Origin: Escherichia phage vB_EcoM_112 | Sequence record: NC_024125.2 | DNA: 64,000 bases | Strand: one strand, 5' to 3' | In this document: piece by piece, positions 1-64,000 of the stretch | How positions within the stretch are numbered: position 1 is the first letter of the stretch | How the letters are laid out: each line of letters opens with the position of its first letter | Made by a program: the position numbers and the translations under genes | The notes under the pieces: generated by a model | The model's input: the letters and a program-made list of their open reading frames with translations, nothing else | The model's database searches: none | What the model was told of the DNA's origin: nothing

Positions 1-1
1 A

Positions 2-2179
2 TTAGGCCGCAAGGGCCTTCATAGTTTTAGCGATTTGGGAAACTTCATCATCACTTAAAGAGTTGCGATAACTGATGAAGTCGGAAACAATACGGAATTT
101 CTTGGTAAACTCAGCAACCATTTTATCACTGTTTTTTGAAGCATTATTTGATAATACATCAAAAAGATTAGTTACTGTCCAGATGTCATGACCGATGGTA
201 TCTTTTCCACCATTAAAATATACACCGCGCAATGAACTAACTATATTAGCGAGTCGTGTATATTCTTCAGAAACTTCATCTGTACTGAAGTACTTCATCA
301 TAAAATCTAGTTCAGGATACTTGATAATTTTATCAATATATCGTTGAGCTGAACTTGAATAACCTACATACTTATCATAATCTACATCATCAAAAGCATC
401 TACATATAAATCACGCAAAGCTTCAAAAATACATTGGCACTGACCGAGTTCTTTTACCTTTTTCTGTAAAAGCGGACGAATAACATAAAATTCATTAATG
501 CCAATAAGATTAGCCATACGAATCAAAATATTCATAGATGGATGACAAAGAGATGTAGTACCATCCATAGAGAAAATATCAGAACGATGCATATACGCTA
601 CATAACCAGTAATTTCATCTGCTTCTGACGTAAGTGTAAATAGTTCCTCTTTTTCCCAGCGCCCGTCTTTAATTTCAAACTTAAATGCTGTAGCAGCTTT
701 AGGACGAGGAGCTTTACTTTTAACTACCTTTGGAATATAGCTTTTAACTAAAGCTTCAATTTCTGACAAATAATGAATGTTAACTTCATCACTTTCAAAC
801 ATCGCCATAATATCAGGAAGTAAATCAATCTGCGATTCTACTTCTGGGTTAATAAACAGAAGGCGTTCGTTATGATGAATATTTAAAGTGTTATTAAATT
901 CACTATCATCTAACGCATGTGCTAATCCACGGACAATATTAACACGATTTTTAATATTGTCAATAACGATATTAATTTTTGTTGTATTAATACCAAACAG
1001 ACGATAACTTGATGCAACGGCTGAAGTTTCATGACTTTGCTTAATGCGTTTCAGTCGAGGGTCAAGATTTACTTCATACACAACTCCTGCATTGCATAAC
1101 TTACTGTCAGGTTCAAACATGCTTTGCATCTTTTTATATGACAGATTTTTAGTCGTGAATTTGACTGAATTGCTAATCATATAATCTCGAGCAGAATACC
1201 CCATCTTCATCAATTCACGATATGTGTGACGAGGAGATGTAGATTCTTTAAATCGTTTTACATCTTCATTAAATGCTTTCTCACTGAGTTCTTTAACTCG
1301 TTCAATGATATTTTTACGAGTGCGATCATCTAGTGAAAGAGCCTCACGAGATGGAGCAATATCAAGTGAACCCATTGGAAACTTAATGTAATTCACTTCA
1401 TTGCGGATGCTTAACCAGTTACGGTCTCTAATAACACCATCGATAGGATAAACAATACCGCCATAGATAGCATACAATCCGCCACGATCAGGCCAGTATC
1501 TTTCTGGATTTACACCGTAATAATCATCAAAATCCGGAAAATAATCAATTTCGCGGTCAAGACCATTAATGATAGCCAAATCTTTGAATGGTCGCATGAT
1601 ATAAGAAACTTCATAAGCAAAGTTTCTAAAGTCTTTTTCTTCAACTGGAACTACGATTTCAATACCAGTTTTATCATCTGGACCCATTTCTTTTACGAAT
1701 GTAGGTTTAATCTGTGGACCATCACCATCCATGTAAGCTACATAACCACGAATTTCGCCTTTATGATACGAAGTAATACTAAATGTATCAGTATAACTAA
1801 ACGGAGATTTAGAACCTAAACCAAATCCGCCAATGAAATCGTTAGATTCAGCCTTAGATGAACTGAAGTATGAATTATACAGACCAGGAGAATTATCATC
1901 ACCCTGAATATCAAAATCACTCATACCCGGACCAAAATCTCGACAAACAAATCGCGGATCTAATCGTCCTGGAACTTGTATGATAAATTTTTCAGGATTT
2001 CCATTGAGAGCATGGGCATCAATCATATTAGTAATCAATTCACGGACTACTGCGCGAATCTTGTTTGTATACAAATCAGACGACAGAATTTTAAATACTT
2101 TAGGAGATGCTGTGATGCTAAATGCTTTCGATTTAGAACCATTACCAAGAATTGTTTCTTTTTCAGTGGTGATAATCAT
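2..2179 (-). CDS. rIIA: rIIA membrane-associated protein (rapid-lysis/Rex exclusion locus), 725 aa
   Basis: 725-aa ORF, N-terminus [14 protein letters not shown] and length as I recall for T4 rIIA; ATG at 2177-2179, TAA at 2-4. Confidence 0.9.
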
Positions 2180-2189
2180 AATTTCCTCA

Positions 2190-2393
2190 TTAATTCATAT
2201 TACGCTTAATAACTTCAGCAACTTCTAGTAGTTCATCTTTAGTTGCGGTGTCGGATTGAATTTTATCTCTAATATCTTTAAAGCGGTTTTTAAATTCTTC
2301 GGCTTCTCCCATATCGAAAAAGCGTTGAATGATTCTATATTCTCGATGAACTGCTTTATCAAAAAGTTCTAAATTTACTTTATATGATTTCAT
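2190..2393 (-). CDS. hypothetical 67-aa protein (position of T4 rIIA.1)
   Basis: ORF immediately upstream of rIIA, ATG verified at 2391-2393; early promoter just upstream. Confidence 0.6.
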
Positions 2394-2447
2394 TTCAATA
2401 TCCTCATTTGCCCAATTAATTATACCACATCCTTGTGGTAAAGTAAA

Positions 2448-2980
2448 CTACTGGCTCATCCATTCTTTACGAAGGTCAGCGTTATCTCCCATGAGCATTT
2501 CAAAAAGCTCTTTCCAGTTCTCAGGAAGTTTAACAACATCATATACTGGATTTTGAATCATCTCACGATATTCAGATTTTTCCAAAGAGCCAAGTCCTTT
2601 AATATAACGGATGCTATGTTTAGGTAGAGCATCTTTGGCACTCTCATATTCAGCGACTGTATAAAACCATTCTTGTTTTTTACCGACCTGAGCGATGATT
2701 ACAGGAGTTTTGACAAAACGAATTCGTCCTTGCTCAAACAATTCTGGCCAATTACTAAAAAATCCGAGCAGAGAAGGATAAATAGAACCTAATCCAATAA
2801 TCTCTTAATTATGAGGTATTTCTATAGATAGCCCGAAGGCTATCCATCGTGATCTGCGTCTGTCATAATAGCGACATTCGCATAGTTCATTGAAGAGGAT
2901 TTAATAGAACGACGAACATTGTTCTGCAATTTATATTTTTTCATATCAACGCTAGAAGAATCAATTTTTACAAATTTCAT
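2448..2980 (-). CDS. 60: DNA topoisomerase II subunit gp60, translated by programmed bypass of a 50-nt coding gap; segments 2843..2980 and 2448..2792
   Basis: 46 codons MKFVKIDSS...DADHDG end at take-off GGA (2843-2845) followed by UAG (2840-2842); reading resumes after landing GGA (2793-2795) as LGSIYPSLLGFF...; 46+114=160 aa. Confidence 0.9.
2793..2845 (-). other. gene 60 translational bypass element: take-off GGA, UAG stop, CUUCGG hairpin (2827-2844), 50-nt untranslated gap, landing GGA
   Basis: Matched GGA codons exactly 50 nt apart; stem GAUAGCC/GGCUAUC with UUCG loop spans the take-off codon; nascent peptide KKYKLQNNVRRSIKSSS precedes it. Confidence 0.85.
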
Positions 2981-3779
2981 TATACACCTCATAGAACTTT
3001 TCATCAGGAATCCAACCGCGTTTAAATTCATTAAATGCTCGGCCGAATAATTTTGAATTCACAGTTATATTATTAACTGATTTCCATTTAGCAACTCCCG
3101 TTCGTTTATAATGATCGGGGTCATATTTCGTGACGTACCATTCATATAAATTTGGTATTAATTTTACAGCCTCTGGATTTGTCGCTGATTTATTATACCA
3201 TGGTTTCGCTTTTTCAAGTTCAGCTGCTTTTGCAGTAGCAGCAACAGTATTTCCAATACCAACTAATTTTTCAGCTTTAATGCGTGGATCATTAACATGA
3301 AGACGAAAAACTTCGCCTTTTTCATTTTTAAAGCATGTCATGCCTTTAATTCCAGGAAGCTTAACACCTTTATTAACACCGCACCATTCCTTTGGGTTAA
3401 ATGATCCTTTAATTAATAAGGCGCATTTACCCGATTTAATACTTCTCATTAAAACTTTATCTTTCATAAAGTTTTTTGACCATTCAGATACTGCTCTTTG
3501 ATGGTAAATTCTAGCAATTTCATATAATTTACTAGAACGTAAATATTTTTCAGTGTTTAACATTCTATTCATCGCATATGCCATTTCACGATTACGATGA
3601 ATTTTATATAGTAGAAAATGTGCTAAAAAGTGTTCACGAAAAGTCAGTTTCACCAAATTTTCTTTATCATCAGAACCTCCCATTGATCTTGGAAGGATAT
3701 GATGAATTTCACCCTTAAATTTAGAAACGCGGGTTTTACCCCGCACTATTAAGTCATTATAGATTTTTTCGTAATTCAC
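2961..3779 (-). CDS. mobA: HNH homing endonuclease MobA, 272 aa as tracked
   Basis: HNH motif HHILPRSMGGSDDKENLVKLTFREHFLAH; sits between gene 39 and gene 60 and overlaps both; first codon is GTG with no in-frame ATG nearby. Confidence 0.75.
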   Translation of the reverse strand: MNYEKIYNDLIVRGKTRVSKFKGEIHHILPRSMGGSDDKENLVKLTFREHFLAHFLLYKIHRNREMAYAMNRMLNTEKYLRSSKLYEIARIYHQRAVSEWSKNFMKDKVLMRSIKSGKCALLIKGSFNPKEWCGVNKGVKLPGIKGMTCFKNEKGEVFRLHVNDPRIKAEKLVGIGNTVAATAKAAELEKAKPWYNKSATNPEAVKLIPNLYEWYVTKYDPDHYKRTGVAKWKSVNNITVNSKLFGRAFNEFKRGWIPDEKFYEVYNEICKN

Positions 3780-5307
3780 CTACTGTTATCCATTTACCAT
3801 TAATCTGTACTTCATCATTTTCATTTACGATAATTGTATCGCCATTTAGTTCGAAAGTAAACCACTCGCCATCTTCTTTTTCTTCAAACGCCTTTTCACC
3901 AAGAACTAGACCAGTGATTGCGCAAATATCAAATAGTTCTTTGTTTTTAAGCATATCGGCATATGACATACCCCAGCTATTAAGAACTTTACCGCGCAAT
4001 GGATAACCACCATGAAGTTCTTTATCACGAACATCAATAAGATATCCGATAGCAGAATCACCCTCAGTCAAGAACAATGTAGTATCAGCATCTTTACCAC
4101 AAAGATTCGCTTTAATATGTTTATGAACCTTAGCTTTAGAAGCCTTTTTAGCTGCTTTAGTTTCTGCTGCCTTTTCCGCCGCCAATTTACGAGCTAGTGC
4201 AGCTTCAATAATCGGCATTAAAATTGCTTCATTATTTAGAATAGCGCGTGAAATCTTTTTAGCATCAAGTTGAATATGACTACGAATTTCGCCAAATGGA
4301 GAAGTCAAACGCTCTTTAGTTTGAGAATCAAATCGCATGTTTTTCATATCACGAACAAACATAACGATAGTCAAACATTCTTTAACCCGTGCTTTAGTTA
4401 CATCAATTTTGAACTTACGTTTGATTTGTGGAATAAGGTCTTCACAAATATCATCCATAACACAGTCAATGTGATGGCCACCATTCTTAGTATGAATGTT
4501 ATTCACATAAGTTAATTGACGAAAACCATCCGGTGAACGACCAACTGCAATAGAACAATTTTCTTGTTCTTGAACGATAGCATGCTCATCATATTGGCGT
4601 GCATATTTCTTAAAATTACCCTGAACCTTTTTACCATTAAAGGTAAATTGAATATCAGGATAAACAACAGCAAGTGTCTGGAGACGATCTAGTGTAATGT
4701 CAAGATAAACTTGGGACAGCTCATTAGTTTCAAATGACATAAAATCAGGAATGAAAGTAACGCGAGTTCCTTTCCATTTTCCAGGAATATCTTCCCATGA
4801 TTTATTTTCCATGCCATTTGAACAACGAACTACAATATTATTTTGACCATCACCAGTTTCACCAACAAACATCACAGAAAAAATGTTAGTTAAACTAGAA
4901 CCAACACCGTTCATACCGCCAGTGACGCGTTCTTTATCATCACCGAAGTTACCACCTGCTTTTGGAATAGTCCATGCAGCAACAGGACCAGGAATTTCTT
5001 CACCAGTAGGTGTTTTAACCATAGCCTGTGGAATACCACGACCGTTATCTTCAACTGTTACCTGATTATTTTTAATAGTAACATTAATTTTATTTGCGAA
5101 TTTAAACTTAGTACGAATACCTTCATCTACTGAGTTATCGATAATTTCATCAATAAGCTTAACAAGACCAGGTACATACTGAACACTTTCCCATTTACCA
5201 AACAGAAAGCGCTCATGCATTTCATTAGCAGAAGAGCCAATATACATGCCGCTACGCTTTTTGATATGTTCAATATCGCTCAGAATTTTAATTTCATTCT
5301 TAATCAT
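3757..5307 (-). CDS. 39: DNA topoisomerase II large (ATPase, GyrB-like) subunit gp39, 516 aa
   Basis: 516 aa from ATG at 5305-5307 (tracked start 5310 is GTG); GHKL ATPase motifs (EIIDNSVDE, GLVKLIDE); synteny. Confidence 0.9.
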   Translation of the reverse strand: MIKNEIKILSDIEHIKKRSGMYIGSSANEMHERFLFGKWESVQYVPGLVKLIDEIIDNSVDEGIRTKFKFANKINVTIKNNQVTVEDNGRGIPQAMVKTPTGEEIPGPVAAWTIPKAGGNFGDDKERVTGGMNGVGSSLTNIFSVMFVGETGDGQNNIVVRCSNGMENKSWEDIPGKWKGTRVTFIPDFMSFETNELSQVYLDITLDRLQTLAVVYPDIQFTFNGKKVQGNFKKYARQYDEHAIVQEQENCSIAVGRSPDGFRQLTYVNNIHTKNGGHHIDCVMDDICEDLIPQIKRKFKIDVTKARVKECLTIVMFVRDMKNMRFDSQTKERLTSPFGEIRSHIQLDAKKISRAILNNEAILMPIIEAALARKLAAEKAAETKAAKKASKAKVHKHIKANLCGKDADTTLFLTEGDSAIGYLIDVRDKELHGGYPLRGKVLNSWGMSYADMLKNKELFDICAITGLVLGEKAFEEKEDGEWFTFELNGDTIIVNENDEVQINGKWITVGELRKNL

Positions 5308-5359
5308 CACTTATCCTCGTTTGGTTTCGGGAATATTATACTCCAATAATCATAAAGCT

Positions 5360-5377
5360 AAAGGCCCGAAGGCCTTT
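5360..5377 (-). terminator. CUUCGG tetraloop hairpin immediately after the stop of the lipoprotein ORF
   Basis: Plus strand AAAGGCC-CGAA-GGCCTTT; transcript loop UUCG; overlaps stop at 5377-5379. Confidence 0.5.
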
Positions 5378-5637
5378 TATTTAAAACGAATAGTCGAATC
5401 CTTGAAGAATAGTCCAGAACATACTGTTCCTTCTACTTTCTGTCCAGTAGGTCCAATAGCACGAAATCCAGTATGCTGGAAATCATTTTCAGAGCAACCG
5501 AACCAATTGTATCCAGTGATTTCAATATTAGTAAAACCGCTTGAAGACAAAACTTTGGTTGCATTATCAGCATCAGTACATCCTATTAAAGACACTGCTA
5601 ATACTAATGCTGCAATAGAACGATTAACATATTTCAT
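5377..5637 (-). CDS. small lipoprotein (signal peptide, lipobox LIGC), about 86 aa
   Basis: Hydrophobic N-terminus ending LIGC; ATG at 5635-5637 (tracked start 5646 is GTG). Confidence 0.55.
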   Translation of the reverse strand: MKYVNRSIAALVLAVSLIGCTDADNATKVLSSSGFTNIEITGYNWFGCSENDFQHTGFRAIGPTGQKVEGTVCSGLFFKDSTIRFK

Positions 5638-5642
5638 AATTT

Positions 5643-6014
5643 TCACTTAAATTTAATGGCTTGAAGAAGACTAATAACTCTCAAGCGACTTCTTTCATCT
5701 TTAACTGTAAAAGAAAGAGGGTCACCAGACTTCATAGTAATAGTGCATTCAAAATCAAAATCTTCGGAAACTTCTTTGAAGAAGTCAAATTCTTCATCAT
5801 AAATTAAAACTTCACTCCGAAGACTGTGAAGAATTTTTCCGTCATTTCCAGATGCTGTACTAATCATTGTAACATTATTACCTTTCATATCTTCAACGAT
5901 AAATTCGCTTGTAGATATTACAGCATTAATAGAACCATTCCTATAAATAGCAGAAAATAGATATTTCTTTTCTTCACCTTCGCGAATGCGATATTTCTTA
6001 CCGATTTTAAACAT
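5643..6014 (-). CDS. hypothetical protein, 123 aa
   Basis: ATG verified at 6012-6014; no motif recognised. Confidence 0.6.
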   Translation of the reverse strand: MFKIGKKYRIREGEEKKYLFSAIYRNGSINAVISTSEFIVEDMKGNNVTMISTASGNDGKILHSLRSEVLIYDEEFDFFKEVSEDFDFECTITMKSGDPLSFTVKDERSRLRVISLLQAIKFK

Positions 6015-6016
6015 AA

Positions 6017-6193
6017 TTACCCTTTAAGTAAGTCGTAAAAACCACCATTCACATGCTTAGGAGCGGAAACTAACCGAATAGCAATCCGATGACAATCAGG
6101 ACATACATCAGTATCCCTTTCAGAAATTTTCTTGATTTTTTCGTATTCTTTTGCACAGTCTTTGGATTGACATTTATAATCATAAAGAGGCAT
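6017..6193 (-). CDS. zinc-ribbon protein (FmdB-like CxxC...CxxC), 58 aa; not in ORF track
   Basis: MPLYDYKCQSKDC...CPDCHRIA; ATG at 6191-6193 with AAGGAA RBS, TAA at 6017-6019, fills the gap exactly. Confidence 0.5.
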   Translation of the reverse strand: MPLYDYKCQSKDCAKEYEKIKKISERDTDVCPDCHRIAIRLVSAPKHVNGGFYDLLKG

Positions 6194-6195
6194 AA

Positions 6196-6615
6196 TTATT
6201 CCTTAAAGTGAGCTTTCAACATCTGATACAAGGACCATGCTTGTTCATTATTTTCAATAGTAACTTTCATTACCGGGAATTCTGTGAAATCTTCTATTTG
6301 TTCTTGCTCTTCCTGCTCTTGTTCTTCAGCAGCCTGATATGGATTTTCAACTTCATCAAAGAACCCAGCTTCGTTAGTAGAGAGCCAGATAAAGTTTTCG
6401 TCAAGGATATCACCACCGGCACAACGTTTGAGTACACCTATGGATGTCATAATTTTAGTAGGACGCCCAAGATAATCAGCATCTAAAATTTTAAAAGGCT
6501 CCATACCTAAACGTCGTGCATAGATTCCGTTATCAGTATGGTCTTTAATAAAATTTTCTTGAGCTTGTTTATTTTTAAATTGATACCATTTATTAACTTC
6601 AAATTTAATAGCCAT
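6196..6615 (-). CDS. hypothetical acidic protein with [10 protein letters not shown] tract, 139 aa
   Basis: ATG at 6613-6615 overlapping upstream stop (TAATG). Confidence 0.6.
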
Positions 6616-6830
6616 TAATAAATTTCCTTCCAGTAAGTTGTACCGTCTTCAGTAATTTCACGAAATACACCATAAATTGGCTGTTTATCACCGACTTTCT
6701 CATACACATAAACAGAAGTCAAGTGAGTAAACTTGCTAGTATGTTCCTTTTGAACTACTACCAAATTTGGATCAAATAATACATCTTCAAATTCATCATT
6801 AGTGCAATTCTGAACAATTTTACGTTTCAT
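6615..6830 (-). CDS. hypothetical protein, 71 aa (position and size as I recall for T4 cef)
   Basis: ATG at 6828-6830; synteny only. Confidence 0.5.
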
Positions 6831-6843
6831 TACAATTTCCTCA

Positions 6844-7113
6844 TTAATTGAACAGTGGAGCGATACGTTTCAGAAGAGTAGCAGCACCTTTGGCGAATTT
6901 TACATCATGAAAAACAGTTTCTTCTTCTGTAACAACTCGAGCTTTAATGTTTTCACAATCCCAATTTTTACGAACAATCTTCAAAAGCTGCAGTAAATCT
7001 TTACATTCAGCAATATCGATAACACATCCACGAGAATCTTCCATTATCGCACGATAACCGTAAGCCATACCATAATCGTTGAAAGATTGCTCGATGATAA
7101 TTAAGTTTTCCAT
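6844..7113 (-). CDS. hypothetical protein, about 89 aa
   Basis: ATG at 7111-7113 preceded by TTGGAGAATAAA leader; tracked start 7125 is a TTG extension. Confidence 0.55.
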   Translation of the reverse strand: MENLIIIEQSFNDYGMAYGYRAIMEDSRGCVIDIAECKDLLQLLKIVRKNWDCENIKARVVTEEETVFHDVKFAKGAATLLKRIAPLFN

Positions 7114-7136
7114 TTTATTCTCCAAGTTGTTTCTGT

Positions 7137-7179
7137 ATCAGTAGTTGATATTGATATAGTACCATAATCAACTACTGAT
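7137..7179 (-). repeat. perfect 13-bp inverted repeat ATCAGTAGTTGAT / ATCAACTACTGAT around a 17-nt loop
   Basis: Arms 7137-7149 and 7167-7179 are exact reverse complements; loop carries a TACTAT -10-like element. Confidence 0.6.
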
Positions 7180-7209
7180 GTATATAGTTTTATGAAAAAA
7201 TTTTAAACT

Positions 7210-7707
7210 TTATGCACAGCGAGCTTTGCTATAGTGTTTAATCCAACTTTCAGGAATGACTTTGTATGTTCCTAAAAATACCGCGTTGTACAGCTTAACA
7301 CCATCTTCTACCCACTGATCGGTAATGTATGCGCACATAGCACGAGTACGGTGTTTTTGAACAACCCCTTCCTCATCTTCAGTAAATTCAAATTCATAAG
7401 GAGCAACGAACTTGATAGCTTGACCAAGTTTCCACTTAAAGTCTACACCTACATGCGAAGTATCAATCGTTTCAATTCCTTTAGCGGGAACAGCTTTCAA
7501 AAACGCAGGCTCAAGAAATTTCCATCGAACATAACCAAACTGGGGCTTAGACATTCCATCTTTAGCAATGATACGTACTTTTACTTCAGAATCTTCATCT
7601 TTAACACCGTGTTTAAGCTGAATGCTTACAACTTCAACCAATTTTCCTGCTGCTTTAGAACGGGATTTATCAGATACACGAGCAATTTCACCGATATTAA
7701 TATTCAT
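7210..7707 (-). CDS. hypothetical protein, 165 aa; paralog of 7786..8319
   Basis: Shares motif TDQWVEDGVKLYN with neighbour (TDQWIEDGVELLN). Confidence 0.6.
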   Translation of the reverse strand: MNINIGEIARVSDKSRSKAAGKLVEVVSIQLKHGVKDEDSEVKVRIIAKDGMSKPQFGYVRWKFLEPAFLKAVPAKGIETIDTSHVGVDFKWKLGQAIKFVAPYEFEFTEDEEGVVQKHRTRAMCAYITDQWVEDGVKLYNAVFLGTYKVIPESWIKHYSKARCA

Positions 7708-7753
7708 AATTATCTCTCACTTGTTAAAAAGATTTTATACTCCACAGGACCAC

Positions 7754-7783
7754 ATTATACTCTGGTCCCAAGAGTTTGTAAAC
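7754..7783 (-). promoter_or_regulatory. T4-type early promoter (GTTTAC-N18-TATAAT)
   Basis: Plus gtaaac 7778-7783 and attata 7754-7759. Confidence 0.6.
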
Positions 7784-7785
7784 TA

Positions 7786-8319
7786 TTAATTCAAAATAGC
7801 TACCACCGCACTACGAGGTACTACACTAAAATCACCTGCATGAACAACGTTCAGAAGTTCAACACCATCTTCAATCCACTGGTCTGTTACCCAACCACAG
7901 ACCGAAATAAATGGAGTCTTGATAGCTACCGCATGAGTTAGAAGGTCAGTAGGATCGCATTCTTGAAAGAGGATGAACTCTGCTTCATAAACCAGGATTT
8001 TCTCTATTTTGTTATTGTCTAAACGACGACCGTGGACAATATAAGATTTAGTAAACCATTTACTTTTTTCAAAATCTTCAACAATAAATTCACCTTCGCC
8101 AAAAACATCAGTCAGAGTTTTATGGCCGGAAATCAAGGCATTAGTTTTAATTTCAGTTTCAACCAGTTTGTAGGTTTTGCCGATTTCAATAGCGGTAGTC
8201 ATAGTAGGTTCCTTAATTTCCAGTGGTTTAACAGGGCATACATAAGTGCTTACAGCATCAAAATCAATCAGTTTAGCTACCGGATTTGGTATGTATTCAG
8301 GATTATAATTAAATTTCAT
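7786..8319 (-). CDS. hypothetical protein, 177 aa; paralog of 7210..7707
   Basis: ATG at 8317-8319. Confidence 0.6.
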   Translation of the reverse strand: MKFNYNPEYIPNPVAKLIDFDAVSTYVCPVKPLEIKEPTMTTAIEIGKTYKLVETEIKTNALISGHKTLTDVFGEGEFIVEDFEKSKWFTKSYIVHGRRLDNNKIEKILVYEAEFILFQECDPTDLLTHAVAIKTPFISVCGWVTDQWIEDGVELLNVVHAGDFSVVPRSAVVAILN

Positions 8320-8321
8320 AA

Positions 8322-8819
8322 TTATCTCATTTCAATAAAATCTACGAGTTCAGCATGCGATTTGCGGAACATTACTTGATGCCCACCAATGATAACTTCA
8401 TCTTCAGGAACTTCGTATACAGCAAGATAAAATCCTTTAGAAGATAATTCTTCACGCTCTTCTCGTGTGAACCATCTCATCATATCATATTCACTAGCGA
8501 AAGCAAAATGATAAAGACCTATAAACCATCCGGGAATATGATATTCTGTTCCAGCATAATCTTTCTTGAACTTAGTATTAATTACTATATTAGCGTTTTT
8601 AACTAATAGTTTATCTTCGTGTGGTAAAGGAATTCTTTTATTATCGCTATGATGCATAAAATTAGGTCTGTCATAACCTACGTGTAATAGCCACTCTTCG
8701 CTCCATGAATCTATTATACTCCTGTACGGCGTTATTTGAACACAAAGATTTCGACGTATTGTTATAGCATCTTCATAATCAAGAATACTAAACGATGATT
8801 CAACACGATAAATTTTCAT
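8322..8819 (-). CDS. hypothetical protein, 165 aa
   Basis: ATG at 8817-8819. Confidence 0.6.
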   Translation of the reverse strand: MKIYRVESSFSILDYEDAITIRRNLCVQITPYRSIIDSWSEEWLLHVGYDRPNFMHHSDNKRIPLPHEDKLLVKNANIVINTKFKKDYAGTEYHIPGWFIGLYHFAFASEYDMMRWFTREEREELSSKGFYLAVYEVPEDEVIIGGHQVMFRKSHAELVDFIEMR

Positions 8820-8846
8820 TTTATTATCCTCAGTAGCTATGGTGTT

Positions 8847-8876
8847 ATAATACCATAACTAACCGAGGAAGTAAAC
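8847..8876 (-). promoter_or_regulatory. T4-type early promoter (GTTTAC-N18-TATTAT)
   Basis: Plus gtaaac 8871-8876, ataata 8847-8852. Confidence 0.5.
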
Positions 8877-8882
8877 AACTTT

Positions 8883-9566
8883 TTATCGTTTTGTTGGAAG
8901 AGACAGAGGATCGCACTCTTCCTCTGATGGAGCGTCTTCAAGACCCATAGCATACCGCAAAGCATACTTCATCATCAGGATGTCTTTCGCACAGTCATGA
9001 ATAGAATCATGTGCAACGAATCCATCTAAAGCTCCCTTTGGAAGAGGACACGTGGTCATATCACGAACAAGGAGAAGTGCTTCAATTCTGGTACGAATAT
9101 CACGCTGATTCCAGAATTTACACGGTTCTAACTTAAATGTGTCAAGCTCATTCTCAGAAACACCATTAAAACGTTGAATATCACGAATAAGATCGACTAA
9201 AATTGGAAAATCAAACGACATTCCACGGCACCAGCCTTGAGATTTCCAAGGATCGATATTATGTGCATTGATGTAATCATTAAATTTTGCAATACCATCG
9301 ATAGTGCTTACATCTTCATCTGATGGTGCAATATTTTTTCGAGCTTCAGGAGATTGATTCTTCCACCATTCGATAGTGCTTTTAGTAAAAAGACGATGTC
9401 CTTTTTGGCTTTTTAAATCAAACTTGATTTTAATGCCGCGTGAAACTAATTCATCAAATGTTTCAACTACTTCTGGATTAGGGTCAAAGGCAATAACAGC
9501 CAAATCAATAACAGCTGCCTTTTCACCGCTTCCCATTGTTTCAAAATCTATAATAAAATCAAACAT
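8883..9566 (-). CDS. dexA: exonuclease A (DnaQ-like 3'-5' exonuclease), 227 aa
   Basis: N-terminal FIIDFETMG exonuclease motif; length and synteny. Confidence 0.85.
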   Translation of the reverse strand: MFDFIIDFETMGSGEKAAVIDLAVIAFDPNPEVVETFDELVSRGIKIKFDLKSQKGHRLFTKSTIEWWKNQSPEARKNIAPSDEDVSTIDGIAKFNDYINAHNIDPWKSQGWCRGMSFDFPILVDLIRDIQRFNGVSENELDTFKLEPCKFWNQRDIRTRIEALLLVRDMTTCPLPKGALDGFVAHDSIHDCAKDILMMKYALRYAMGLEDAPSEEECDPLSLPTKR

Positions 9567-9808
9567 TAAATTTTCCTCGCTAAATCGCGAATTTGGCCTA
9601 CAGTGTAGTCTTGAATATAAACTTTATTAATAGGTTCATCAATAAATTTTGCCATAGATTCAATATCTTTTTGCATCTCTTCAAGACTGTATATTATCTT
9701 TAAAGCTTTTTCGCGAATAGTAATATTTTCAGGACCAGAATTTTTCTCAATGACAGCTTTAACATTTGTCATAAGAGATTTAAACTGACACCAACTTAAT
9801 TCAATCAT
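9566..9808 (-). CDS. hypothetical 80-aa protein; tandem paralog of 9801..10046
   Basis: LEEMQKDIESMAKF vs LEEIERDLIALEFF in neighbour. Confidence 0.55.
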   Translation of the reverse strand: MIELSWCQFKSLMTNVKAVIEKNSGPENITIREKALKIIYSLEEMQKDIESMAKFIDEPINKVYIQDYTVGQIRDLARKI

Positions 9809-10046
9809 TAATAATCGCCTTATAAAGATAGCTAATTTCGCCTAAAATATAATCATTGATTGTAACAGTTTTCACTTCACCGCAAAAGAATTCTAACGCA
9901 ATCAAATCTCGTTCAATTTCTTCCAATTGAAGCATTAACTTACTAGATTCTATTTTTACAGTTTCACGATTTTTGCTATAAGCAATTTCATAAGTTTCGC
10001 TTACTTTATCTTGAAGAAGATAAAACTGATCTTTAGTTATTTCCAC
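9801..10046 (-). CDS. hypothetical protein, about 81 aa from GTG start
   Basis: Tracked start 10061 is TTG without RBS; GTG at 10044-10046 has GAGGAAG RBS. Confidence 0.5.
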   Translation of the reverse strand: MEITKDQFYLLQDKVSETYEIAYSKNRETVKIESSKLMLQLEEIERDLIALEFFCGEVKTVTINDYILGEISYLYKAIIND

Positions 10047-10067
10047 GAATAGCTTCCTCAAATTTAA

Positions 10068-11387
10068 TCATACATAAAATACATCATAACGACCACGGGT
10101 AACACCAACATAAAGAAGTTGTTGGGCCAATTCAGCATCTGCATAATGAATACAAGGCGTATAGATGAAAGCACGGTCTACAGACATACCCTGAGCTTTA
10201 TGGAATGTTGACGCAGGAAGTGCTTTCACTTTACTAAACTGTGATTTAGCATCCCAAAAATCACTCCACGGGGCTTTTCCGCCTTTATTCCAATTTTTAT
10301 AAGTTTCTGCTGTTTTACCTAAAAATAAGTTAAACTTATATAGCTCTTCATCAGATGAAATTATTTTAATCTTTTCACGATAATATTCATCATCGCCGTA
10401 AGTTTCTACTGTTAAATCCCAATGACGAATTAAGTATTCTCCAGAAACACCACGAGCTTTAACAAAGGTTGATGTATACTCTGCTTCTATAATACGAACT
10501 AATTGTCCGTTATTAAAAATAATTTCTGACACAGGCTTTCCATCAATTTTATATGTTTTAATTAATGGTTCCTGCATTACAATAATTTCACCGACAATAA
10601 AATCTTTATCAGTTTCAAAAATCTTTTTACGAATAATGCTATTTAACTTGTCAACAGATTTATTCGTAAATGCCATTACGCGATTTTCAAACAAATCATC
10701 TAGTGATTTGACGATTGAAAAATAATTTACCATAAAATCGCGTAAAGCGGTATCACCAGTAAATCCACGTACTCCATGCCCGTCAACAACTTTATCATAA
10801 ATCCACTTACCGTTACGAACGTCAGTAGCTACATCAATAATAGGAGCATTACTGCGTTTAACTTCAGTGAGTTCACACTGATAAAAATCTTTGTGTGTAA
10901 AGAATGGACTGATATAAGCAGTGTTTTCTCCTGGGTCAACAGGTCTAATCTGCTTATTATCACCTATTCCAATTATAGTACACCACGGCGGGATAGTTGA
11001 AAGCAGAATTTTAAATAGCTTTCTATCATACATTGACACTTCGTCGCAGATTAATACTCTGCATTTAGCTAAATCCGGTACTTCTTTTTGTTCAAAAAGA
11101 ACGTTTTCTTCATATGTTACTGGGTTAATTTTAAGAATGCTATGAATAGTACTTGCTTCTTTCCCTGATAGTTTTGAAAGAATCTTTTTAGCCGCATGAG
11201 TAGGAGCTGCTAAAATAATACCAGTTTCACCCGTAGATATTAAAGCTTCAATGATGAACTTAGTAAGAGTAGTCTTACCGGTACCAGCAGGTCCATTAAT
11301 AGTTACATGATGTTTCTTTTCTTTAATAGCCTTCATAACAATGTTAAAGGCATTTTTCTGGCCTTCGGTCAAATCATCAAATGTCAT
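10068..11387 (-). CDS. dda: Dda 5'-3' DNA helicase (SF1B), 439 aa
   Basis: Walker A GPAGTGKT; length and N-terminus MTFDDLTEGQKNAF. Confidence 0.9.
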   Translation of the reverse strand: MTFDDLTEGQKNAFNIVMKAIKEKKHHVTINGPAGTGKTTLTKFIIEALISTGETGIILAAPTHAAKKILSKLSGKEASTIHSILKINPVTYEENVLFEQKEVPDLAKCRVLICDEVSMYDRKLFKILLSTIPPWCTIIGIGDNKQIRPVDPGENTAYISPFFTHKDFYQCELTEVKRSNAPIIDVATDVRNGKWIYDKVVDGHGVRGFTGDTALRDFMVNYFSIVKSLDDLFENRVMAFTNKSVDKLNSIIRKKIFETDKDFIVGEIIVMQEPLIKTYKIDGKPVSEIIFNNGQLVRIIEAEYTSTFVKARGVSGEYLIRHWDLTVETYGDDEYYREKIKIISSDEELYKFNLFLGKTAETYKNWNKGGKAPWSDFWDAKSQFSKVKALPASTFHKAQGMSVDRAFIYTPCIHYADAELAQQLLYVGVTRGRYDVFYV

Positions 11388-11695
11388 CGTAAATTCCCTG
11401 CAATTGGTATACTAACAATACGCCCAGTATCTAAAATTCGCTGATATAATCTTTGTGTGTCTACGTCAGGCTTAACATGTTTAACTTCTATTTTATTAAA
11501 CCAAAATTTACGTGGAGTCTCAACTAATCTTGGAATTCCCTTACCTAAAGCTAGTCGATACTGCTCTTTAAGAGTAGTAAATACTTTATCAGCAATCTTC
11601 CATTCAAAAAATACAGCAGGACGATGTTCATCAAGCGGAACTGGCGCCGTAAATCCGTCTTTGTCTCGGTAAACTATCGCATATACATAAACCAT
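11384..11695 (-). CDS. hypothetical protein, 103 aa
   Basis: ORF overlapping dda start. Confidence 0.6.
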   Translation of the reverse strand: MVYVYAIVYRDKDGFTAPVPLDEHRPAVFFEWKIADKVFTTLKEQYRLALGKGIPRLVETPRKFWFNKIEVKHVKPDVDTQRLYQRILDTGRIVSIPIAGNLR

Positions 11696-11696
11696 A

Positions 11697-12434
11697 TTAT
11701 CCTCGGATAAGTTTAAAAATTGAACAATTTAGCGGGTATCCTCTTTTCAGTTTAAGTTTATCAATAAAAGACAAGTTTTGATACCGCTCTACACCTTGAA
11801 TAATTTTATCACACATATCATATTGCATTTCTGCTTCTGACAGCTTTTTCACAATTTTCCAATCCGAGCCTTTAAGAAGAACGTTCAATTTAACAGCTTC
11901 AGCGCCTTCTGCTATGCGAGAACCATCAATACGAGCTTTAAGTGCTATAATCCTTAGCTTAATGTCAGAGGTCTGTTTTGATTTAGAAAGCTGAGAAATG
12001 TGTTCAATTCGGTTTTCACGTTTTTTCTGTATAGCTTTAATTTGATTATAAGTCTTTTTGATTTTAGCCCATTTCTTTTCATCTAAATTTAGTTTATAAA
12101 CTTTTTTCGCAGATGAACGACCAATTCGCAAAGCAAATAAATCACGCTTTTCAATCAACTCTTCTAAAGTATAATCAGAACGAAATGTATTATACTTTTT
12201 CTTTACTGCAATAACATTCCCTTTAATGTATCCAACGTTATTATCAAAACGTTCTAATGATAATTTCTCTCCTTCAATACGATTATCAAAAGGTTCTCCC
12301 GAGTAAGCACAAACTTTCTGATCTAAAATGTTCTTAATGTAATTGAAGTCTAAGTTAAAATCTTTAGAACGTCTTTTTGCAGATGCCTGAGTATGCTCTA
12401 AACGACGTTTAATTTGGTTATTAGACAGCTTCAT
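11697..12434 (-). CDS. hypothetical basic protein, 245 aa (position of T4 srd)
   Basis: ATG at 12432-12434; lysine-rich C-terminal half. Confidence 0.55.
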   Translation of the reverse strand: MKLSNNQIKRRLEHTQASAKRRSKDFNLDFNYIKNILDQKVCAYSGEPFDNRIEGEKLSLERFDNNVGYIKGNVIAVKKKYNTFRSDYTLEELIEKRDLFALRIGRSSAKKVYKLNLDEKKWAKIKKTYNQIKAIQKKRENRIEHISQLSKSKQTSDIKLRIIALKARIDGSRIAEGAEAVKLNVLLKGSDWKIVKKLSEAEMQYDMCDKIIQGVERYQNLSFIDKLKLKRGYPLNCSIFKLIRG

Positions 12435-12470
12435 ATTTTTCTCACATCTTACGGACGGTTAACTACTTAT

Positions 12471-12500
12471 ACTATAACATTTTTACCTTAACTTGTAAAC
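12471..12500 (-). promoter_or_regulatory. T4-type early promoter (GTTTAC-N18-TATAGT)
   Basis: Plus gtaaac 12495-12500, actata 12471-12476. Confidence 0.5.
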
Positions 12501-12557
12501 AACTTTATGTAAAAATGCTTTAAAAATTTCATGGTATAATGAATCTAAGTCCTTCCA

Positions 12558-13160
12558 TTATAGATTAAATCCTTCAAAATCAAGAGTATAGATAGTGTAT
12601 GTTGAATACTTTTTGTACTCATATCTATCTGCAATTCTAAATACGCTTCCAGCTGGTATCATTACTTCTTGTTCATCTGAAACTAATTCCATATTACGAT
12701 AACGATGGCTATCCGGAAACTTAAAGTTTGGATTGTATTCTTTACAGCGTAGAGCTTTTATAGCATACTCCTGGAAATTGAATACCATAGGAGCTTTGAA
12801 TTCAAAAATAACTTGTGTGTTATACTCTAAACCGGAAGCAAAATGTAGAGCTATATTTTTATCATATGAAGCTGATACTACTTTATCAAATGTAATAATA
12901 TCAATTCCTTGATTTAACACCTGCTTAGTCTCAGCTGGAACACCTCTCCAAAGAGGTTTATCGTTTGGAACCAAACGAGATTTGATTATTTCATTTAACC
13001 AAGTATGGTCATCTGGTTTGTTGGTAATACAATGAATTAAAAGTTCAATTTCAGATAAATTAAACCCTTCAGAAAGTAATTCTTCACGAATAGAAGCACG
13101 CACCGATGCATCCATTGATTTTATTTTAAAATCTTTTAGTTGCATTACTGAGTATTTCAT
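12558..13160 (-). CDS. modA: ADP-ribosyltransferase ModA, 200 aa
   Basis: R-S-E triad elements (LWRG, SAS, EQEVMIP); length; tandem with modB. Confidence 0.85.
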   Translation of the reverse strand: MKYSVMQLKDFKIKSMDASVRASIREELLSEGFNLSEIELLIHCITNKPDDHTWLNEIIKSRLVPNDKPLWRGVPAETKQVLNQGIDIITFDKVVSASYDKNIALHFASGLEYNTQVIFEFKAPMVFNFQEYAIKALRCKEYNPNFKFPDSHRYRNMELVSDEQEVMIPAGSVFRIADRYEYKKYSTYTIYTLDFEGFNL

Positions 13161-13780
13161 TCAACTACCTCAATATCATAAACTTTAAATGTTCCAAAAG
13201 AATCGTGTAATTTTTCTTTTGAAATAGAAGTTATTCTATACTTTCCAATTGGAATCATCCATTCTTGTTCACGCACAATCATCATTAAGTTATCAGTACG
13301 CTCTGAATCTAATCCATCAGTATCTTCATATGTATACTTAAACTCAGTATTAGGAGAAGAAAGTATAATATCGCTGATATGGTCAGAGTAATTAAAAGCT
13401 TTATCAGTTTTTAAACGAAGTATTGTTTCAGTGAAATATTCAGCATAAGAAAAAGAACACGCTGTATGCAAACTAGTAGTAAATGAATCTACCCTGTTCG
13501 TTGAAAACACTTCTCCAATTTGTAAATCTTTAATAAGTTCTTTTGTCGATTTTGATATACCACGATATAACTGATAAGGCGATTTAGTTAAATGCTTTTT
13601 AATGATTTTATTCAACTGCCTATGAATAGCTTCATTCTTTTTGGCTTCCATACATTGCCAAAGAACAGACTGCTCGAAGCCAGTAAATTTTTCACAGACT
13701 TTTTTATACATATCATATTGAAAATCAACGCTTTCAGCTTTTATAGATAACTGTTCAACATCTGCAGGATTAATAATCAT
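13157..13780 (-). CDS. modB: ADP-ribosyltransferase ModB, 207 aa
   Basis: Paralog of ModA (LYRG, FST, EQEWMIP); ATGA overlap with modA. Confidence 0.85.
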   Translation of the reverse strand: MIINPADVEQLSIKAESVDFQYDMYKKVCEKFTGFEQSVLWQCMEAKKNEAIHRQLNKIIKKHLTKSPYQLYRGISKSTKELIKDLQIGEVFSTNRVDSFTTSLHTACSFSYAEYFTETILRLKTDKAFNYSDHISDIILSSPNTEFKYTYEDTDGLDSERTDNLMMIVREQEWMIPIGKYRITSISKEKLHDSFGTFKVYDIEVVE

Positions 13781-13806
13781 GATAGCCTCCGTATACTTCA
13801 GAAGCT

Positions 13807-13836
13807 ATCATATCATTGTTAGAAAGGAAAGTAAAC
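13807..13836 (-). promoter_or_regulatory. T4-type early promoter candidate (GTTTAC plus weak -10)
   Basis: Plus gtaaac 13831-13836; -10 TATGAT-like. Confidence 0.4.
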
Positions 13837-13847
13837 AACTTTTTGAA

Positions 13848-14030
13848 TTATTTTGCCCAGGGAGCCCAAGGCGGAGGGTCAAGATGGTATGAAGCTAGTT
13901 CTTCTAGAAGAGCATCTGGGGCTTCAATTCCATAATTCTGTAATACTATACGGTACTCTTTCTTATAATCACTAGAATCATTCTGGATATTCGTAGAATG
14001 ATTATCTTCTAACATCTCAAATAAATCCAT
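13848..14030 (-). CDS. hypothetical protein, 60 aa
   Basis: ORF track. Confidence 0.5.
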   Translation of the reverse strand: MDLFEMLEDNHSTNIQNDSSDYKKEYRIVLQNYGIEAPDALLEELASYHLDPPPWAPWAK

Positions 14031-14183
14031 ATTAATTCCTAGCGATAAAAACCAAAGTGACGATTAGCTTCAATAATCTTTCTTTCTTCTTCGGACATTC
14101 TCCAGCGTAGTCCAACATCAAAATGAGCCCAGACCATCTTAACAAATGCGTGTATGTCTTTAATATCTTCAATAATGAATGTT

Positions 14184-14501
14184 TTACGGTTGACTCGCTA
14201 ATTTAACTTTATCATCTTCAAACAGGTCAAAAAGACCATATTCATGAGCTCTTTTATAGCCTTTAATAGTTAAAGCTTCAGAAGAAGAAAATGGTGAATC
14301 AGTATTTTGCAAAATATCTTCAGTATGCTTTATAATTAGAATAATATTTTCTGGATATTTTCTTTCTTTTATATCTTTAATTAAAAAATCCGGATTTTCT
14401 GCTAAAGGAATAATTAATGAGCATTTTTTATCAAGTGTATTTACTGATTTACCTTCTTTAGACATAAATTCTATTGAATAATGTTTTGCTACTTCAATCA
14501 T
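14184..14501 (-). CDS. hypothetical protein, 105 aa
   Basis: ATG at 14499-14501. Confidence 0.55.
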
Positions 14502-14658
14502 GTGATTTCCTTTTGCCTACTAATGGACCATCGGGAATTTTGTTTTCCTGGATATATTTCTCATTTTCTTCCATCATTTTACTGCCAATTTTAAGAAGCA
14601 AATCCATTGCTTCATTTGCTTTTGCTTTAGCCTCTTCCAATGTCATATCTTTGTTCAT
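14494..14658 (-). CDS. hypothetical small protein, 54 aa; not in ORF track
   Basis: ATG 14656-14658 overlaps upstream stop (ATGA); TGA at 14494-14496 overlaps next start. Confidence 0.4.
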
Positions 14659-14858
14659 GATTTATCCCCATAGATGTCTCTCATCAATTTAAGCGCTGAG
14701 CGTTCTAATTTCTTTTCTTTCTCAGCACTAATCATTGATTTCATCCATTCTTCCGATTCGTTCTGCATTTCTTTATTTGCTTGTTCAACCCAACCATCAT
14801 CAATATACATTGAGTTTGGTCTATTGAACCATTCAAGTATTTTCTTCAGAACTTTCAT
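14655..14858 (-). CDS. hypothetical protein, 67 aa
   Basis: ORF track. Confidence 0.5.
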
Positions 14859-15234
14859 TTGTTTTACCTAAAACGACAGTAGGAGCATCGTCAAATTCAT
14901 GAATTTTTAGCAAATTTGGATTTAAATTATTCCATAAAGAAGTAATAAAATATGATAAAGCATCTTCGTCCACAATTATAAACTTATTTCCTTTATCTAT
15001 TTCCCAACTATATGCTGAATCATATGAATAAAAAGATAAAGGTTCATCATTATATTTTTCTGTGTTAACATTAATGTATTCTGATTTAGTAAATGCTTCA
15101 ATTGCTCTAAACGGACTATTTGGCACAGTTTCAATAATTCCGATCTTTTTAAGTTTTATTTCAACATCTTCTGGAACTGGCATTGAAACGAAATTTTCTA
15201 CGAGATACATAGGGTTACAATAAACCCTTATCAA
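14833..15234 (-). CDS. hypothetical protein, 133 aa
   Basis: ORF track. Confidence 0.55.
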
Positions 15235-15327
15235 TCACTACGGCTACAGTAATTGGAACATCTTTAGCAAACGACATGCTATTACTGCTAATATACATTT
15301 CAAACAAAATCGCTTCCATAATTTTCC

Positions 15328-15672
15328 TCAATCACAAGATGTAGATGAACAACTAGAATCACAAGAACTTCCACATGAATCACCTGCCCATACATGAACA
15401 GGAACATTGGTGTCATATGAATCAGAACTAGACTGTGTATTCTGTGCATTAGATGATGTAGTAGGTACTGACCAGCGCCAAGGATTTTTATAATATTCTC
15501 TTGGGGCTTCTTCATAAGTCATAGTAACTGCTTCTACTGTTCCATCTCCCATATAAACATATTCAACTACAGTTAAAGGAAGATAGTCATTTGAAATAGG
15601 AACTACACCTTCTCCCGGAGTTGTAGAGAAAAAATCTGTAAAGAAATTTTTAAACCAATTAAAGATAAACAT
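15328..15672 (-). CDS. hypothetical protein with Cys/Ser-rich C-terminal tail, 114 aa
   Basis: Tail [18 protein letters not shown]. Confidence 0.55.
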
Positions 15673-15878
15673 TACAAAAAGCCTCTTTTGAATTCAACTT
15701 GCTTCTCACCATAATCATATCGAATCTCTGCATTAAATTCGACAGAGCCATCTGCGTACATCATAAATGAATGCACAACAACTTCTGTAGACCATGGTTG
15801 TAGTTCATATTTCTTCATTACATGCCGTGAAATGATAATATCTAAATCTTCATTTGGTTTAATCCAACGATTTAACAT
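15672..15878 (-). CDS. hypothetical protein, 68 aa
   Basis: ATG at 15876-15878. Confidence 0.55.
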   Translation of the reverse strand: MLNRWIKPNEDLDIIISRHVMKKYELQPWSTEVVVHSFMMYADGSVEFNAEIRYDYGEKQVEFKRGFL

Positions 15879-15904
15879 AGTGCTCTCCTCTATAAGATAA
15901 TTCT

Positions 15905-15934
15905 ATTATACCATACTCATTTTGGAAAGTAAAC
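15905..15934 (-). promoter_or_regulatory. T4-type early promoter (GTTTAC-N18-TATAAT)
   Basis: Plus gtaaac 15929-15934, attata 15905-15910. Confidence 0.6.
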
Positions 15935-15950
15935 CGTTTAAATGAAAAAA

Positions 15951-15968
15951 GGACTCCCGAAGGAGTCC
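15951..15968 (-). terminator. intrinsic terminator-like CUUCGG hairpin after soc
   Basis: GGACUCC-UUCG-GGAGUCC on transcript followed by UUUUUUCAUUU; 9 nt after soc stop. Confidence 0.65.
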
Positions 15969-15976
15969 TTGAATTA

Positions 15977-16213
15977 TTAACCACCTATTTCTGTAGGCGT
16001 AAACATTGCAGCATTCTTAGTTTTCCAATCAGCTGCATCAGAAACTACAGTAGAATATGCCGCCTTTTCAGAAGGAAAGGTCTGATAATGAGAATCTGCA
16101 ATACGATGCTCGTTAGAATAGATTTCAAACGGAACAGAAACTTCCATACCTTTAACTTCTTTGCCTTCACCCGCTGGATGAGTAAAGGTCTTGATGTTAA
16201 CAAAACCACCCAT
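15977..16213 (-). CDS. soc: small outer capsid protein Soc, 78 aa
   Basis: Core YQTFPSEKAAYSTV as I recall for Soc; late promoter upstream. Confidence 0.8.
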   Translation of the reverse strand: MGGFVNIKTFTHPAGEGKEVKGMEVSVPFEIYSNEHRIADSHYQTFPSEKAAYSTVVSDAADWKTKNAAMFTPTEIGG

Positions 16214-16244
16214 AATAAACTCCTTTATTGTTTAATTACAGGTG

Positions 16245-16252
16245 TATTTATA
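16245..16252 (-). promoter_or_regulatory. T4 late promoter TATAAATA upstream of soc
   Basis: Plus tatttata 16245-16252, about 32 nt before soc ATG with AAGGAG RBS. Confidence 0.6.
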
Positions 16253-16255
16253 TCA

Positions 16256-16774
16256 TCAATAACCTCGGTCTTGACGTGCGAAGTTTTCGGCATTTTTCAG
16301 ATAATAAAGTTTAAAGATTTCTTCAGCCGACATTCCAAGAGCAATAAATTTATTCATGAAAAAGTGAAATTGGTCAATCAGTTCAAATTTAATTTCAAGC
16401 TGATCTTCAGGAGATAAATCTTGAATTTTCTTGGATTGCATTTCAGAATAACGTTTCTTCCAAGGTTTCCATACGGCAGAAGCTTCTTTTTCACCATTAC
16501 TCATACCACCAAGAGAAGTATATAGCTCGCGAGTTTCGTCTGCGATATAATCGTCTTGGTTTCGCAGCCAAGCAAGAACTTCTCCTGCAGTTTCAAGTGA
16601 ATCGGGATGACGATTTGTTTCTGGTTTATCATTAGCCAAACGAATCTGTAAATGCCGCTGCATGTCAAGCATAACCTGTAGTGGGTCAATATTGTGCATA
16701 ATATTCTCAGCATATGCACGATTTGCTTTATCAACACCTTCGATCAAATGAGCACATTCATTAAAGTGAGCCAT
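16256..16774 (-). CDS. 56: dCTP/dUTP pyrophosphatase gp56 (MazG-like), about 172 aa
   Basis: MAHFNECAHLIEG N-terminus from ATG at 16772-16774; EASAVW...ELIDQFHF motifs. Confidence 0.85.
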   Translation of the reverse strand: MAHFNECAHLIEGVDKANRAYAENIMHNIDPLQVMLDMQRHLQIRLANDKPETNRHPDSLETAGEVLAWLRNQDDYIADETRELYTSLGGMSNGEKEASAVWKPWKKRYSEMQSKKIQDLSPEDQLEIKFELIDQFHFFMNKFIALGMSAEEIFKLYYLKNAENFARQDRGY

Positions 16775-16834
16775 TATTTTTCCTTTCAATTCATTAATAA
16801 GTTAAATAATTATATCATTTGAATATGTAAGCAA

Positions 16835-18174
<1,340 letters not shown>

Positions 18175-18199
18175 TATATCATCCTCAGCAATTTATTTT

Positions 18200-18229
18200 A
18201 TAATACCATAACAAGCTGAGAAAGTAAAC
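18200..18229 (-). promoter_or_regulatory. T4-type early promoter (GTTTAC-N18-TATTAT)
   Basis: Plus gtaaac 18224-18229, ataata 18200-18205. Confidence 0.5.
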
Positions 18230-18265
18230 AATTTATGATAAATATTAATTTAAAGGAGGATATAT

Positions 18266-18466
18266 ATGGTACAAAAATTAATGGCACTTGTTAATGCCAT
18301 AAAAGGTAATAAAAAGCGTATAGCTTTTACTATTTCTGCTATGGTAGGAATTTTACTCTGGAACTTTATTTTAACACCTGTTGCAATTGCACATGGTGTT
18401 AATATTCCAGTAGTTACTCTTGATACATTCGTAGATTTAGCATTTGCTTTAGTTGGGTTAATTTAA
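18266..18466 (+). CDS. small hydrophobic (two predicted TM segments) protein, 66 aa, on the opposite strand
   Basis: Strong RBS AAGGAGG 7 nt before ATG 18266; only plus-strand ORF in an intergenic gap; stop overlaps gene 61 stop. Confidence 0.45.
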   Translation: MVQKLMALVNAIKGNKKRIAFTISAMVGILLWNFILTPVAIAHGVNIPVVTLDTFVDLAFALVGLI

Positions 18467-19491
18467 ATCTTAGCATATTTAGATAGCCGCATTTTAGCCA
18501 TCAACCCCTGGGCAATATTATTTTTCATATATTCCATAATTTGTTCAGGGGTTGCACCTTCCTTTCTAATCATATCATTAACATCTTTTGATTTCCAGGG
18601 AGATTTATCCCAAAACATAACCCTTTCTCCTGCATCAACTAATTTAGTCATTCGCTTAATAGTGTCAGGATGACGAGGTTCATTATCTAAAACCCACACA
18701 CGTCTATCTTTAAATGGAACAACTTCTAGGTCTAATTGACCACCCGTAATAGCTATACCATTTTCAATAAAAAGTGAATCTATAGGTCCTTCTAGAACAT
18801 ATACATCACCATCTTTAACTCGTTCGACTCCATATATTTTTGTTGCCTCAGGATAAGCTTTGATGGTGATATATTTTTGAGGAGCATCTTTCTTTAATGC
18901 ACGTCCTTGAAAAGACTCAGCTTTTCCATTATCATTATAAATTGGAATAACAAGACGAGGCTCAGGTATTTCCTTTTTATATGTTCCCGGTGCTATGCTA
19001 TTAACTAATTTAGGCCATTCGGTTGTAAACCAAAGATATTTCCATTTATCCTTTGGAATACAACGAGCTTTTACATATTTTATAATTGGATGGTCTTCCG
19101 CCAGTTTATCTAATCTAATACATGACGGAAGAGATTTAATTATTTTCTTCTCGGGTTGTTTAGGAAGTTCTTTAGGTTTTTCTACTGGACGACTTTTACC
19201 TTTTTCTTTTCTTATTTCAAAGATATACTCACGATATAAATCAGGTTCAAACTCCTTTAAATATATTCCGATTGGTGCATGATAGTTACAGTTATAACAA
19301 TGAATATTTCCTTCATTATTATCACCATAATACCATCCACGAGCTTTATTCTGGTCGGTTTTTGAATCTCCACAAACGGGACATCTAAACCGCAATTTAA
19401 AAGTTGAACTATTATTTACTTGTGTGAATTTAGGTAAATGAGCTAATGCACGGTATGCAAACTCATTATCAATCCAAGGTATTGATGACAT
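18463..19491 (-). CDS. 61: DNA primase gp61, 342 aa
   Basis: N-terminal zinc ribbon CPVCGDS...CYNC; TOPRIM-like core; length. Confidence 0.9.
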   Translation of the reverse strand: MSSIPWIDNEFAYRALAHLPKFTQVNNSSTFKLRFRCPVCGDSKTDQNKARGWYYGDNNEGNIHCYNCNYHAPIGIYLKEFEPDLYREYIFEIRKEKGKSRPVEKPKELPKQPEKKIIKSLPSCIRLDKLAEDHPIIKYVKARCIPKDKWKYLWFTTEWPKLVNSIAPGTYKKEIPEPRLVIPIYNDNGKAESFQGRALKKDAPQKYITIKAYPEATKIYGVERVKDGDVYVLEGPIDSLFIENGIAITGGQLDLEVVPFKDRRVWVLDNEPRHPDTIKRMTKLVDAGERVMFWDKSPWKSKDVNDMIRKEGATPEQIMEYMKNNIAQGLMAKMRLSKYAKI

Positions 19492-19493
19492 TT

Positions 19494-19658
19494 TTACTCT
19501 TCTTTTTCTTTAGATTCCTCTTTTTTCTTTTTAGGAATCTGTTCAGGACCTTTATTTACTACAGCACCTGACGTTGTTCCAGTGGAGATATTTTCAGGAT
19601 TACCACCTGAATCTCCAGCTACCATATCTTCTTTAATAAATTCTTTATATGTTTTCAT
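19494..19658 (-). CDS. hypothetical small protein, 54 aa; not in ORF track
   Basis: ATG 19656-19658, TAA 19494-19496; lysine/glutamate-rich tail. Confidence 0.4.
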   Translation of the reverse strand: MKTYKEFIKEDMVAGDSGGNPENISTGTTSGAVVNKGPEQIPKKKKEESKEKEE

Positions 19659-19659
19659 A

Positions 19660-20286
19660 TTAACCTCTATTCATAAAAGCATTAAAAATTTGGTCATCAA
19701 TAGAAACATCTACTTTAGACTGTTTTTCTGATGGTAATTCATATCCACATATTACAATTTTGTGATCAATATCAAAATACACAGAAGCAATATGATTAAT
19801 GATGTTTTCAGTAAAGTCTAAATCAACATCAATATCTTTTTGACCACAGCCCAAAGGATAAATAATGCGAGTAATTCGATTATCTTTAACAAAGATTCCA
19901 CCGACATACTCTGTGCTGCGTTTAAAGTCTACACGCCAACGAAATGAAAAATATTCAGGCTCTTTATGAGCTCTGCTCATAGGACACAACGAGTAACTAG
20001 AATAAGAGATGTCAAATCCTACGCCTTCAATATGAGCCAAAGTATCATGATTAAACCAATTATAATCGTACGCCAAATCCATTAGATTATAATATGTAAA
20101 AGGCACCGGATTAACGTCATTAGTCACAAGCATGTAATTAGCAACTGCTATAATTTCATTGTTTTTAACGAATACAAACCGTGATTGATGCGAATGACCT
20201 GGACCCGCGTTTTCACGATTAATGATATAACACTGGGCACCTTTATATTTGTATGTATCTTTGCACTTGTGCATTTGATAGAGCAT
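19660..20286 (-). CDS. hypothetical protein, 208 aa
   Basis: ORF track; stop/start coupled with sp. Confidence 0.6.
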   Translation of the reverse strand: MLYQMHKCKDTYKYKGAQCYIINRENAGPGHSHQSRFVFVKNNEIIAVANYMLVTNDVNPVPFTYYNLMDLAYDYNWFNHDTLAHIEGVGFDISYSSYSLCPMSRAHKEPEYFSFRWRVDFKRSTEYVGGIFVKDNRITRIIYPLGCGQKDIDVDLDFTENIINHIASVYFDIDHKIVICGYELPSEKQSKVDVSIDDQIFNAFMNRG

Positions 20287-20579
20287 TATTCACCTACCAC
20301 TTCAGCGATGATATTTTTATTATTAAAGTTTTTATCGCAATACAGAACATAATTATACTGCATTACACCACCAGATTTAAGTTGTTTTTGCACTTCAGCT
20401 TTCATTTCAGGACGATCACGTTCAACGATATTCATAATATCCGCTTCAATTTGAATTTCAACTTCAGTCTGATCTGCAGTCATAGACCATTCGCACAAAT
20501 CTTTGTCATAACCCGCCATAGCAGGCTGAGCAGCGCAAGAAGATAAAGCAAAAATTGCAGCAAAGATAAATTTTTTCAT
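20286..20579 (-). CDS. sp: periplasmic protein Spackle, 97 aa
   Basis: Signal peptide MKKFIFAAIFALSSCAAQPAMA; length and synteny. Confidence 0.8.
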   Translation of the reverse strand: MKKFIFAAIFALSSCAAQPAMAGYDKDLCEWSMTADQTEVEIQIEADIMNIVERDRPEMKAEVQKQLKSGGVMQYNYVLYCDKNFNNKNIIAEVVGE

Positions 20580-20607
20580 GATAATCTCCTCAGTAGTTTA
20601 TGTTTAT

Positions 20608-20637
20608 ATAGTATCTCAATTTCCAATAAAAGTAAAC
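20608..20637 (-). promoter_or_regulatory. T4-type early promoter (GTTTAC-N18-TACTAT)
   Basis: Plus gtaaac 20632-20637, atagta 20608-20613. Confidence 0.55.
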
Positions 20638-20639
20638 AG

Positions 20640-20897
20640 TTATTTTAAAACTTCTGCATAATCACATGTTACAAACTGTTTCTCTAACTTGGCGATTTTA
20701 CGAAAGTATCTTTTGCATTGACGAATCTGTCGCTTTGTAGGGCGCACAGCAAACTTAATAAATTCCACTCGACCAAATGGAGGGCTTTCTTCTGCCGGAA
20801 TATCTAATACTAATTCCCACGTATCTGCAATAAGTGCTTTGAATTGAGTATTTTTCCTGACATTATACGGAGTAGGTTTAAATAAAACGATATGCAT
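20640..20897 (-). CDS. hypothetical protein, about 85 aa
   Basis: ATG at 20895-20897 with GAGGA RBS right after dmd stop; tracked longer form overlaps dmd. Confidence 0.5.
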   Translation of the reverse strand: MHIVLFKPTPYNVRKNTQFKALIADTWELVLDIPAEESPPFGRVEFIKFAVRPTKRQIRQCKRYFRKIAKLEKQFVTCDYAEVLK

Positions 20898-20898
20898 A

Positions 20899-21081
20899 TT
20901 ATCCTCGGCAATCCACTTCACATACCTTCTTGTCATCAATGAAAGCTTTAACTAGTGCTTTATTAACTTCAGCATATTGAGTAGTAGCCCATTGAACGTC
21001 ATCTTTCATCATTGTGATCTCTTTAGTAAACATGCTTTCGTTCTTAAACCACCCCATAAAAACTACCTTTACCAATTCCAT
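20899..21081 (-). CDS. dmd: Dmd, antitoxin against host RnlA/LsoA RNases, 60 aa
   Basis: 60-aa ORF MELVKVVFMGWFKNESMF directly downstream of gene 41; length and synteny. Confidence 0.8.
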   Translation of the reverse strand: MELVKVVFMGWFKNESMFTKEITMMKDDVQWATTQYAEVNKALVKAFIDDKKVCEVDCRG

Positions 21082-21110
21082 AACAATCTCCTCATTTAAC
21101 CAACAAGACT

Positions 21111-21140
21111 ACTATACCATAGTCTTGTCAGCTTGTAAAC
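21111..21140 (-). promoter_or_regulatory. T4-type early promoter (GTTTAC-N18-TATAGT), overlaps gene 41 stop
   Basis: Plus gtaaac 21135-21140, actata 21111-21116. Confidence 0.55.
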
Positions 21141-22567
21141 TAAAATTTTAATTCATTTGCCAAAGCATCTAACTGAGCTCGAGCGGATTCGTTTCTTTGA
21201 TAGCGATTCTGTTCAGCCTGAATTTGCTGTGAACCTGCTACTTCGTTCACTTCAGTTGGAGTAGAATCTTGTTCAATTTCTACCCATTTCTGATTTCCTT
21301 TTTGAACACCCATCAAAAACTTATTCCATTTATTCTTATCACCGTATCGTGATTTGATTTGCTTAATGAGTTGTTGTTCAGCAGCTGCTAGCTCCTCGGT
21401 TTCAATGACCGCAAGCATAAAATCAGCTGTTGCTGGAAGACCGGCAGATTCTGCAATATCGCTCATGTTAACATCAGAAGAATCCCAAGCTTGTTTACCA
21501 ACCTGTGCTGCAGTCCAAAGAACAGTTTCGGTTTCAACAGCAAGAGCACGTAATTCCTCTGCAATGGCTTTAACAGTTGTGTAACTATTTTCTGAGTAAA
21601 CTCTAATGCGGCAAGATTTACAAATACCCAGATAGTCGACAATAATGATTGTTGGAACAAAATTCTTCTTGAGCTTTAATTCATTTAAAAGTGATCGAAA
21701 TGTATTAGCGTCTGCTCCACCAGTAGGATATTGCTTAACGATTAAACGACCAAGGGTAGATTTCTCACGCCATTTTTCCATTTTTCCTTTATACTCAGCG
21801 TAAGAAATATGTCCATCATCAATGTCATCAAGAGAAACATCAAGCATGTTAGCGTCAATACGCTTAGCACAGACTTCTTCTGCCATTTCCATGGAGATAT
21901 AAAGAACGTTATGACCAAGCTGCAAATAATCTGCTGCTAATGAACAAAGTCCTAATGATTTACCAACGTTAACGCCAGCCATTAAAACGTTCAGTGTTCC
22001 AGTTTCAGCTCCGCCTTTAGTAATTTTGTTTAGAATTCTGAGTTTAAATGGAACCTTACGAGCTTTATTCATATAAGATAGCCAACGCGCTTCATAGTCA
22101 TCCATCCAATCATGACCAACGTAGCTATCAAATGAAATTGATAATGCTTGGCGCATGATGTCAGGAATAGCACCTACATCTGGCATTTTCTTATTTCGTT
22201 TTTCCGGAGGAAGCTCAGCATTAGTTTGAATTTCAATTATTTTAGACGTAGCATTAAACATCGCCCTTTGCTGAACATATTTTTCTGTTTCTTTTACTAA
22301 CCAGCTATGGTCTTCTGGAGAATCGGCTAGTTTCGAAATAAGTGTTTTTACACCAGAATATTCTGTTTCAGTAAATGAACTATTTTCTAATGCAACATTT
22401 AACGCATTAATAGATGGAACGCTATGGTACTCATTAACATGAGATTTAATTAATTTGAATGTATTTTTAGCTGGACCACTTTCAAAATATTCTGAATCCA
22501 TATATGGCCAAACTTTTGAAAAATAAGCTTGATCAAATATGAGATGAGAAAGAATAATTTCTACCAC
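21140..22567 (-). CDS. 41: replicative DNA helicase gp41 (DnaB-like), 475 aa; GTG initiation
   Basis: Walker A GVNVGKS, DnaB-family layout; first codon GTG at 22565-22567 with AAGGAG RBS. Confidence 0.9.
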   Translation of the reverse strand: MVEIILSHLIFDQAYFSKVWPYMDSEYFESGPAKNTFKLIKSHVNEYHSVPSINALNVALENSSFTETEYSGVKTLISKLADSPEDHSWLVKETEKYVQQRAMFNATSKIIEIQTNAELPPEKRNKKMPDVGAIPDIMRQALSISFDSYVGHDWMDDYEARWLSYMNKARKVPFKLRILNKITKGGAETGTLNVLMAGVNVGKSLGLCSLAADYLQLGHNVLYISMEMAEEVCAKRIDANMLDVSLDDIDDGHISYAEYKGKMEKWREKSTLGRLIVKQYPTGGADANTFRSLLNELKLKKNFVPTIIIVDYLGICKSCRIRVYSENSYTTVKAIAEELRALAVETETVLWTAAQVGKQAWDSSDVNMSDIAESAGLPATADFMLAVIETEELAAAEQQLIKQIKSRYGDKNKWNKFLMGVQKGNQKWVEIEQDSTPTEVNEVAGSQQIQAEQNRYQRNESARAQLDALANELKF

Positions 22568-22576
22568 ACTTACTCC

Positions 22577-22921
22577 TTAAAAGAATTTAAATTTTTTCTT
22601 TGACCTTTTATTAAATGCATCTTGCAGTTGCATTGTAATACATTTTTCTACATGAGGAGCTAACTCAGCTTTTCTTTCTTGGTCAAGAACAGCAAAGTCC
22701 ATTACGACTTTTCCATCAACCCAATCTAATTTTGTCACATACACAATGTGTGTAGAACCATCTTCTAGTTTAATGACAATCTCCTGGATAACATTTTCCA
22801 TAGCGGATTTAATTATCTTAAGAGACTCATTAAAAAGACGTTCTTTTCTTTCTTCTTCCCCCTCCGAAGAGGGGGATTCATCGATAATTTCTAGATCTAA
22901 ATCTAAATCATCTTTATTCAT
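22577..22921 (-). CDS. 40: gp40 head-assembly accessory protein, 114 aa
   Basis: ATG at 22919-22921 gives 114 aa; synteny between 41 and uvsX. Confidence 0.7.
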   Translation of the reverse strand: MNKDDLDLDLEIIDESPSSEGEEERKERLFNESLKIIKSAMENVIQEIVIKLEDGSTHIVYVTKLDWVDGKVVMDFAVLDQERKAELAPHVEKCITMQLQDAFNKRSKKKFKFF

Positions 22922-24095
22922 TAAATTCTTCCATATCACTTAACTGTTCGAGGTCAGTTTCTAAATCAGCAGCTGATTTACTTTTACTTTCTGGAGATTT
23001 AAATTTTTCAACCTTTGAGTTAATCAATTCATCAACTTCAGCTTCAACAATTTCATTACTATCAATAGCACCTAACTGATAAGCACGTTTAATAGCATCT
23101 CGGAATGGTTGATGCTTAAATAAAGGACCCCAGAATGTAGTGCAGTTAGTATCTTTTGCACGCCAAGATTTTTCTTCGCGAATCATCTCGCCGGTTTCTT
23201 CGTCAAGAAATTCACGAGCATACCAACCATTCTTAGGTTTTACTACAAATCCTAATTCTAGAGCCATATCTAACAATCCAGAATAAGGATCGATACCACC
23301 GTCAAATTTAACATCAATAAAGAATTTACTTTTTTCTTTAACGGTACGAGATTTTTCTACATTTAGAACAAATTGATACCCCTGAAGATCAGAACCATCT
23401 TTAATCTGGCGTTTACCGATAATGAATACGGTATCAGCCGAATACATTACGCCTGTACCACCTGTCATCACGGTTTTACTAAACATTTCAATTGTTTCAA
23501 TTGTATGGTTAACCGCAACGCACGGAATATTTTTAATGCTAAAATAAGGAGTAACAATACGGAATAATGACTTCAGTGATTTAGCACGAGTCATATCTGC
23601 CACAGATTTTTCATTCAAGGCATCTTCCGTTTCTTTCTTGGAAGCCATATTACCAATTGAGTCGATGAATACAATAACTTTTTCACCGCGCTCAATAGCT
23701 TCAAGCTGATTCACCATATCAATTTTCAGCTGTTCAACTGATTGAATTGGCGTATGAATTACACGTTCCGGGTCAACTCCCATGGATCGCAAATAAGCTG
23801 GAGTAATACCAAATTCGCTATCATAGAATAGACAAACCGCGTCAGGATATTTGTTCAAATATGCCGCAACCATAGTCAAAGACATATTTGATTTAAAGTG
23901 TTTAGAAGGCCCTGCGAAAATAGTTAAACCAGACTGCATACCGCCATCAATCGCACCAGAAATAGCAATATTAAGCATTGGAATTTTTGTACGAATTACA
24001 TCCTTTTCATTAAAGAATTTAGATGTAGTCAGTTCAGCAGTCATTTTAGAAGTGGAAGCTTTAATCAAACGGGATTTTAAATCTGCAATAGACAT
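22914..24095 (-). CDS. uvsX: UvsX recombinase (RecA-like), 393 aa
   Basis: Walker A GPSKHFKS; RecA fold layout; ATG at 24093-24095. Confidence 0.9.
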   Translation of the reverse strand: MSIADLKSRLIKASTSKMTAELTTSKFFNEKDVIRTKIPMLNIAISGAIDGGMQSGLTIFAGPSKHFKSNMSLTMVAAYLNKYPDAVCLFYDSEFGITPAYLRSMGVDPERVIHTPIQSVEQLKIDMVNQLEAIERGEKVIVFIDSIGNMASKKETEDALNEKSVADMTRAKSLKSLFRIVTPYFSIKNIPCVAVNHTIETIEMFSKTVMTGGTGVMYSADTVFIIGKRQIKDGSDLQGYQFVLNVEKSRTVKEKSKFFIDVKFDGGIDPYSGLLDMALELGFVVKPKNGWYAREFLDEETGEMIREEKSWRAKDTNCTTFWGPLFKHQPFRDAIKRAYQLGAIDSNEIVEAEVDELINSKVEKFKSPESKSKSAADLETDLEQLSDMEEFNE

Positions 24096-24148
24096 TCATT
24101 TTTTCCATAGGCATCATTATATTTTCCTCACTGGTTAAAGATAGAGTA

Positions 24149-24172
24149 ATTATAACACAATAAATTTAGGCA
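24149..24172 (-). promoter_or_regulatory. candidate MotA-dependent middle promoter upstream of uvsX
   Basis: Transcript TGCCTAAA, 12 nt, TATAAT. Confidence 0.45.
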
Positions 24173-25015
24173 TTAATCAACTGCTATTGGATGAATAGCA
24201 TTAAACTTATGAAATGCTTCTGATTTTTCTTTACGCGAAACGCACATGCGAAGAACCTTTAATGGCTCGTCTTCTTCACCCAACGATTTTCGTTTTTCAA
24301 TATTAGAAGTTTTCCAACGAGCTTGCTCTGGAAACTCTCTATTGATTTGCTCAAGCGCTCTATTATGTTTAGAATTACTACGAATTGAACTACACCCGCC
24401 AGGAGCTTGTGCTTTTCCAGATACAACTAGATATTTGAACAAGGCCAAATGCGGATAACCTTGATTAATTAAATTGAGAAATGCATACATATCTTCGCAT
24501 AAATCAATTTTTCCATACCCAATTTGTTCTGTCGTAAGTTTTCCGAGGTCATACCATGTATTCGTGAATCCATATGAATTTTCACGATAATTACCCCAAG
24601 ATGAAGTAATTTTAAAAATTGGTAGACGAGCATGACCGTGATAATACCCGCAATCCATGGCATCTTCAACATATTGAATCAATTCATAGAACTGTTCACG
24701 AGTTAATTGATTAATTTTATCTACGCGCCGTTTATCGTCTCTCTTTCGTATTGAACTCATACGGATAGTAGTATCATCGTCAATCATCCAGATTCGTTGA
24801 CCTGCATACATATCAGTAATTGCTTTACGAGTACCGGCAATTCCATTAACATCATCAGGAATAGTTACAATTTTAGCTCTAGACCCATAGGCATCATAAT
24901 AAGCTTTTTCTTCGTGTTCACGCACTATAATATGCGGTTCATAATCAGTCGGAAACATATCAAGGGCAGAAACTGCCCCGACACGTTGATAACTTGGAAT
25001 TACGAATTGAATCAT
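24173..25015 (-). CDS. glycosyltransferase (DxD, GT-A-like), 280 aa, at the locus where T4 has beta-gt; possibly beta-glucosyl-HMC-alpha-glucosyltransferase
   Basis: MIDDD DxD motif; ATG at 25013-25015 overlaps gene 42 stop; not alignable to my recollection of T4 beta-gt (351 aa). Confidence 0.6.
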   Translation of the reverse strand: MIQFVIPSYQRVGAVSALDMFPTDYEPHIIVREHEEKAYYDAYGSRAKIVTIPDDVNGIAGTRKAITDMYAGQRIWMIDDDTTIRMSSIRKRDDKRRVDKINQLTREQFYELIQYVEDAMDCGYYHGHARLPIFKITSSWGNYRENSYGFTNTWYDLGKLTTEQIGYGKIDLCEDMYAFLNLINQGYPHLALFKYLVVSGKAQAPGGCSSIRSNSKHNRALEQINREFPEQARWKTSNIEKRKSLGEEDEPLKVLRMCVSRKEKSEAFHKFNAIHPIAVD

Positions 25016-25752
25016 TTCCACTCACCTTTATAGTCTTTTTTCACAATATGAGTTTCGCCAGTATTCCACCAATGATCAACCAAATAAAAATGACGAGAAT
25101 ATACATGAAGACTTCCAACATTCCATATAATAGAACCTGCTTTATACTGACGAGTTGAATCGCCTGCATTCAAATCAGATACTAATTTATCTAATACGTA
25201 TTTTTGCCATGCATAATCATTACGGAATCCGAAGACCACGTCATTTGAGCGCATGCTTACTACCGCATTGACTTTCTTATCACGAATCAGGTACTGTACT
25301 GTATTAGTACACATGAAATCTGACATACCATCTTTATTGTAGTCAAACTGCATAGATGGACGAGTATAAATCATGATACCACGTCGAGAATCAGGATTTT
25401 GACCAAGTTCAGCTAAACACATATCATACTGGGCATAGTTATCTTCTGACCAAATAGCCCAACCATAATTCGAGTTAATTTCGCCTTTAGAAGATGCTAC
25501 CTGCTGCCAAATCTTTGGTGTTTCACCTGGAATATCTTTAACAAACAAACTCTTAGATTTATACCATTCAAGTTCACGCTGAATGTATTCATCATTAAGA
25601 GCGCCAAAAATAAACGGTTCATCTGCTACAAATGATGCGCCAATAATTTCAATAGTTTTAACACCAGTTTTATCAACTACGAAATCTTTTTCTTTTAATG
25701 CAAGCCCCAAATGAAGACGGATTTCTTCAACTGTCATAGAGTCACTAATCAT
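25012..25752 (-). CDS. 42: dCMP hydroxymethylase gp42, 246 aa
   Basis: Thymidylate-synthase-like fold motifs; length. Confidence 0.9.
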   Translation of the reverse strand: MISDSMTVEEIRLHLGLALKEKDFVVDKTGVKTIEIIGASFVADEPFIFGALNDEYIQRELEWYKSKSLFVKDIPGETPKIWQQVASSKGEINSNYGWAIWSEDNYAQYDMCLAELGQNPDSRRGIMIYTRPSMQFDYNKDGMSDFMCTNTVQYLIRDKKVNAVVSMRSNDVVFGFRNDYAWQKYVLDKLVSDLNAGDSTRQYKAGSIIWNVGSLHVYSRHFYLVDHWWNTGETHIVKKDYKGEWK

Positions 25753-25905
25753 TTAAACCTCAATTGATACATTCATATTTAACTTGTAACAGTAATAAAC
25801 TCCAACCTAAAATAATAGTTGGAATCATAAGAGGAACCGTTACACTATAGTATATACTTATTATAATCATCAAGATTAAAAGCAACACTGCTATAATTTT
25901 GCTTT

Positions 25906-26157
25906 TCATTCCTTCTCTCTGATGATAATTACCTGATTTGGTTGTGCAGACTTTTTAGTTTCACCCGCAATTGACCAAATAAATGTAATAAACCAACCAA
26001 TAATTGACCAGTTAAACAGTAAAGATGTGAAAAAGATTCCTACTGTCGATTTTGACCCACGCATCAAAGCAATAAACCATGGAAGCATGTATATAATAAT
26101 AGCCAACACGCCTGAAACTAAAACCATAAAAATTGAACCTGCTACTAAAGTTTCCAT
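25906..26157 (-). CDS. imm: Imm superinfection immunity membrane protein, 83 aa
   Basis: Two hydrophobic helices; length and synteny. Confidence 0.8.
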   Translation of the reverse strand: METLVAGSIFMVLVSGVLAIIIYMLPWFIALMRGSKSTVGIFFTSLLFNWSIIGWFITFIWSIAGETKKSAQPNQVIIIREKE

Positions 26158-26164
26158 GTTTTCC

Positions 26165-26545
26165 TCACTTAGTCAAATTTTTTACGCATGAATTATAAGA
26201 ATTCACTACATACTCCATCGGAGCATTTTTACCAGTACGCCATTGGTAATTATTAGCCCAATTAGCCCAAATTTCGGCGCAGTAGTTTTCAATTTTTTCT
26301 TCGTGTGTAATTACATCAGAATTACGATATGCTTGAGCAGATTCATCTGGACGAATAGCTTCGTCAAAATTCGCCTGCATTTGTTCGACTGTTTGCTTTG
26401 GAGCTTCTTTATAACACTTGACATTAGGATTATAAAATTTGCTTGAACAGTTTACAATTTTTCCTACATCAGACTGATTTACTACCGGTCCTTGAGCTAC
26501 ACAACCAGTAAGACCTAATGCAATAACCAAAATAGCGATTTTCAT
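26165..26545 (-). CDS. lipoprotein, 126 aa
   Basis: Signal peptide with lipobox LTGC. Confidence 0.6.
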   Translation of the reverse strand: MKIAILVIALGLTGCVAQGPVVNQSDVGKIVNCSSKFYNPNVKCYKEAPKQTVEQMQANFDEAIRPDESAQAYRNSDVITHEEKIENYCAEIWANWANNYQWRTGKNAPMEYVVNSYNSCVKNLTK

Positions 26546-26555
26546 AATAATTTCC

Positions 26556-26792
26556 TCAAATGCAAGTAGTAATTACTCCAGTAGTGCTTATGCAGGTATT
26601 ACCCATTTGCACACCTAAAGATCCATTTGTATTCACATGAAGATTATCATCAATTTTAACTGATATTTTACCATTAGTGTGAATAACGGTGCTAGATTCA
26701 ATCACAGGTTGAGTATCATTTTCAACACTAACAAATGGAACTGCTGCTAATGCAACTAAACAAACTGCTAAGCATCCCATAACAATTTTCAT
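26556..26792 (-). CDS. secreted/membrane small protein, about 78 aa
   Basis: ATG at 26790-26792 after shared leader GGAGAATGAA; signal-peptide-like N-terminus. Confidence 0.55.
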   Translation of the reverse strand: MKIVMGCLAVCLVALAAVPFVSVENDTQPVIESSTVIHTNGKISVKIDDNLHVNTNGSLGVQMGNTCISTTGVITTCI

Positions 26793-26829
26793 TTCATTCT
26801 CCAAATCCGTATCAGTAGTTGATAGTTGT

Positions 26830-26859
26830 ATAGTACCATAGAAGAACAGGGATGTAAAC
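26830..26859 (-). promoter_or_regulatory. T4-type early promoter within a repeated promoter-leader cassette
   Basis: Plus gtaaac 26854-26859, atagta 26830-26835. Confidence 0.55.
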
Positions 26860-26947
26860 AGTTTTGTGAAAAAATTTTTAGGGAATCCAAAGGGTCCAGA
26901 ATCATCTCTTTTTCATAAGTATAGATTTATATTACTTGTATGAAAAA

Positions 26948-26963
26948 GGGACCTGGAGGTCCC
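26948..26963 (-). terminator. terminator-like hairpin after gene 43
   Basis: GGGACC-UCCA-GGUCCC on transcript followed by UUUUUCAU. Confidence 0.6.
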
Positions 26964-26976
26964 TAGATTTATTCTA

Positions 26977-29673
26977 TCAGCCAAACAGGAAGTCTAACGA
27001 AGCTTTTTCTTCATAGTCCATGCCAGCCGATTCACACATACCCGCAAGCGGTTTAACAAACGATTTTTGGAACAAAGTTGAGTGGTCAATCCAAGATAGC
27101 ACATCAGAACGAATTTCTTTTGGAAGTTCTGTACCCGATGGCCAAGCAATGCACTTGTCACCAAATGGATTTCCTTCACGTAATGGAAGAACCATTACTT
27201 TATTTCCATCCAAAATTGGAGCTACACCCAGACCACTAACAGCTCGACGATAAGTTAGCACACCGCGAATATGGAACGGGCATTTAAATCCTGGCCAACC
27301 TTTATCATCATATTTCGCTATATCGTTCGCAGTTTTTACTTCAGCAATAACTTTATAGTCAAGTTGACGATATTCTTTCTCGAAGTTCTTGTAGTATTCT
27401 TGGACAGACTCTTCACCTTCTTGAAGAATACGACGAATACTTTCTTCGAGAGCTTCTTGCACTGCTTTTGGTGTTGAACTCTGCTGAGTTTCCATACCCA
27501 TGATTTTTAGATGCGGTTCAGCAAATCGTTTATCTTCCATATCATAAACGTTCAGAGCATAACGCTTTTTCGCTTTCCAAAATCCACCAACACCCTTTGA
27601 ACCAAGTGGAGGGCAAGAAATAGCTTCACGGTCCATATGCATCAGATGCTCGCGGTTATTCATATAATCACATAACTCACGATATGCAACATCAATCATA
27701 GGTTCCATCTTTTTCTTACCGAACTGATTCATGAATTCAACTAAATCGTTCTGCTCTTTGAATCGGTCAAGACCAACTTTTTCAATAACTTTATCTACAC
27801 AAACATATACCGAATCAGTATCACCTGCTGCGATGAAATCTTCACCATTAGTTCCGCATACTTTATTCAGATATTCATTAATTTTACGAGCAATCCACTG
27901 AATACCAACTTGGCCGAAAATTGTGATAGCAGTAGCATTTCGCAAATCATAGTAACGAAAATGAATATTACCAAGAGCACCGTAAAGACTGTTAATAAGA
28001 ATTTTACGGTTCAGCTGATTTGTGTTAGCAAGTGTAGCTGCTTTTTCACATTCTTCAATCAAACTATTGAGAACAGATTCGGTGTAATTCGATAGTTCAT
28101 TTAAGAAATCATCACTGAACTTAACATATCGTTCAACTTCAGGTTTAGTTGAACAAGACCCTGCGCCTTTCATAATAATCTTTTTAATAGCTTCGGCATT
28201 CATTTCTTCAGCGAACATTTTCTTTTTCCAATCTTTACGCTGGAAAAATACTTTAGCGATTTCCTTTGGAATGATACCTTCTTGATGCTTATCATACATC
28301 CATCCATTCGGAGAACAAGAATATTCATCACTCGGTTTAGGAGCTGTTCCTGCGATATATTCATGAATTGGATGAACTTTAAACTGACCACGAATAGTCT
28401 CAGGACTAATGTTAACCTGACGAATAATGCTCGGATACAGAGACGTCAAGTCAAAACTCATAATATATCGACGAGCAATTGGTTTAGGTTCAAATACAAA
28501 TGCACCCGGAAAACTTTGTTTAACGTGCGAACCTTGTTGAGGAATAACCTTATGTTCACCTTTCAATGAGTTAAAAATAATAGCATCCCAAGTTTTAATA
28601 GGACTCATTACACCAGAAAAAGGCATTTTAGCATAATAAGACATACTTAAAACTAGATCGATAAACCCGCGAATTTTATCAATTGCTTGAACTGATTCTA
28701 CGTCAATGATGTTATAACTAATGTATCGTTGATGATTAGTCTCACGAAGTTTATTAATAGGACCATCATACGGTAATTTACCTTTTTTGGTTTCATGTTG
28801 AGCAACTGATTCCAAAGAGAATGACGGCAAATTAGTAAAAGCGAATTTCTTGTACAAATCTAAATAATCAAGAATAGATACGCCATCAATAGAATAAATT
28901 TCTTTGCTACCGTACATATTTTGAATTAGTTTAGATTTTACTCGACCGATTGGAGAGAAGCGTTTCATACTACGTTCACCGAGAACCATTTTAACACGAT
29001 TCATGATATACGGAACGTCAAATCCCTCAATATTCCAACCGGTAAAAATAGCAGGTCGTTTCTGTTCCCAGAGATTAATATATTCCATGAGCATATCACG
29101 CTCATTATCAAATGGCATATAAATTACTCGGTCAAGAATTTCTTGAGGAACTTCATCACCACCTTCACAGTCAAGCTTAGCAGCTAACTTTGCATCCCAT
29201 TTTGATACTGAACCGTACATTGAATTCAAAAGGTCGAAAACATAAAAACGATCATCAATTGAATCATAATGAGTGATAGCATCAATTTCATATTCAGCTT
29301 TCATTGGATCAGGAAATTTATCACCAGTAACCTCAATGTCACAGTTAGCTACACGAACAAATTTTCGGTCATAAACAATTTCTGAACCATACGTATCACT
29401 GATATAAGCGAGTTTAAAATCGTTCATACCAAGAGCTTCGAGACCGATGTCTTCCATTCGCTTCATCCAATCTCGAGCATCTTTCATTGATGGAAATTTT
29501 TGAGGAGCGCAATTTTTACCATAGATGTCTTTGTACTTTGACTCTTCCTTACAATGCCTAAACATAGTCGGAAGATATTCTACTTCACGAGTACGTTCCT
29601 TTCCGTTTTCATCAATATAACGTTCAACAATGTTATTTCCGACTGTTTCGATAGAGATATAAAATTCTTTCAT
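26977..29673 (-). CDS. 43: DNA polymerase gp43 (family B), 898 aa
   Basis: Exo and pol motifs (FDIE, YGDTDS); length. Confidence 0.95.
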   Translation of the reverse strand: MKEFYISIETVGNNIVERYIDENGKERTREVEYLPTMFRHCKEESKYKDIYGKNCAPQKFPSMKDARDWMKRMEDIGLEALGMNDFKLAYISDTYGSEIVYDRKFVRVANCDIEVTGDKFPDPMKAEYEIDAITHYDSIDDRFYVFDLLNSMYGSVSKWDAKLAAKLDCEGGDEVPQEILDRVIYMPFDNERDMLMEYINLWEQKRPAIFTGWNIEGFDVPYIMNRVKMVLGERSMKRFSPIGRVKSKLIQNMYGSKEIYSIDGVSILDYLDLYKKFAFTNLPSFSLESVAQHETKKGKLPYDGPINKLRETNHQRYISYNIIDVESVQAIDKIRGFIDLVLSMSYYAKMPFSGVMSPIKTWDAIIFNSLKGEHKVIPQQGSHVKQSFPGAFVFEPKPIARRYIMSFDLTSLYPSIIRQVNISPETIRGQFKVHPIHEYIAGTAPKPSDEYSCSPNGWMYDKHQEGIIPKEIAKVFFQRKDWKKKMFAEEMNAEAIKKIIMKGAGSCSTKPEVERYVKFSDDFLNELSNYTESVLNSLIEECEKAATLANTNQLNRKILINSLYGALGNIHFRYYDLRNATAITIFGQVGIQWIARKINEYLNKVCGTNGEDFIAAGDTDSVYVCVDKVIEKVGLDRFKEQNDLVEFMNQFGKKKMEPMIDVAYRELCDYMNNREHLMHMDREAISCPPLGSKGVGGFWKAKKRYALNVYDMEDKRFAEPHLKIMGMETQQSSTPKAVQEALEESIRRILQEGEESVQEYYKNFEKEYRQLDYKVIAEVKTANDIAKYDDKGWPGFKCPFHIRGVLTYRRAVSGLGVAPILDGNKVMVLPLREGNPFGDKCIAWPSGTELPKEIRSDVLSWIDHSTLFQKSFVKPLAGMCESAGMDYEEKASLDFLFG

Positions 29674-29691
29674 AGATATTCCTTAGTTTAT

Positions 29692-29709
29692 AGCCCGAGT
29701 TATTAGGCT
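29692..29709 (-). promoter_or_regulatory. gene 43 translational operator hairpin (gp43 autoregulation)
   Basis: Transcript AGCCU-AAUAACUC-GGGCU immediately upstream of the gene 43 RBS. Confidence 0.75.
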
Positions 29710-29733
29710 CTTGATATATTATACTCCAATTAA

Positions 29734-29747
29734 GGGGCCGAAGCCCC
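29734..29747 (-). terminator. CUUCGG tetraloop hairpin between regA-distal ORF and gene 43
   Basis: GGGGC-UUCG-GCCCC on transcript. Confidence 0.5.
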
Positions 29748-29751
29748 TTGC

Positions 29752-29973
29752 TTAAATTAGTACTATTTGTCGGGTGAAAATTGTCAATCCATCTGCATTA
29801 ATTGACTTAACGACTGCAGTAAAGTGTTTTTGTTCTGGGTGAACTAATTTTTGAAATTCTACCTGAAATTTTAGTTGAAGGTTTTCTGGTAAATCGAAAA
29901 GTGTTTCTGTTGCAGAAAGATTATATTTTTCTTTAAGAGACGCCATGTATTCTTGCGGAGTTATAGCAGTCAT
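29752..29973 (-). CDS. hypothetical protein, about 73 aa, between regA and gene 43
   Basis: ATG at 29971-29973 one nt after regA stop; weak RBS. Confidence 0.4.
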   Translation of the reverse strand: MTAITPQEYMASLKEKYNLSATETLFDLPENLQLKFQVEFQKLVHPEQKHFTAVVKSINADGLTIFTRQIVLI

Positions 29974-29974
29974 A

Positions 29975-30343
29975 TTAATTACCAATCGTATATTTAGGAA
30001 CGAGTTTCCATTCATGTTTTTGTTTAAAAGAAATAACTCGGAAGTTATTAGTTAAATCTTTCATAAAAGTTCTTTGACCAGGAACGATTTCAATCAGTCC
30101 CCAATCTTCTAATAGCCATGCAATCGAATCACGACGAACTTCATCTTCTTCTGTCATTTCAACCTGGCGACCATCCATACGAAGCATTTCTTTAAAATGA
30201 ACGATATAGTATAGTCCTTTTTTCTGAAGAATATGACAGGACTGATACAGAACTTTATCTTTATTATTAGCAATTCCCATACGAGTCAAAGTTTCTTTTA
30301 CTTTCAGAAAATCTTCAGGTTTTTTAAGAGTAATTTCAATCAT
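29975..30343 (-). CDS. regA: RegA translational repressor, 122 aa
   Basis: Length, N-terminus MIEITLKKPEDF, synteny after gene 62. Confidence 0.9.
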   Translation of the reverse strand: MIEITLKKPEDFLKVKETLTRMGIANNKDKVLYQSCHILQKKGLYYIVHFKEMLRMDGRQVEMTEEDEVRRDSIAWLLEDWGLIEIVPGQRTFMKDLTNNFRVISFKQKHEWKLVPKYTIGN

Positions 30344-30344
30344 T

Positions 30345-30908
30345 TTACCATTCCAATGCTAGTTTTTTGAGTTGTTTCTGTTCTTTTACGTTCTTAGTCA
30401 CTTCTTTCAAAAAATCATCCGTGACTAAACCTTTTAGTTCTTTTAATACTAAAGGAAGTTTTCCATTTTTAGTAAGAATTGATTTATAGTTAATTGCATC
30501 ATTTGTATTAACTTGATACCGCTTAGCAAGTAACTTAATAATCAATACTTCGGTGGAATCTTCAACCAGTTTTGCCCATTTACCATATCTTTTACCACGA
30601 GGAACTGCAGCCATTAGATAATTAAAATGAGCTTCATCACTTAATCCAGAACCGATTAAATTCATAGCATATACAGCTGGCATGCACTCTGGAAATTGTG
30701 ATAATGCATTTTCAACCATGAATTTTGAATAATCTTTTTGAGCAATAGAGCATTTAGTTTTATTATTAATAGCTCCAATTATTTCAAAAAATTCATTTTC
30801 AGCTTTTTCTTTAAAAGAATCAGCAGCGGATTGGACAGCTGTCCAATCTTTTGAATACCAAGCAACTTGATGCTCGTTTAATTGAATATCATCTTCAAAT
30901 AAGCTCAT
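30345..30908 (-). CDS. 62: clamp loader small subunit gp62, 187 aa
   Basis: Length and synteny with gene 44. Confidence 0.85.
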
Positions 30909-30909
30909 A

Positions 30910-31869
30910 TCACTTCCACTGCATTTCGCATGCTAATTGAATGAAAAGATAAGCTAAATGCAATTCAGTATTAGCTGCAATACCATGATACTGATTATTT
31001 TCGCCTACAATTTCGTACATACGAATAATACTCTGCGGAGTTACACGTGAATAGATTTCTTCGGCAAGTTTACCAACGAACCACGAATAATCAGCTGCAT
31101 ATTTTGGTGCTAAAGCTCTGAGTTGTTTAACATCTTTATTTTTGAGAGACTCAAGAACATCATCAATAGCACCACGATCGTTAGTAACCAGTGATAAAAT
31201 ACCAGCATCCAAAACACCTTTAGATGAATAACTATCGAGCTCGCCAATAGTTTTACGAAAATCAGGAAAATTCTTTTTAACCAAAGCTGCTACAACTTTC
31301 ATATCAGCTATAGCAATTCCTTCATGCTTACAGATTTCAGTCAATCGACGAATCATCTGCTTCATCATTTCAATTTTATCTTCATCGGTCGGTTGACCGA
31401 ATGTAATAACTCGACAGCGTGACTGAAGTGGTTTAATAATACCATCAATATTGTTAGCAGTAATAATAATACTACAGTTTGAACTATAAGCTTCCATAAA
31501 GGAACGAAGATGTCGCTGAGATTCTGCTAAACCTGAACGGTCAAATTCATCAATAACGATTACTTTTTGACGACCATCAAATGAAGCGGCGCTGGCAAAA
31601 TTAGTCAAAGGACCACGAACGAAATCAATTTTACAATCTGAACCATTCACAAACATCATATCAGCATTTACATCATGACACAATGCTTTTGCTACAGTTG
31701 TTTTACCTGTTCCTGGAGAAGGAGAATGAAGAATAATATGTGGAATCTTACCTTTACTTGTAATAGATTTAAAGGTTTCTTTATCAAAGGCGGGAAGAAT
31801 ACATTCATCGATAGTAGATGGACGATATTTCTGTTCAAGAATGTGTTCTTTTTCATTTACGGTAATCAT
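30910..31869 (-). CDS. 44: clamp loader ATPase gp44 (AAA+), 319 aa
   Basis: Walker A GTGKTT, Walker B IVIDEFD; ATG at 31867-31869 (tracked start is TTG). Confidence 0.9.
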
Positions 31870-31903
31870 AATTTCCTCATTCAAGTTTTAGTGTAAATTA
31901 TAA

Positions 31904-31917
31904 AGGGCCGAAGCCCT
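31904..31917 (-). terminator. CUUCGG tetraloop hairpin between gene 45 and gene 44
   Basis: AGGGC-UUCG-GCCCU on transcript followed by UUUAUAAUUU. Confidence 0.5.
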
Positions 31918-31920
31918 CTA

Positions 31921-32607
31921 TTAAAAATCATGGGTAGAATCAGCTTCAAGAGCTACTACATAATTCGCATGTTCACCTTCAAATTTAGCAGCACCTTGTT
32001 TACCTTTTGCCCAGAGCAGAAGTTTATAATTTCCTGGTTGCATTTTCATATTTGCCATATTGATAATGAAATTAAATGTATTTTCACCATCATAATCACC
32101 AAGAGTCAAAGAATATTTAACACGGGTCAGAGCAGAATCTTCTACTTTATTAAAACCGTTAATTACGATTTTACCTTCTTTTACTGTGATAGCAATTGTA
32201 TCAATCTGCAGACCACGAGATACACGCAACAGTTGTTGAAGGTCTTCAGCTTTAATTTCAGTAACAACAGATGCTACCGGGAATGGAATTGGTTTATTAG
32301 GAGCAACTACTGTACTCGGATCGGCTGCTGGCCAAAAAATTGTTGAGCGGGCATCAGCAATTTTAATATTTCCATCTTCTGACTGGGAAATTTCTGCATC
32401 ATCATTAACTAGAGACAGAATACCGAGAAAACCGTTCAAATCGTAAATTGCTACATCAAAATCAATAGTGTCAGAAATATTTGCTTCCGCGTAAGTTGTA
32501 CCATTAACTGCGCGAGTCATAATAAATTGACCGGATTTAAGCATAATACCAGAGTTAATAGTAGCGAAATTTTTAAGCAGAGCAGTAGTATCTTTAGACA
32601 GTTTCAT
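31921..32607 (-). CDS. 45: sliding clamp gp45, 228 aa
   Basis: Length and synteny; middle promoter upstream. Confidence 0.9.
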   Translation of the reverse strand: MKLSKDTTALLKNFATINSGIMLKSGQFIMTRAVNGTTYAEANISDTIDFDVAIYDLNGFLGILSLVNDDAEISQSEDGNIKIADARSTIFWPAADPSTVVAPNKPIPFPVASVVTEIKAEDLQQLLRVSRGLQIDTIAITVKEGKIVINGFNKVEDSALTRVKYSLTLGDYDGENTFNFIINMANMKMQPGNYKLLLWAKGKQGAAKFEGEHANYVVALEADSTHDF

Positions 32608-32636
32608 GTAATTTCCTTCAATTCAAATGAGATTTA

Positions 32637-32661
32637 ATTTTATAACTAATTTAATAAAGCA
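32637..32661 (-). promoter_or_regulatory. MotA-dependent middle promoter upstream of gene 45
   Basis: Transcript TTGCTTTA, 12 nt, TAAAAT. Confidence 0.6.
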
Positions 32662-32662
32662 A

Positions 32663-33052
32663 TTAACGATTAAAATCAGCCGCAATTGTTTCCGCAACAA
32701 TTTGAGCAGCAACAATTAGACGTTCATCTGCATTACCGCAATAATCATCTTCAAGACGTTCACCACATGAAGTCATAATAAATTTAGCACCGGCGTTTAG
32801 GGATTCTGTAGTATGTTTGCGCATTAGTTCAATCCATTTATTACTTACTTCACGATCGATAGCTTCATAATACGCATGACGAGCAGGTGCAGATTTAATT
32901 TTGTTCTGAATAACTTCCATTGCGTTATCAGAAAGAGACAAAACCCATGCTCGACGAATTTTATTTTGGTTTTGTGGATTTGATTCAGAACGCACGTGTT
33001 TTGGCTGAATATCTTTTACATCAACAGTATAATTCACAGTAATTTTAGTCAT
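32663..33052 (-). CDS. rpbA: RNA polymerase-binding protein RpbA, 129 aa
   Basis: Length and synteny upstream of gene 45. Confidence 0.7.
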
Positions 33053-33061
33053 AATACACCT

Positions 33062-33250
33062 TTAGTCATAATAATCAGTAACAGTCCAAGCTTCATTTCT
33101 ATTGGACATTATTTTTGTATATTCTGCTTTAAATGCATTCCTAAGCATAGATTCAGTAACTATATGCTCTTCATTAGAAAAATTATTTCTCAGAATATAT
33201 CGTTTTATTTCAGGAATAGTTAATAGATGCTGTCCGGTTGAATATTCCAT
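33062..33250 (-). CDS. hypothetical protein, 62 aa
   Basis: ORF track. Confidence 0.5.
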   Translation of the reverse strand: MEYSTGQHLLTIPEIKRYILRNNFSNEEHIVTESMLRNAFKAEYTKIMSNRNEAWTVTDYYD

Positions 33251-33305
33251 GTTTTTCCTCCATAGAGATTATACTCTAATAAATTAAAGCATAATCTCTT
33301 ATAAA

Positions 33306-34988
33306 TTAAACCATTACAGTAAATCGACCAACTTTCTTCATTTGAAGATGCTGACCGTATGCTTGCGGGTCATGGTCTCTATGTGAAATAACAAAAACGT
33401 TAGTATTTTTTAAACTATCTAAAATAGTTGAAATAGCTTTTACACCTTCAACGTCGGTCGCTGAATCAAAAACTTCATCAAGAATTAATGTGTTTATTTT
33501 AACACCTGAAACCTTTTCAGCAATATCACGCCAAGTAAATAAAAGAGCAATATCAATTCGTGCTTTTTCACCTTGACTGAATGAAGCATAACTAAAATCT
33601 TCACGACCACGGGATTTAATTGTCTCATTAAATTCTTCATCTAATGTAAACACATAATCCGCTTCCATTATTTTAAGATAATGGTTAATCTGCTTATTAA
33701 ATAATGGAATGTACTTTTTAATAATAGCACCTTTAATACCAGAATCTTTGAGCATATCAGTCAAAATTCCTCGGTGGTATTTTTCCATTACTAAATTAGT
33801 TTTTGTCTTAACAATTTTATCAAGTTCTTCTTGAAGCAGTGCTATTTCATCAGCATGGTCAATAAACTCAGAAGATGCTTTTTCTATAGCCGCTTTAACC
33901 TTTTTAGCTTTATCTACTGCTGCGATCAGAGATTGCTTTTTATTGCGAATATCATTTGCCAACGACTGTTGGGTTTTAATATTATCTCGGTATTCATCAA
34001 CAAGAACTTTTAAATTATCACGATGTGTTGAAAGCTGTTCAAACGAATGCGTACATTCAGAAACTTTATCTTTAATTTTAGAAACAACTTTATCACCGGA
34101 ACTCAATTGTGACAAACAGGTTGGACATAATCCACCTTCGTGATACATATTAATGACTTTATTATACGAGTCAATTTTTGATTTAATTAAAACTGCTTCT
34201 TGACCGATTTTATTAAATGCATCAGTCGGGTCTTCATCTAAAACAATATTAACTAATCTTTCATTAGCTTCTTCTATTTCCGATTTTAGCGTTCTAGCTT
34301 CTTTTGCCAAATCATCATACATATTTTGCAGACGAGTAAGATTGTCACCCGTTAATTTTTTCTGGCGTTCAACGTTATCATTATATATTTTAATTTGTTG
34401 GATAATACTATCTTTTTTAACGTCAAGCACTTGGTTTTGTGAATTTAATTCACGTATTAGTGCTTTATTAAGCTTATCCATTTCAGCTAATGTTCCTACC
34501 TCAAGCAGGTCTTCCACAAGCTTTCTTCGCGCAGGGGTCGACAAACCCATGAAAGGGGTATACCCTGCTGTACCAAGGACAACAATCTGCTTGAAACTGG
34601 CATATGACATTCCGATAAGCTGTTCAAATTCTGCTTGGAAATCTTTACTGCTGGCAGATTCATTAAGACGTGTACCGTTAACGGTGATTTCAAAAACGTT
34701 CGGTTTTTGTCCTCTTTTGATATAGTACTTTTTCTCATCATATTCCATCCACAGTTCAACTAAAAGTTCTTTCTTATTTGTGCTGTTTATTAATTGGCCT
34801 TTCTTTACATCACGAAATGGCTTGCCAAAAAGCCCAAATGTGATGGCTTCTAACATAGTAGACTTACCACCGCCATTTCGTCCAGTAATAAGAGTTTTTT
34901 GAACCTTATCTAATTGAATGTCAATAGGATTTCCACCTACTGACATTATATTTTGATACCTAACTCGGTTTAGTTTAAAATTCTTCAC
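33306..34988 (-). CDS. 46: recombination nuclease gp46 (SbcC/Rad50-like ATPase), 560 aa; GTG initiation
   Basis: Walker A GRNGGGKS, coiled-coil middle, signature/Walker B near C-terminus; first codon GTG with AAGGAA RBS. Confidence 0.9.
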   Translation of the reverse strand: MKNFKLNRVRYQNIMSVGGNPIDIQLDKVQKTLITGRNGGGKSTMLEAITFGLFGKPFRDVKKGQLINSTNKKELLVELWMEYDEKKYYIKRGQKPNVFEITVNGTRLNESASSKDFQAEFEQLIGMSYASFKQIVVLGTAGYTPFMGLSTPARRKLVEDLLEVGTLAEMDKLNKALIRELNSQNQVLDVKKDSIIQQIKIYNDNVERQKKLTGDNLTRLQNMYDDLAKEARTLKSEIEEANERLVNIVLDEDPTDAFNKIGQEAVLIKSKIDSYNKVINMYHEGGLCPTCLSQLSSGDKVVSKIKDKVSECTHSFEQLSTHRDNLKVLVDEYRDNIKTQQSLANDIRNKKQSLIAAVDKAKKVKAAIEKASSEFIDHADEIALLQEELDKIVKTKTNLVMEKYHRGILTDMLKDSGIKGAIIKKYIPLFNKQINHYLKIMEADYVFTLDEEFNETIKSRGREDFSYASFSQGEKARIDIALLFTWRDIAEKVSGVKINTLILDEVFDSATDVEGVKAISTILDSLKNTNVFVISHRDHDPQAYGQHLQMKKVGRFTVMV

Positions 34989-35200
34989 AAAAGATTCCTT
35001 TTAATGTATCTTTTAGACCATTCTATCATATCATCATAATCTAAAAAGTATTCATCAAATTCAGCCATGCAAACAACGCCTTGTGCTGTTTTTGATGTAA
35101 TATAAATTATTCCAACATATCTAGAATCTTCTTCGGTATAATCAATATTTGCTGTGAATTCATCATTAATGTCAAATGTCGAAAACTTCACAATACGCAT
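34985..35200 (-). CDS. hypothetical protein, about 71 aa
   Basis: ATG at 35198-35200; tracked longer form overlaps upstream ORF. Confidence 0.45.
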   Translation of the reverse strand: MRIVKFSTFDINDEFTANIDYTEEDSRYVGIIYITSKTAQGVVCMAEFDEYFLDYDDMIEWSKRYIKRNLL

Positions 35201-35435
35201 CCTTAATACAAGATACAGCCATATCTCGTAATGATTTAGGTGTGTCATTATCTAAAATGTTGAAGTTAAAAGATACAGCCCAGTCAGTGCAGACTGTAAC
35301 CTTTTTAATACAATTATCTTCAACTTCTAGCGGTTCAAACCAGTATTCAATAATTTCTTTATGCCCAATATCATCTTTTACTTCGCATTCAAAATGCTGA
35401 CTCATCATAACATTTTTAAATTCATCAAAAGTCAT
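35172..35435 (-). CDS. hypothetical protein, 87 aa
   Basis: ORF track; overlaps gene 47 start. Confidence 0.5.
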   Translation of the reverse strand: MTFDEFKNVMMSQHFECEVKDDIGHKEIIEYWFEPLEVEDNCIKKVTVCTDWAVSFNFNILDNDTPKSLRDMAVSCIKDAYCEVFDI

Positions 35436-36451
35436 TGTGTTGCCTCTACATATAGCTGATTTGCATATTGAATAAGTGCTTCGCGATCAGAATCAGTGAT
35501 GTCTGGAATTGCATTAATGTATTCTTCCATCAATGTCTGAAGAGATTGAACTTCAACTTCTTCACTGTCATCTGACTCGACAGAGTTATCAATCTTTGAC
35601 ACAACTCGTAATGAATGCACAACTTTTTCTAGTTCAGATTCGAACTTCGTTAGATTTTTGTCTACCTCAGTTACTATAACACGTACTGATAGATTTGTAA
35701 AATCTTTATAGTCAATTTTTCCTTTAAATGGATAATGAATTCTACGATGCCAGGTAGTATTATTTGGAATAAATTCCATTCGTTCTGTTTCTGTATCAAA
35801 CATCCAGAACCCACGAGGGTCATTCTCGTCACCTGCTGTTAGTGTCCATGGTGTCCCAATATATCTGACGTTAGCAGCCTCAGAAATAGTATGGAAGTGA
35901 CCAGACCACACTTCTTTATAAGTCTTAAGGAAATCGGGTTCAAGACCATGAGATTTCATTCCTTTATAAAAATAAAATCCATTCAGTTCCCAGTGACCAA
36001 CACAAAAAGAAGCAGATGAAGTTTTGATATGCTCAAGAATTTCACCAGTATTTTCTTCACACATCCAAGGAATTAAATCAATTAAACATCCGTCAAAATC
36101 TACTGTAGTAGGCTTATCATATACTTTAACATTAGGATATTTAGCCAAAAGCTCAGTAGAGGCATTTGGATGCATTACATTTTTATAGTGGAGATCGTGA
36201 TTTCCTACAATAGTATGTAATGTGATTCCAGCACCATCAAGCATTTGAACTATTTCACGGGCAAACTCCATAGTTTTATGCGTGATTGCTTTTCGCACAT
36301 CAAAAATATCACCATATTGAATCCATACAGTAATTCCATTTTTCTTAGAATATTCTATCGCTTGCTTAATTCCATCAATTTGAATACCGCGAATCCACTC
36401 ATCATCAGCTTTAACGCCTAAATGCCAATCACCTAAATTTAAAATTTTCAT
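35432..36451 (-). CDS. 47: recombination nuclease gp47 (SbcD/Mre11-like phosphoesterase), 339 aa
   Basis: Calcineurin-like motifs (GDWHLG, GNHD); length. Confidence 0.9.
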   Translation of the reverse strand: MKILNLGDWHLGVKADDEWIRGIQIDGIKQAIEYSKKNGITVWIQYGDIFDVRKAITHKTMEFAREIVQMLDGAGITLHTIVGNHDLHYKNVMHPNASTELLAKYPNVKVYDKPTTVDFDGCLIDLIPWMCEENTGEILEHIKTSSASFCVGHWELNGFYFYKGMKSHGLEPDFLKTYKEVWSGHFHTISEAANVRYIGTPWTLTAGDENDPRGFWMFDTETERMEFIPNNTTWHRRIHYPFKGKIDYKDFTNLSVRVIVTEVDKNLTKFESELEKVVHSLRVVSKIDNSVESDDSEEVEVQSLQTLMEEYINAIPDITDSDREALIQYANQLYVEATQ

Positions 36452-36610
36452 ATATCAAGAACCGTCATTGAAATGCAAAATAAAATTATTGAAATAAACC
36501 CATCTGGTGTGCTAAAGAAACCAATCCAGCATGCTCTAGTGAATAGATAAAATGCAAGAAAAAGTATCACATATCCAAGAAATATCATTATATCAAACTC
36601 CGTATAAAGC

Positions 36611-36630
36611 TAAAGGGCCGAAGCCCTTTA
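36611..36630 (-). terminator. CUUCGG tetraloop hairpin overlapping the alpha-gt stop
   Basis: AAAGGGC-UUCG-GCCCUUU on transcript. Confidence 0.5.
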
Positions 36631-37830
36631 TTTTGTAATAATGTCAAACTGTTCTTTAAAGCAGAAGCTTGAATCTTGATGTTGATACAAAAATTCATAT
36701 GCTTTTTCTCGCTCACGGTCATAAAGAGCTCGGTCAGATGACAGTTCTTTAATACGTTCAAACGTTGATTCCATATCATTTTCATCAAACCAAATGATAC
36801 CGCTATCATGCGAGGTCAAAGGAGTATTATCAACACGGAATTTTAAATTTTCGCCAGTAGATTTCCAAAATACCGGAATTGTTCCACATGCACCAAGCTC
36901 GAGATGAGTATATTCTAAAGAACGTTGCAGATATTTTTTATCCAACTTACTCAACTGATAACCAAATCCGGATTTACTCATGCGTTCAAGCATTTCGCTA
37001 TTTACATAACGGTCAAGAATTTGCGTTGGCAAATTAGGAGCAATTTTAATTTGGTCTACTTGATGAAGACGATAATACTCGTATGGAATTCCTTTTTCTT
37101 TAATAGGAATGAACGCTGGAGAACGTTCCAGACCTTCCATAATAGTACTTAGTCCTGCAGGTTTAAGATGTTTTTCGTGAAAATCAAACATCTGGTAAAA
37201 ACCTTTCCATGTAGTCGTACGACCAATCCAACGGTTGATATTCATGTTAATTTCAGAAACATCTTTCCAGTAGGTTGATCGAACCTTCGCAATATCCATA
37301 GGAGGCTGAAAATTATATACTGTAGGTGCTTCTTCAATATCATCAAACAAAGAAACTGTTTCAGGATACCATTCTTTCATCAGAACTTTATTAAAATCAC
37401 CATTATCAGAATGGCTAAAAATAACATCAGCTCGACGAACAGTTTCTTCTAATCCCAAATTTCGACGCAAAGAAAGAGAGGAATGGTCATGTTGATAAAC
37501 CACAACACGAACCGAAGGTTTAATGTTATCAATAATTTTTTTATAGTTATTAATAGTATCTTCTTCAACTGAAGTAGCAGGAACTGAATTGATAATTAGA
37601 ATATCACAATCATTTACCAGCTTAAGTGTTTTATCGTATTCTTTTGCCAATAAAACCGGAATTGAAAATGATTTATAATCATGTGCACAGTTACGAGTAA
37701 ATGATTTATCTTTAGCATAAACCAAAGTTACTTCATGACCATTTTTAATAAACCAATCACGTTGCTCAAGAGAAAATTTAGTTACACCGCAACCTTCAAG
37801 ACCTCGAGCCATAAAAATACATACTTTCAT
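36628..37830 (-). CDS. agt: alpha-glucosyltransferase (hmC DNA alpha-glucosylation), 400 aa
   Basis: Length and N-terminus MKVCIFMARGLEGCGVTKF as I recall for T4 alpha-gt. Confidence 0.85.
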   Translation of the reverse strand: MKVCIFMARGLEGCGVTKFSLEQRDWFIKNGHEVTLVYAKDKSFTRNCAHDYKSFSIPVLLAKEYDKTLKLVNDCDILIINSVPATSVEEDTINNYKKIIDNIKPSVRVVVYQHDHSSLSLRRNLGLEETVRRADVIFSHSDNGDFNKVLMKEWYPETVSLFDDIEEAPTVYNFQPPMDIAKVRSTYWKDVSEINMNINRWIGRTTTWKGFYQMFDFHEKHLKPAGLSTIMEGLERSPAFIPIKEKGIPYEYYRLHQVDQIKIAPNLPTQILDRYVNSEMLERMSKSGFGYQLSKLDKKYLQRSLEYTHLELGACGTIPVFWKSTGENLKFRVDNTPLTSHDSGIIWFDENDMESTFERIKELSSDRALYDREREKAYEFLYQHQDSSFCFKEQFDIITK

Positions 37831-37854
37831 TTAATATCCTCTTTGTTTTGGTTT

Positions 37855-37878
37855 ATTTTACCAAAAATTTATAAAGCA
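37855..37878 (-). promoter_or_regulatory. candidate MotA-dependent middle promoter upstream of alpha-gt
   Basis: Transcript TGCTTTA, 11 nt, TAAAAT. Confidence 0.5.
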
Positions 37879-37880
37879 AT

Positions 37881-37900
37881 ATAGGAGCCGAAGCTCCTAT
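37881..37900 (-). terminator. CUUCGG tetraloop hairpin upstream of the alpha-gt promoter
   Basis: AUAGGAGC-UUCG-GCUCCUAU on transcript. Confidence 0.5.
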
Positions 37901-38073
37901 CCACATAATACGCCATACAGAGGCTCGTTAGAACTTTTAAATTTTATGCGCTTATATTTTATAGTTCCTTCTGCTTTAGCTTTATCATGAGACTCTTTAA
38001 AGCGTCTCATCATTTCCTCTTTAGAGAAACGAATTTTATTATAATCTATTTCAGAAGTCTGGGTGTTCATCTT

Positions 38074-38280
38074 TCATAACTGCCACCATTTTTTGACTTG
38101 ATAAGAATCAACCCACACTTTCATATTAGGGTCTGCTCTTACTATAGGAGGATTAACTTCTTTAATTGAACTATCATGGTATTCTTTTTCAGAAATTTTC
38201 ACACAAAGATGACCATTCAAAGATTCAGTAAATCCTGCATTAATTTTAAGACGCTTGAATTTTACGTGTGTAAGCATCAA
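38074..38280 (-). CDS. hypothetical protein, 68 aa
   Basis: ORF track. Confidence 0.45.
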   Translation of the reverse strand: MMLTHVKFKRLKINAGFTESLNGHLCVKISEKEYHDSSIKEVNPPIVRADPNMKVWVDSYQVKKWWQL

Positions 38281-38563
38281 TCATATCCTCAATCTGCGAT
38301 CTAGTAGTTTTCCAAAGAATACTGATGAGTTCATCGTTATATGGCTGTTTTAGAATATCCCGACTTTTCTTGATAGCATATTCGTATTGAGCAAAATTAT
38401 TATTTTCAGCTGCAATCTGAGCGTGCTTATAAAGACGATTCAGTTCGCGTTTGTTTTTAGACAATAACTTATTTGCTTTTCTTTCTGCTTCAAGACGGTT
38501 CTTTTCTTCAATAGAAGAAATAAGCTTTTCCACTTCATTATTAATTTCGGGTTTATCAGTCAT
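38246..38563 (-). CDS. hypothetical protein, 105 aa
   Basis: ORF track. Confidence 0.5.
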   Translation of the reverse strand: MTDKPEINNEVEKLISSIEEKNRLEAERKANKLLSKNKRELNRLYKHAQIAAENNNFAQYEYAIKKSRDILKQPYNDELISILWKTTRSQIEDMIDAYTRKIQAS

Positions 38564-38564
38564 A

Positions 38565-38783
38565 TTATTTCTCTAATATAAAATAAAAATCATCATCTGT
38601 TAAATGATACCGATAGTTTAATTCTACACCATTAGATTTAAAAGCGGTATCATACGGATTTTCTGGATCAATATCAATGTCAAGAGCTAAAACTTCCCTG
38701 AGATACATTTTAAGTAAATAGGGAATAGCTTCAACTTCAGGTATTTCTTCCAAGAATCCGGAGAGGTTAATCGTTAGCCTCAT
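38565..38783 (-). CDS. hypothetical protein, 72 aa
   Basis: ORF track. Confidence 0.5.
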
Positions 38784-39324
38784 ATAAAAAATCCAAACTA
38801 GGAGAATCGTCTACAACACTTTTCTTTTCAGCCCCCGGTGTTCTATAGGTTGATTCTTCGTAATGCGTCATTTTATCATAGATGTCTTGAATAAAAGTTT
38901 CATCTACTAACGCAACCATATCGTCGTCACGACTGTCATAGACATTGTGAACGAAGTAACTATATTTCTTTGCAACTTCCTTACGTTCTTTTTTAATACG
39001 TTGGACGAATGCATTAAAACAAGCTTGAGTTATATATGCATGCGGGTTTTTATATTTCGTTTCATCAAAATTGTGAAGCCCCTTAATAGAAGCTTCTATA
39101 CCATCTGCAATCATTTCTTGTTTCCAAGACTGGGTGTATCCTGAAAAGTTGAAACGTTTAGATAAGCCTTCTGCAATAAGCATAATGGCTAATCCGATAG
39201 TATCATTCTGACGAACTACTTTATTTGGGTCTTTATTATTTGCTAATTCTGTTTTCCAATCAATAATAGCTTGTAAAAGCTCTTTATTGTTTACGTAATT
39301 ATATTTAGGCTTAGTTTCTGACAT
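38767..39324 (-). CDS. 55: late sigma factor gp55, 185 aa
   Basis: ATG at 39322-39324 gives [17 protein letters not shown]; length. Confidence 0.9.
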
Positions 39325-39402
39325 TTTCACCTCTTAGCTCAATTCATAGATCTATTATATCATAATATTTGAAGATCTATCTTAAAGCATAGAGGATATC
39401 AG

Positions 39403-39672
39403 TTATCTAAGTAAACAGTATGCTTGGAACACTTTCTCCATCATCTTTTTAAATTCATGAATATCTATATAATGACTAGTTAGATCAGCATGATATAAAA
39501 AGTCTAAAAACTTTTCATGTGTACTAACATATTCACTTTCATTTAATTCAGAAACATGGCTTTCCCAATATCCAACACCAGTCTTATTTGGGAAAAATGA
39601 AATTTTCATGTATTGGTCAACATAGAAAATGCCATAATTTTCAATAGTAATAGAAATATTAATAAATTTCAT
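39403..39672 (-). CDS. hypothetical protein, 89 aa
   Basis: ORF track. Confidence 0.5.
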   Translation of the reverse strand: MKFINISITIENYGIFYVDQYMKISFFPNKTGVGYWESHVSELNESEYVSTHEKFLDFLYHADLTSHYIDIHEFKKMMEKVFQAYCLLR

Positions 39673-39884
39673 ACATTTATCAGCTTAGCCGCTCCAAGAG
39701 CTGCATCTAGTGAATCAAATTGATCGACATATTCAATCAGTTTGCCGTAATTAGCATATAACCACCATTGGCTAAATTCATACTCAAGGATGAATCCATT
39801 TCCTTCAATTTGAGTTAAACCATTGCCGTTTGTATTTACTTCATATCCGGCAAGACGTAAATCGTTAATAAGAGCTTCGTTCAT
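39669..39884 (-). CDS. hypothetical protein, 71 aa
   Basis: ORF track. Confidence 0.5.
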   Translation of the reverse strand: MNEALINDLRLAGYEVNTNGNGLTQIEGNGFILEYEFSQWWLYANYGKLIEYVDQFDSLDAALGAAKLINV

Positions 39885-39886
39885 AA

Positions 39887-40213
39887 TTATGCCTTAGTAA
39901 TTTTCAGGTCTGCAAATTTTTTCTTGCGTTGATTTTTCATGCGACGAATAGTTTTATCGGAAATTTCATGCTTTTGATAAGCTTTAGATTCTACACCAAA
40001 AGCTTTAACATCAAATTCCGACAAGATATATTGAACCAACAATTCACGGACAGTATTGCGTCCAATTTTCTGATCATTCTGTTTCATCGTCTGATGAAGC
40101 TCTTTTTCCCATTTATCCAAAATTTGAGGAGTTACAATATCGCCTTTTTCTAGCAAAGAAACTACTTTATCATATGCGTAAGAATTAATGACGTTTTTAA
40201 TTTGAATAGTCAT
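39887..40213 (-). CDS. hypothetical protein, 108 aa
   Basis: ATG at 40211-40213. Confidence 0.55.
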   Translation of the reverse strand: MTIQIKNVINSYAYDKVVSLLEKGDIVTPQILDKWEKELHQTMKQNDQKIGRNTVRELLVQYILSEFDVKAFGVESKAYQKHEISDKTIRRMKNQRKKKFADLKITKA

Positions 40214-40251
40214 ACATTATCCTCAATTACGTTAAAATTTTATTATCCAAA

Positions 40252-40267
40252 AAGGGCCGAAGCCCTT
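40252..40267 (-). terminator. CUUCGG tetraloop hairpin overlapping the stop of ORF 40266..40466
   Basis: AAGGGC-UUCG-GCCCUU on transcript. Confidence 0.5.
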
Positions 40268-40466
40268 AGCTAAACTTTTTGGCACCCTTCCAGCCTTCGT
40301 ACATCATTGCGACTGATATTAATATTGCTCCTGAGCAACTTGAATATTTGTGATTCCAAAACCAGTTTAGAAAAACTTCGTCATCAATACCTTGGGCTAT
40401 CATATTTTCAAAGAACTGACGACGAGCTTCGGCAATTCGCTGCGATAATTTAGATTCAGGATTCAT
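40266..40466 (-). CDS. hypothetical protein, 66 aa
   Basis: ATG at 40464-40466. Confidence 0.5.
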   Translation of the reverse strand: MNPESKLSQRIAEARRQFFENMIAQGIDDEVFLNWFWNHKYSSCSGAILISVAMMYEGWKGAKKFS

Positions 40467-40605
40467 TTAAATTTTCCAGTTACCGTTTTCATCAATAAAT
40501 TCAATCCAGTCATTTACTGACCACTTAGTTGTATCACCTTTTGGAGTAACATTTAAAGTGTATAACCCCTGCTTAAAAAGCATTCGTTTGATATTCATAT
40601 TTTCC

Positions 40606-40938
40606 TCAGCTGTAACGATAACACTCGTTTGATTTACGTTTAGCAACTCGTTGAGATGTATTATAATCTAATTCATCGTCGATGTAAACATCTTTTTTCA
40701 ACTTTCTCACTTCATTACGTAATTGACGATTTAATTCATTCTTAACCTCTGAATCAACACCTCGCATACGTCGCCATTTATCTGAGCGAAAAATGTTTTC
40801 AACCATATCTTTATGACTTACACCATCAGGAGCTTTACGCTTTCCGAAATAGTCATAATCACGAACTTTCAAGTCTTTACGACGATACGTTTTACCCATG
40901 GAGTTTAATTTCCTTAGCAACTGAACTAAATGCAGCAC
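40606..40938 (-). CDS. hypothetical basic protein, 110 aa
   Basis: Arg/Lys-rich. Confidence 0.5.
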   Translation of the reverse strand: MLHLVQLLRKLNSMGKTYRRKDLKVRDYDYFGKRKAPDGVSHKDMVENIFRSDKWRRMRGVDSEVKNELNRQLRNEVRKLKKDVYIDDELDYNTSQRVAKRKSNECYRYS

Positions 40939-41074
40939 GATCGCAAATCATGTGTTTATGTAACTTAAGTATAAGATAATAAACATCATAACCATTTACG
41001 TAAGTAACGCGAACAGCATTACCATTAATAAGATAATACTGTCCCTTTTTAATTTCTTTATCAATCATAACCAT
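40892..41074 (-). CDS. hypothetical protein, 60 aa
   Basis: ATG at 41072-41074; early promoter upstream. Confidence 0.5.
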   Translation of the reverse strand: MVMIDKEIKKGQYYLINGNAVRVTYVNGYDVYYLILKLHKHMICDRAAFSSVAKEIKLHG

Positions 41075-41104
41075 ATCAATTCCTCAAAGGCAATTCATAT
41101 GTTA

Positions 41105-41134
41105 ATAATACCACGGTTTGAACTTGTTGTAAAC
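41105..41134 (-). promoter_or_regulatory. T4-type early promoter (GTTTAC-N18-TATTAT)
   Basis: Plus gtaaac 41129-41134, ataata 41105-41110. Confidence 0.5.
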
Positions 41135-41215
41135 AACTTTGTGAAAAATATTTTAGGGAATGATAAGAAAGGAACGATAACTTAGAATGGTAATATACAG
41201 AATGTGAGAAAGAAA

Positions 41216-41228
41216 GGCCCAGAGGGCC
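41216..41228 (-). terminator. GC hairpin with U-rich tail after nrdH
   Basis: GGGCC-UCU-GGGCC on transcript followed by UUUCUUUCU. Confidence 0.5.
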
Positions 41229-41232
41229 CGTC

Positions 41233-41556
41233 TTAATCTTCTATGATATCTCTATCATATCCAAGTGAAATGAGAGTTTCTTTGAAGTGTTTAATGTTCT
41301 TTTGTCTAGAATCATTAATGAAAATGACTGGATAACGAATGTTAAGAGATGTGAATCCAGCGCGTTTAGCAAGAGATACAATCAGTGGACGATCATACTC
41401 AATCTTACCGTTATTTGTAAGAACTTTATAGAAAGTAAAAGGAGCATTGAGCTCCTTTAGAAGTTTTGTAACTGATTGACATCCAGGACAACGACCTACT
41501 TCATCTGGAATTCCATAGACTTCAATCTTATTCTTTAAGTTCGAGTTTTGTTCCAC
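41233..41556 (-). CDS. nrdH: glutaredoxin-like NrdH-type redoxin, about 107 aa from GTG start
   Basis: CPGC active-site motif; no in-frame ATG; GTG at 41554-41556 has AAGGAA RBS. Confidence 0.6.
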   Translation of the reverse strand: MEQNSNLKNKIEVYGIPDEVGRCPGCQSVTKLLKELNAPFTFYKVLTNNGKIEYDRPLIVSLAKRAGFTSLNIRYPVIFINDSRQKNIKHFKETLISLGYDRDIIED

Positions 41557-41839
41557 GAGAAATAATTCCTTGGTAAGCCCAATAAGGAGGATTAACAGAA
41601 TCCTCGCCAGAGTTTTCTTCAGGAAAATAAACCTGGATAACAAATCCAGATGCATCAAAGGTAAAATAAACCGTAGGCAGTTCACCTAACAATTCGGCAC
41701 GAGCATTAATTTCTTCGAGATCTCGTTCACGTCCAGCCCAAAAACTAGGATTTAGACTACATTCGTAAAAATAATAGTCATTACCGAACATATCAAAACC
41801 CTTCCAACTCTCTACCACATACCGCTCAAAACTAATCAT
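41528..41839 (-). CDS. hypothetical protein, 103 aa
   Basis: ORF track; 3' end overlaps nrdH start in another frame. Confidence 0.5.
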   Translation of the reverse strand: MISFERYVVESWKGFDMFGNDYYFYECSLNPSFWAGRERDLEEINARAELLGELPTVYFTFDASGFVIQVYFPEENSGEDSVNPPYWAYQGIISRGTKLELKE

Positions 41840-41841
41840 AA

Positions 41842-42057
41842 TTAAGCCTTTTTATCAAGAACAGAATTCAGCTTGTTAGTAATTTTATCCAGACGCTCAT
41901 TGAACTCGCTAGAAGATAAACCCTTTTCTGGAGAAATCAAACTAATCACGAAAAATATAGCAATAAAAGGAATAAGGAAAATAGCTCCAACTGCCATAAA
42001 CAGAAAGAATGTTACAGTTGTAAGAAAATCAGCTAAACCTTTACGAAATTTATACAT
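41842..42057 (-). CDS. small membrane protein, 71 aa
   Basis: Two hydrophobic segments. Confidence 0.5.
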   Translation of the reverse strand: MYKFRKGLADFLTTVTFFLFMAVGAIFLIPFIAIFFVISLISPEKGLSSSEFNERLDKITNKLNSVLDKKA

Positions 42058-42171
42058 ATTTTACCCTTAATTGATTAACCAAGCATTGATAAGCACTAAA
42101 CTATATTGCGAATAAAATTCTGGACCAAAATGAAAATCATATCATTTATAGTATCCATAATGTAATTCAAT

Positions 42172-42642
42172 TTAATCATGTGTCCACCCCTCATCGGTAT
42201 TTGACCAAAGTCGCTGATTATCTGATCCTCGCCACAGCTTTTTAGTCGGAAGATTTTTCTCATACTTCCCATCAATAATAACATCAACATATTTAAGCAT
42301 TTCTAGTTGTTTAATATCTTCAAACTTATATCCTGTCCACAACCAAATGCTTTTATTGGGATAAAGATTTTTAATAGTTTGAACCACAGAGTGAATCACG
42401 TCTCTGTTATCAGGATAAAGAGGGTCTCCTCCAGTTATAGTTAATCCTTCTATATAATCATTATTCAAACATTCAATTAATTGTTCTAATGTTTCACCAG
42501 TGAATGGAATACCATTTCTAGCATTCCATGTTGATTTATTATAACACCCTTCACATTTATGCAAACAACCTGTAACGAAAAGAACGGTCCTGCATCCAGG
42601 GCCATTCACAAAGCAGCACGGATATATTCTGTCATAATTCAT
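42172..42642 (-). CDS. nrdG: anaerobic ribonucleotide reductase activating protein NrdG (radical SAM), 156 aa
   Basis: CxxxCxxC cluster GCLHKCEGC; ATG at 42640-42642. Confidence 0.85.
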   Translation of the reverse strand: MNYDRIYPCCFVNGPGCRTVLFVTGCLHKCEGCYNKSTWNARNGIPFTGETLEQLIECLNNDYIEGLTITGGDPLYPDNRDVIHSVVQTIKNLYPNKSIWLWTGYKFEDIKQLEMLKYVDVIIDGKYEKNLPTKKLWRGSDNQRLWSNTDEGWTHD

Positions 42643-43469
42643 AATAATATCCAATTTTTCCAAGCTTCATCAGTAGAATTACAGCATTTTAGTATAAGAT
42701 GTCTAGAAACTTTTATGGCATTTGAGCACTTTTTAATTGAATCATATTTAATACCGTCAACTGAAACGGTTTTGCTAGTTGGAGAAATTTTTCCATACAT
42801 TGGATTTTTTGAACCAACTTGAAGTCCTTTTAAAGCTTTTGAAAGCTTTTGTCTAGATTCCAATGACATGGGAGAATTCTTTTTACCTTCAATAATTCGC
42901 TTGCGATGAAGTTCGCGTTCTTCTTCACTCAAAGAATTGTAATATTTTTTAACACCGTTTGATATAGATAATTTATCTTTCTCAGACCGCTCTCCAGCTA
43001 ATTTACTTCTAACATCTTTTCGCTTCATAGCTATGCTTACGGCTTTATTTAAATTTGCTTGATGCTCTGGCGTACGTTTATATTTCTTTAAAGCACGTGA
43101 AATAGCTATTTTAGTTTCTTCTGTTCTCTTTTTACCTTTATTTGCTAAACTATTTTTGCGGCGATGTTCAAGTGTCTGTTCATAGGCAGTTCCACCTTTT
43201 CCACCAGGTTTAATATTATATGTATTTTCTTTTAGACAATACTCTTCGGTTACAAGTTCAGCTTCTTTATCATACATTTGTTTTTCATTATCAAAAACAT
43301 GTAAAATTTCTTTATTAAAATTTTTTCTACCATATTTTAATAAAGCGGCACGAATCAATGTTCCTGACCCCATATAACCGTCATTTATGTTATCGGTGCT
43401 ATGCGCACCGATATATTCCTTTGAATTAATTATATTTGTTATTTTATAAATTATATAATACCTATGCAT
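42639..43469 (-). mobile_element. free-standing GIY-YIG homing endonuclease ORF, 276 aa
   Basis: N-terminal YIIYKITN...KEYIGAH motif; basic C-terminal DNA-binding half; overlaps nrdD stop and nrdG start. Confidence 0.75.
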
Positions 43470-45279
43470 GTTTTACTCGTTTTACCATTTCTTTCATTTT
43501 ACCTAAATTCCATGGAACAACGCTAGGAGTTCCAAGATATCCGCATGTTCTTCTTATGGTATTCATCTTTTTAGGATCAGTTTCTCCACAAATAGAACAA
43601 ACAAATCCGTTTTCAGTAGGAGTCATTTCATGGGTACTTCCGCATGTAAAACATTTATCTACTGGCATATTAACACCAAAATAATCTAAATGTTGTGCAG
43701 CATAATCCCATACAGCCTCAAGACCTTTTAAGTTATTTTTCATATCAGGAAGTTCAACATAAGAAATGTGACCACCTGTTGCAATGAAATGATACGGGGC
43801 TTCGCGAGAAATCTTTTCAAACGGAGTAATATTTTCTTCTACTGAAACATGGAAACTGTTAGTATACCAGCCTTTATCAGTAACATCCTTTACACTTCCA
43901 TATTTTTCGGTATCAAGTTTACAGAAGCGATAACACAAGTTTTCAGCAGGAGTAGAATACAAACTAAAAGCAAATCCGGTTCTTTCAGTCCATTGTTTAA
44001 GATGAGTATTCATTTTAGTTAAAATTTCTTGTCCAATATCACGACCGACAAGAATATTCAATTCGTGAATACCAATGTATCCTAGAGACACTGAACTTCT
44101 ACCGTTTTTAAATAACTCAATTATGTCGTCATCAGGTTTAAGACGAACCCCGAATGCACCTTCTTGGTAAAGAATAGGAGCAACAGTTGCTTTAACTCCT
44201 TTTAAGGAACTAATTCTACACATCAAAGCTTCAAAACACAAATCCATTCGCTCATTGAACAATTCGATAAATTTCTGTTCATTGAACTGTGTTCCAATAT
44301 AAGAATCTAATGCGATACGAGGAAGATTCAGTGTTACAACACCAAGATTATTACGTCCATCAAGAATTTCATTACCAGTCGAATCTTTCCATACGCTCAA
44401 GAAACTACGGCAACCCATCGGAGAAACAGGAACAGATGAACCAGTGATAGCTTTATTGTTCTTAGCTGAAATAATATCAGGATACATCCTTTTGCTTGCG
44501 CACTCTAGAGCAAGCTGTTTAATATCATAGTTCGGGTCGTCTTTATAAAGATTAACACCTTCTTCAACGAACATAACAAGCTTAGGGAAAATAGGAGTTA
44601 TCCCATCACGACCAAGACCTTTAATACGATTTTTCAGAATTGCTTTCTGAATCATTCGTTCAGTCCAGTCAGTTCCCGTACCAAATGTAATTGTTACAAA
44701 AGGCGTTTGTCCGTTTGAACTAAAGAGAGTATTTACTTCATATTCATAAGCTTGGAATGCATCGTATACGTCTTTTTCTGTTTTAGACTGGGCATAATTC
44801 AACGCATCAGCGATTTGCCATTTTTCTGCATCCTCAATATGTTTTGCATAGGTGCGTTTAACATAAGGAGAAAGTACTTTATCTACATTCGCAAAAGTCG
44901 TTCCGCCGTATTGGTGAGAAGCAACCTGTGCAGTAATTTGTGCCATAATTGCAGTAGCAACGCCAATTGATTTAGGAGTTTCAATCTGTGCATTACCTAG
45001 CTTAAATCCGTTTTCAAGCATTCCTTTTAAATCTACTAAACAACAATTAGTAAATGGAAGAGCAGGGGAATAATCAATATCGTGGAAATGGATAATTCCG
45101 CTTTCATGCGCTTTCATAATAAAAGACGGGACCATATTTTTGGCAATGTGTTTAGACACAATACCAGCCATAAGGTCCCGTTGAGTTGGAAAAACACGAG
45201 AATCTTTATTAGCATTCTCGTTTAAAAGGTCTTTATTAGTTTTATGAATCAATCCTTCAATTTCTTTTTCAATTGTCAT
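43462..45279 (-). CDS. nrdD: anaerobic ribonucleoside-triphosphate reductase NrdD, 605 aa, uninterrupted
   Basis: C-terminal glycyl-radical and zinc-ribbon region (CFTCGS...CSICG, RRTCGY); single continuous ORF. Confidence 0.9.
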   Translation of the reverse strand: MTIEKEIEGLIHKTNKDLLNENANKDSRVFPTQRDLMAGIVSKHIAKNMVPSFIMKAHESGIIHFHDIDYSPALPFTNCCLVDLKGMLENGFKLGNAQIETPKSIGVATAIMAQITAQVASHQYGGTTFANVDKVLSPYVKRTYAKHIEDAEKWQIADALNYAQSKTEKDVYDAFQAYEYEVNTLFSSNGQTPFVTITFGTGTDWTERMIQKAILKNRIKGLGRDGITPIFPKLVMFVEEGVNLYKDDPNYDIKQLALECASKRMYPDIISAKNNKAITGSSVPVSPMGCRSFLSVWKDSTGNEILDGRNNLGVVTLNLPRIALDSYIGTQFNEQKFIELFNERMDLCFEALMCRISSLKGVKATVAPILYQEGAFGVRLKPDDDIIELFKNGRSSVSLGYIGIHELNILVGRDIGQEILTKMNTHLKQWTERTGFAFSLYSTPAENLCYRFCKLDTEKYGSVKDVTDKGWYTNSFHVSVEENITPFEKISREAPYHFIATGGHISYVELPDMKNNLKGLEAVWDYAAQHLDYFGVNMPVDKCFTCGSTHEMTPTENGFVCSICGETDPKKMNTIRRTCGYLGTPSVVPWNLGKMKEMVKRVKHA

Positions 45280-45749
45280 TTTAAACTCTTTCTAAGCTGC
45301 TTCTTAAATGAAGCTATTAACTGTGTTTTGGTGTCAGATTCATTATATTCAAATCCTCTTTGAAGCATCTCGGCCATCATTTCCTCTTTTCCTAAACGAG
45401 AAAATTCCTTTGATTTATCTCCAACAAAGTTAGGGTGAATATTATTTTGGGTGTAATCGGATTTTAAATAAGTAAGTAAATTTTCTAACCATTCAAGATA
45501 ATCAACACCTTGTCCCTTTAAGCCAGAACGATTAAATTTATGCTTCATTTGACCTTCTGCGGCATTGCATAGATTACAAAGCAATCCACGTACCTTTCCT
45601 GCTTTTGGTCCATTTAATTCATGGTCATGATCAAGGTGATTAGCTTGAACGTCAGGATTTAGTTCTCGTTGGCAAATTAAGCATTTACCATTTTGTGCAT
45701 CATAAAATTTCTGTTTTTCTTCTTTATATAATTTGCCAGTCAATAACAT
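45276..45749 (-). CDS. 49: endonuclease VII (Holliday junction resolvase) gp49, 157 aa
   Basis: Zinc motif CLICQ...CNLCN and HLDHDH; length. Confidence 0.9.
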   Translation of the reverse strand: MLLTGKLYKEEKQKFYDAQNGKCLICQRELNPDVQANHLDHDHELNGPKAGKVRGLLCNLCNAAEGQMKHKFNRSGLKGQGVDYLEWLENLLTYLKSDYTQNNIHPNFVGDKSKEFSRLGKEEMMAEMLQRGFEYNESDTKTQLIASFKKQLRKSLK

Positions 45750-45790
45750 AATAAACCCTTACTTTAAATAGATAAGGGTATTTATTATTT

Positions 45791-46276
45791 TCAAGTATTG
45801 TAAAACATTTGATGCAATCGCTTATATTGCCGAATCTTTTGGTCAGAAAAAGAAATTTGATTTTCAAGCCATTCAATGTATTCTGCGGCAGCTTGCATCA
45901 GGTTACCTTCATAGCCATCGTTATTTTCTTGTGCAGCTAATTTAGCTAATGCGTATGAAATACGTTCACCTTGAAAATCGGCTTTAGGCTTCTGAACAAC
46001 TTGATTAGTTCGCTCTACAACTTCTTCAATTTCGCCATTTTCGACTGATTCAGTATTCCACAAACACCAATACGTAATTGGCTTATCGTAGATGTTAATA
46101 ATCTTTCCGTCGGAAAGTTCAATTTCAATAATTCCAGTATCAGGTTCTATATCATCTTCACATTCTTTTGCAAGTTCACGAACTTTAAAGACAGTACCTG
46201 CACTAAGTTCCGGCCAGTAATTACATAGCCCTGTATCAACACGATTAATTCTAAACCACTTATCTACTGTAATCAT
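45791..46276 (-). CDS. pin: hypothetical protein, 161 aa (position and size as I recall for T4 pin)
   Basis: ATG at 46274-46276 (tracked start is TTG); synteny only. Confidence 0.5.
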   Translation of the reverse strand: MITVDKWFRINRVDTGLCNYWPELSAGTVFKVRELAKECEDDIEPDTGIIEIELSDGKIINIYDKPITYWCLWNTESVENGEIEEVVERTNQVVQKPKADFQGERISYALAKLAAQENNDGYEGNLMQAAAEYIEWLENQISFSDQKIRQYKRLHQMFYNT

Positions 46277-46398
46277 GTCCCATCTCCATATCAATTAAGT
46301 CATTTATCGTTGGTTCATTATACACCGTTTCTTCATCAGTGTAAATCGGTTCTTCCGGCTCTGGCTCTACAGTTTCCCATCTAGCCGCCCACCAAGGT

Positions 46399-46569
46399 TT
46401 AACCCCGAAGCTTATTAAGTTCTTCATAATCAATCCAGGATTCTAATCCTGATGGTAGGTCACATTCAATTTCCCAAAGAAGTTCTTCAATTTTATGAAG
46501 ACGATCTAATTCTTCAACAGGAATAGTAACCATTGATGGAGCTCTTGCTGCACTAATATCGTATATCAT
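46399..46569 (-). CDS. hypothetical protein, about 56 aa
   Basis: ATG at 46567-46569 after upstream stop. Confidence 0.4.
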   Translation of the reverse strand: MIYDISAARAPSMVTIPVEELDRLHKIEELLWEIECDLPSGLESWIDYEELNKLRG

Positions 46570-46571
46570 AT

Positions 46572-46787
46572 TTACCCCAGTTTGACCATGCAATCGCCGT
46601 ATTTCCACTTAGAAATAGACTTTTCACCATTAGAATAATAAACTTCGAGTTTAGCGCGATTATTTTTAATTTGAATAACCTTGGCTGTCATCAAAGTTCC
46701 ATACCCATAATAAACTGCAACCTCATCACCTACATATACCGCGCTTCCGCGGTAATCGTGAATATAGTCAGTTCCTTCAAGCATCAT
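46572..46787 (-). CDS. hypothetical protein, 71 aa
   Basis: ORF track; overlaps nrdC start. Confidence 0.5.
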   Translation of the reverse strand: MMLEGTDYIHDYRGSAVYVGDEVAVYYGYGTLMTAKVIQIKNNRAKLEVYYSNGEKSISKWKYGDCMVKLG

Positions 46788-47047
46788 TTAAAATATTCTC
46801 GCAATTGGTCAAATCCACCAATATGACTTCCATCAGGAGCAAATACCTGAGGCATTGTCAAGCCAATTTGAATATCACGACCTAGTTTAGTCAGAAGCTC
46901 AGCAATTTTCTCATCATCAAAAACACCTTTTTCCGGCATAATGTTGATAAATTCAAACGGCTGTTTCTTCACAGTCAAAAGACGTTTTGCATTATCGCAA
47001 TACACACATTTATGGATGTTGCTATCATAACCATATACTTTAAACAT
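46784..47047 (-). CDS. nrdC: glutaredoxin/thioredoxin NrdC, 87 aa
   Basis: CVYC active site; length. Confidence 0.9.
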   Translation of the reverse strand: MFKVYGYDSNIHKCVYCDNAKRLLTVKKQPFEFINIMPEKGVFDDEKIAELLTKLGRDIQIGLTMPQVFAPDGSHIGGFDQLREYFK

Positions 47048-47048
47048 A

Positions 47049-47291
47049 TTATTCCTTAATTCCTAGTACTTGTTTAAAAGTCTCGTCGTAATCAAGACTT
47101 TGGCCCGTTTGTTCTTTATGTTTGTATATAATATCACTTACTTCTGATAGCATATTTTTATATGAACGAGTTAAAGCTGATTTAAGCACGCTGTATCTAT
47201 CAGGAAATTTACCATGTTCATTATAATAAGCTATTGCTAATTCACGGACTGCCTTTTCAGCAGTCTCCATATATTCTTTACGCTTGGTCAT
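47049..47291 (-). CDS. hypothetical protein, about 80 aa
   Basis: ATG at 47289-47291. Confidence 0.45.
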
Positions 47292-47592
47292 TTTCTTCTC
47301 GGTCAAATCGGTGTTTACAATGGCGACATTTATAACGAAGATTACTAGTCTGCCAATGGACCAATTGCACCTGTTCAGTTCCACATTCAGGGCAATTAGG
47401 AACGTTTTTAGAAGCCCTTTCACGACGTTCAACCATGACCATTACAGAATCCCAATTAATAGGAGGGCTATAATCATCACAACCATGAATCTTTCCACGC
47501 ATTTCCAAATCGTCTTCTTCACCAGCCATAATAATTTTAATTAGACTAGAATTACTTGAAGCTGCAATGTCTTCTAATAGACGCTTTTTCAT
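47278..47592 (-). CDS. zinc-ribbon protein, 104 aa
   Basis: CPECG...CRHCKH. Confidence 0.55.
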
Positions 47593-48518
47593 TTCAATAC
47601 CTCAATAGCATTACGTAAACCATTTGCTTTTGCATTAAGAGCTTTTAACAATTTGGTGTGTTCTGCAATTTGGGCTTCAACTTCAATCAAACGAGCATTG
47701 AGATATTCGCGTTCTTCACTCAGATTATCAACCTTTTCTACTTTAGGCTCTTTTACAACTGTCTTATATGTATTAGGGTTCTTCAGTTTAATTAGAATGC
47801 GTGAACTGTATAACATTGAACCATTATTTTCGGTTTCGTCATACATTTCTACTACATCCATAATTTTTAACATCATGCGGAGTTTATAAGACAACGAACG
47901 AATAGTTTTGTTGTGCTTATTAATTTCTTTAGCTGTCATGGTGCCGAGATTACGTGAGTAATAATAAGGAACCTGGATATTAATTAATACTGATGAACCA
48001 CCTGGCTTGTGTGTTACTTCATCAGCAATAACCCAGTCCTTAACATGAACTGTATTTGTACGGTCATCACCCGCGGTAAACAGTTTGCGAGCATGCTTAA
48101 AAAGCATATTCACTTGGTCATTGAATTGACAAGCAAATTTATCAGCAAATTTAGTTTCAGGAATGGTAGATAACCAATCAGCCAAATGAGTCTTTTTAAC
48201 ATCGTTAACAATAGTAAATTCAACCAAATCGGTTATAGATGTCTCAGATTTAATAAAGCTCGGCTTCATAAAGTTTTTAATGTTATCGTGAGCTACAGTA
48301 GAAGATAACATACGAGAACGTTTAAACCATTCAAGCAAATTACCTAACGAATGAGAATAAGCGTTTTGAGTATCTTTACAGATATGATTTTCCTGGCCAA
48401 CATATTGAAGGAAATCACGAAGAATATTATTGATTACTGCTCTGTGTCCGATCTGATAATTACGGTGTTTAGTAATAAGACTGTCAAAATAATCAATATA
48501 ATGTTTACGAGTTTTCAT
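47589..48518 (-). CDS. hypothetical protein with C-terminal coiled coil, 309 aa; member of a four-gene tandem family
   Basis: Conserved KPVE-like motif then helical tail. Confidence 0.6.
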   Translation of the reverse strand: MKTRKHYIDYFDSLITKHRNYQIGHRAVINNILRDFLQYVGQENHICKDTQNAYSHSLGNLLEWFKRSRMLSSTVAHDNIKNFMKPSFIKSETSITDLVEFTIVNDVKKTHLADWLSTIPETKFADKFACQFNDQVNMLFKHARKLFTAGDDRTNTVHVKDWVIADEVTHKPGGSSVLINIQVPYYYSRNLGTMTAKEINKHNKTIRSLSYKLRMMLKIMDVVEMYDETENNGSMLYSSRILIKLKNPNTYKTVVKEPKVEKVDNLSEEREYLNARLIEVEAQIAEHTKLLKALNAKANGLRNAIEVLK

Positions 48519-48572
48519 GTTCTTCTCACTTGGTTAATGATTTATACTCCGAGCCATCCTTGGCTTTAAATT

Positions 48573-49574
48573 TTACTTAATTAACTGTAAAGCTTGTTCT
48601 AAACGATCAAGACGATTAACAGATTCTTCCCAAATCCTTTTAGCCTGCTCATATTCTTTCTGCGCTTTATTAGAAATTTCTAGAACTTCTTTATAAGCTT
48701 TTTCTAGTGCAATAACTTCTGGACGAATTTCTACCGGTTCAGGTGAATCATCAAGATTATCCATTAGTTCCTCAAGGGTAGTTTCTTCTTTAGGAGTATT
48801 CACAATTTCATCACATTTTTGCTGGTAAATTTCTTTATCAGTCGGTGAGTACGCACACTTTACTTCACGAAGACTAATTACAATTTTATATCCTTCCCAT
48901 CCGCATATATTCTTAAAAGGATATGTATGAATACTTTTTACAGTTTCCATACAGCCCAAAGCCGTCTCTAATTGATGAGTTATAGTGCTAGCAATTGAGA
49001 AAAATTTATTAATGTTCTTTTGATTAGCTGCTGGTGTAAAAAATCCATAATTCACAAAAATAGCTACTTTATTTTTATCAAGCTCATATTCTTTTACGAT
49101 AATCATATCAGAAGCCAAAGGATGAATTTGACGATAATCGCCATAACATAATTTAGAAGCTGATTTTAGAATTTGTCCTTTGAAAAGTCTGAAATTACTA
49201 ATCCAACGACGAGTAAAAATATTCTCAGGGTCTTCTTTGATATTAAGATGATAAGAATTAACATCACCGAACCAATTATATCCTACTACATCTTTAGTTC
49301 GTTTAATTTCTTTCCCAAAATTACCAAGAATATCCCTATTAACCAAATATGAAAGAAGACGAGACCCTTTAAAGGTTTTCTTAATGGCATCTTTATCTGT
49401 ACGACTAGAAATTTCACGAACTTCATGAATAAATTTGCCGGAAGAAACAATACTTGCATCAATATTATTGAGCCATTGATTGATAATAGAAAGAACGATA
49501 TTTTGACCAAACATCGGTATAGCTTTATCATCAATAACGCTGTTGAACGATTTAATATATTCGTTGCGAGTCAT
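48573..49574 (-). CDS. hypothetical protein with C-terminal coiled coil, about 333 aa
   Basis: ATG at 49572-49574 with GAGGAG RBS; tracked start overlaps promoter -10. Confidence 0.6.
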   Translation of the reverse strand: MTRNEYIKSFNSVIDDKAIPMFGQNIVLSIINQWLNNIDASIVSSGKFIHEVREISSRTDKDAIKKTFKGSRLLSYLVNRDILGNFGKEIKRTKDVVGYNWFGDVNSYHLNIKEDPENIFTRRWISNFRLFKGQILKSASKLCYGDYRQIHPLASDMIIVKEYELDKNKVAIFVNYGFFTPAANQKNINKFFSIASTITHQLETALGCMETVKSIHTYPFKNICGWEGYKIVISLREVKCAYSPTDKEIYQQKCDEIVNTPKEETTLEELMDNLDDSPEPVEIRPEVIALEKAYKEVLEISNKAQKEYEQAKRIWEESVNRLDRLEQALQLIK

Positions 49575-49602
49575 ATTAATCTCCTCAGTAGAAAGTAAGA
49601 AC

Positions 49603-49632
49603 ATTATACCACATCCTTGTGGCGAAGTAAAC
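49603..49632 (-). promoter_or_regulatory. T4-type early promoter (GTTTAC-N18-TATAAT)
   Basis: Plus gtaaac 49627-49632, attata 49603-49608. Confidence 0.6.
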
Positions 49633-50639
49633 TAGTTTAGTGCATTTAGTGCGTTGTTCAGTTTAGAACGTTGCTTCGTGAGATTTTTGACTTTTTCTAG
49701 CATCTTTTCAGCTTCTAACACTTCATTGGTCGCTTTAACGAGTTCATCATCTACTGCCTTGATAGACTTCTCAATCGCATCCGCGTGCCATTTTTCAACA
49801 GGTTTAAGACTCGGATTTTCAATAGGAAGAAAATTCGCTTTATTAAATTTCCATGCATCTTTATTACCTGAGCTATACATCCAAAATTTAGGATCGTTTG
49901 ATGAGCAATTAGATAAATTTAAGTTATCTTGCACTTCCTGCTTTTTCTCTTGCGTGACTTCGTCTTTTCTCAAAAAATCATATTTAAATGAAACGATCAT
50001 ATCAAGTTCATATGTTGTTGTATGTTCCCAATTTCGCTCAAAACGAGGTAAAATCTTAGACTGAACAGCGGCAACAACATCCATATACTTAAATGCTTCT
50101 GTCAACTGTGATTTAAGGCATTCACAAATTGAAAGAGAATTTTTTGTATTAGGTTTAAAGCTAATTCGTGCAGTTCTATTATTTTCTTTTAACGGTCTTA
50201 CTTCCATCTGAAGAGTATAACCATCAAATTTCAGATTCTTTAAGTTAATATCAGAACCTTTTAATCGACTAGCAGTAGACAAAATTTGCTTTAATTGTTT
50301 ACGAAATAGAGCAATAAATCTCCATTCAATACGATAATGATTTGGATTAAAAAATCCTGTTGATAAATCAACCTTACTCTGACCAACGCCTTGAACAAAT
50401 AGAGGATTTTTATAATCAATAGTTTTACAGAAATCGGTGAGCTGCTCACGAGCAGTCATTTGTGTAATATATCCCGCTTTACTAAAATGACGTAACCATT
50501 CACTGCTATTCATATACTTAAAGTGAATATCACGATTAACTTTATCAGGGTCTAAATTATTTTGGCACAAAAATGTCATAACATTACGGGTATAGCTGGC
50601 ATTACGAACCATATCTTCAATTTGAGAACGAGTTTTCAT
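49632..50639 (-). CDS. hypothetical protein with C-terminal coiled coil, 335 aa
   Basis: ATG at 50637-50639. Confidence 0.6.
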   Translation of the reverse strand: MKTRSQIEDMVRNASYTRNVMTFLCQNNLDPDKVNRDIHFKYMNSSEWLRHFSKAGYITQMTAREQLTDFCKTIDYKNPLFVQGVGQSKVDLSTGFFNPNHYRIEWRFIALFRKQLKQILSTASRLKGSDINLKNLKFDGYTLQMEVRPLKENNRTARISFKPNTKNSLSICECLKSQLTEAFKYMDVVAAVQSKILPRFERNWEHTTTYELDMIVSFKYDFLRKDEVTQEKKQEVQDNLNLSNCSSNDPKFWMYSSGNKDAWKFNKANFLPIENPSLKPVEKWHADAIEKSIKAVDDELVKATNEVLEAEKMLEKVKNLTKQRSKLNNALNALN

Positions 50640-50647
50640 GGTGTTCC

Positions 50648-51535
50648 TTAAGATTTAAGTAAATCAACAATTTTAATTAATTTTTCACGCTCAGATTTAG
50701 CTTTACTACTCAATCCAGATAGTCTGAAAATTTCATCGTCATACTGTTGAATAGAAATATTCAGCTCTTCAATTTGCTTATTAAAATAATCAATTTGCTC
50801 AGAATGTTTTTCATTACTGCGAACTGGTACAGGTTTTGTAGGCAATTTAGTTAAACTGGATTCATCCGGGCGATAAATTAAAATACAACTTGAACCAATC
50901 GGGCATTTAGCACCAGACACATATTCTAATGTTCCGGCTTCTTTTAAAACTTCAAAAGCTAAACAGAGATGATGCCCCATATTAACATAATCTGTAGAGC
51001 GAGCTCTGACGTAATAATCATCGCCGCGAATACTAAATTTAAAGCATTTAAGGTCTTCTGTATTATTGGTCTTAAAAATCATTTGTTTATCTAGACCTTT
51101 AGCTAATCTAGCGCCTAATGCTAATAATCGTCGTTGATTTTCCCACAAATCCGCAATCATTTGATCGAATGACAATTTCGGCATTAGTCGGCCATAAAGG
51201 TCATATCCTTTATTATAATTACGAAGGATTTCACTCGCGTTAATACGAGACAATGCTCCAATTTTATTAAGGGCTTTCATGATGCGATTAGATAAACCCA
51301 TTCCAGACCCGTTTGTTCGTTGTAAATGTTTATCTAATCCAAACCCAATATCAACTTTAAATTTATCTAAAATTTCAGCATGAACATCTCTGTCAATAAC
51401 ATTCAAATCCAAAGTTGGGTTAAATCTATGAAAAAATTTATCTGGCTCTCCACGACGAAGTACAGTCCATTCATTTAATTTTTTATTAACTAAAGATTTA
51501 ATTACTGTATTGACATTATTAATTACTACTGACAT
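50648..51535 (-). CDS. hypothetical protein with C-terminal coiled coil, about 295 aa
   Basis: ATG at 51533-51535 (tracked start TTG). Confidence 0.55.
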   Translation of the reverse strand: MSVVINNVNTVIKSLVNKKLNEWTVLRRGEPDKFFHRFNPTLDLNVIDRDVHAEILDKFKVDIGFGLDKHLQRTNGSGMGLSNRIMKALNKIGALSRINASEILRNYNKGYDLYGRLMPKLSFDQMIADLWENQRRLLALGARLAKGLDKQMIFKTNNTEDLKCFKFSIRGDDYYVRARSTDYVNMGHHLCLAFEVLKEAGTLEYVSGAKCPIGSSCILIYRPDESSLTKLPTKPVPVRSNEKHSEQIDYFNKQIEELNISIQQYDDEIFRLSGLSSKAKSEREKLIKIVDLLKS

Positions 51536-51546
51536 ATTTTTCTCAC

Positions 51547-51951
51547 TCAATTTTCAATTTTACTAAATACACAGAATATGATGGAAAAGACTATATAAGC
51601 ACCGCATACAGATTGAACTAATACCATTCCAAAGAACCAAACAATATTATCAAACAATGTCTGTTTTACGTCGAAAGGACGTAAACTTACAGTAATATTA
51701 TCACCTTTTTCTATTGAAGAATACATCTCTGGTGAAATATATTCGCTAAATCTATAACCGTCATTTAGTTCATATACGGCAATAAACGATAAACTAGACC
51801 CCTTTCCTTGTGTTCCTGTAAAGGTATTAACTATAGTAACATCATAATCTTTATAATGCATATAATCATTAATTGCGTAATAACCATATGCAATTACTAT
51901 ACATAAACAACATATCAATAAATTCAATCTTTTAATTATCAACTGTTTCAT
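51547..51951 (-). CDS. membrane protein, 134 aa
   Basis: Hydrophobic segments at both ends. Confidence 0.55.
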   Translation of the reverse strand: MKQLIIKRLNLLICCLCIVIAYGYYAINDYMHYKDYDVTIVNTFTGTQGKGSSLSFIAVYELNDGYRFSEYISPEMYSSIEKGDNITVSLRPFDVKQTLFDNIVWFFGMVLVQSVCGAYIVFSIIFCVFSKIEN

Positions 51952-51980
51952 AATAATCTCAATTAAAAGGGCTTAGAACC

Positions 51981-52004
51981 ATTATACCATCCTTGGTATA
52001 AAGC
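51981..52004 (-). promoter_or_regulatory. candidate middle promoter (imperfect MotA box plus TATAAT)
   Basis: Transcript CGCTTTA, 12 nt, TATAAT. Confidence 0.35.
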
Positions 52005-52006
52005 GG

Positions 52007-52534
52007 TTATGCGAGTACCGTCTTTAACCGTTCTTCAAATTTCCGAAGAGTGTTCTGGCGTTCAGCTCTTTGCTTTTTGTAAGTTTCAATACGCTCTGAA
52101 ATGAGATTGTATCGTTCATTTACTGATTCTTTCATAAAATCAGGAATTTCACGAGAAGCTTTAATCTCGTCAAATTTATCAATAACAGCTTGCTCTTCAG
52201 CAATTAAGTTATCATACATCAAAATATCTTTCTTGATGAACTCAATATCTTCTTGAGTTACACGAGATAATTTAGATGCTTTATCCTTTTTGTACTGTTC
52301 GTTAGTATCACGAGACCAGTGTAATGTACGATTTTTATTCGTATTTTTGTAAATTTCTACAATACCAATCTCATCGATAATAACGATCCAATTCCAACGA
52401 GATTTGTAAATTTGTCCTCCATCAACCGTGATTTCACCTCCAATTGAGATGTCATTAAAGAACTTGCTTTGAGCTTCAGATTTAAATTTACCATCATTGT
52501 AGTTTACCAAGTTGAAAATATCTTTAGCATTCAT
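52007..52534 (-). CDS. hypothetical protein, about 175 aa
   Basis: ATG at 52532-52534 with GGAGG RBS; tracked N-terminus is translated promoter/leader. Confidence 0.55.
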   Translation of the reverse strand: MNAKDIFNLVNYNDGKFKSEAQSKFFNDISIGGEITVDGGQIYKSRWNWIVIIDEIGIVEIYKNTNKNRTLHWSRDTNEQYKKDKASKLSRVTQEDIEFIKKDILMYDNLIAEEQAVIDKFDEIKASREIPDFMKESVNERYNLISERIETYKKQRAERQNTLRKFEERLKTVLA

Positions 52535-52908
52535 TTTCTGTTCCTCCGTAGTTGATAGGGTAATAGTACCACGGAAGAACAGTCTTGTAAACAACTAAAA
52601 GAAACTTCTTTCACAATTTTTCCACTGAACCACGCGCTCACTGCTTTCTTAGTCTCAGGAGCGGTGTTATCCATAAACCATTCAAAGGCAGCCTTTTTAT
52701 GATTCTGGAGGGCTTCTCGGGCTTTAATCTGCTCACGGTCTATTAACACTAACATATGAGCCTTTCTTGTCACCAGGGGCTTCTTATGATTTTTTGAATA
52801 CTCCCAATCATTTGTCCATCGCATCGTTGTTGCGAATTGAAGTACAGCTTCCTTAATCTTAGTTTCGTAAATTTCACGAGCCTTTGAGTATAACATCATT
52901 ACCTCCAT
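52531..52908 (-). CDS. hypothetical protein, 125 aa
   Basis: ORF track; 3' end contains the downstream early promoter. Confidence 0.5.
   Translation of the reverse strand: MEVMMLYSKAREIYETKIKEAVLQFATTMRWTNDWEYSKNHKKPLVTRKAHMLVLIDREQIKAREALQNHKKAAFEWFMDNTAPETKKAVSAWFSGKIVKEVSFSCLQDCSSVVLLPYQLRRNRK
52563..52592 (-). promoter_or_regulatory. T4-type early promoter (GTTTAC-N18-TACTAT)
   Basis: Plus gtaaac 52587-52592, atagta 52563-52568. Confidence 0.55.
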
Positions 52909-52997
52909 TTACTAGTTTAATTCTAGTCATCTTTTTGATGGCAGTCCATATAATCTATTTCTGAACTGCCTTTTTGTCATAGAAGGCCTCTTATGAA

Positions 52998-53966
52998 TTA
53001 TTTCAGAAGAGTAACCTCAGCAATTTCTCCCCAACCATTTTTGTCGGTCATAATAAAGTCAGCAAGATAAAGAGCAGTACGCAGTGAAACATTGCGTAAA
53101 CGATTAACATTGACTTTCATCCATGATAATGCTTTATAAGTTTCTTCATCAGAAAGACCACGCTTTTGCATCATGTCGGTTGAAAGAATAACATCTTCAA
53201 CCCTGACCATAATTTCTTCATTAGTGTGAACACCCAAATCTAAATAAACTGAGCGGGAAACTAATGCTTGTAAATGTGGAGCAAGTTTAGTACCACGGTC
53301 TAATTCGCGGTCAATGTCAACGTTTGTGATAAAAACAATCGTTCCTTTAAATTCAAACTCACGCTCAATGCCTTTTTCTTCTAAGTAAGAAGATGCGGTA
53401 CTCCAGCAGACTTTACGGGTCTCTCCAGTGTCCAGAGCAGCTTTCAGAAGATTAAGAATGTCCATATCAGAGAAAACATCCACATCATCAATCAAAAGGA
53501 CAGAATTCTCTTCACGATTATTCCAAAGCTGCTCATAAAGACCAATACCAGAGATTTTACCGTTAATGCTTTTATATTCAATGTATCCATTATCATTTGC
53601 TTTATTTAAAGCTTTATCTAAAGAATACGTTTTACCAATACCTGCTGCACCAGAGATAATTAATGAACGAATGTTTCCGTTAATAATACCATTCGTCATC
53701 ATTCCCATAACATTAAATCTTTTATTAATGCGGGTTTTCATATCTTCATATGATTCTTTAACTTCTTCAACTTTTACACCATCATATGAAATGTCTGATT
53801 TGTAAACCCAAACACCGCGACGTTTACCGTCAATTTCAACAAAAACTTTACCATCTCCTTGTGCATCTACCGGAGCATTATCTGGGAACCATTCGCCTAA
53901 GAGCTCAAAAGTTCCAGAGATTTCTTTACCGAAGTAGATACCCTTATTGATAGTTACAGTTTTCAT
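52998..53966 (-). CDS. P-loop ATPase (AAA-like), about 322 aa
   Basis: Walker A GAAGIGKT, Walker B LLIDDVD; ATG at 53964-53966. Confidence 0.65.
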   Translation of the reverse strand: MKTVTINKGIYFGKEISGTFELLGEWFPDNAPVDAQGDGKVFVEIDGKRRGVWVYKSDISYDGVKVEEVKESYEDMKTRINKRFNVMGMMTNGIINGNIRSLIISGAAGIGKTYSLDKALNKANDNGYIEYKSINGKISGIGLYEQLWNNREENSVLLIDDVDVFSDMDILNLLKAALDTGETRKVCWSTASSYLEEKGIEREFEFKGTIVFITNVDIDRELDRGTKLAPHLQALVSRSVYLDLGVHTNEEIMVRVEDVILSTDMMQKRGLSDEETYKALSWMKVNVNRLRNVSLRTALYLADFIMTDKNGWGEIAEVTLLK

Positions 53967-54003
53967 TTTATTCTCCAAATCTGTATCAGTAGTTGATAGT
54001 TGT

Positions 54004-54033
54004 ATAGTACCATAAAGCTTTATGCTTGTAAAC
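54004..54033 (-). promoter_or_regulatory. T4-type early promoter within a repeated promoter-leader cassette
   Basis: Plus gtaaac 54028-54033, atagta 54004-54009; leader near-identical to the one at 26792-26835. Confidence 0.55.
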
Positions 54034-54063
54034 AACTTTGTGAAAAATTTTTGAAATAAAAAA

Positions 54064-54081
54064 GGGAGCCCGAAGGCTCCC
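54064..54081 (-). terminator. CUUCGG tetraloop hairpin after the nucleotidyltransferase-like ORF
   Basis: GGGAGCC-UUCG-GGCUCCC on transcript. Confidence 0.55.
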
Positions 54082-54083
54082 TA

Positions 54084-55097
54084 TCATTTATAATAACTTC
54101 GGTGGTTTTCAAGATAGACCTTCTCAAGGAAGTCATCCCAGAAACTCATGTCTACTTTTTGCTGCATACCGTTCTTAGAAGCTTCAGTAGATGCTGCTTC
54201 TACTTGATCGACCGCATCTTCCAAAAACTCTTGAACGGTTTTAAATGGATGTTTACCCAACTTCACGTCGAGAATAAATGGAGCATCTTGGAGTGGATAA
54301 ATCAAGTCGCCAGTTTTGTAAATTTCCAATAGTTGAAGTCCACCACGGCAAGCATGGCTCAGAGCTTTCCAGTCAATACCTTCGTTGGCTTCAGCCTTAC
54401 GAGCGCGTTCACCGTATTCAGCATCTAATTTGTTCAGTGACTGCTTAAGCTCAATAAGAGAAAGAGTTGTCTGATATTTACGACCCAACACTGTGTAAAA
54501 CGTCTGTGGGCCTGTTTTCTCATGATTATGGAACACCCATTCACAGAATTCGTTTTCTGGAAGACGATGCTTAATATCTTCAACTTTAGTACGACGCTGC
54601 TTAATAGAACCATCTTCTTGGTAATCAACCCATTGCTCAGGGATTTGATTAACTACTTTCAATACATCACGTAATGCAGCCAAACGAGAACCCTTGACAC
54701 CGTATTTAGAAGCTTGCTTGCGGACATATCCTAAATATGATTTCATGTTAGTCGTATAAAAACGAGAACGGTTGTCTTGGATAAACTTCCACACATCAGG
54801 CAAATCAGATTTAACCACTAGTTCAGGTGGAGTGTGAAGCATATCTAATGCTACGGTTTCACCATCTGCTGCTAATTTAAAGAAATACTTAAGACTGTAT
54901 AGTTCATGGTCAATATCATCTTTAGTGTTTTTAGATGATGTGTTGTTGGTATTTTTACTCATATGCTCTTTGACGTTTCCGATAAGAATATCGCGAGCAG
55001 GAGGAACAAAGATTTCTTTAAAATCTAAGTCAGATTCTGGGGTAGAAGTTCCATACAGATGACTACCAAAATAGCTTTTCATTACTGTTTTCATCAT
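54084..55097 (-). CDS. nucleotidyltransferase-fold protein, 337 aa
   Basis: N-terminal GSHLYGTSTPESDLD resembles the GS...DxD motif of Pol-beta-type NTases. Confidence 0.55.
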   Translation of the reverse strand: MMKTVMKSYFGSHLYGTSTPESDLDFKEIFVPPARDILIGNVKEHMSKNTNNTSSKNTKDDIDHELYSLKYFFKLAADGETVALDMLHTPPELVVKSDLPDVWKFIQDNRSRFYTTNMKSYLGYVRKQASKYGVKGSRLAALRDVLKVVNQIPEQWVDYQEDGSIKQRRTKVEDIKHRLPENEFCEWVFHNHEKTGPQTFYTVLGRKYQTTLSLIELKQSLNKLDAEYGERARKAEANEGIDWKALSHACRGGLQLLEIYKTGDLIYPLQDAPFILDVKLGKHPFKTVQEFLEDAVDQVEAASTEASKNGMQQKVDMSFWDDFLEKVYLENHRSYYK

Positions 55098-55555
55098 TCA
55101 GCCTTATATTCAATAACAGGACATACTTTAGCTTTACGCGCTTTTAAAAATTCGACGATAATCGATTTCTTTGGTTGAATAGGAGGTAAACCTTTATACG
55201 CCCTATCAATATTTTCTAGGTGTAAAGCATAATCCTTTTTCCATTTATAATCTTTATATTTTTCACGCAAATGTGCAGGAATAACAAATGAACCGATAAT
55301 AAGTAAAACAACCAAAAGCGCAAGTATAAATGCCGATGGAAGAAGAGTCCATAAACTACCGAAAATAAGCCAACGTTGTAGGCTTTCTGCACAAATAATT
55401 GTTAACCCTACGAGTATAGCACACCCAAAAATAGAAACGAAAAATGTAGGAATGACAATAGACCAAAAATATGCGCATAGTGTCTTAGGTCGTTGCCATT
55501 CATCGTTAAACAATTTGAATAATTTATAGTGCCAAGAGTTTTCATTAATAATCAT
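55094..55555 (-). CDS. membrane protein, 153 aa
   Basis: Multiple hydrophobic segments. Confidence 0.55.
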   Translation of the reverse strand: MIINENSWHYKLFKLFNDEWQRPKTLCAYFWSIVIPTFFVSIFGCAILVGLTIICAESLQRWLIFGSLWTLLPSAFILALLVVLLIIGSFVIPAHLREKYKDYKWKKDYALHLENIDRAYKGLPPIQPKKSIIVEFLKARKAKVCPVIEYKAE

Positions 55556-55557
55556 AA

Positions 55558-56079
55558 TTATCCTTTCATTGAAGGCGTAACGGTTGTTAAATACTTAATC
55601 ATAGCTTCAGCTTCTGATTTTGATAATGAAATTTCTCCATTGTTTTGACGAATAGAAATAAAATCCGGATGACGGTCACCACCAGCTTTTAAAACACACA
55701 TATAAGTATCAACTTCGCCTTCAATATTTGAAATGATTGAAGCAGTTCCACATGAATGCGGTTTTTGATAAATCAATACAGCTTTTCTTCCACCGTTTGA
55801 CTGCTCATAGGCTTTTAATACATCAAGCAAATCAGTTCTTTTATCAATAGCTAAAATGTTGTTTTCATCTTCAATGTTAAATCCTTCGGATACTTCATAA
55901 AGCGTTACCCATAAATCACCAATGTCAATAACAGCATTTACTTTTCCACGGCTTTTAAGAGTATGACAAATTTTCTTGATTTCGTCATAACTCATTTTAA
56001 TAATATCATCTCCTTGACTAAGGAAGATGTCATTTTTAAATTCAACACGAATTAAACCACTTCCACTTGAAATAAACAT
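55558..56079 (-). CDS. hypothetical protein, 173 aa; paralog of 56086..56640
   Basis: Shared C-terminal motif (KYLTTVTPSM vs TYLDSVIPTM). Confidence 0.55.
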   Translation of the reverse strand: MFISSGSGLIRVEFKNDIFLSQGDDIIKMSYDEIKKICHTLKSRGKVNAVIDIGDLWVTLYEVSEGFNIEDENNILAIDKRTDLLDVLKAYEQSNGGRKAVLIYQKPHSCGTASIISNIEGEVDTYMCVLKAGGDRHPDFISIRQNNGEISLSKSEAEAMIKYLTTVTPSMKG

Positions 56080-56085
56080 ATTTCC

Positions 56086-56640
56086 TCACTTTGAAATCAT
56101 AGTTGGAATAACAGAATCAAGATAAGTCTTTAGTGCAATAGCTTCGTCTTTGGTAAATGTGACAATATGTGCTCGAGAATCATCAATTTGGCGAACAAGT
56201 ACGACATCGCCATCTTCATAAGAAGTCTTGACATCCAAAGTCGTAGTATAATTTGCAGCTACTGGATTAATAATGCTAGCACCGCGATCTTTAGCCCATT
56301 GAAGTTTAGCCTTTTCGGGTGTTTCGACTGTTTCAGATTCCAAGAATTCTTTCACCTTGGCAACGAATGTTGCCCAATTGTTGATAGAAAGACACATAAA
56401 TTCAGTTTCAATATTACCGCCGTAAAGGCCACGATAAAAACGAACTTGGAGGTCGCCTGTAATATTAGTTACACCGGTAACTCCTGAGGGAGCATAAGAT
56501 AAAATCGCAGCCAGTTCCATAGGAAGAATAGTAATACTATCGTCTTCCTGCGTCAGAACGTATACATTATCACGTTTTTCGATAACCAGGTCACCGAACA
56601 AATCAGTTGTTTCAATTACAGCTTTCATATTATTTACCAA
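56086..56640 (-). CDS. hypothetical protein, 184 aa; paralog of 55558..56079
   Basis: ORF track. Confidence 0.55.
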   Translation of the reverse strand: MVNNMKAVIETTDLFGDLVIEKRDNVYVLTQEDDSITILPMELAAILSYAPSGVTGVTNITGDLQVRFYRGLYGGNIETEFMCLSINNWATFVAKVKEFLESETVETPEKAKLQWAKDRGASIINPVAANYTTTLDVKTSYEDGDVVLVRQIDDSRAHIVTFTKDEAIALKTYLDSVIPTMISK

Positions 56641-56815
56641 TTAAAGTTTCAATATAAGAATCAAGATTTACTTTAGCTTCTTCCATAAGAGTTTTGTATT
56701 TAATCTTGTTAGCATGTCCGGAGAAAGCTGATTCATCAATAATTGTTGATGTATGAACAGCTTTACTATACGTCTCAATTAATTCTCTTAATTTAAAAGC
56801 CTGCTCACTTGTCAT
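56630..56815 (-). CDS. small helical protein, 61 aa, member of a ~60-aa paralog family
   Basis: N-terminus MTSEQAFKLRELIETY. Confidence 0.5.
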   Translation of the reverse strand: MTSEQAFKLRELIETYSKAVHTSTIIDESAFSGHANKIKYKTLMEEAKVNLDSYIETLIGK

Positions 56816-56947
56816 TACATACTCCTTTGAATAATATCAATAATGTTGTTCACCAGATTATAAGTAAACATTGGATAATTATATTGAATCATCACATACA
56901 CAACAAACAAAACTTTCATTCTCTTCTCCTTGACAGTTGGCAAGATT

Positions 56948-56977
56948 ACTATACCATAACCTTGCCAACTTGTAAAC
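56948..56977 (-). promoter_or_regulatory. T4-type early promoter (GTTTAC-N18-TATAGT)
   Basis: Plus gtaaac 56972-56977, actata 56948-56953. Confidence 0.5.
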
Positions 56978-56979
56978 CA

Positions 56980-57153
56980 TTAAATGACGTTTTCGATAAA
57001 ATTCTGAAGCTTTGTGTGAGCATCAACCATGATTTTCATTTCTTCCTTTGCGAAAGCTGTACCTCTTTCCCGAGAAGAACACTCATAGTCAGAAACTGCA
57101 TTAGCATATTCTTCAATTAGCTTCATTAAAAACATCTGCTTTTCAGTTTTCAT
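56980..57153 (-). CDS. hypothetical small protein, 57 aa; not in ORF track
   Basis: Translated codon by codon: ATG 57151-57153 to TAA 56980-56982. Confidence 0.4.
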   Translation of the reverse strand: MKTEKQMFLMKLIEEYANAVSDYECSSRERGTAFAKEEMKIMVDAHTKLQNFIENVI

Positions 57154-57337
57154 TATTCCACCTAATCATTTCAAGATATTGAACTAACTTAGCTTTAGAT
57201 TTATCCAAATCCCTTTTAGCTGATTCTATACCTTCGTATGAATATCCTTCACAATGCTCAACTGCCAATTGATATGAATCTATTTCAATATCACGTGCTA
57301 ATTTAATGATTTTTTCAAACTGTTCGCGTGTTAGCAT
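57143..57337 (-). CDS. small helical protein, 64 aa, paralog family member
   Basis: N-terminus MLTREQFEKIIKLARDI. Confidence 0.5.
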   Translation of the reverse strand: MLTREQFEKIIKLARDIEIDSYQLAVEHCEGYSYEGIESAKRDLDKSKAKLVQYLEMIRWNNEN

Positions 57338-57339
57338 AA

Positions 57340-57522
57340 TTAAACTCTCGTATTATGATCGATAATTTCATCAAGAAACATATCTAACGCTTCTAAAGCA
57401 TTATCAACTTTAGCTTCAAGTTCATCAATACCTGATAAGGCAAAATTAATGCGCTCCTCATCTGCTTTGCGAATTAAAGCTACCAATTCTTTAAGTTTAT
57501 CTGCTTGTTCTATACTAATCAT
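57340..57522 (-). CDS. small helical protein, about 60 aa, paralog family member
   Basis: ATG at 57520-57522; [17 protein letters not shown]. Confidence 0.45.
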   Translation of the reverse strand: MISIEQADKLKELVALIRKADEERINFALSGIDELEAKVDNALEALDMFLDEIIDHNTRV

Positions 57523-57710
57523 TATTCCACCACATATGAAAGAGAGAATATTGCACACGCCATATGAGTTGCAACTTCATCACACATATTATAACGTTTC
57601 TTAAGAAGTTCTACAAGTTCTTCACTAGTAACTTCATCCATGTCGACGAAAAAATCACCATTAATGATGACGTAGATATTTCCTTCTTGATTAAGTGCTT
57701 CAATTTTCAT
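57522..57710 (-). CDS. hypothetical small protein, about 62 aa
   Basis: ATG at 57708-57710 with AGGAG RBS; tracked start is TTG inside the promoter. Confidence 0.5.
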
Positions 57711-57738
57711 GATGTTCTCCTCTTTATCCGATGGTTGT

Positions 57739-57768
57739 ATAGTATCACAGCTCAAATGGAAAGTAAAC
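57739..57768 (-). promoter_or_regulatory. T4-type early promoter (GTTTAC-N18-TACTAT)
   Basis: Plus gtaaac 57763-57768, atagta 57739-57744. Confidence 0.55.
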
Positions 57769-57784
57769 CGGTAAAATGAAAAAA

Positions 57785-57800
57785 GTCTCCCGAAGGAGAC
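57785..57800 (-). terminator. intrinsic terminator-like CUUCGG hairpin
   Basis: GUCUCC-UUCG-GGAGAC on transcript followed by UUUUUUCAUUUU. Confidence 0.65.
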
Positions 57801-57805
57801 TAATG

Positions 57806-58192
57806 TTATTCGAGGGAAAGAAGATATTTACTTTGATAAAACATTCCAGTAATATCATCTATCGTACTTTGAATGGCTGGAGGCATTTCTTTGTAAATGC
57901 TGTTAGATTGGTCTAGTATACGATCAATCATTTTAATTGTGTCGGTAGGAAGTTTACTGGCATCCGGAATTGAAGGAGTGTATTTTCTACCAGAATACCC
58001 CAAATACTGCTCACCAAATTTATCAATCAAATCTGGCAACTCAGAGAAAATAAAATCGTATGCTTTGTGTCTAGCATAACTTTTAGTTTCAAAATGTGCA
58101 GAATGAAAATAAGCTTGTGCAGCCATTAATAAACCTAAGTATTCATCTGCCTTTGAAGGTTTTCCACTTTGTGAAAAGTCGCTGAATTTCAT
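57806..58192 (-). CDS. hypothetical protein, 128 aa
   Basis: ORF track. Confidence 0.55.
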
Positions 58193-58482
58193 TCAGTCTC
58201 CAATTTAATGTTCATAATTCTAGCGTATGATTGTGCCATCTCCGCGCCTCGTTCTATACATTCAAAATCAGAAGAGCATGGGTCATTTTTATAGGTCGTT
58301 CTCATAAAACTATAGAATTGTTCAGACGATTCTACGCTTTTATTTTCAAAAAGCATATAAACGTGCCTAATACCAGATTCCATAAATTTATCAAAATGAG
58401 GATCGACATTCGCTTCAATCGATGGAGATAAAACAAATGACAATCCTAGCATGGCAAAAAGTGCCGTTGCTTTTAAGGCCAT
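58189..58482 (-). CDS. rI: lysis inhibition protein RI, 97 aa
   Basis: N-terminal signal anchor MALKATALFAMLGLSFVLSPSIEA; length. Confidence 0.85.
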   Translation of the reverse strand: MALKATALFAMLGLSFVLSPSIEANVDPHFDKFMESGIRHVYMLFENKSVESSEQFYSFMRTTYKNDPCSSDFECIERGAEMAQSYARIMNIKLETE

Positions 58483-58494
58483 AAAGGCCTCCTA

Positions 58495-58707
58495 TCATTT
58501 TTGTCCTGTATTTACTTTATGCCGATGCACGGCCTTAACTTTATCAAGGTATTTTTCAAAATTTCGCAATCTAGTATAGTCTGCCGGAGATTGATTGAGT
58601 GATACTTCTCGACGCAAAGCTGAAATGATATTTCCAACTTCCCTACGAATTTCATCTAATTGAAGCACAGTAAGATTGCGAAGTTGCTTTTCAGTTAATT
58701 GTAGCAT
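58495..58707 (-). CDS. hypothetical protein, 70 aa
   Basis: ORF track. Confidence 0.5.
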
Positions 58708-58749
58708 ATATACCCCTTTAGTTAGATAAACCTATTTATAACTTTTGCA

Positions 58750-59331
58750 CTAACCGAGCTTTTTAGTTAATTCATTCCAATGTTTTCTACACAAAGAAAC
58801 ATAAATTTCATCACCAATACAGATTTGATTACCTTCTTTAACTGGTGTTCCATCTTCCATTAATCGAGCTGTCATAATCGCTTTTTTGCCGCAATGACAA
58901 ACTGCCTTTAGTTCAATAAGTTTATCTGCAATCGCTAAAAGTTCTTTAGAACCTTCAAACAATTTTCCAGCGAAATCAGTCCTTAATCCATAAGCCATAA
59001 CAGGAACATTATATGTATCAACAATTCGGCTCAATTGATGCACCTGTTCAGTTTTTAAAAACTGGGCTTCATCTACAAATACGCAATGAATATCTTTTTG
59101 TGCTTCAGCCCATTTATAGAACTCGAAAATATCCATATCATCTGTAATAATATTTGCTTCCTGCCTAATTCCAATGCGAGAAACGACTTCACAGACAGAA
59201 TCGCGAGTATCAATAGCAGGCTTAAGAACTAATACACTCATTCCACGTTCTTTATAATTATGTGCAGCAGTCAAAAGAGAAGCAGATTTTCCAGCATTCA
59301 TTGCTGCATAAGTAAAAATTAAACTCGCCAT
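58750..59331 (-). CDS. tk: thymidine kinase, 193 aa
   Basis: P-loop AAMNAGKS; C-terminal zinc ligands CHCG...C..H; length. Confidence 0.9.
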   Translation of the reverse strand: MASLIFTYAAMNAGKSASLLTAAHNYKERGMSVLVLKPAIDTRDSVCEVVSRIGIRQEANIITDDMDIFEFYKWAEAQKDIHCVFVDEAQFLKTEQVHQLSRIVDTYNVPVMAYGLRTDFAGKLFEGSKELLAIADKLIELKAVCHCGKKAIMTARLMEDGTPVKEGNQICIGDEIYVSLCRKHWNELTKKLG

Positions 59332-59332
59332 C

Positions 59333-59521
59333 TTAGTCCTTAGTTAAATTTTCTAAATATGTTTCTAAATCATTTTCAGCTTTATCGATAGATTTTACTA
59401 ATTCGTAATATGTTTCGGCATCTCCATATTCAGAAGATATTTCAAAAGACAAATCCTTTTCTAAACTAATAATTTCACCAACTAAAAATAATATTTCGTT
59501 CTTTTGTTCGCGAGTAATCAT
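59333..59521 (-). CDS. small helical protein, 62 aa, paralog family member
   Basis: N-terminus MITREQKNEILFLVGEI. Confidence 0.5.
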   Translation of the reverse strand: MITREQKNEILFLVGEIISLEKDLSFEISSEYGDAETYYELVKSIDKAENDLETYLENLTKD

Positions 59522-59703
59522 AAGGAATTTATATAATTAATAAGTTCTTGTTCTTTATTATCGAATTCTTTAGAAAGTTCTTCGTACTCGTTTGCACTAA
59601 AAGGACCGCATTCATTACAAACTTTTTCCAATTCGCTATTTTTATCCATAACTTCGTGGATAAGAGAAAAGAGTTTGTCTTTTTGTTCTTTGCTTAGGCT
59701 CAT
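59518..59703 (-). CDS. small helical protein, 61 aa, paralog family member
   Basis: N-terminus MSLSKEQKDKLFSLIHEV. Confidence 0.5.
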   Translation of the reverse strand: MSLSKEQKDKLFSLIHEVMDKNSELEKVCNECGPFSANEYEELSKEFDNKEQELINYINSL

Positions 59704-59873
59704 ATATTAATTTCCAGAAGTTTTAAAATAATTCGCTTTTGCTTAAATATTTCCATAGTTAAATGATCAGTATCTTTTTGACCAATTCCAATGGCAAAAC
59801 CTTTATTAGCAGCGAGTTCAATTAAATTATCAAGTTCACGTAACACTTCGTACTGTAACTCAGAACTATTCAT
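59700..59873 (-). CDS. hypothetical small protein, 57 aa; not in ORF track
   Basis: Translated codon by codon: ATG 59871-59873 to TGA 59700-59702. Confidence 0.4.
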   Translation of the reverse strand: MNSSELQYEVLRELDNLIELAANKGFAIGIGQKDTDHLTMEIFKQKRIILKLLEINI

Positions 59874-60082
59874 TTCGGTTTACCTTCTTTAACGAAATCT
59901 GGATAAGGATAAAATCCCGAATAAAATCCTTCACCTTTATGATTGACGCATCCTTTATTAGAACAATAGCACCAATAATCGAAATCACAAGCCATTTCAT
60001 CGTTGCATAAAGCAAAAACAACCGGCCACTTACACTTTTCACAATGGGCATTTTTAAGAATACTAGTTTGGCTCATAACCAT
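59870..60082 (-). CDS. cysteine-rich small protein, 70 aa
   Basis: Eight Cys, CEKCKW...CYCSNKGC. Confidence 0.5.
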   Translation of the reverse strand: MVMSQTSILKNAHCEKCKWPVVFALCNDEMACDFDYWCYCSNKGCVNHKGEGFYSGFYPYPDFVKEGKPK

Positions 60083-60300
60083 GTCACCTTTAAGCAGTAT
60101 TCTTCTACATGCTGTTTACGACCTTTCTTATCAATAAAGGTATATTCAACGAATGTTCCAATGTAGTCTTTATCTACATCATGTGGACTATTAATTGGAC
60201 ATTTAGTACGGCAAATGCGTTCCCATTGACGAATAATTACTGCCTTATTCTTTGGGTCATACGGATGTGGATAATGTATATTCATAATAACGGTTCCCAA
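60073..60300 (-). CDS. hypothetical protein, 75 aa
   Basis: ORF track. Confidence 0.5.
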   Translation of the reverse strand: MGTVIMNIHYPHPYDPKNKAVIIRQWERICRTKCPINSPHDVDKDYIGTFVEYTFIDKKGRKQHVEEYCLKVTWL

Positions 60301-60749
60301 TCAACAATCACAATTTCTAATTTAGAGGAATATGTATCTAAAATCCCCTCAATAATATCCCAGTTCCCTTTACCTATGCCTGCACCAATCCTAGGCATAT
60401 AGATTGTAGGTTTAATCAGTTTATTTTCACCAAACTCATTTAATTCTAACATACAATTCATTAAAGCGGAATACTCAAAATTTGGCCCCGGTTGAAATTG
60501 AGTATAAAGATTAAAGCAGTAAGCTTTATGAGTCCTAAAGTATTTTTCATAGACTGAGTAAGAACCGAGTTTAGTTACATCGCCCCATTCTGTCTGTAAT
60601 TTATCAGCTTCCAAAATTTTAGGGAAAGCTTTGGTTAATTGACCCGCTACGCCTGAACCCATAGTATGAAAACAATTGCATCCATGCGCAATATTTTTAC
60701 CTTCAGCGAAAAGGGCGACAATATCGCCCTTGATATATTTTACAATCAT
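60282..60749 (-). CDS. macro-domain (ADP-ribose-binding/processing) protein, 155 aa
   Basis: Macro-domain-like elements GDIV...IAHGCNCFHTMGSGVAGQL and IGAGIG. Confidence 0.55.
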   Translation of the reverse strand: MIVKYIKGDIVALFAEGKNIAHGCNCFHTMGSGVAGQLTKAFPKILEADKLQTEWGDVTKLGSYSVYEKYFRTHKAYCFNLYTQFQPGPNFEYSALMNCMLELNEFGENKLIKPTIYMPRIGAGIGKGNWDIIEGILDTYSSKLEIVIVDWEPLL

Positions 60750-61087
60750 CTAGTACTCAATCCTCGATTATAAGAATCTACCAAACGGTCAACCATTGAA
60801 TGACAAGCGGCTTTATCTTTCTCCTCCGCAACTGAACATTCTAAAGTATTCCACTTTTTAGCATATCGTTTTAACAATGTATCATTTTTGTATCTGCTTG
60901 ATTTATCTCTTTCTCCGTCTTTATATGCATATATTAATTTCTGCGCAAATTCAGCTTGGCATGCTTTATTTTTCCCGCAATAATCCGCTGCAGTACGGTT
61001 TACATACTCTCTAATTTCAGTATATGATGTATCTGCTAACGCAGAAAATGAAATTAATCCTATACATAAAACCAAAATTTTAGTCAT
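60746..61087 (-). CDS. secreted protein with signal peptide, 113 aa
   Basis: MTKILVLCIGLISFSALA leader; four Cys. Confidence 0.55.
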   Translation of the reverse strand: MTKILVLCIGLISFSALADTSYTEIREYVNRTAADYCGKNKACQAEFAQKLIYAYKDGERDKSSRYKNDTLLKRYAKKWNTLECSVAEEKDKAACHSMVDRLVDSYNRGLSTR

Positions 61088-61625
61088 TTACTATTTCCAA
61101 AAGTTTATTATTTTTAAGGTAATTAGCCTTTTCTAGGACTTCAGAAGCATATTTAGAACCAGCTTTAACATTCCATCCCGAATTATAAGAGGATATTGCT
61201 TTTCTTATATCGCCCTTATGTATATTTAACCAATAAGAAAGTTCAATGTACGCCCAGGAAGCTGAATTGGATCGTTTATTCAACATTCTTTTTATTTCAG
61301 CATCGGTCATATTATAACCAAGTTCCTTAACTCTTGCTCGCATAGTAGGCAAATAATTTTGGAACATTCCGTAGGCGTGATGCTTTGGTTTAGATTTTAA
61401 ATTAACTCCGCCAGAGCTTTCTTGCCATAAAATAGCAGCCATTATATGACCTAATCCGCTCTTGTGGATGTTTTTATGTGTTTTATATTTTCCATCCTTA
61501 GAAAATTGTTCCCCGAATTGATACGCGTAACGCATGTTATCGAGTTGGACATTACTGAAAGTATGCTCGGAGCTATGTGCCATCATTGAAATGGCCAATA
61601 GACCAGCGAGTAGTGCTTTTCTCAT
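61080..61625 (-). CDS. periplasmic lytic transglycosylase-like (SLT domain) protein, 181 aa
   Basis: Signal peptide; SLT-like motifs WQESSGG, YGMFQ, SSYNSGW. Confidence 0.55.
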   Translation of the reverse strand: MRKALLAGLLAISMMAHSSEHTFSNVQLDNMRYAYQFGEQFSKDGKYKTHKNIHKSGLGHIMAAILWQESSGGVNLKSKPKHHAYGMFQNYLPTMRARVKELGYNMTDAEIKRMLNKRSNSASWAYIELSYWLNIHKGDIRKAISSYNSGWNVKAGSKYASEVLEKANYLKNNKLLEIVND

Positions 61626-61632
61626 GCTTACC

Positions 61633-62094
61633 TCATTTAGTTTTAATTACTGCTTTAGAAGCCTTTCCTGGTAAACGGCGACTGTTGATAATTGCCATCC
61701 TACATTGAAGTGATGGGTCTTTGAACTTCTCATTAGGTTTACAAACTGTAAATCCAAGCCAAAGATTTCCATCTGTAATTTCTAAACGTCCAGGACGATA
61801 TTCAACCCCATCAATAAAATCCTCGTCAATGTCAGGACGCGGAGGCATACTCAGGAATTCATTAACTTCTAAAACATGGTCTTTTATTTTATGGAATAAT
61901 TCAAAAACATATGTCTCATCAATCTCCCGTTGAATTGCACGATCAAGAAGATGTTGAGAATATTTTAGATGAAACGATGAGACTCCTGCTGCTTTTGATG
62001 CCTCACGAATCTCATTGTTAATTTGACGAAACTCCGACTCAAAATGACGACGAAGCTTATTTCGACGGATAAAAACTTCTGTATTGATAGTCAT
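61633..62094 (-). CDS. regB: RegB sequence-specific endoribonuclease, 153 aa
   Basis: Length and synteny; early promoter upstream. Confidence 0.8.
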   Translation of the reverse strand: MTINTEVFIRRNKLRRHFESEFRQINNEIREASKAAGVSSFHLKYSQHLLDRAIQREIDETYVFELFHKIKDHVLEVNEFLSMPPRPDIDEDFIDGVEYRPGRLEITDGNLWLGFTVCKPNEKFKDPSLQCRMAIINSRRLPGKASKAVIKTK

Positions 62095-62121
62095 GTTGTT
62101 CTCCTCTTAACTGATAGAAAA

Positions 62122-62151
62122 ATTATACCACAGTCAAGAGGAAAAGTAAAC
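62122..62151 (-). promoter_or_regulatory. T4-type early promoter (GTTTAC-N18-TATAAT) upstream of regB
   Basis: Plus gtaaac 62146-62151, attata 62122-62127. Confidence 0.6.
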
Positions 62152-62153
62152 AG

Positions 62154-62474
62154 TTATTCTTTAAATCTAATCAATTTATTCATAGACTTTGAAACTTCTG
62201 CACGAACCTCATGTAGATTTTTGAGCTGTTCAAGACGCTGCTCATAGTAAGCAATTTCATCTTCTTCGAGACAGTCCTGTGAATCTTCTTTAAGATAACG
62301 TGCATAGTCCTGGAAAGCGTTACGAACTACTTCCTGGAAGTCATCAAGACTTTGAATTTTCTTAGGAGCAACAGATACACGACGAGGGGCAGTATAATAC
62401 TCATAACCAAACCCTGCGCTTAATTGAGCCATTAGTATTTTTCCTCTGGTTGGAACACTGCGCGGCAAGCCCAC
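62154..62474 (-). CDS. hypothetical protein, 106 aa
   Basis: ORF track. Confidence 0.5.
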
Positions 62475-62698
62475 ATACTGGCTTCTTTGAGTTTCGTTTT
62501 AGCAATAGTTAACTGATCGAGGCTTTCGGCGTAATTCTTCGCGAGTTCATCATCTTCACAGCTATCAAATGCTTCCCAAAATTCATCGTATAAAGCATCA
62601 AAGATAAGTCCTAAACGAACTTCAGCGTCTTTAATAGCATTTACTTTACCGATTTTTTCGTCGGTGTGTGGCTTATAACCTTTAATATCTTCAATCAT
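62432..62698 (-). CDS. hypothetical protein, about 88 aa; by position possibly the vs.4/Acb2-type anti-CBASS protein
   Basis: ATG at 62696-62698 with GAGGAAG RBS; second ORF after regB; no sequence-level confirmation. Confidence 0.4.
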
Positions 62699-62912
62699 AT
62701 TTGACTTCCTCACCAGTGCATAAATCATATTCAACTAAACGAATAGGTTCATGAATGCCATATCCCTGAACAGAAATTTCTGTCGTGGGATAAATTCCAT
62801 CAATATCGCCCATATTCCACGCTTCATTAAATTGCTGTTCACCTGAATTACTAAACCATTCGGCGAAAGCATTTAACACATCTTCAGAGCCTTCAATAAT
62901 TATCTTTGCCAT
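62691..62912 (-). CDS. hypothetical protein, 73 aa
   Basis: ORF track. Confidence 0.5.
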   Translation of the reverse strand: MAKIIIEGSEDVLNAFAEWFSNSGEQQFNEAWNMGDIDGIYPTTEISVQGYGIHEPIRLVEYDLCTGEEVKYD

Positions 62913-63274
62913 TACAAACTCTCGGTAAAGGTACGAGCGATAACGTCGCGCTGCTGTTCCGGAGTCAGAGAGTTAAAGCGAACTGCATAACCGGATACAC
63001 GGATGGTCAGCTGCGGATATTTTTCCGGATGCTTAACTGCATCTTCCAGAGTTTCACGACGCAGAACGTTAACGTTCAGGTGTTGACCACCTTCAATTTT
63101 AACTGTAGGTTGTGGCTCAATTTCAATTTCACGGGCATGCAAACCATAGAAAATTTCTGGGTCTACAAAAGAGTCCTCTTTAAAGGTTTTAGAGACAATA
63201 ATTCGTGCTTGAATACCATCTTCAAAATAAATAGTACCTTTATGTGTGCCTTCAAGAATTTGATATGCTTTCAT
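62912..63274 (-). CDS. autonomous glycyl-radical cofactor-like protein (GrcA/YfiD family), 120 aa
   Basis: C-terminal glycyl-radical motif [27 protein letters not shown]. Confidence 0.7.
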
Positions 63275-63281
63275 ATAAACC

Positions 63282-63611
63282 TCAATTAGAAAATAAATTT
63301 ATCCAAGATTGTTCTTTAATTAAAAATGGCTCAGAATCATATGCCATTAAACTTTGGGTAATTAATCCTTTAAAAGGTCCATCAATAAATTCCATGGTAA
63401 AATACGGAATTTTATTCATTAGCCGTGAATTAGGAGCAGTGCACAAAACTCTGCATCCTTTGAATACACCTTTTTGTAATTTGTATTGCTTGGGATAAAA
63501 TTCGCTTAAAATGTTGTTATTTGCCAAAATTTCAAAATGATTTACCAATTTATTTTTAATAGTTTTTGGCGAAAAATAAAGATATTCGAAAAGCTGTGTG
63601 TCTGTCATCAT
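63282..63611 (-). CDS. hypothetical protein, about 110 aa
   Basis: Tandem ATGs at 63606-63611 coupled to upstream stop. Confidence 0.5.
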
Positions 63612-64000
63612 TGCATTCCGATTACGAAAAACTGCGGACGAGTAATACCACCAATGCAACATTTACTATTACAGCAGTAGTGTACAGTGTCAATATGGAC
63701 GCTATAAATCTTATCCATATCAGGAGATTTGACAGGCTCATCAATTATATACAAAATTCGCGAAAGCGATAAACCTCTGAACTTACTTCCTTTATTACCA
63801 ATAAAACTGCGCACAGAATCAGTAAATAAACGAAAACGTATATCATCATTAGAATAACGCGAAAATTCCTTTTTAATGTTATTTGCAGAAATTTTAGCGT
63901 AAGCTGAAGTATTAGAAAGAACAATAACTGTTCCGCCATCATACAGCCAATTAGCAGCAAAGTTAGTCACAGCAATTGATTTACCGGATTGACGTCCACC
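63608..64000 (-). CDS. partial CDS (N-terminus beyond window end), P-loop NTPase-like
   Basis: Frame open to the window edge; Walker A GGRQSGKS at 63977-64000; Walker B-like ILYIIDE. Confidence 0.45.
   Translation of the reverse strand, partial: GGRQSGKSIAVTNFAANWLYDGGTVIVLSNTSAYAKISANNIKKEFSRYSNDDIRFRLFTDSVRSFIGNKGSKFRGLSLSRILYIIDEPVKSPDMDKIYSVHIDTVHYCCNSKCCIGGITRPQFFVIGMQ

Follow-up and report, generated by a model that had tools for sequence, protein, structure and literature searches.

A T4-like gene 60 with a 50-nucleotide bypass gap and a MobA element in Escherichia phage vB_EcoM_112

The bypass in gene 60 is the founding example of a ribosome that skips a long mRNA stretch while keeping its peptide. 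In Escherichia phage vB_EcoM_112 (NC_024125.2), the gene 60 locus raises the question of how one protein could be made from a reading frame that meets a stop codon and resumes further downstream in another frame. We analysed a window of 64,000 nt, the whole stretch of DNA considered here, for the anatomy of this gene, its identity with T4, the alignment of the joined protein to homologues that are not split, the stability and covariation of the take-off hairpin, and the boundaries of the mobile element that surrounds it. The results strongly suggest, with a probability of roughly 95%, that positions 2448-2980 of the minus strand are a T4-like gene 60 whose 50-nt non-coding gap would be hopped by the ribosome, yielding a single 160-aa gp60.

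Anatomy of the interrupted gene 60

Read directly from the sequence, gene 60 lies on the minus strand and starts with ATG at 2980-2978. Its first coding segment (codons 1-46, 2843-2980, MKFVKIDSSSVDMKKYKLQNNVRRSIKSSSMNYANVAIMTDADHDG) is encoded by the MobA element and comprises an N-terminal extension plus homR, which replaces the Toprim motif. This segment ends in GAU GGA, and the take-off codon GGA (Gly46, 2843-2845) is followed directly by a UAG stop (2840-2842). The untranslated gap of 50 nt (UAGCCUUCGGGCUAUCUAUAGAAAUACCUCAUAAUUAAGAGAUUAUUGGA, 2793-2842) extends from this UAG through the landing codon, a second GGA at 2793-2795, such that the first bases of the two GGA codons are 50 nt apart. 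The second segment (2448-2792, codons 47-160 plus stop, LGSIYPSLL...KEWMSQ) opens at UUA (2792), and this frame stays open for 114 codons up to the stop at 2450-2448. A Shine-Dalgarno-like GAG (2802-2804) is located 6 nt 5' of the landing codon, separated from it by the A/U-rich AUUAUU, and the nascent-peptide signal KKYKLQNNVRRSIKSSS occupies residues 14-30 (2891-2941). The sequence thus agrees with an earlier sequence-only reading, which had the gp60 frame stopping at UAG after the GGA at 2843-2845, resuming 50 nt downstream after the GGA at 2793-2795, and carrying a nascent-peptide signal ahead of take-off; residues 1-46 are moreover identical to those of T4 gp60. The span which that reading assigned to the feature, 2793-2980, does hold the elements it named, each in its place, but it stops short of 2448-2792, the second half of gene 60, and does not take in the full MobA element (2784-3889).

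By itself, such an arrangement proves nothing. The layout of an open reading frame, a stop, the same codon 10-80 nt downstream and a long open frame occurs 71 times in the window, so matched codons of this kind are common by chance. We regard the bypass feature as non-accidental because of three further properties: a hairpin is present at the take-off site, the joined protein lines up with unsplit homologues without a gap, and the sequence matches the annotated bypass region of T4 at every base.

Could the two segments simply be translated separately, as a 46-aa peptide that ends at UAG and a second, C-terminal piece of the topoisomerase with its own initiation inside or after the gap? Many automatic annotations of relatives (BF15, GRNsp7, Pm5461, S16) do list two CDSs, the GAG lies inside the gap upstream of the second frame, and in T4 roughly half of the ribosomes leave the bypass incomplete according to the literature. 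The second frame, however, has just 4 open codons before UUA, none of them ATG, GTG or TTG, and the GAG is only 0-3 nt from the sole AUU codons there, too near for initiation. The first canonical start in this frame, TTG at 2741, would remove the invariant LGSIYPSLLGFF segment, and separate products would cut the Toprim DxDxDG motif off from the rest of its domain. Published protein sequencing and mass spectrometry found the joined product for the identical T4 sequence, and we consider independent initiation very improbable. We also considered a second in-frame GGA (2765-2763), 80 nt from take-off, as an alternative landing site and rejected it; published mass spectrometry of T4, with the identical sequence, gave only the 50-nt landing product.

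Identity with T4 and the joined protein

Alignment to T4 gene 60, which had been proposed as a check, gave 100% identity to T4/T4T over 2719-3274, and the same 50 nt are annotated there as 'non-coding translational bypass region' (misc_feature). It covers the whole first coding segment with its nascent-peptide signal, both the 5' stem-loop and the take-off hairpin, and the gap together with its GAG and landing codon, which bears out the earlier view that the classic T4 gene 60 recoding site (Huang et al. 1988; Weiss et al. 1990; Samatova 2014; Agirrezabala 2017, PDB 5np6) is intact here. The protein product is identical as well: the hop-joined 160-aa gp60 is 100% identical to T4 gp60 in PDB 8yo3, the solved T4 topoisomerase II, and the product of codons 1-46 is 100% identical to chain C of PDB 5np6, a ribosome complex at take-off in which that chain is the 46-aa nascent peptide. 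The junction of the joined protein reads ...MTDADHDG-LGSIYPSLLGFFSNWPELFEQGR, and when the protein was aligned to the unsplit T6 gp39 (8ylu) and RB14 60plus39, no indel was observed across the join of DADHDG and LGSIYPSLL. The second coding segment matches Pfam TOPRIM_C as well as PHROG 7229 and 543. Compared with T4, it carries four base changes, all synonymous, and such synonymous-only divergence, leaving the protein 100% identical, shows purifying selection on the second frame.

These data also bear on whether the gene might be decaying or misassembled, with a random 50-nt insertion inactivating gene 60. An in-frame stop together with a frame change within an essential gene is the usual sign of a pseudogene or a sequencing error. 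Against this, the same 50 nt recur in some 40 Tequatrovirus records sequenced independently of one another (27 of them at 100% identity, the others 1-2 bases off), the functional features are retained in diverged cassettes, and the second frame differs from T4 by synonymous changes only. An inactivating insertion or artefact is therefore extremely improbable. The 50-nt gap is missing from RB14, a phage without the insert.

Because the sequence is identical to that of T4, we infer that the hop takes place in vB_EcoM_112 too; the hop itself, its efficiency of roughly 50% and the roles of the peptide, the hairpin and the GAG were established experimentally in earlier work on T4, whose sequence is the same (PMC5462505, PMC6551183, PMC3014915, bioRxiv 10.1101/2022.08.31.505936). 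In the proposed mechanism, the ribosome would stall after 46 codons, with peptidyl-tRNA-Gly on GGA and the A site occupied by UAG. Residues about 14-46 of the nascent peptide would hold the exit tunnel, and the C(UUCG)G hairpin would form in the A site and exclude release factor 1. Codon-anticodon pairing would be lost and the ribosome would slide about 50 nt with the peptidyl-tRNA staying in the P site and the peptide unreleased, until decoding restarts at UUA to give the single 160-aa gp60. Action of the nascent-peptide signal in the exit tunnel has been described (PMC5462505), and in T4-type bypass the signal includes Y16, Q19, V22, R24 and T40 according to the literature. A role in anti-SD pairing has been assigned to the GAG near the landing codon in the T4 literature, and a joined polypeptide from gap-retaining mRNA has been demonstrated experimentally for the identical T4 sequence (PMC5462505, PMC3014915).

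RNA structures and diverged cassettes

The earlier reading placed the take-off codon in a CUUCGG tetraloop hairpin at 2827-2844, and a hairpin was found exactly there. The take-off stem-loop (2824-2847) has a 10-bp stem and a UUCG tetraloop at 2837-2834, with the take-off codon in its 5' arm and the stable C(UUCG)G tetraloop as its cap. Its 7-bp core (2844-2827), in which GAUAGCC pairs with GGCUAUC, folds with -9.9 kcal/mol (z -5.8), and none of 200 shuffles was as good; the 28-nt fold at 2822-2849, which forms the 10-bp stem, reaches -14.7 kcal/mol (z -4.1). Across 7 distinct cassettes, 97% of the cells are paired and half of the pairs (5/10) are altered on both sides. With the register slid as a control, both-side changes numbered 0 at -3 to +1 and 1 each at +2 and +3. 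This pattern indicates that pairing of the take-off hairpin is maintained through compensatory changes across cassettes. The same hairpin was considered as an intrinsic terminator and rejected, as no T-run follows it and the terminator scan did not flag it.

Upstream of the take-off hairpin, a 5' stem-loop is predicted by folding at 2855-2882 (UGCG..GUCGC, 6 nt, GACAG..CGCA), with -9.3 kcal/mol and z -2.7; 3 of 200 shuffles were equally good. In the T4 literature, forward sliding is driven by this stem-loop once it exits the ribosome, and it is reportedly not conserved beyond the E. coli clade (bioRxiv 10.1101/2022.08.31.505936). A hairpin downstream of the landing site has likewise been assigned a role there, as a forward slippage barrier. 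The candidate helix at 2731-2770, included here solely for this literature role, is predicted but is no more stable than shuffles (z -0.6), and the latter holds for a small hairpin within the 50-nt gap (z -0.2).

A structural search also addresses removal of the gap at the RNA level, by a tiny intron or by processing, so that a continuous frame would be read. An Rfam search with the threshold set at E<=1 for 2300-3300, and at the gathering score for the window as a whole, returned no intron or other RNA family; Rfam has no curated family for the bypass element. Other genes of T4-type phages do contain self-splicing group I introns, and a direct GGA repeat flanks the gap. Yet 50 nt is far smaller than any self-splicing intron, and the homologous gaps of 17-52 nt have no common intron-like core. 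In addition, the gap is transcribed and retained in the translated mRNA, and unspliced mRNA yields the bypass product in vitro according to the literature. We thus assign hardly any probability to RNA-level removal, and a hop across a retained gap is the preferred reading.

To place the element among its relatives, we ran tblastn with the 46-aa segment, which gave matches in 72 of 50,697 phage records from six host groups. From these homologues, 11 distinct cassettes were extracted for the comparison of codons and gaps, and 8 bypass lineages were aligned for the nascent peptide. In all 11 cassettes the take-off and landing codons are synonymous and differ at most at the wobble base; the pairs seen are GGA/GGA, GGG/GGA, GGU/GGC, GGU/GGU, GAU/GAC and GAC/GAC, each decoded by one tRNA (bioRxiv 10.1101/2022.08.31.505936). 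The codon after take-off is UAG or the rare AGG in all homologous cassettes examined. A GAG (AAG in Thanatos-1) lies 5-7 nt before the landing codon in the 10 long-gap cassettes, and the Aes012 cassette has GGG 8 nt upstream of the landing codon instead. Within the nascent peptide, Y16 and Q19 are invariant in all 8 lineages, V22 is retained in all but one of them, and position 24 is R throughout.

The cassettes of Bragavirus (Proteus), Gelderlandvirus (S16), Lazarusvirus (Acinetobacter), Thanatos-1 (Shewanella) and Tulanevirus (Aeromonas) share with the present one the same gene, the same insertion point (Toprim DxDxD(G)) and the 39-HNH-60 order. In all of them, the take-off and landing codons match, the take-off codon precedes UAG or a rare codon, the hairpin is stable and capped by a tetraloop, and Y16, Q19 and R24 are conserved. 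They differ in their codon pairs (GGG/GGA, GGU/GGC, GAU/GAC, GAC/GAC), in gaps of 17-52 nt and, for some, in loops of GCAA or UUAG, and their N-terminal extension is 52-59% identical to that of T4. The diverged copies come from phages of Proteus, Salmonella, Acinetobacter, Shewanella and Aeromonas. Exact-pattern scans of IMG/VR with GAYGGNTAGCCTTCGGGCTA and with the Toprim motif plus TAG (ATGACNGAYGCNGAYNNNGAYGGNTAG) returned one contig each.

The gap lengths further allow conventional recoding to be weighed, in which UAG readthrough, a single +1/-1 frameshift or both would lead to translation of the gap. Readthrough could keep the frame in the Proteus phage (51 nt) and S16 (48 nt) homologues, where the gap is a multiple of 3. 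The S16 gap, however, contains two in-frame stops. In the present gap, 50 nt amount to a net shift of +2 and all three frames are closed (two UAG in frame 0, and a UAA in each of frames 1 and 2). A translated gap would add about 16 residues right after DxDxDG, where every unsplit homologue has 0. The cassette gaps, at 17-52 nt, fall in every frame class, and therefore only a frame-independent hop fits. Conventional recoding is accordingly a vanishingly unlikely account of this locus.

Outside phages, the mitochondrial 'byps' of the yeast Magnusiomyces capitatus likewise combine efficient programmed bypass (27-55-nt inserts), matched codons, a non-decodable A-site codon and mobile-element behaviour. 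In contrast to the gene 60 cassette, they are of unrelated sequence, act in mitochondrial translation, number dozens of inserts per genome, and have no homing endonuclease and no known nascent-peptide signal.

The MobA element, its genomic setting and its significance

Alignment with the uninterrupted RB14 gene set the boundaries of the whole MobA mobile element at 2784-3889 on the minus strand. Its 1106 nt comprise the gp39 C-terminal extension, mobA, the gp60 N-terminal extension, homR, the bypass gap and 9 nt more, and both this size and the 9-nt 3' extension (element-derived homR) agree with the published mobile cassette. The element is inserted after ...GLVLGEKA of the topoisomerase large subunit. 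Gene 39 (3757-5307, minus strand) encodes 516 aa that make up the N-terminal portion of the topoisomerase II large subunit; the final 43 aa, encoded downward from 3889, are contributed by the element as a C-terminal extension. The mobA gene (2961-3779, minus strand) is intact and predicted to encode an HNH homing endonuclease of 272 aa; it overlaps both neighbours, gene 39 at the latter's end and gene 60 at its start. Its product matches PHROG 655 'homing endonuclease' (E 2.5e-57) and is identical to the annotated T4T MobA at 271 of 272 residues; the Pfam HNH score of 20.1 bits is just under the gathering score of 21.4. The predicted function is thus assigned from PHROG 655 and identity with T4T MobA, not from Pfam HNH. 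As in T4T, mobA is here an intact ORF, in contrast to the 'pseudogene' of the old T4 reference record, a label due to 11 extra single bases in the mobA region of that reference.

In structure, the element is like the MobA bypass mobile cassette of clade 1, found in E. coli phages (Bonocora et al. 2011 PNAS; Manning & Atkins 2022 bioRxiv 10.1101/2022.08.31.505936). It shares with that clade the 43-aa C-terminal extension, the out-of-frame overlapping 272-aa HNH gene, the 46-aa N-terminal extension with homR, the 50-nt gap and the 9 nt more of homR, and on these features we class it as one more clade 1 copy. The gap does not belong to the topoisomerase as such; it is the 3' end of a 1.1-kb MobA element that split an ancestral gene 39 into genes 39 and 60, and the gap and the recoded homR would together disrupt MobA's own target site. 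Compared with the RB14 target region, homR in vB_EcoM_112 shows 77% identity, and the gap interrupts it. According to Bonocora et al. 2011, as cited elsewhere, MobA nicks the insert-less allele, and the gap and homR are said to shield the carrier genome. The homing endonucleases borne by group I introns and inteins of T-even phages are comparable, being likewise selfish genes in an essential gene whose product is restored and whose own target is destroyed. In gene 60, by contrast, restoration would occur during translation, by the hop and two-subunit assembly, rather than by RNA or protein splicing, and no intron model matches.

The genome as a whole is that of a Tequatrovirus other than T4 itself, with a backbone about 95-97% identical to T4. 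Its best 25-kb matches are only 94-96% identical. The MobA element, on the other hand, is 99.73% identical to that of T4T (3 base differences), and the ~600 nt downstream of it are 99.2% identical to T4, compared with 95.8% for the neighbouring host portion of gene 39 and 97.3% for rIIA. In addition, the first 9 kb of T4T, a region that contains 39.1 and 39.2, lack the RB32ORF005c-like gene present here at 5643-6014. Because the element and its downstream flank are far closer to T4 than are the gene 39 body and rIIA, and because this backbone gene is absent from the start of T4T, the cassette may record recent natural homing, that is, MobA-driven transfer of the split gene and its gap into a Tequatrovirus other than T4, leaving a co-conversion tract on one side; we regard the chances for and against this as evenly balanced.

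As the sequence-only reading held, the recoding event is established rather than new, as the T4 literature (since 1988) and the preprint of Manning & Atkins (2022) attest. The element, the homologous copies in further phage genera and the re-derived rules of conservation have all been published already and add no new biology. The locus is of practical use for annotation. Gene callers routinely divide gene 60 into two CDSs labelled "hypothetical" or "topoisomerase subunit", as in BF15, GRNsp7, G50, S16 and Proteus phages, and the correct annotation is one joined CDS plus the MobA mobile element. The gene 60 bypass is still a main experimental system for ribosome sliding, nascent-peptide control and A-site RNA structures. 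If the cassette was indeed acquired by homing, vB_EcoM_112 would provide a field example of a mobility known from laboratory crosses.

Gene 60 in the window and its identity with T4

On direct reading of the minus strand, gene 60 starts at ATG 2980-2978 and encodes MKFVKIDSSSVDMKKYKLQNNVRRSIKSSSMNYANVAIMTDADHDG, ending with the take-off codon GGA (2845-2843) followed by UAG (2842-2840). A second GGA, the landing codon, is located at 2795-2793, exactly 50 nt from the first (first base to first base), and a resumed frame of 114 codons (LGSIYPSLLGFFSNWPELFEQGR...KEWMSQ) runs from UUA at 2792 to the stop at 2450-2448. The 50-nt gap reads UAGCCUUCGGGCUAUCUAUAGAAAUACCUCAUAAUUAAGAGAUUAUUGGA, and residues 14-30 of the first segment (2941-2891) form the nascent peptide KKYKLQNNVRRSIKSSS. 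The sequence-only reading had proposed a ribosome hop in gene 60, and its coordinates are all right. A further GGA at 2763-2765 (minus strand), 80 nt from take-off, is in frame with the resumed ORF. Its use would remove 10 residues. We rejected it as a landing site, since published mass spectrometry on the identical T4 sequence found the 50-nt landing product as the sole product.

We counted how often such a layout occurs in the window, defined as a stop closing an open frame of 40 or more codons, recurrence of the preceding codon 10-80 nt downstream, and then 100 or more codons of open frame. As many as 71 codon pairs fit, and matched GGA codons alone thus prove nothing. The decisive evidence for bypass lies beyond the bare layout, in the identity with T4, the protein test and the comparative test.

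Megablast of 2440-3790 returned T4 and close relatives at 98.5-99.6% identity, and base-by-base comparison gave zero differences from T4 or T4T across 2719-3274, which covers the first coding segment in full together with both upstream hairpins, the gap and the landing site. Both T4 and T4T records label the matching 50 nt "non-coding translational bypass region in mRNA" and enter gene 60 as a joined CDS of two parts. The bypass is established knowledge, as the sequence-only reading had said, and its occurrence here is already known. A sensitive blastn search with the gap and 10-nt flanks found 27 records at 100% and 13 others with one or two differences. That about 40 independent genomes conserve the gap, and that the second frame has changed only synonymously, excludes a pseudogene or sequencing artefact.

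Joining the frames at the GGA pair yields a 160-aa protein with 100% identity to the gp60 part of T4 topoisomerase II (PDB 8yo3, E 9e-105). It aligns gap-free with the naturally unsplit gp39 of T6 (8ylu) across ...MTDADHDG/LGSIYPSLL..., and is likewise gap-free and colinear with the unsplit RB14 homologue "60plus39". Residues 1-46 are chain C of 5np6, a cryo-EM structure of a ribosome stalled at the gene 60 take-off site (PMC5462505; see also PMC11461880). Pfam and PHROGs assign the joined protein to the Toprim C-terminal region of type IIA topoisomerases. The gap falls directly after the DxDxDG metal-binding motif; translating it would add residues absent from every homologue.

RNA elements and other routes across the gap

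The core take-off hairpin, GAUAGCC-UUCG-GGCUAUC (2844-2827), folds at -9.9 kcal/mol, against -1.65 ± 1.42 kcal/mol for dinucleotide shuffles (z -5.8; none of 200 as stable). In context, its stem extends to 10 bp (2847-2824), and the 28-nt fold at 2822-2849 reaches -14.7 kcal/mol (z -4.1). The upstream hairpin at 2882-2855, which corresponds to the published 5' stem-loop, is moderately above chance (-9.3 kcal/mol, z -2.7). Neither the predicted hairpin downstream of landing (2770-2731) nor a small hairpin within the gap was better than shuffles, and Rfam holds no family matching the gene 60 bypass RNA. A role of the take-off hairpin as a terminator was rejected, with no T-run on its 3' side and no report from the terminator scan.

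Both strands of window 1-64000 together contain 30 copies of CTTCGG, the hexamer of the C(UUCG)G tetraloop motif (e.g. 2833-2838, 4943-4948 and 5366-5371). Shuffles gave 12.7 ± 3.8 and none reached 30; the take-off hairpin therefore uses a generally enriched motif. T4-type phages are known for such an excess of CTTCGG.

Could the ribosome reach the second frame without hopping? Readthrough or a single frameshift is excluded, since stops are present in each of the three frames of the gap and the shift needed is +2. Removal of the gap by RNA splicing is unsupported: no intron model matches, the gap is just 50 nt, and the literature shows that gap-containing mRNA is translated (PMC5462505, PMC3014915). 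Over the whole 64 kb, no Rfam family reached the gathering score, hence no group I intron, and no tRNA or tmRNA genes were found. Separate initiation of the second frame is implausible. Ahead of UUA this frame has only four open codons, GAG AUU AUU GGA, with no ATG, GTG or TTG among them; there is no start codon before TTG 2741, the use of which would delete invariant residues. The GAG at 2804-2802, 6 nt 5' of the landing GGA, is too close to the only AUU codons to serve such a start.

Bypass cassettes in other phages

Searching with the 46-aa segment by tblastn matched 72 of 50,697 phage records, from Escherichia/Shigella/Salmonella, Proteus, Acinetobacter, Aeromonas and Shewanella phages, and the sensitive blastn search showed gaps about 80% identical in Proteus and Salmonella S16-type phages. 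We chose representatives among the matching phages and extracted their cassettes, all of which keep the order gene 39 - HNH endonuclease - gene 60. Take-off and landing codons are GGA/GGA in the T4 type (gap 50 nt) and GRNsp7 (51 nt), GGG/GGA in Proteus phages (51 nt), GGU/GGC in S16 (48 nt) and Stupor (42 nt), GGU/GGU in Thanatos-1 (52 nt), GAU/GAC in fHyAci03 (43 nt) and GAC/GAC in Aes012 (17 nt). Every pair is synonymous, differing at most at the wobble base, and each could be read by one tRNA. UAG follows the take-off codon in all but Stupor, which has the rare AGG instead. The gap lengths represent each of the three frame classes, a spread that can be explained only by a hop independent of frame.

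Among seven distinct take-off hairpins, 97% of cells pair and 5 of 10 pairs show double-sided changes; for example, the third base of the take-off codon and its partner occur as A-U, G-C and U-A. As a control, sliding the register by -3 to +1 columns left no double-sided pairs and by +2 or +3 one each; in each of the six slid registers, pairing dropped to 21-40%. Across 8 lineages, the nascent peptide always has Y16, Q19 and an R at residue 24, and 7 of the 8 keep V22. The same clades and codon pairs were described by Manning & Atkins (bioRxiv 10.1101/2022.08.31.505936), who give GGG/GGA for Proteus, GGU/GGC for both S16 and Stupor and GAU/GAC for Acinetobacter phages, and who also report the covarying hairpin, the mini-SD and the conserved residues of the peptide. 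Our comparison is an independent reproduction of published work and no discovery.

The cassette of Salmonella phage GRNsp7 (1501-1574) is of T4 type. Its A/U spacer, from GAG to the landing GGA, is longer by a single T, and this accounts for the 51-nt gap and 7-nt GAG spacing. The extra T is either a natural variant tolerating the changed spacing or a homopolymer sequencing error.

Taken together, T4 identity, colinearity of the joined protein, the hairpin and the cassette comparison confirm what was first noticed from the sequence and support its reading as a gene 60 bypass. Judged at the sequence level, this T4 relative has the classic translational bypass of T4 gene 60, borne on an intact MobA element.

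The MobA element, its background and gene 60 annotation

Alignment with the uninterrupted RB14 gene delimits the MobA homing-endonuclease insert to 3889-2784 (1106 nt). Its 5' end encodes a 43-aa C-terminal extension of gp39 (FEEKEDGEW...RKNL). Then comes mobA (3779-2961, minus strand; 272 aa; PHROG 655 "homing endonuclease", E 2.5e-57), which overlaps both neighbouring genes out of frame. The unique 30-aa N-terminus of gp60 follows, and the 43-nt homR (2889-2847; 77% identity to RB14) replaces the deleted Toprim segment. The 50-nt gap comes next, followed by nine recoded bases, TTA GGT TCT for TTA GGA AGC in RB14. The element is like published clade 1 elements in size and layout. As cited in other papers, Bonocora et al. 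2011 describe nicking of the insert-less allele by MobA and protection of the carrier genome by the gap.

MobA is intact here, with one residue different from that of T4T. Compared with the window, T4T and BF15, the T4 reference NC_000866.4 has 11 additional single bases in mobA, mostly G, corresponding to window 3440-3647. They split the ORF into 'mobA pseudogene' and '60.1' and account for the pseudogene label; they may have arisen by mutation in a laboratory strain or as errors of early sequencing.

The best matches in the phage collection over 25 kb reach only 94-96% identity. A 123-aa RB32ORF005c-like ORF (5643-6014, minus strand), between 39.1 and the next gene, is identical to RB14's at 113 of 123 residues and without a match in T4T's first 9 kb, where 39.1 and 39.2 lie. 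Both observations indicate that the window comes from a mosaic Tequatrovirus rather than T4. Identity to T4T is 99.73% in the MobA element (2784-3889; 3 differences in 1106 nt) and 99.2% downstream of it to rIIA.1, compared with 95.8% in the host part of gene 39 (3890-5310) and 97.3% in rIIA (2-2179). This step looks like a homing or co-conversion tract, and the identity pattern together with the RB32ORF005c-like gene would be consistent with the element having spread recently between Tequatroviruses, which is the sole mildly new point of our analysis.

In the deposited annotations of BF15, Pm5461, S16, SJ_PmiM, GRNsp7 and G50, gene 60 appears as two unrelated CDSs or its second CDS begins inside the gap, and that of G50 even marks a 'frameshift'. 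Automatic pipelines systematically mis-annotate the gene 60 bypass. The value of the present result lies in correct annotation, with gene 60 as one joined CDS and not two fragments.

Follow-up and report, generated by a model that had tools for sequence, protein, structure and literature searches.

The MobA mobile element in the split topoisomerase II large-subunit gene of Escherichia phage vB_EcoM_112

With a length of 64 kb, the analysed stretch of DNA from the Tequatrovirus Escherichia phage vB_EcoM_112 (NC_024125.2), hereafter designated as the window, carries on its minus strand the two halves of a topoisomerase II large-subunit gene, separated by the endonuclease gene mobA. Gene 39 (5307..3757) starts at an ATG and encodes a 516-aa product ending in ...GELRKNL before a TAA stop (3759..3757). 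Its parental part (codons 1-471; 3895..5307) represents the N-terminal part of the large subunit, with the GHKL ATPase and GyrB transducer domains (Pfam HATPase_c and DNA_gyraseB), and is collinear with the fused gene of phage RB32 as far as 3895. It is followed by a C-terminal extension (CTE) of ~44 aa (3757..3894), which is absent from RB32 and was described in the preprint of Manning & Atkins (2022, bioRxiv 10.1101/2022.08.31.505936). The mobA gene (2961..3779), composed of 272 codons and a TGA stop, begins at a GTG (3779..3777) and overlaps both of its neighbours out of frame, by 23 nt with gene 39, stop included, and by 20 nt with gene 60. These coordinates bear out the two overlaps given in the original prediction. 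T4, T4T, and BF15 share 97.2-98.3% identity with this region over 3.1 kb. In the T4T record, an identical mobA of 819 nt is annotated, and its overlaps, the gene 60 join, and the bypass feature correspond as well.

Located between the GHKL and GyrB domains of gene 39 and the TOPRIM_C region of gene 60, mobA encodes an HNH homing (nicking) endonuclease. MobA differs from its T4T counterpart by one residue over 272 aa, shares 99.3-99.6% protein identity with about 37 other records in tblastn searches, and matches PHROG 655, a 'homing endonuclease' family, with an E value of 2.5e-57. The catalytic motif occupies residues 23-50 (GEIHHILPRSMGGSDDKENLVKLTFREH; 3630..3713, minus strand) and aligns residue by residue with its HNH counterpart in the structure of a group II intron maturase (6me0), the Pfam HNH match (E = 7e-4) falling just below the gathering score (20.1 bits vs a cutoff of 21.4). 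Together, the motif, the PHROG match, and the T4T annotation support the earlier identification of this ORF as a 272-aa HNH endonuclease. Sequence searches of the PDB with MobA matched this short motif only, with no close solved structure. A tblastn search of the 64-kb window returned mobA alone, with no Mob paralogue, and an Rfam scan of 2300-4100 yielded one chance-level match on the opposite strand (23.5 bits vs a gathering score of 86).

Gene 60 initiates at ATG 2980 behind a good Shine-Dalgarno (SD) sequence (GAGGTG) and is composed of two segments on either side of an untranslated gap. The first one (2843..2980, 46 codons) comprises an element-encoded N-terminal extension (NTE) and a replacement homology region, and ends at the take-off GGA (2845..2843). 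The second one (2448..2792, 114 codons and a stop) encodes the TOPRIM C-terminal part of the large subunit (Pfam TOPRIM_C and DNA_gyraseB_C). The joined translation (2980..2843 + 2792..2448, with 2842..2793 skipped) gives a 160-aa gp60. Direct reading of the gap (2793..2842) revealed a length of exactly 50 nt, a UAG immediately after take-off (2842..2840), a landing GGA (2795..2793) that matches the take-off codon, and a GAG mini-SD 6 nt before the landing GGA; AAGAGAUUAUUGGA was read in the same way, as was KYKLQNNVRRSIKSSS, the stimulatory nascent peptide. The take-off stem-loop (2847..2824), closed by a UUCG tetraloop, folds with -14.7 kcal/mol (z = -4.7). The 196-nt stretch covering the NTE and the bypass is 100% identical to T4 records, and the gap is annotated as a bypass region in both T4 and T4T. 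Based on this identity with T4, where bypassing was shown experimentally, ribosomes would be expected to cross the gap here at about 50% efficiency.

Comparison with the uninterrupted '60plus39' gene of RB32, which is shorter by 1042 nt and shares 96-98% identity in the flanks, delineated a mobile element of about 1111 nt (2784..3894, minus strand), with a clean break at 3894/3895 and identity resuming at 2783. The interval originally singled out, 2448-3779, covers mobA and the whole of gene 60; the element itself maps to 3894..2784. It stands in for 69 nt of the uninterrupted gene, for a net gain of 1042 nt, and 45 aligned nt of the replaced stretch are only ~71% identical to the RB32 target, as a diverged homology region; the cassette-less RB32 target includes …TGAATTATCATAATATTGCTATTATGACTGATGCTGACCATGATGGTCTAGG…. 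From 5' to 3', the element consists of the ~44-aa CTE, mobA, the 46 codons of the NTE and homology region, the bypass, and 9 nt after the landing codon. The published element has a size of 1097-1106 nt and the same layout of CTE, MobA, NTE, homology region, and bypass (Manning & Atkins 2022, bioRxiv 10.1101/2022.08.31.505936). The proposal that an endonuclease-plus-bypass cassette split an ancestral 39-60 fusion agrees with the fused gene of RB32 and with the literature, and the comparison with relatives suggested at that stage pointed the same way: RB32, as well as most of the 553 matching phage records, judged from a sample of them, carry an uninterrupted '60plus39'.

Database searches revealed the cassette in 40 of these 553 records, all of the Tequatrovirus type. 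Here, mobA and the bypass always co-occur and their counts are equal, the 40 records with a whole cassette being matched by 40 with the NTE and bypass at an identity of at least 97%; mobA without its bypass, the arrangement that would have spoken against the original prediction, was not found among them. Orthologues of mobA occupy the same site in six phage clades; for those of Salmonella, Proteus, and Shewanella phages, the match takes in the bypass region as well. Identity to T4T amounts to 99.6% within the element and to 95.9% in the flanking gene 39; per 200 nt, differences from T4T and BF15 amount to 0-2 in the element and 3-12 in flanking gene 39, and the upstream gene 39 of the window is nearer to cassette-less RB32 than to T4T. 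Conserved far above its flanks and carried by a minority of the records, the element behaves as a mobile unit. According to later summaries of Bonocora 2011, T4-type MobA nicks the uninterrupted gene of cassette-less phages, whereas a carrier is shielded from the enzyme by its bypass; inheritance at high frequency in mixed infection has also been reported for T4-type MobA. Site-specific nicking and preferential inheritance may extend to the MobA of the window, for which the contrast between element and flanks gives indirect support.

The expression of mobA is the less obvious part of the system. An in-frame TAG (3782..3780) abuts the GTG on its 5' side, so that the ORF cannot be extended upstream. 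Upstream of the GTG, the strongest anti-SD duplex is formed by 3 bp (GGA, -3.1 kcal/mol), as compared with -5.9 to -6.9 for gene 39, gene 60, rIIA.1, and rIIA, in line with the weak ribosome-binding site noted earlier for this GTG. The claim that no in-frame ATG lies nearby is functionally correct, the first one being codon 33 (3683..3681), inside the HNH motif and downstream of His26/His27. In 31 of the 35 homologues retrieved, the protein begins with M(N/D/Q)Y at the aligned position, and the family N-terminus MNYxKIY starts at the GTG codon. The homologous start codon is an ATG in S16, fHyAci03, Stupor, AS-gz, P0003, and P0007, and a GTG in Pm5461, Thanatos-1, P0004, and P0005. All of these show weak SD pairing (+0.1 to -4.1 kcal/mol), and most orthologues overlap the gene 39 stop, either as ATGA or GTGA or by 14-23 nt. 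This overlap of stop and start with the upstream gene is kept in 11 of 12 lineages with a frame relation that varies between them. A scan of 2300-5500 for sigma-70 promoters and terminators detected 8 promoter-like sites where 12.5 were expected, and found mobA free of terminators, which is consistent with a promoter-less cassette. A feature listed as a 'terminator' lies upstream of gene 39 and outside mobA.

Low expression is typical of phage homing endonucleases. Since mobA has no promoter of its own and a weak SD, its most likely mode of expression is low-level synthesis of MobA on the gene 39 transcript, through translational coupling or scanning after gene 39. In such a model, MobA would start at GTG 3779, with ribosomes that finish gene 39 at its TAA reinitiating at this codon 20 nt (about 7 codons) upstream. 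The original prediction considered the translation of mobA unclear from sequence; yet Edgell, Gibb & Belfort (2010) had already set out a GUG start, a 23-bp overlap, a promoter-less cassette, and probable reinitiation by ribosome scanning, so that the statement holds insofar as theirs is still a model. Several points stand against coupling: the 20-nt distance from GTG to stop lies at the outer edge of the reinitiation window, as quoted from Adhin & van Duin, and their model was framed for an AUG start. The metagenomic lineage P0008, in which the gene has an SD of its own and does not overlap the preceding ORF, further indicates that coupling is not universal.

This exception also fits a different route, in which the 30S subunit, with protein S1, would attach directly to the unstructured, AU-rich sequence around the start and initiate at the GTG independently of gene 39. 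The first ~33 nt after the GTG are indeed very AU-rich (GUGAAUUACGAAAAAAUCUAUAAUGACUUAAUA), a 3-nt GGA lies 8 nt upstream of the codon, and the fold of -70..+60 around it is not significant (z = -1.5), which also leaves an RBS-sequestering hairpin of the I-TevI style unsupported in the T4 clade. We consider this route rather unlikely: the SD pairing of mobA is far weaker than that of neighbouring genes, and the overlap with gene 39 can be argued to be selected in itself, since it was kept in 11 of 12 lineages despite their differing frames. Of a different nature is the suggestion that mobA is a decaying, untranslated remnant and that only the split gene and the bypass matter. AF158101/NC_000866 annotate a 'MobA homing endonuclease pseudogene' together with ORF 60.1, and Manning & Atkins (2022) list laboratory T4, KARL-1, and Aes012 as pseudogenised and regard the endonuclease as dispensable after insertion, to which a non-ATG start and a weak SD would be suited. 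However, the ORF is intact over 272 codons with a complete HNH motif and is shared at 99.3-99.6% protein identity with about 37 other records, and independent clades with intact ORFs likewise have a GTG at this codon. Moreover, what sets the reference 'pseudogene' apart is a set of 11 single-base insertions, scattered and mostly of G, which are confined to the T4 reference record and absent from T4T, from the window, and, judged by match length, from other T4 records. A degenerate mobA is hence very improbable in our opinion.

Least credible of all are a true start at the in-frame ATG of codon 33 and a gp39-MobA fusion arising by a +1 shift on the A6 run (CGA AAA AAT) that precedes the gene 39 stop. 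ATG 3683 is the sole in-frame ATG of the 5' region, and the annotators of AS-gz and LG358 chose this internal ATG, but initiation there would cost the protein both His26/His27 of the HNH motif and the MNYxKIY N-terminus shared across the family, at a codon devoid of SD (-0.7 kcal/mol) and located in the loop of the strongest local hairpin. The fusion draws on the +1 frame of mobA relative to gene 39 and on the six A's among the 20 nt that separate the upstream TAG from the gene 39 stop. Across clades, neither the frame relation nor the A-run is conserved, with the S16, Acinetobacter, Aeromonas, and Shewanella clades having mobA in another frame with an ATGA or GTGA overlap and Pm5461 lacking the A-run, and the fusion was rejected. 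Two other start codons were discarded as well. The ATC of codon 6 lies 12 nt after AGGUGA (-4.2 kcal/mol) but is a very poor initiator, and the GTG of codon 12 is without SD (+0.7 kcal/mol); both would truncate MNYxKIY.

Two hairpins were observed in the 5' coding region of mobA. The most stable local RNA hairpin of the region (+75..+114; 3705..3666, minus strand) pairs CCUUCC with GGGAGG and holds the first in-frame AUG in its loop. With -16.0 kcal/mol, it is the top 40-nt window in 1.9 kb (z = -2.5 vs shuffles), and equal stability was reached in only 6 of 300 synonymous-codon permutations. Further upstream, a small GC hairpin (+36..+51; 3744..3729, minus strand), GCGGG-GUAAAA-CCCGC followed by GUUUCU (-11 kcal/mol, z = -2.7), resembles a weak terminator, on the model of those internal to mobE and segF. 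In 9 of 12 lineages, mobA has a stable hairpin within its first ~115 nt, the position being conserved and the sequence not; in Pm5461 and Thanatos-1, the stems reach 10-13 bp. Such a hairpin may represent a selected regulatory device that throttles MobA, an idea which we put forward tentatively and regard as possible but somewhat unlikely. Possible modes include transcription attenuation, as in mobE and segF, or control of initiation or early elongation at an SD-less, coupled GTG/ATG start. The T4-clade hairpin, in which an anti-SD-like CCUUCC faces GGGAGG around the first internal AUG, could also suppress spurious internal initiation. The accessible parts of the Manning & Atkins (2022) preprint and of the review of Edgell, Gibb & Belfort (2010) make no mention of a 5' hairpin.

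Among known systems, the T4 MobA/gene 60 cassette (Bonocora, Zeng, Abel & Shub 2011 PNAS), the clade 1 'MobA element' of Manning & Atkins, has the same genes, order, and overlaps, with matching size, matching layout of CTE, NTE, and homology region, and the extra 9 nt after the landing codon. Nothing of substance distinguishes the two, apart from a gene 39 background ~4% apart and the 11 extra bases of the T4 reference mobA. A more distant parallel is MobE, known from nrdA/nrdB in T4 and from the split nrdA of Aeromonas phage Aeh1. MobE is a free-standing enzyme of the same HNH family with an MNYxKIY N-terminus, which nicks its target and whose start overlaps the stop of the upstream gene (UAAUGA), suggesting coupling; in Aeh1, it splits its host gene and gives assembly tails to both halves. 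It also has an RNA structure, an internal terminator, in its 5' coding end, whereas most mobA 5' hairpins have no U-tract. In contrast to mobA, MobE has another target gene, no bypass insert, and an AUG start with a 1-nt overlap in place of a GUG with a 23-nt overlap. I-HmuI and I-HmuII of Bacillus phages are HNH nicking homing endonucleases that, like MobA, home from a single-strand nick but, unlike this free-standing enzyme, are intron-encoded. A PDB sequence search returned no significant match of MobA to a solved I-HmuI structure.

Taken together, these data identify the region as the T4-type MobA mobile element, with a split topoisomerase gene and a mobA most likely translated via coupling or scanning, a reading to which we assign a probability of about 0.93. 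The ~1.1-kb cassette (3894..2784) has replaced 69 nt in a topoisomerase II large-subunit gene that was formerly continuous, within the part coding for TOPRIM. Gene 39 thereby received a different C-terminal tail with its stop, and gene 60 a different start with an N-terminal tail; the cassette also brought the HNH nicking endonuclease MobA, a diverged version of the target sequence it replaced, and the 50-nt bypassed insert with its take-off GGA, UAG, and landing GGA. According to the literature, during mixed infection MobA nicks the uninterrupted gene of a cassette-less phage and repair copies the cassette in, while the 50-nt insert shields the carrier from MobA and leaves the protein undisrupted.

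The cassette and its interpretation are already published (Bonocora et al. 2011; Manning & Atkins 2022 preprint), as are the GTG start and the 23-nt overlap with gene 39 (Edgell, Gibb & Belfort 2010), and the reading of this region is in that respect correct but ordinary. What is added here are the element boundaries, the comparison of start codons across clades, the conservation contrast, the linkage of mobA and bypass, and the 5' hairpins. The cassette is a textbook selfish element that reshaped an essential gene by splitting it, adding assembly tails, and bringing in a 50-nt ribosome hop; all of this biology is published, and the finding adds no new biology. The cross-clade comparison, with ATG or GTG at the same codon, a stop-start overlap, a uniformly weak SD, and 5' hairpins, nevertheless suggests concrete constructs for studying MobA initiation at GUG. 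For annotation, it favours a 272-codon, GTG-initiated ORF; neither the internal ATG nor the 'pseudogene + 60.1' model, a legacy of the old T4 reference, should be adopted.

All genes of this region lie on the minus strand. Gene 39 (5307..3757, 516 aa) starts at an ATG behind GAGGA, encodes a product with GHKL ATPase and GyrB transducer domains, and terminates in ...GELRKNL-TAA with its stop at 3759..3757. The HNH ORF, mobA, extends over 272 codons (3779..2961) in the +1 frame relative to gene 39, which it overlaps by 23 nt, and its TGA (2963..2961) falls 20 nt past the ATG of gene 60 at 2980, itself preceded by a good Shine-Dalgarno (SD) sequence (GAGGTG). The first segment of gene 60 comprises 46 codons up to GGA at 2845..2843 and is followed by TAG; after a gap of 50 nt (2842..2793, UAGCCUUCGGGCUAUCUAUAGAAAUACCUCAUAAUUAAGAGAUUAUUGGA), reading restarts at 2792 to give a 160-aa product whose C-terminal part matches TOPRIM_C. 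The HNH motif of MobA spans residues 23-50 (GEIHHILPRSMGGSDDKENLVKLTFREH). Since an in-frame TAG (3782..3780) directly precedes the GTG first codon (3779..3777), no earlier start of this ORF is possible, and the first in-frame ATG is codon 33, within the HNH motif. SD pairing 5' of the GTG is limited to a 3-bp GGA (-3.1 kcal/mol, versus -5.9 to -6.9 for four neighbouring genes). The original prediction, made from the sequence alone, of a 272-aa HNH ORF overlapping both neighbours by 23 and 20 nt, with a GTG first codon, a weak ribosome-binding site and no ATG nearby, is therefore confirmed.

Database searches with 2300-5400 (3.1 kb) returned 553 phage records, mostly Tequatrovirus, with full-length identities of 97.2-98.3% to T4, T4T, RB55/59, HY01 and BF15, among others. 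The T4T record (HM137666) annotates the same layout, including an 819-nt mobA "homing endonuclease" overlapping genes 39 and 60, a gene 60 joined from two pieces and a 50-nt "non-coding translational bypass region". MobA differs from its T4T counterpart by one residue and matches PHROG 655 (homing endonuclease, 2.5e-57). Across the gene 60 N-terminal segment and the gap, 196 nt in all, the sequence is 100% identical to that of T4. We thus regard the locus as the T4-type MobA/gene 60 bypass cassette (probability about 0.93); both the observation and its interpretation are already published.

The T4 reference records AF158101/NC_000866 annotate this locus as "mobA pseudogene + 60.1" because of 11 scattered single-base insertions, mostly G, which AF158101.6 displays together with a few substitutions relative to 3647..3440. 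T4T, the window and, to judge from match length, the other T4 records have none of these insertions, which look like a legacy sequencing error rather than real decay. Separately, the UoN_LG358_1 record (OK570374.1, 896-920) carries an 11-nt deletion relative to S16 right behind the mobA ATG (…ATGAATTATAG/AAAAACTAATTTCC…), which frameshifts the N-terminus; only an internal-ATG remnant of 237 aa is annotated, and this copy is probably a pseudogene with the bypass region still present.

The proposal that an endonuclease plus bypass cassette split an ancestral 39-60 fusion is supported by comparison with cassette-less relatives. Full-length matches to the query come from only 40 of the 553 records; sampled cassette-less records match 64% of it in two pieces (2059 nt versus 3101 in the window), and RB32 is annotated at this locus with a single "60plus39" gene. 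Its alignment with the window breaks cleanly at 3894/3895; the 45-nt stretch 2889..2846, only about 71% identical to RB32, represents the copy of the target that the element carries, and 9 further diverged nucleotides follow the 50-nt gap before identity resumes at 2783. These breaks place the element at 3894..2784, where about 1111 nt replace 69 nt, in agreement with the 1097-1106 nt published for the "MobA element" (Manning & Atkins 2022, bioRxiv 10.1101/2022.08.31.505936). That study describes, in six clades, the same anatomy of a gp39 C-terminal extension of about 44 aa, MobA, a gp60 N-terminal extension, a homology region and the bypass, with 9 extra nt in clade 1. The interval first proposed, 2448-3779, hence located the cassette only in part, missing its 5' portion (the gp39 tail) and taking in the 3' part of gene 60, which is parental.

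Within the element, the window shows 0-2 differences per 200 nt from T4T and BF15, whereas flanking gene 39 shows 3-12; identity to T4T is 99.6% in the element versus 95.9% in gene 39, and upstream gene 39 is nearer to cassette-less RB32 than to T4T. Such a contrast is expected if the element moved recently from one background to another, diverged one. No mobA separated from its bypass element emerged from this comparison, records with the gp60 N-terminal extension and bypass at at least 97% identity numbering 40, as many as full-cassette records. MobA orthologues occupy the same site in Salmonella S16-type, Proteus, Acinetobacter, Shewanella and Aeromonas phages. Bonocora et al. 2011 report an active MobA that nicks the uninterrupted T2 gene, transfer of the whole region in mixed infection, and protection of the carrier from MobA by the 50-nt insert. 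Further upstream, the minus-strand stretch 5600..5700, which precedes gene 39.1, is identical to RB32 but matches T4T and BF15 badly, with indels and 22-23 differences over 82 aligned nt; this RB32-like rather than T4-like backbone indicates a mosaic genome.

How mobA is translated had been considered unclear from the sequence. Yet its GUG start ("the lone exception ... predicted to start at a GUG codon"), the 23-bp overlap and a scanning model were already in print, the last as a model only: Edgell, Gibb & Belfort 2010 describe mobA as a promoter-less cassette served by upstream T4 promoters and propose that it is probably translated by ribosomes "scanning" no further than about seven codons from the upstream stop, with low endonuclease levels. 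Given the identity of the cassette, initiation at the GTG is very likely. An M(N/D/Q)Y N-terminus, mostly MNYxKIYxxLI, aligns to this codon in 31 of 35 retrieved homologues; the homologous codon is ATG in S16, fHyAci03, Stupor, AS-gz and the metagenomic P0003, P0007 and P0008, and GTG in the T4 clade, Pm5461, Thanatos-1, P0004 and P0005. Initiation at the internal ATG, codon 33, is argued against, as it would drop the catalytic histidines. Two layouts recur among orthologues, an ATGA/GTGA stop-start overlap with gene 39 and a +1-frame GTG with a 14-23-nt overlap (Proteus-type "VSELL*", T4-type "VGELRKNL*"), and SD pairing is uniformly weak in six clade representatives (+0.1 to -4.1 kcal/mol). 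A gp39-MobA frameshift fusion is disfavoured, since the overlap persists across lineages while the frame relation varies; the same pattern counts against the internal ATG and favours termination-reinitiation coupling, which we predict, with some reserve, to be the main route of mobA translation. Only P0008 (metagenomic contig ERR11637140_487621) lacks an overlap with the upstream ORF. In the stretch -36..-1, its mobA has its own AAAGGUG SD, enclosed in a CCAGCA...UGCUGG hairpin (-17.3 kcal/mol). This hairpin is similar to those that sequester the RBS in I-TevI and Aeh1 mobE and may represent a different regulatory solution inside the same MobA family.

Sliding 40-nt folds over 1.9 kb ranked two structures above all others in most lineage representatives, namely the take-off stem-loop already known and a hairpin lying within +20..+115 of mobA; the latter is often the strongest local structure of the region, the bypass take-off stem-loop apart. 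Such a hairpin occurs within the first ~115 nt of mobA in 9 of 12 MobA lineages, being absent from S16, P0005 and P0008, at similar places and with differing sequences. It lies at +75..+114 in the window (3705..3666, minus strand; -16.0 kcal/mol), +38..+60 in Pm5461 and +31..+60 in fHyAci03 (both -16.7), +25..+64 in AS-gz (-20.1), +41..+76 in Thanatos-1 (-21.9) and +59..+98 in Stupor (-19.0). In three further lineages it lies at +72, +40 and +58 of mobA, and the window has a second hairpin at 3744..3729 (minus strand). When synonymous codons were permuted with the protein unchanged, equally stable folds arose in 6/300 permutations for the window, 0/300 for Pm5461, 2/300 for fHyAci03, 1/300 for AS-gz, 7/300 for Thanatos-1 and 1/300 for Stupor, and in 2/200, 0/200 and 5/200 for metagenomic lineages. 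The T4-clade hairpin, in which a stem of CCUUCC and GGGAGG encloses the first internal AUG, gives a modest signal (z about -2.5), and pairing is already favoured by the HH...GGSDD motif. Stem sequences vary between clades, one compensatory pair separating fHyAci03 from AS-gz, and most mobA hairpins have no U-tract. The 5' hairpins are candidate regulators of MobA.

In the CJY920 record (PQ349265.1), an additional 914 nt are inserted close to the gene 60 3' terminus, after window coordinate ~2485. This insertion encodes a second Mob-family HNH endonuclease, MNYRKIY... (MNYRKIYDKLIAAAKNR...HHILPKSMGGSNAKSNLVKMTPREH...), and also supplies a replacement gp60 C-terminus (DPELRKDWMLG*). In CJY920, one topoisomerase gene would bear two homing-endonuclease cassettes.

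Follow-up and report, generated by a model that had tools for sequence, protein, structure and literature searches.

Promoter-early stem-loop (PeSL) cassettes have been described in T4-like phages (Arbiol et al., 2010, PMC2839356; Comeau et al., 2014, PMC4122927), and their range has been extended to the PST/T4 pair, for which the promoter consensus TTTACW-N17-TAYWAT was given (PMC4122927). In phages phi1 and RB49, the stem-loop of these cassettes lies mostly between the -35 and -10 elements or overlaps the -10, and for one RB49 PeSL stem-loop attenuation or pausing was claimed from a lacZ fusion (PMC2839356). The early promoters of T4 have themselves been described as UP/-35/TGn/-10 promoters (PMC2988021). 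Another type of composite element is found in the T4 genes e, soc, 49 and I-TevI, where a proximal late promoter is located within or beside the 5' strand of an RNA helix, only the long transcripts fold, and the Shine-Dalgarno sequence or the AUG is sequestered (PMC3014915).

The DNA analyzed here, referred to as the window, is a stretch of 64 kb. It represents the early region of a Tequatrovirus (T4-like) genome, which is transcribed on the minus strand and carries in this orientation gp39, 39.x, goF, cef, an 89-codon ORF, motB, motB.1/.2-like genes and dexA. A perfect 13-bp inverted repeat had been pointed out in this region by a sequence-only reading, and we recovered it exactly: ATCAGTAGTTGAT at 7137-7149 is separated by 17 nt from its precise reverse complement, ATCAACTACTGAT, at 7167-7179 (plus strand). 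The repeat sits in the 96-nt gap between the stop codon of motB and the ATG of the 89-codon ORF (Table 1). Read on the minus strand, this gap has the organization TAA-AGTTTAAAATTTTTTCATAAAACTA-TATACA-[TCAGTAGTTGAT]TA-TGG-TACTAT-ATCAAT-[ATCAACTACTGAT]-ACAGAAACAACTT-GGAG-AATAAA-ATG, with the arms of the repeat bracketed and the first base of the 5' arm (7179) being at the same time the last base of the -35-like hexamer. A mechanical ORF list starts the 89-codon ORF at TTG 7125; ATG 7113 has a GGAG at a 6-nt spacing and is the start annotated for this ORF in relatives.

Table 1. Coordinates of the cassette downstream of motB and of the genes that flank it, in order of transcription.
Feature	Position in the window	Strand	Basis or remark
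motB, gene upstream	7210..7707	-	stop codon 7210-7212, 30 nt before the hairpin
A/T-rich, UP-element-like tract AGTTTAAAATTTTTTCATAAAACTA	7185..7209	-	directly after the motB stop codon
-35-like hexamer TATACA	7179..7184	-	17 nt upstream of the -10
Hairpin 5' arm = promoter spacer, minus-strand ATCAGTAGTTGAT	7167..7179	-	read from sequence, cassette alignment
17-nt loop TATGGTACTATATCAAT, containing TACTATATCAAT	7150..7166	-	sequence
TGn (TGG)	7162-7164	-	
-10 hexamer TACTAT	7156-7161	-	fits the PST/T4 PeSL consensus TAYWAT
Hairpin 3' arm, minus-strand ATCAACTACTGAT	7137..7149	-	first 13 nt of the predicted transcript
Unpaired rest of the leader	7111..7136	-	13 nt (7124-7136), GGAG (7120-7123), then ATG (7111-7113)
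89-codon ORF, phrog_3720	6844..7113	-	no assigned function; followed by cef, goF

The -10-like element previously noticed in the loop belongs to the minus strand, where TGG TACTAT makes up the extended -10 of a T4-type early promoter. The accompanying -35-like hexamer, TATACA, matches the T4-type TTTACA at five of six positions and TTGACA at four of six. This -35 is degenerate, and the promoter stayed below the cut-off of a plain sigma-70 consensus scan (TTGACA/TATAAT threshold) and was not listed there. Judging from the spacing, transcription is predicted to start at about position 7149, 7 nt past the -10 and exactly where the 3' arm begins. In the five annotated records examined (T4, Kha5h, DalCa, SA20RB, and PST), no promoter is marked at the site. 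As to annotated early promoters elsewhere, the RefSeq T4 record notes an 'early promoter Pe133295 between cd.2 and cd.3' (T4 133300-133313), and T4 early promoters therefore have a coordinate-based nomenclature. A hairpin-enclosed promoter was found by our promoter scan at T4 133330; the T4 counterpart of the 7137-7179 site is located at about 6.6 kb.

On its sequence layout, the cassette downstream of motB is a PeSL in the structural sense and would thus represent a known design of T4-like phages, not a new type of element. It retains the succession of upstream stop codon, A/T-rich tract, sigma-70-like early promoter, stem-loop, Shine-Dalgarno sequence and start codon, and belongs to intergenic cassettes that are repeated, as PeSLs are, through the early and hyperplastic regions. 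The predicted promoter, TATACA-17 nt-TACTAT, fits the PST/T4 consensus with one mismatch in the -35, and the stem-loop is placed around the -10, as in phi1/RB49. Yet, there are differences: the stem is A/U-rich and derives from the promoter's own leader, whereas RB49 stems are composed of a G-run and a C-run; the legend to the PST/T4 figure puts the stem-loops just upstream of the promoter (PMC4122927); and we saw no cassette-mediated rearrangement, an association that is a tendency of the PeSL family rather than a requirement. The PST record contains no PeSL annotation.

Judged on length alone, the repeat is marginally above chance (P ~0.08). It is the longest perfect inverted repeat of the window (loops of 3-40 nt), and perfect repeats of at least 13 bp arose in 8% of dinucleotide-preserving shuffles, with a mean of 0.097 per window. 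The significance of the repeat resides in its position and conservation, not in its length. According to the repeat finder, the arms lengthen to 20 nt at 85% complementarity; an inner helix of 5 bp (7160-7164 with 7152-7156, one G.U pair) forms the imperfect inward extension of the repeat and closes a 3-nt loop within the 17-nt loop. The window also contains shorter perfect inverted repeats, with arms of 11-12 bp around short loops, at 43310-43345, 51286-51339, 932-961, 10626-10670 and 33663-33709, and their counts exceed those in shuffles both for 11-mers (10 vs. 1.8) and for 12-mers (4 vs. 0.43).

The two arms have different relationships to other cassettes of the window. The 3' arm (7137-7149) belongs to a leader common to the cassettes at 26809-26838 and 53983-54012, while the arm at 7167-7179 is an additional, inverted copy of it. 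That one arm duplicates part of a common leader in inverted orientation had been proposed from the letters alone, and the window search bears this out with further exact copies of the ATCAGTAGTTGAT 13-mer at 26811 and 53985. A longer motif of 30 nt, TGGTACTATANNANTATCAACTACTGATAC, occurs in three copies on the minus strand of the window, with none expected. The whole palindrome is unique within the window and only the leader half-site occurs elsewhere, which ruled out a repeated operator family. We aligned the cassette with its two paralogs from the window and with three Mosigvirus cassettes, and found a common UP tract, -35, TGG TACTAT, leader and GGAG-ATG. The conserved unit in this alignment consists of the A/T-rich tract, GTTTACA, a variable spacer, TATGG-TACTAT, the leader ATCAACTACTGATAC, GGAG and ATG. 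Only the spacers vary, and it is only in the 7137-7179 copy that the spacer is complementary to its own leader; the spacer of a sister cassette reads TCCCTGTTCTTC in place of TCAGTAGTTGAT. As for the 30-nt -10/leader block itself (TGGTACTATA..TATCAACTACTGATAC), it is identical in the three window cassettes (the other two copies being those at 26809-26838 and 53983-54012, minus strand), each time before an unrelated gene, and is found also in Mosigvirus before an e.8-like gene; it looks like a mobile or homogenized promoter-leader module.

Folding supports the earlier suggestion that the repeat forms a hairpin. The minus-strand RNA of a 57-nt segment adopts a structure of -20.2 kcal/mol (z = -5.9), a stability that none of 200 shuffles attained, in which an outer stem of 13 bp is joined through a 2x2 internal loop to an inner one of 5 bp with one G.U pair; across fold runs the z-score of the read-through RNA ranges from -4.8 to -5.9. 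Since the 5' arm is the promoter's own spacer, locally started RNA is devoid of it, and the hairpin is therefore confined to read-through transcripts and does not form in the transcripts of this promoter. RNA beginning at the predicted +1 is unstructured, and folding revealed no alternative pairing of the leader in it (z = -0.4). In this respect the locus resembles the e, soc, 49 and I-TevI hairpins of T4: the proximal promoter lies within or beside the 5' strand of the helix, and a transcript from the predicted +1 (~7149, by spacing) lacks that strand. In contrast to these hairpins, the locus has an early promoter and leaves the Shine-Dalgarno sequence unpaired. The GGAG is positioned 13 nt past the hairpin with none of its four bases paired, and 24 nt separate the end of the stem from the AUG. 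Sequestration of the Shine-Dalgarno sequence by the 7137-7179 hairpin was thus ruled out, and with the GGAG unpaired and at this distance, translational control, one of the roles first envisaged, was not borne out.

The stem comprises only 4 G-C pairs out of 13 and is not followed by a U-run (the following sequence is ACAGAAAC), thus it is not a canonical intrinsic terminator. A terminator scan detected no terminator-like sites in the 6600-7900 region, and termination of the intrinsic type was rejected for this hairpin on both grounds. In the SA20RB record the orthologous hairpin is annotated as a terminator by WebGeSTer, which is the sole such call. The resemblance to intrinsic terminators consists in a stable hairpin placed directly after a stop codon, whereas the absent U-run, the low number of G-C pairs and the 17-nt loop, or internal structure, set the element apart. 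REP-type intercistronic stem-loops of E. coli stabilize mRNA by blocking 3' exonucleases. The hairpin downstream of motB is similarly intercistronic, lacks a terminator tail and is placed so as to protect the 3' end of the upstream cistron, but it is not a REP sequence and is embedded in a promoter. An Rfam search gave nothing at the gathering score; the sole match, mir-217 (21.8 bits vs. a 70-bit threshold, E = 0.64), is attributable to chance.

We determined conservation in a phage GenBank collection, because the yield from IMG/VR was too small for population analysis (one locus among relatives of the downstream ORF and 10 stretches with the cassette motif). T4 carries an identical element. 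A 63-nt query over the element (about 60 nt) matched 517 phage records, and in 429 of these the identity is 99% or higher, while the matching 63-nt segments of the two paralogous cassettes reach this identity in 15 of 546 and 74 of 539 records. In 10 Tequatroviruses picked without regard to the element, none of the 73 columns of 7137-7209 is variable, the A/T-rich tract (7185-7209), present also in the paralogous cassettes, included; for comparison, 85 of 498 columns vary in motB and 22 of 270 in the downstream ORF. The sequence of promoter spacers is normally unconstrained, and the invariance of the spacer arm thus points to a constraint beyond promoter function. Four of the variant genomes that we opened carry substitutions in the structure: two of these create G.U pairs, one each in the outer and the inner stem, the third changes the internal loop and the fourth, in RB18, disrupts the second base pair. 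With these four substituted genomes, the variation of Tequatroviruses at 7137-7179 is too sparse for covariation.

This conservation also bears on the idea that the hairpin as such is functionless, the inverted leader copy having arisen in a single event (e.g., intrastrand template switching that perfected a quasi-palindrome) and having been kept along with a conserved or recently recombined cassette. Such an origin would account for arms that are perfect and have sharp ends, as expected of a single templated event, and is compatible with the frequency of equally long repeats in shuffled windows, with the missing U-run and with the uninvolved Shine-Dalgarno sequence; moreover, Tequatrovirus genomes are closely related, hence identity alone is weak evidence. 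We nevertheless consider it rather unlikely, as the spacer arm is as invariant as the -10, the sister-cassette segments are highly identical in far fewer records, and, as described below, Dhakavirus and Gaprivervirus have hairpins in the corresponding intergenic position whose sequences are unrelated, and the design recurs, with compensatory changes, in 12 of 30 cassettes.

It had also been asked whether the structure might be a recombination scar, and its identity in T4 and most Tequatrovirus genomes speaks against this. The only nearby indel in T4 is an internal deletion of the 89-codon ORF, both ends of which fall inside the ORF and not in the repeat, and a repeat-mediated indel was ruled out for this deletion. 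It removes about 210 bp in T4 and in ~40% of relatives, leaves an 11-codon remnant and ends at a short AAAA(C/T)T repeat. The ORF is intact in the window, T2, RB18, Kha5h and others, and is unannotated in the Kha5h record.

Comparison with the corresponding intergenic region of other T4-like genomes, which had been put forward as a check, revealed the same element in T4 and hairpins of different sequence in Dhakavirus and Gaprivervirus. In the Dhakavirus IME08, the region downstream of motB retains TATACA, a spacer arm, TGA-TATTAT and a leader arm, and folds into a 13-bp hairpin that includes three G.U pairs (z = -3.5). In turn, the Gapriverviruses VR25 and VR20 possess a 10-bp hairpin that ends 4 nt before the Shine-Dalgarno sequence of cef; no promoter was recognized by eye at the VR25/VR20 site. 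The stems of IME08, VR25 and VR20 have no sequence in common with that of Tequatrovirus and all lack a U-run after them. Given that different stem sequences occur at the same boundary, the hairpin is conserved in structure, not in sequence.

The dimensions of these orthologs are relevant to the proposal that RNase III or another endonuclease cuts the read-through RNA at this element, which would part the motB mRNA from the downstream cistrons and set their relative stability. The 13-bp stem, the 2x2 internal loop and the 5-bp stem stack to about 20 bp, which resembles phage RNase III substrates, and the element is intercistronic, forms in polycistronic RNA only and has no terminator features. 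We consider this proposal possible but rather unlikely, as the hairpins in the other genera measure 10-13 bp, which is short for RNase III, and a review of post-transcriptional control in T4 names neither motB, cef nor RNase III (PMC3014915).

We further scanned the window and the 60-169 kb region of T4 for TTTACW-type promoters with a TGn that are followed by a Shine-Dalgarno sequence and a start codon. The scan yielded 30 cassettes, 15 of them in the window, with one T4 cassette duplicating a window one. A strong hairpin enclosing the -10, defined by a z-score of -3 or lower and at least eight enclosing pairs, is present in 12 of the 30 (~40%). In each of these 12, folding of the mRNA strand is favored over that of the antisense strand by 2.2-9.5 kcal/mol, an advantage due to G.U pairs. 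None of these 12 cassettes has an intrinsic terminator within 110 nt upstream, as opposed to 9 of the 18 others (Fisher P = 0.004); for the window cassettes taken separately, the numbers are 0 of 7 vs. 6 of 8. This pattern matches the expectation that an element acting only on read-through RNA would be useless behind a terminator. The paralogous cassettes 56976 and 21139 (minus strand) both keep a 15-bp hairpin, with three two-sided and four wobble-compatible changes between them and no break, and thus provide a compact example of paralogs that covary.

The sister cassettes in which spacer and leader pair, such that a hairpin encloses the -10, have their -35 starts (minus strand) at 62150, 56976, 52591, 21139, 8875, 18228 and 15933, and their z-scores go down to -6. 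The 3' arm includes the Shine-Dalgarno sequence in 62150, 52591, 8875, 18228 and 15933, and the stem stops about 4 nt short of it in 56976 and 21139. At 13835, a strong hairpin sequesters the Shine-Dalgarno sequence and the -10 is not enclosed. Terminators with a GC stem, a UUCG-type loop and a T-run are located at 54063-54082 and upstream of the promoters 57767, 41133, 26858 and 15933, as well as at T4 loci; cassettes without an embedded hairpin tend to follow directly after such a canonical intrinsic terminator.

The strand bias also bears on a role at the level of DNA, be it an operator for a dimeric protein overlapping the -10, a cruciform that modulates the promoter or a preferred crossover point of the PeSL type. 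Among the promoter hairpins of the window, only the one downstream of motB has a main stem that is perfectly palindromic as DNA, with the -10 at its center, and PeSL mini-circle crossovers have been mapped in or beside stem-loops, for which a stem-loop-binding recombination protein was proposed (PMC2839356). Against this, the full palindrome is single-copy and only its leader half-site recurs, the sister and orthologous hairpins need G.U pairs and lose 2-9 kcal/mol on the opposite strand, which would not be expected of a role in DNA, and the only indel seen, that of T4, ends inside the ORF at the AAAA(C/T)T repeat and not in the cassette. With the sister and other-genus hairpins relying on G.U pairs, which work in sense RNA only, the protein-binding palindrome suggested at the outset is not supported. 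The sense-strand bias, seen in the class as well as in the orthologs, disfavors a purely DNA-level role, although for this perfect palindrome taken alone the two levels cannot be told apart; we regard it as the least probable of the alternatives weighed here.

We favor, with moderate confidence, an RNA-level boundary element of the PeSL type that acts on motB read-through transcripts, for which we infer promoter activity, start site and biochemical effect. RNA initiated at the local promoter would contain only the 3' arm, leaving the leader and the ribosome-binding site open. In turn, RNA reading through motB from upstream early or middle promoters would contain both arms and fold into the 13 + 5 bp hairpin of about -20 kcal/mol, which starts 30 nt past the stop codon of motB and leaves 13 nt to the following Shine-Dalgarno sequence. 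Here the hairpin may substitute for the intrinsic terminator that precedes sister cassettes, and would either cause read-through to be attenuated or paused or else stop 3' exonucleases and so set the 3' end of the motB mRNA, and the downstream ORF, cef and goF would then be expressed mainly from their own promoter. Attenuation or pausing, a block to 3' exonucleases and endonucleolytic processing are the candidate effects; no maps of T4 start sites or 3' ends were found in the literature searched.

It is only tentatively that we extend this reading to the whole class. Hairpins built from a spacer and a leader might constitute a general RNA-level system of T-even phages that marks transcripts by where they start, local RNA being open and read-through RNA being folded and then attenuated, trimmed or left untranslated. 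Such a system could replace terminators where genes abut, and the motB-cef hairpin would be its extreme, Shine-Dalgarno-independent member, placing a transcript boundary inside what is mostly drawn as one early/middle operon.

Taken alone, the site is of little weight, as the T4 record has contained its sequence for decades and cassettes that combine a promoter with a stem-loop are known from the literature. It exemplifies a rule, namely that the stem-loops enclosing the -10 in the window and T4 appear to be selected on the mRNA strand, in read-through RNA only, and are absent behind terminators. Published PeSL work frames the stem-loops mainly in terms of termination and recombination. The parts that deserve pursuit are the distribution of hairpins relative to terminators and the sense-strand bias. 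If confirmed, they would refine the way in which T4 early and middle transcription units are drawn, and a swap of the spacer would provide a simple, mutable handle by which the expression of early genes such as cef and goF from the proximal promoter could be distinguished from that due to read-through.

Follow-up and report, generated by a model that had tools for sequence, protein, structure and literature searches.

The window, by which we mean the whole stretch of 64,000 nucleotides of Escherichia phage vB_EcoM_112 (NC_024125.2) that was analysed, carries eleven hairpins in which a perfect stem is capped by a C(UUCG)G loop. These are very probably the classical T-even C(UUCG)G mRNA hairpins at the 3' ends of cistrons, each with a function set by what follows it. 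The module that they share is a stem that forms rapidly and strongly resists melting owing to its C(UUCG)G cap. Three of the hairpins have the anatomy of intrinsic terminators, others adjoin middle-promoter motifs, two have no U-tract either here or in any relative examined, and one is the take-off hairpin for the translational bypass of gene 60.

A strict search of both strands of the window for TTCG enclosed by a perfect stem gave eleven C(UUCG)G hairpins. The stems measure 6-10 bp, and all eleven are in minus (mRNA) sense, with none on the plus strand. When the window was shuffled 300 times with the dinucleotides preserved, CTTCGG enclosed by a stem of 5 bp or more was found 0.11 times on average and at most twice, compared to the eleven observed. 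The CTTCGG hexamer as such occurred 18 times on the minus strand (5.9 expected). Moreover, UUCG accounted for 11 of the 32 strong tetraloop hairpins of the minus strand, while every other loop was found at most twice. All eleven have a Watson-Crick stem and a UUCG loop with a C-G closing pair. A further hairpin at 26947, with a UCCA loop, does not belong to this family. Each of the twelve was found to be the local RNA minimum-free-energy fold, at -10.7 to -17.7 kcal/mol by nearest-neighbour energies with a tetraloop bonus. When both strands of the whole window were searched with the Rfam covariance models at gathering threshold, there was no match.

An earlier note on this DNA had listed at least eleven G+C stems with a CGAA loop on the plus strand, i.e., UUCG in the minus-strand transcript. 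The family is real. Ten of the listed sites, including that in gene 60, proved to be C(UUCG)G hairpins, but the site at 26948 has a different loop, and the hairpin at 22857 had been missed. Some of the start positions lay 1-4 nt inside the full stems, and the site that had been singled out, 15951-15968, is the G+C core of a larger stem. It was also borne out that the hairpins mostly overlap or adjoin stop codons: nine of the eleven begin between -4 and +6 nt relative to the stop of the preceding ORF. As in the T-even hairpins, these nine are intercistronic, in mRNA sense and directly after stop codons. The placement fits a tightly packed genome, UAA or UAG often providing the first bases, and thereby the A-rich base, of the stem.

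The window has a G+C content of about 34% and a negative GC skew throughout, and the genomes that matched it belong to Tequatrovirus. It aligned collinearly with T4 (NC_000866) at positions 11-64645, with an identity of 92-98% that was interrupted by indels. All the genes annotated for T4 in the matching stretch (rIIA to vs.8) are on the minus strand; hence the 'CGAA loops' read on the plus strand are UUCG loops in the mRNA. All the eleven UUCG hairpins of the window have positional orthologues in T4. The coordinates are collected in Table 1, and the hairpins are referred to below by their first position. The alignment with T4 has 17 breakpoints, two of which fell within 40 nt of a UUCG hairpin, namely the insertion of an ORF at 29755 and that of mobB at 37846. 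One window hairpin is preceded by an inserted 73-aa ORF where T4 has regA, and mobB is missing beside another: in T4, mobB is inserted between a cassette of the 37881 type and a-gt, and it is absent there in the window.

Table 1. Hairpins and neighbouring promoter motifs in the window, with the terminator score d (a ranking value only) and the location of the orthologous hairpin in T4.
Feature	Positions	Strand	Sequence and context	d	T4 orthologue
Gene 60 translational-bypass take-off hairpin	2824-2847	minus	AUGGAUAGCC-UUCG-GGCUAUCUAU	-38	gene 60 bypass region; T4 2834-2857, inside annotated bypass region 2803-2852
MotA-box-like AGCTTTA	5353-5359	minus	directly abuts 5360 hairpin; TATAAT at 5335-5340; upstream of gene 39		
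Hairpin 39.1/39	5360-5377	minus	AAAGGCC-UUCG-GGCCUUU; first base overlapped by 39.1 stop codon	-13	junction 39.1/39
Early-promoter match behind 15949 hairpin	15905-15933	minus	TTTACT-N17-TATAAT		
Terminator hairpin after soc	15949-15970	minus	AAGGACUCC-UUCG-GGAGUCCUU then UUUUUUCAUUU; UUUUUU tail	+33	junction soc/mrh.2
Hairpin inside gene 40 coding sequence	22857-22876	minus	UCCCCCUC-UUCG-GAGGGGGA; 37 nt past uvsX stop	-40	inside gene 40, after uvsX
Early-promoter match behind 26947 hairpin	26830-26858	minus	88 nt downstream of hairpin		
Non-UUCG terminator-like hairpin after gene 43 stop	26947-26964	minus	AGGGACC-UCCA-GGUCCCU then UUUUUCAU	+13.5	
Hairpin upstream of gene 43	29732-29749	minus	AAGGGGC-UUCG-GCCCCUU; 2 nt past stop of 73-aa ORF	-10	junction regA/43, 2 nt past regA stop
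Hairpin 45/44	31900-31921	minus	AUAGAGGGC-UUCG-GCCCUUUAU; first base overlapped by gene 45 stop; no U-tract		junction 45/44
Middle-promoter match	36587-36611	minus	AGCTTTA-N12-TATAAT; abuts 36611 hairpin		
Hairpin on a-gt stop	36611-36630	minus	UAAAGGGC-UUCG-GCCCUUUA; UAA stop is the first three bases	-14	junction a-gt/47.1
MotA-box match behind 37881 hairpin	37855-37878	minus	TGCTTTA-N11-TAAAAT; upstream of a-gt		
Hairpin upstream of a-gt	37881-37900	minus	AUAGGAGC-UUCG-GCUCCUAU; a-gt.2 GGA-UAG codons in or next to 5' arm	-19	junction a-gt.2/mobB
Hairpin on stop of 55.3-like ORF	40252-40267	minus	AAGGGC-UUCG-GCCCUU then UUUGG; stop overlaps stem	+3.5	junction 55.3/55.2; T4 40823-40838
Early-promoter match behind 54063 hairpin	54004-54032	minus	AT-rich stretch, then TTTACA-N17-TACTAT		
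Terminator hairpin after nrdC.11	54063-54082	minus	AGGGAGCC-UUCG-GGCUCCCU then UUUUUAUUU		
	+50	junction nrdC.11/nrdC.10
Early-promoter match behind 57784 hairpin	57739-57767	minus	TTTACT-N17-TACTAT		
Terminator hairpin after rI.-1	57784-57801	minus	AGUCUCC-UUCG-GGAGACU then UUUUUCAUUUU	+23	junction rI.-1/mobD.5

The hairpins were ranked as terminators by a d'Aubenton-Carafa-type score, which serves for ranking only. A simple scanner for terminators and promoters was also applied; it flagged four of the eleven, too little an enrichment to classify them by itself. A literature search for Term-seq or 3'-end mapping in T4 gave nothing usable, and the termination efficiencies spoken of below are what we infer from the sequence. 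Measured against the tract of about 7-8 nt that marks an intrinsic terminator, the U-tract was adequate behind 15949, 54063 and 57784; it was borderline behind 40252, weak behind 5360 and 36611, and lacking behind 2824, 22857, 29732, 31900 and 37881.

At 15949, 54063 and 57784, five to six U abut the stem, 6-7 U are present among the first 8 nt past the G+C core, and the scores run from +23 to +50, the highest being that of 54063. The non-UUCG hairpin at 26947 is similar. The fold of the 15949 hairpin has a z of -4.6. A match to the T4-type early promoter, TTTAC(W)-N17-TA(Y)(W)AT, lies 15-30 nt downstream of each of the three, and the hairpin/promoter cassettes behind 15949, 54063, 57784 and 26947 could be aligned with one another. 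With a U-tract after the stem, 15949, 54063, 57784 and, weakly, 40252 would act as intrinsic terminators: the hairpin would form in the exit channel of the E. coli RNA polymerase, upon which the weak rU:dA hybrid would melt and the transcript would be released. The early promoter 15-30 nt downstream would then start the next unit.

The tails of a second group (5360, 36611, 37881, 29732 and 40252) read UUUAGCUUUA, UAUAUUGCUUUA, UUAAUUGG or UUUUUGG, and the scores range from -19 to +3.5. At 5360, 36611 and 37881 the tail is itself a match to the MotA box, with a -10 hexamer 11-12 nt further on; these are motif matches. Behind 29732 there is a TATAAT 8 nt downstream, followed by the gp43 operator hairpin (29692-29709). 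The loop sequence GCTTCG was also considered as a MotA box for the gene 43 and gene 44 promoters, but the nearest TATAAT is 15 nt away at 29732 and 6 nt away at 31900, and a spacing of 11-13 nt is required. The terminator anatomy of the 40252 hairpin is borderline; its tail becomes UUUUU if the two paired U are counted. In the T4 copy of this hairpin, a difference of 1 nt upstream shifts the frame, and 55.3 reads through the hairpin.

The same junctions in relatives read GCCCUUUUUGCUUUA and score from +2 to +43. This range was found for the relatives' copies of the 5360 hairpin, and those copies of 36611 that were scored in relatives were likewise positive, as opposed to the negative values in the window. 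Since these junctions score as terminators, the T-rich flank of a MotA box can double as a U-tract, and the copies in the window and in T4 would then be weakened versions of the relatives' terminators. The hairpins followed by a MotA-box middle promoter (5360, 36611, 37881) or by the -10 hexamer of gene 43 (29732) could at best be sites of leaky termination or pausing; the U-tract provided by the T-rich promoter flank is poor. Such a hairpin would mainly mark a stable 3' end for the message upstream, while read-through and the middle promoter would together feed the gene downstream.

The hairpins at 31900 and 22857 are of a different kind. A U-tract behind them was sought in the window and in the relatives examined; none was found, and the scores were between -8 and -40. 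For 31900, the score was negative in every relative (-17 to -38), and the fold has a z of -4.0. The tail of the 22857 hairpin is purine-rich, which rules this hairpin out as a terminator; lying within gene 40, it is also under the protein-coding constraint of that gene. A promoter scan next to the two hairpins revealed no obvious promoter for the downstream genes 44, 62 and 40-41. T4 mRNA is degraded by the 3' exonucleases PNPase, RNase II and RNase R. By analogy with known stabilisers, the most likely role of the 31900 and 22857 hairpins would be to block 3'-to-5' exonucleases (PNPase, RNase II), and the heavily used messages upstream (gene 45, uvsX) would thereby outlive the distal polycistronic RNA.

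In gene 60 the same module is the take-off hairpin for bypassing. The 5' arm of the 2824 hairpin contains the take-off GGA and the UAG stop, and it is followed by a 50-nt gap and a landing GGA. Its terminator score is strongly negative (Table 1). This combination was found at 2824 only. The 37881 hairpin, which has GGA-UAG in its stem, was considered as a second bypass site and rejected: the next GGA precedes UAU UAA and lies in the Shine-Dalgarno sequence of a-gt.

We then compare these sites with their counterparts in relatives. After gene 45, a G+C-rich tetraloop hairpin was found in the short 45-44 spacer of all the 15 relatives, down to 54% gp45 identity. As about 0.06 strong tetraloop hairpins are expected per 120 nt (derived from the window scan), this presence is itself evidence. 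The stems are unrelated, the loops being UUCG, UUUG, UACG or GAAA. Six of the seven pairs change on both sides, and 95.7% of the cells are paired, compared with 57-61% after a shift of the partner by one column; the best hairpin was picked in each relative for these covariation sets, so that the pairing arises partly by construction and the figure is inflated. After soc, C(UUCG)G and a U-run were present in 16 of 16 relatives, and the stem, which covaries, exists in five versions. Relatives with as little as about 67% UvsX identity have retained a G+C-rich hairpin 37-90 nt downstream of uvsX, which shows compensated changes in its stem (UCCCCCUC/GAGGGGGA, UCUCCCUC/GAGGGAGA, UCCCCUUC/GAAGGGGA) and UUCG, UCAG, GGAA, UAAG, GAAG or UUUG as the loop.

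A G+C-rich tetraloop hairpin was also seen before gene 43, beside the promoter/operator region, in 14 of 15 relatives (loops UUCG, UCCG, CGUG, UUAC and GAAA); one relative, L017, has a UUG triloop hairpin instead. Relatives, too, may have an extra ORF inserted between regA and gene 43; wherever it occurs it precedes the hairpin, which is kept regardless. Before gene 39, most relatives have a hairpin (loops UUCG, UACG, UAAC, UUAG or GCAA) 0-4 nt ahead of tGCTTtA and 49-54 nt ahead of the ATG, and about 15 of 20 diverged relatives have a hairpin before gene 47 that is directly followed by (t)TGCTTt. After nrdC.11, several relatives have UUCG hairpins with differing stems, mostly with a U-run, while in others the loop is UACG or the hairpin is lacking. 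As some of the relatives examined have no hairpin at this site or before gene 39, individual copies are dispensable. The a-gt and rI.-1 loci that were found are near-identical to the window and carry no comparative information, the 57784 hairpin being identical in the five close relatives found. The occurrence, at the same junctions, of different but compensated stems with UUCG, UNCG or GNRA loops indicates that the structure of the hairpin is under selection.

The orientation of the loop was examined in T4 and in a survey. In the late region of T4, gene 23 is a plus-strand gene and is followed by a UUCG hairpin on that strand; hoc, alt.1 and alt are minus-strand genes, and the UUCG hairpins behind hoc and between alt.1 and alt are on the minus strand. 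For the survey, 185 T4-like phage loci were taken from IMG/VR and each was set in the direction of its query gene; the counts include many orthologous copies and hence are not independent. Among 248 distinct strong tetraloop hairpins of the sense strand, 87 had UUCG and 20 had GAAA; on the antisense strand, UUCG was not among the 14 commonest loops. A U-rich tail was present in 52 of the 87 UUCG hairpins, compared with 6 of 85 antisense images. Moreover, 76 of 95 distinct UUCG hairpins in relatives start between -4 and +8 nt relative to the stop of an ORF that is 50 aa or longer. The orientation of the loop thus tracks the direction of transcription, which argues that the hairpins act in RNA.

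The earlier proposal that these hairpins serve as terminators, RNA stability elements or processing barriers gains support from their anatomy, from the conservation of their positions with covarying stems, and from the orientation of their loops. U-runs had been noted behind several of them, and five to six U do directly follow 15949, 54063 and 57784, as well as the non-UUCG hairpin at 26947. As regards termination, three sites have the full anatomy of an intrinsic terminator together with an early-promoter match, but a convincing U-tract is confined to three or four of the eleven. The suggestion that the hairpins set operon boundaries needs to be narrowed, since two of them, that of the gene 60 take-off site and that within gene 40, are not at such a boundary.

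The hairpins might instead be conditional elements of dual use and not fixed signals, owing to the occlusion of the 5' arm by ribosomes and to the overlap of the MotA box with the U-tract. Because the stems are so close to the stop codons, a terminating ribosome must melt the 5' arm, and translation-dependent behaviour is possible as a consequence. A ribosome paused at the stop would cover the 5' arm, and termination or 3' protection would then depend on the coupling of translation and transcription. At the composites of genes 39, 47 and a-gt, MotA or RNA polymerase present at middle times could alter the read-through of early units. We regard this as an unlikely but tenable account of the family.

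That all eleven are efficient Rho-independent terminators with the single function of ending operons is very unlikely. All of them are G+C-rich hairpins at gene ends, 60% of the UUCG hairpins in T4-like loci have U-rich tails, and the relatives' hairpins before genes 39 and 47 score as terminators. However, a U-tract or a positive score was found at only three or four of the eleven sites, and the proposal fails for at least five. The 45/44 and uvsX/40 hairpins are without a U-tract in every relative examined, with genes 44, 62 and 40-41 lying downstream without an obvious promoter of their own beside the hairpin, and the gene 60 hairpin sits in a coding region that has to be transcribed through.

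We find it hard to believe that the hairpins act primarily in DNA, as inverted repeats of the PeSL/PmSL type that link modules for recombinational shuffling, with secondary roles in RNA. Such a role has been proposed in the literature for these cassettes; those after 15949, 57784, 54063 and 26947 do resemble each other, two breakpoints with T4 lie close to a UUCG hairpin, and the ORF inserted behind regA is found again in relatives, upstream of the hairpin. A cruciform or a patch of homology would, however, be indifferent to whether TTCG or CGAA is on a given strand, whereas the loop is essentially always in mRNA sense and flips with the direction of the gene. The stems differ among the sites and hence offer little homology, and the loops that are selected, UNCG and GNRA, matter only for the stability of RNA. 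The cassettes may have a secondary role in recombination, of which the two breakpoints are no more than suggestive.

A mainly translational role, in which a stable hairpin at the stop modulates termination, ribosome release, re-initiation or hopping, seems to us extremely improbable for the family. The gene 60 copy has a proven role in translation, most of the hairpins start between -4 and +8 nt from a stop, so that the terminating ribosome melts the 5' arm, and a-gt.2 ends with GGA-UAG inside the 37881 stem, like the gene 60 take-off site. When a productive landing codon or a downstream frame was sought at 37881, neither was found, and at the other sites an ordinary SD-AUG start follows 20-90 nt downstream. 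A position near the stop is equally expected of terminators in a tightly packed genome, and the U-tracts and promoters behind the stems speak for a role in transcription. Outside gene 60, nothing was found to support a general function in translation. Finally, although CTTCGG also occurs outside hairpins (7 copies on the minus and 12 on the plus strand), the chance that the hairpins are mere products of base composition or repeated sequence is negligible, given their excess over the shuffled windows and stems that differ from each other and are conserved with covariation in relatives.

The reading that we prefer, i.e., T-even mRNA hairpins whose function depends on what follows, places the window in a known context. 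The C(UUCG)G hairpins of T4 mRNA were described by Tuerk et al. (1988, PNAS 85:1364) and summarised by Miller et al. (2003, MMBR 67:86). CC-UUCG-GG recurs in T4 hairpins, as a terminator or an RNA stabiliser. UUCG hairpins are described as common between the genes of phages, above all in T4, and as stopping reverse transcriptase (after Tuerk et al. 1988), and it was in T4 mRNA that their extraordinary stability was first recognised, in 1988. The window hairpins agree with those of Tuerk et al. in phage group, sites (11 of 11), loop, C-G closing pair, intercistronic placement and proposed roles, and there is no difference in kind, the window being a relative of T4. The family, its use as terminator or stabiliser and the promoter/stem-loop cassettes are thus already known, and the present result matters little as a discovery, this being the family in which the stability of the UUCG tetraloop was first seen. 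It does yield a clean annotation of the boundaries of transcription units for a relative of T4, in which probable terminators are separated from U-less, putative barrier hairpins.

With Rho-independent terminators of E. coli, 15949, 54063, 57784 and (marginally) 40252 share a stem rich in G+C, the tetraloop and at least five U after an ORF; in contrast, seven of the eleven window hairpins have no adequate U-tract, and two of these have none in any relative. Hairpins at the 3' ends of bacterial mRNAs, e.g., REP elements, are barriers to PNPase and RNase II. Like these, 31900 and 22857 are stable stem-loops without a U-tract that end an upstream cistron in a polycistronic RNA; unlike REP-type repeats, those of the window are single short tetraloop hairpins, and their protective role is one that we infer here. 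Conserved without terminator anatomy, the 45/44 and uvsX/40 hairpins are the best targets for tests of 3'-end protection. The 2824 hairpin shares with the gene 60 bypass element the take-off GGA, the UAG, the UUCG-capped stem, the 50-nt gap and the landing GGA. The other ten have neither a landing site nor a coding gap, and 37881 shares only the GGA-UAG in the stem.

PeSL and PmSL cassettes consist of a stem-loop followed by an early or a middle promoter, respectively (Arbiol et al. 2010; Comeau et al. 2014). The same papers give TTTACW-N17-TAYWAT as the T4/PST promoter consensus, tested one stem-loop as a terminator and proposed a role in modular recombination. The order of a PeSL, i.e., stem-loop, AT-rich stretch, TTTACW-N17-TAYWAT, SD and ATG, was found behind 15949, 54063 and 57784 and, farther away, behind 26947. 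Like a PmSL, the stem-loops at 5360 and 36611 (AGCTTTA) and at 37881 (TGCTTTA) are followed by a Mot box and a -10 hexamer, as far as motif matches go. PmSLs were reported for the Vibrio phage nt-1, whereas the hairpin/MotA-box composites described here lie before genes 39 and 47 in T-even-type phages. What is added to the known picture is modest: the anatomy class by class, the 45/44 and uvsX/40 hairpins as conserved non-terminators, and the recurrence of hairpin/MotA-box composites before genes 39 and 47.

Comparison of this region with that of T4 shows the 73-aa ORF of the window to be inserted precisely after the regA stop and before the UUCG hairpin (a C(UUCG)G tetraloop hairpin in mRNA sense). 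Both junctions of the insert read AATTAA/AATTTAA. Comparable inserts of ~220-250 nt occur at the same regA-gene 43 position in several relatives, and in relatives with such inserts the hairpin is constantly located on the gene 43 side. The gp43 operator hairpin, which precedes the gene 43 ATG by ~20 nt, ranks second-best in the regA-gene 43 spacer of most close relatives.

At the hairpin starting at 40252, the window sequence immediately upstream (uuuagcUAAGGGC, 40266-40270, minus strand) differed by 1 nt from that of T4 (uuuagccUAAGGGC, 40838-40843). This difference changes the frame, and therefore the 55.3-like ORF of the window ends on the hairpin, whereas T4 55.3, as annotated, reads through it.

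The a-gt.2 ORF ends in UGU GGA UAG, with the GGA and UAG contained in the extended 5' arm of its UUCG hairpin. The local layout is the same as that of the gene 60 take-off site, where translational bypass begins. After the next GGA (37837-37839) the sequence reads UAU UAA, and hence there is no productive bypass frame; the gene 60-like arrangement at a-gt.2 is probably coincidental.

The four promoter cassettes downstream of terminator hairpins resembled one another, each running from a T-run through AAAAATTTTTCACAAA to GTTTAC-N17-TAnnAT. The one after gene 43 bears an apparent degraded stem, GGACCCTTTGGATTCC, which is reminiscent of the 'half PeSLs' (PeSL, promoter-early stem-loop cassette).

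The 5' arm of the AU-rich hairpin carries a MotA-box-like ATGCTTTAA (MotA box, a middle-promoter element), the 3' arm contains TATAAT, and a Shine-Dalgarno GGAGG lies directly 3' of the hairpin. The hairpin may be a middle promoter that folds up in read-through RNA. In the three terminator-like hairpins with non-UUCG loops, the loops were UUU, UCU, and UCAAU.

Of the T4 elements, segF, mobB, and the nrdD intron with I-TevII are missing from the window phage, and unrelated sequence occupies the places of T4 segA/beta-gt and mobD. These absences and replacements are typical presence/absence differences of homing endonucleases.

Coordinates of the features described in the window
Feature	Window position	Strand	Remark
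a-gt.2 ORF end, UUCG hairpin 37881 and next GGA	37837-37902	-	
gp43 translational operator hairpin	29692-29709	-	AGCCU-AAUAACUC-GGGCU
73-aa ORF, phrog_3826	29752-29973	-	insertion relative to T4
Promoter cassettes downstream of terminator hairpins	26830-26900, 53965-54060, 15905-15948, 57739-57783	-	
AU-rich hairpin, 16 bp	33264-33299	-	T4 46|45.2 spacer region
Terminator-like hairpin	24963-24979	-	non-UUCG loop, U-rich tail
Terminator-like hairpin	41215-41229	-	non-UUCG loop, U-rich tail
Terminator-like hairpin	41438-41458	-	non-UUCG loop, U-rich tail
Sites differing from T4	16257-16269, 24084-25029, 37821-37846, 44741-44744, 55099-56060
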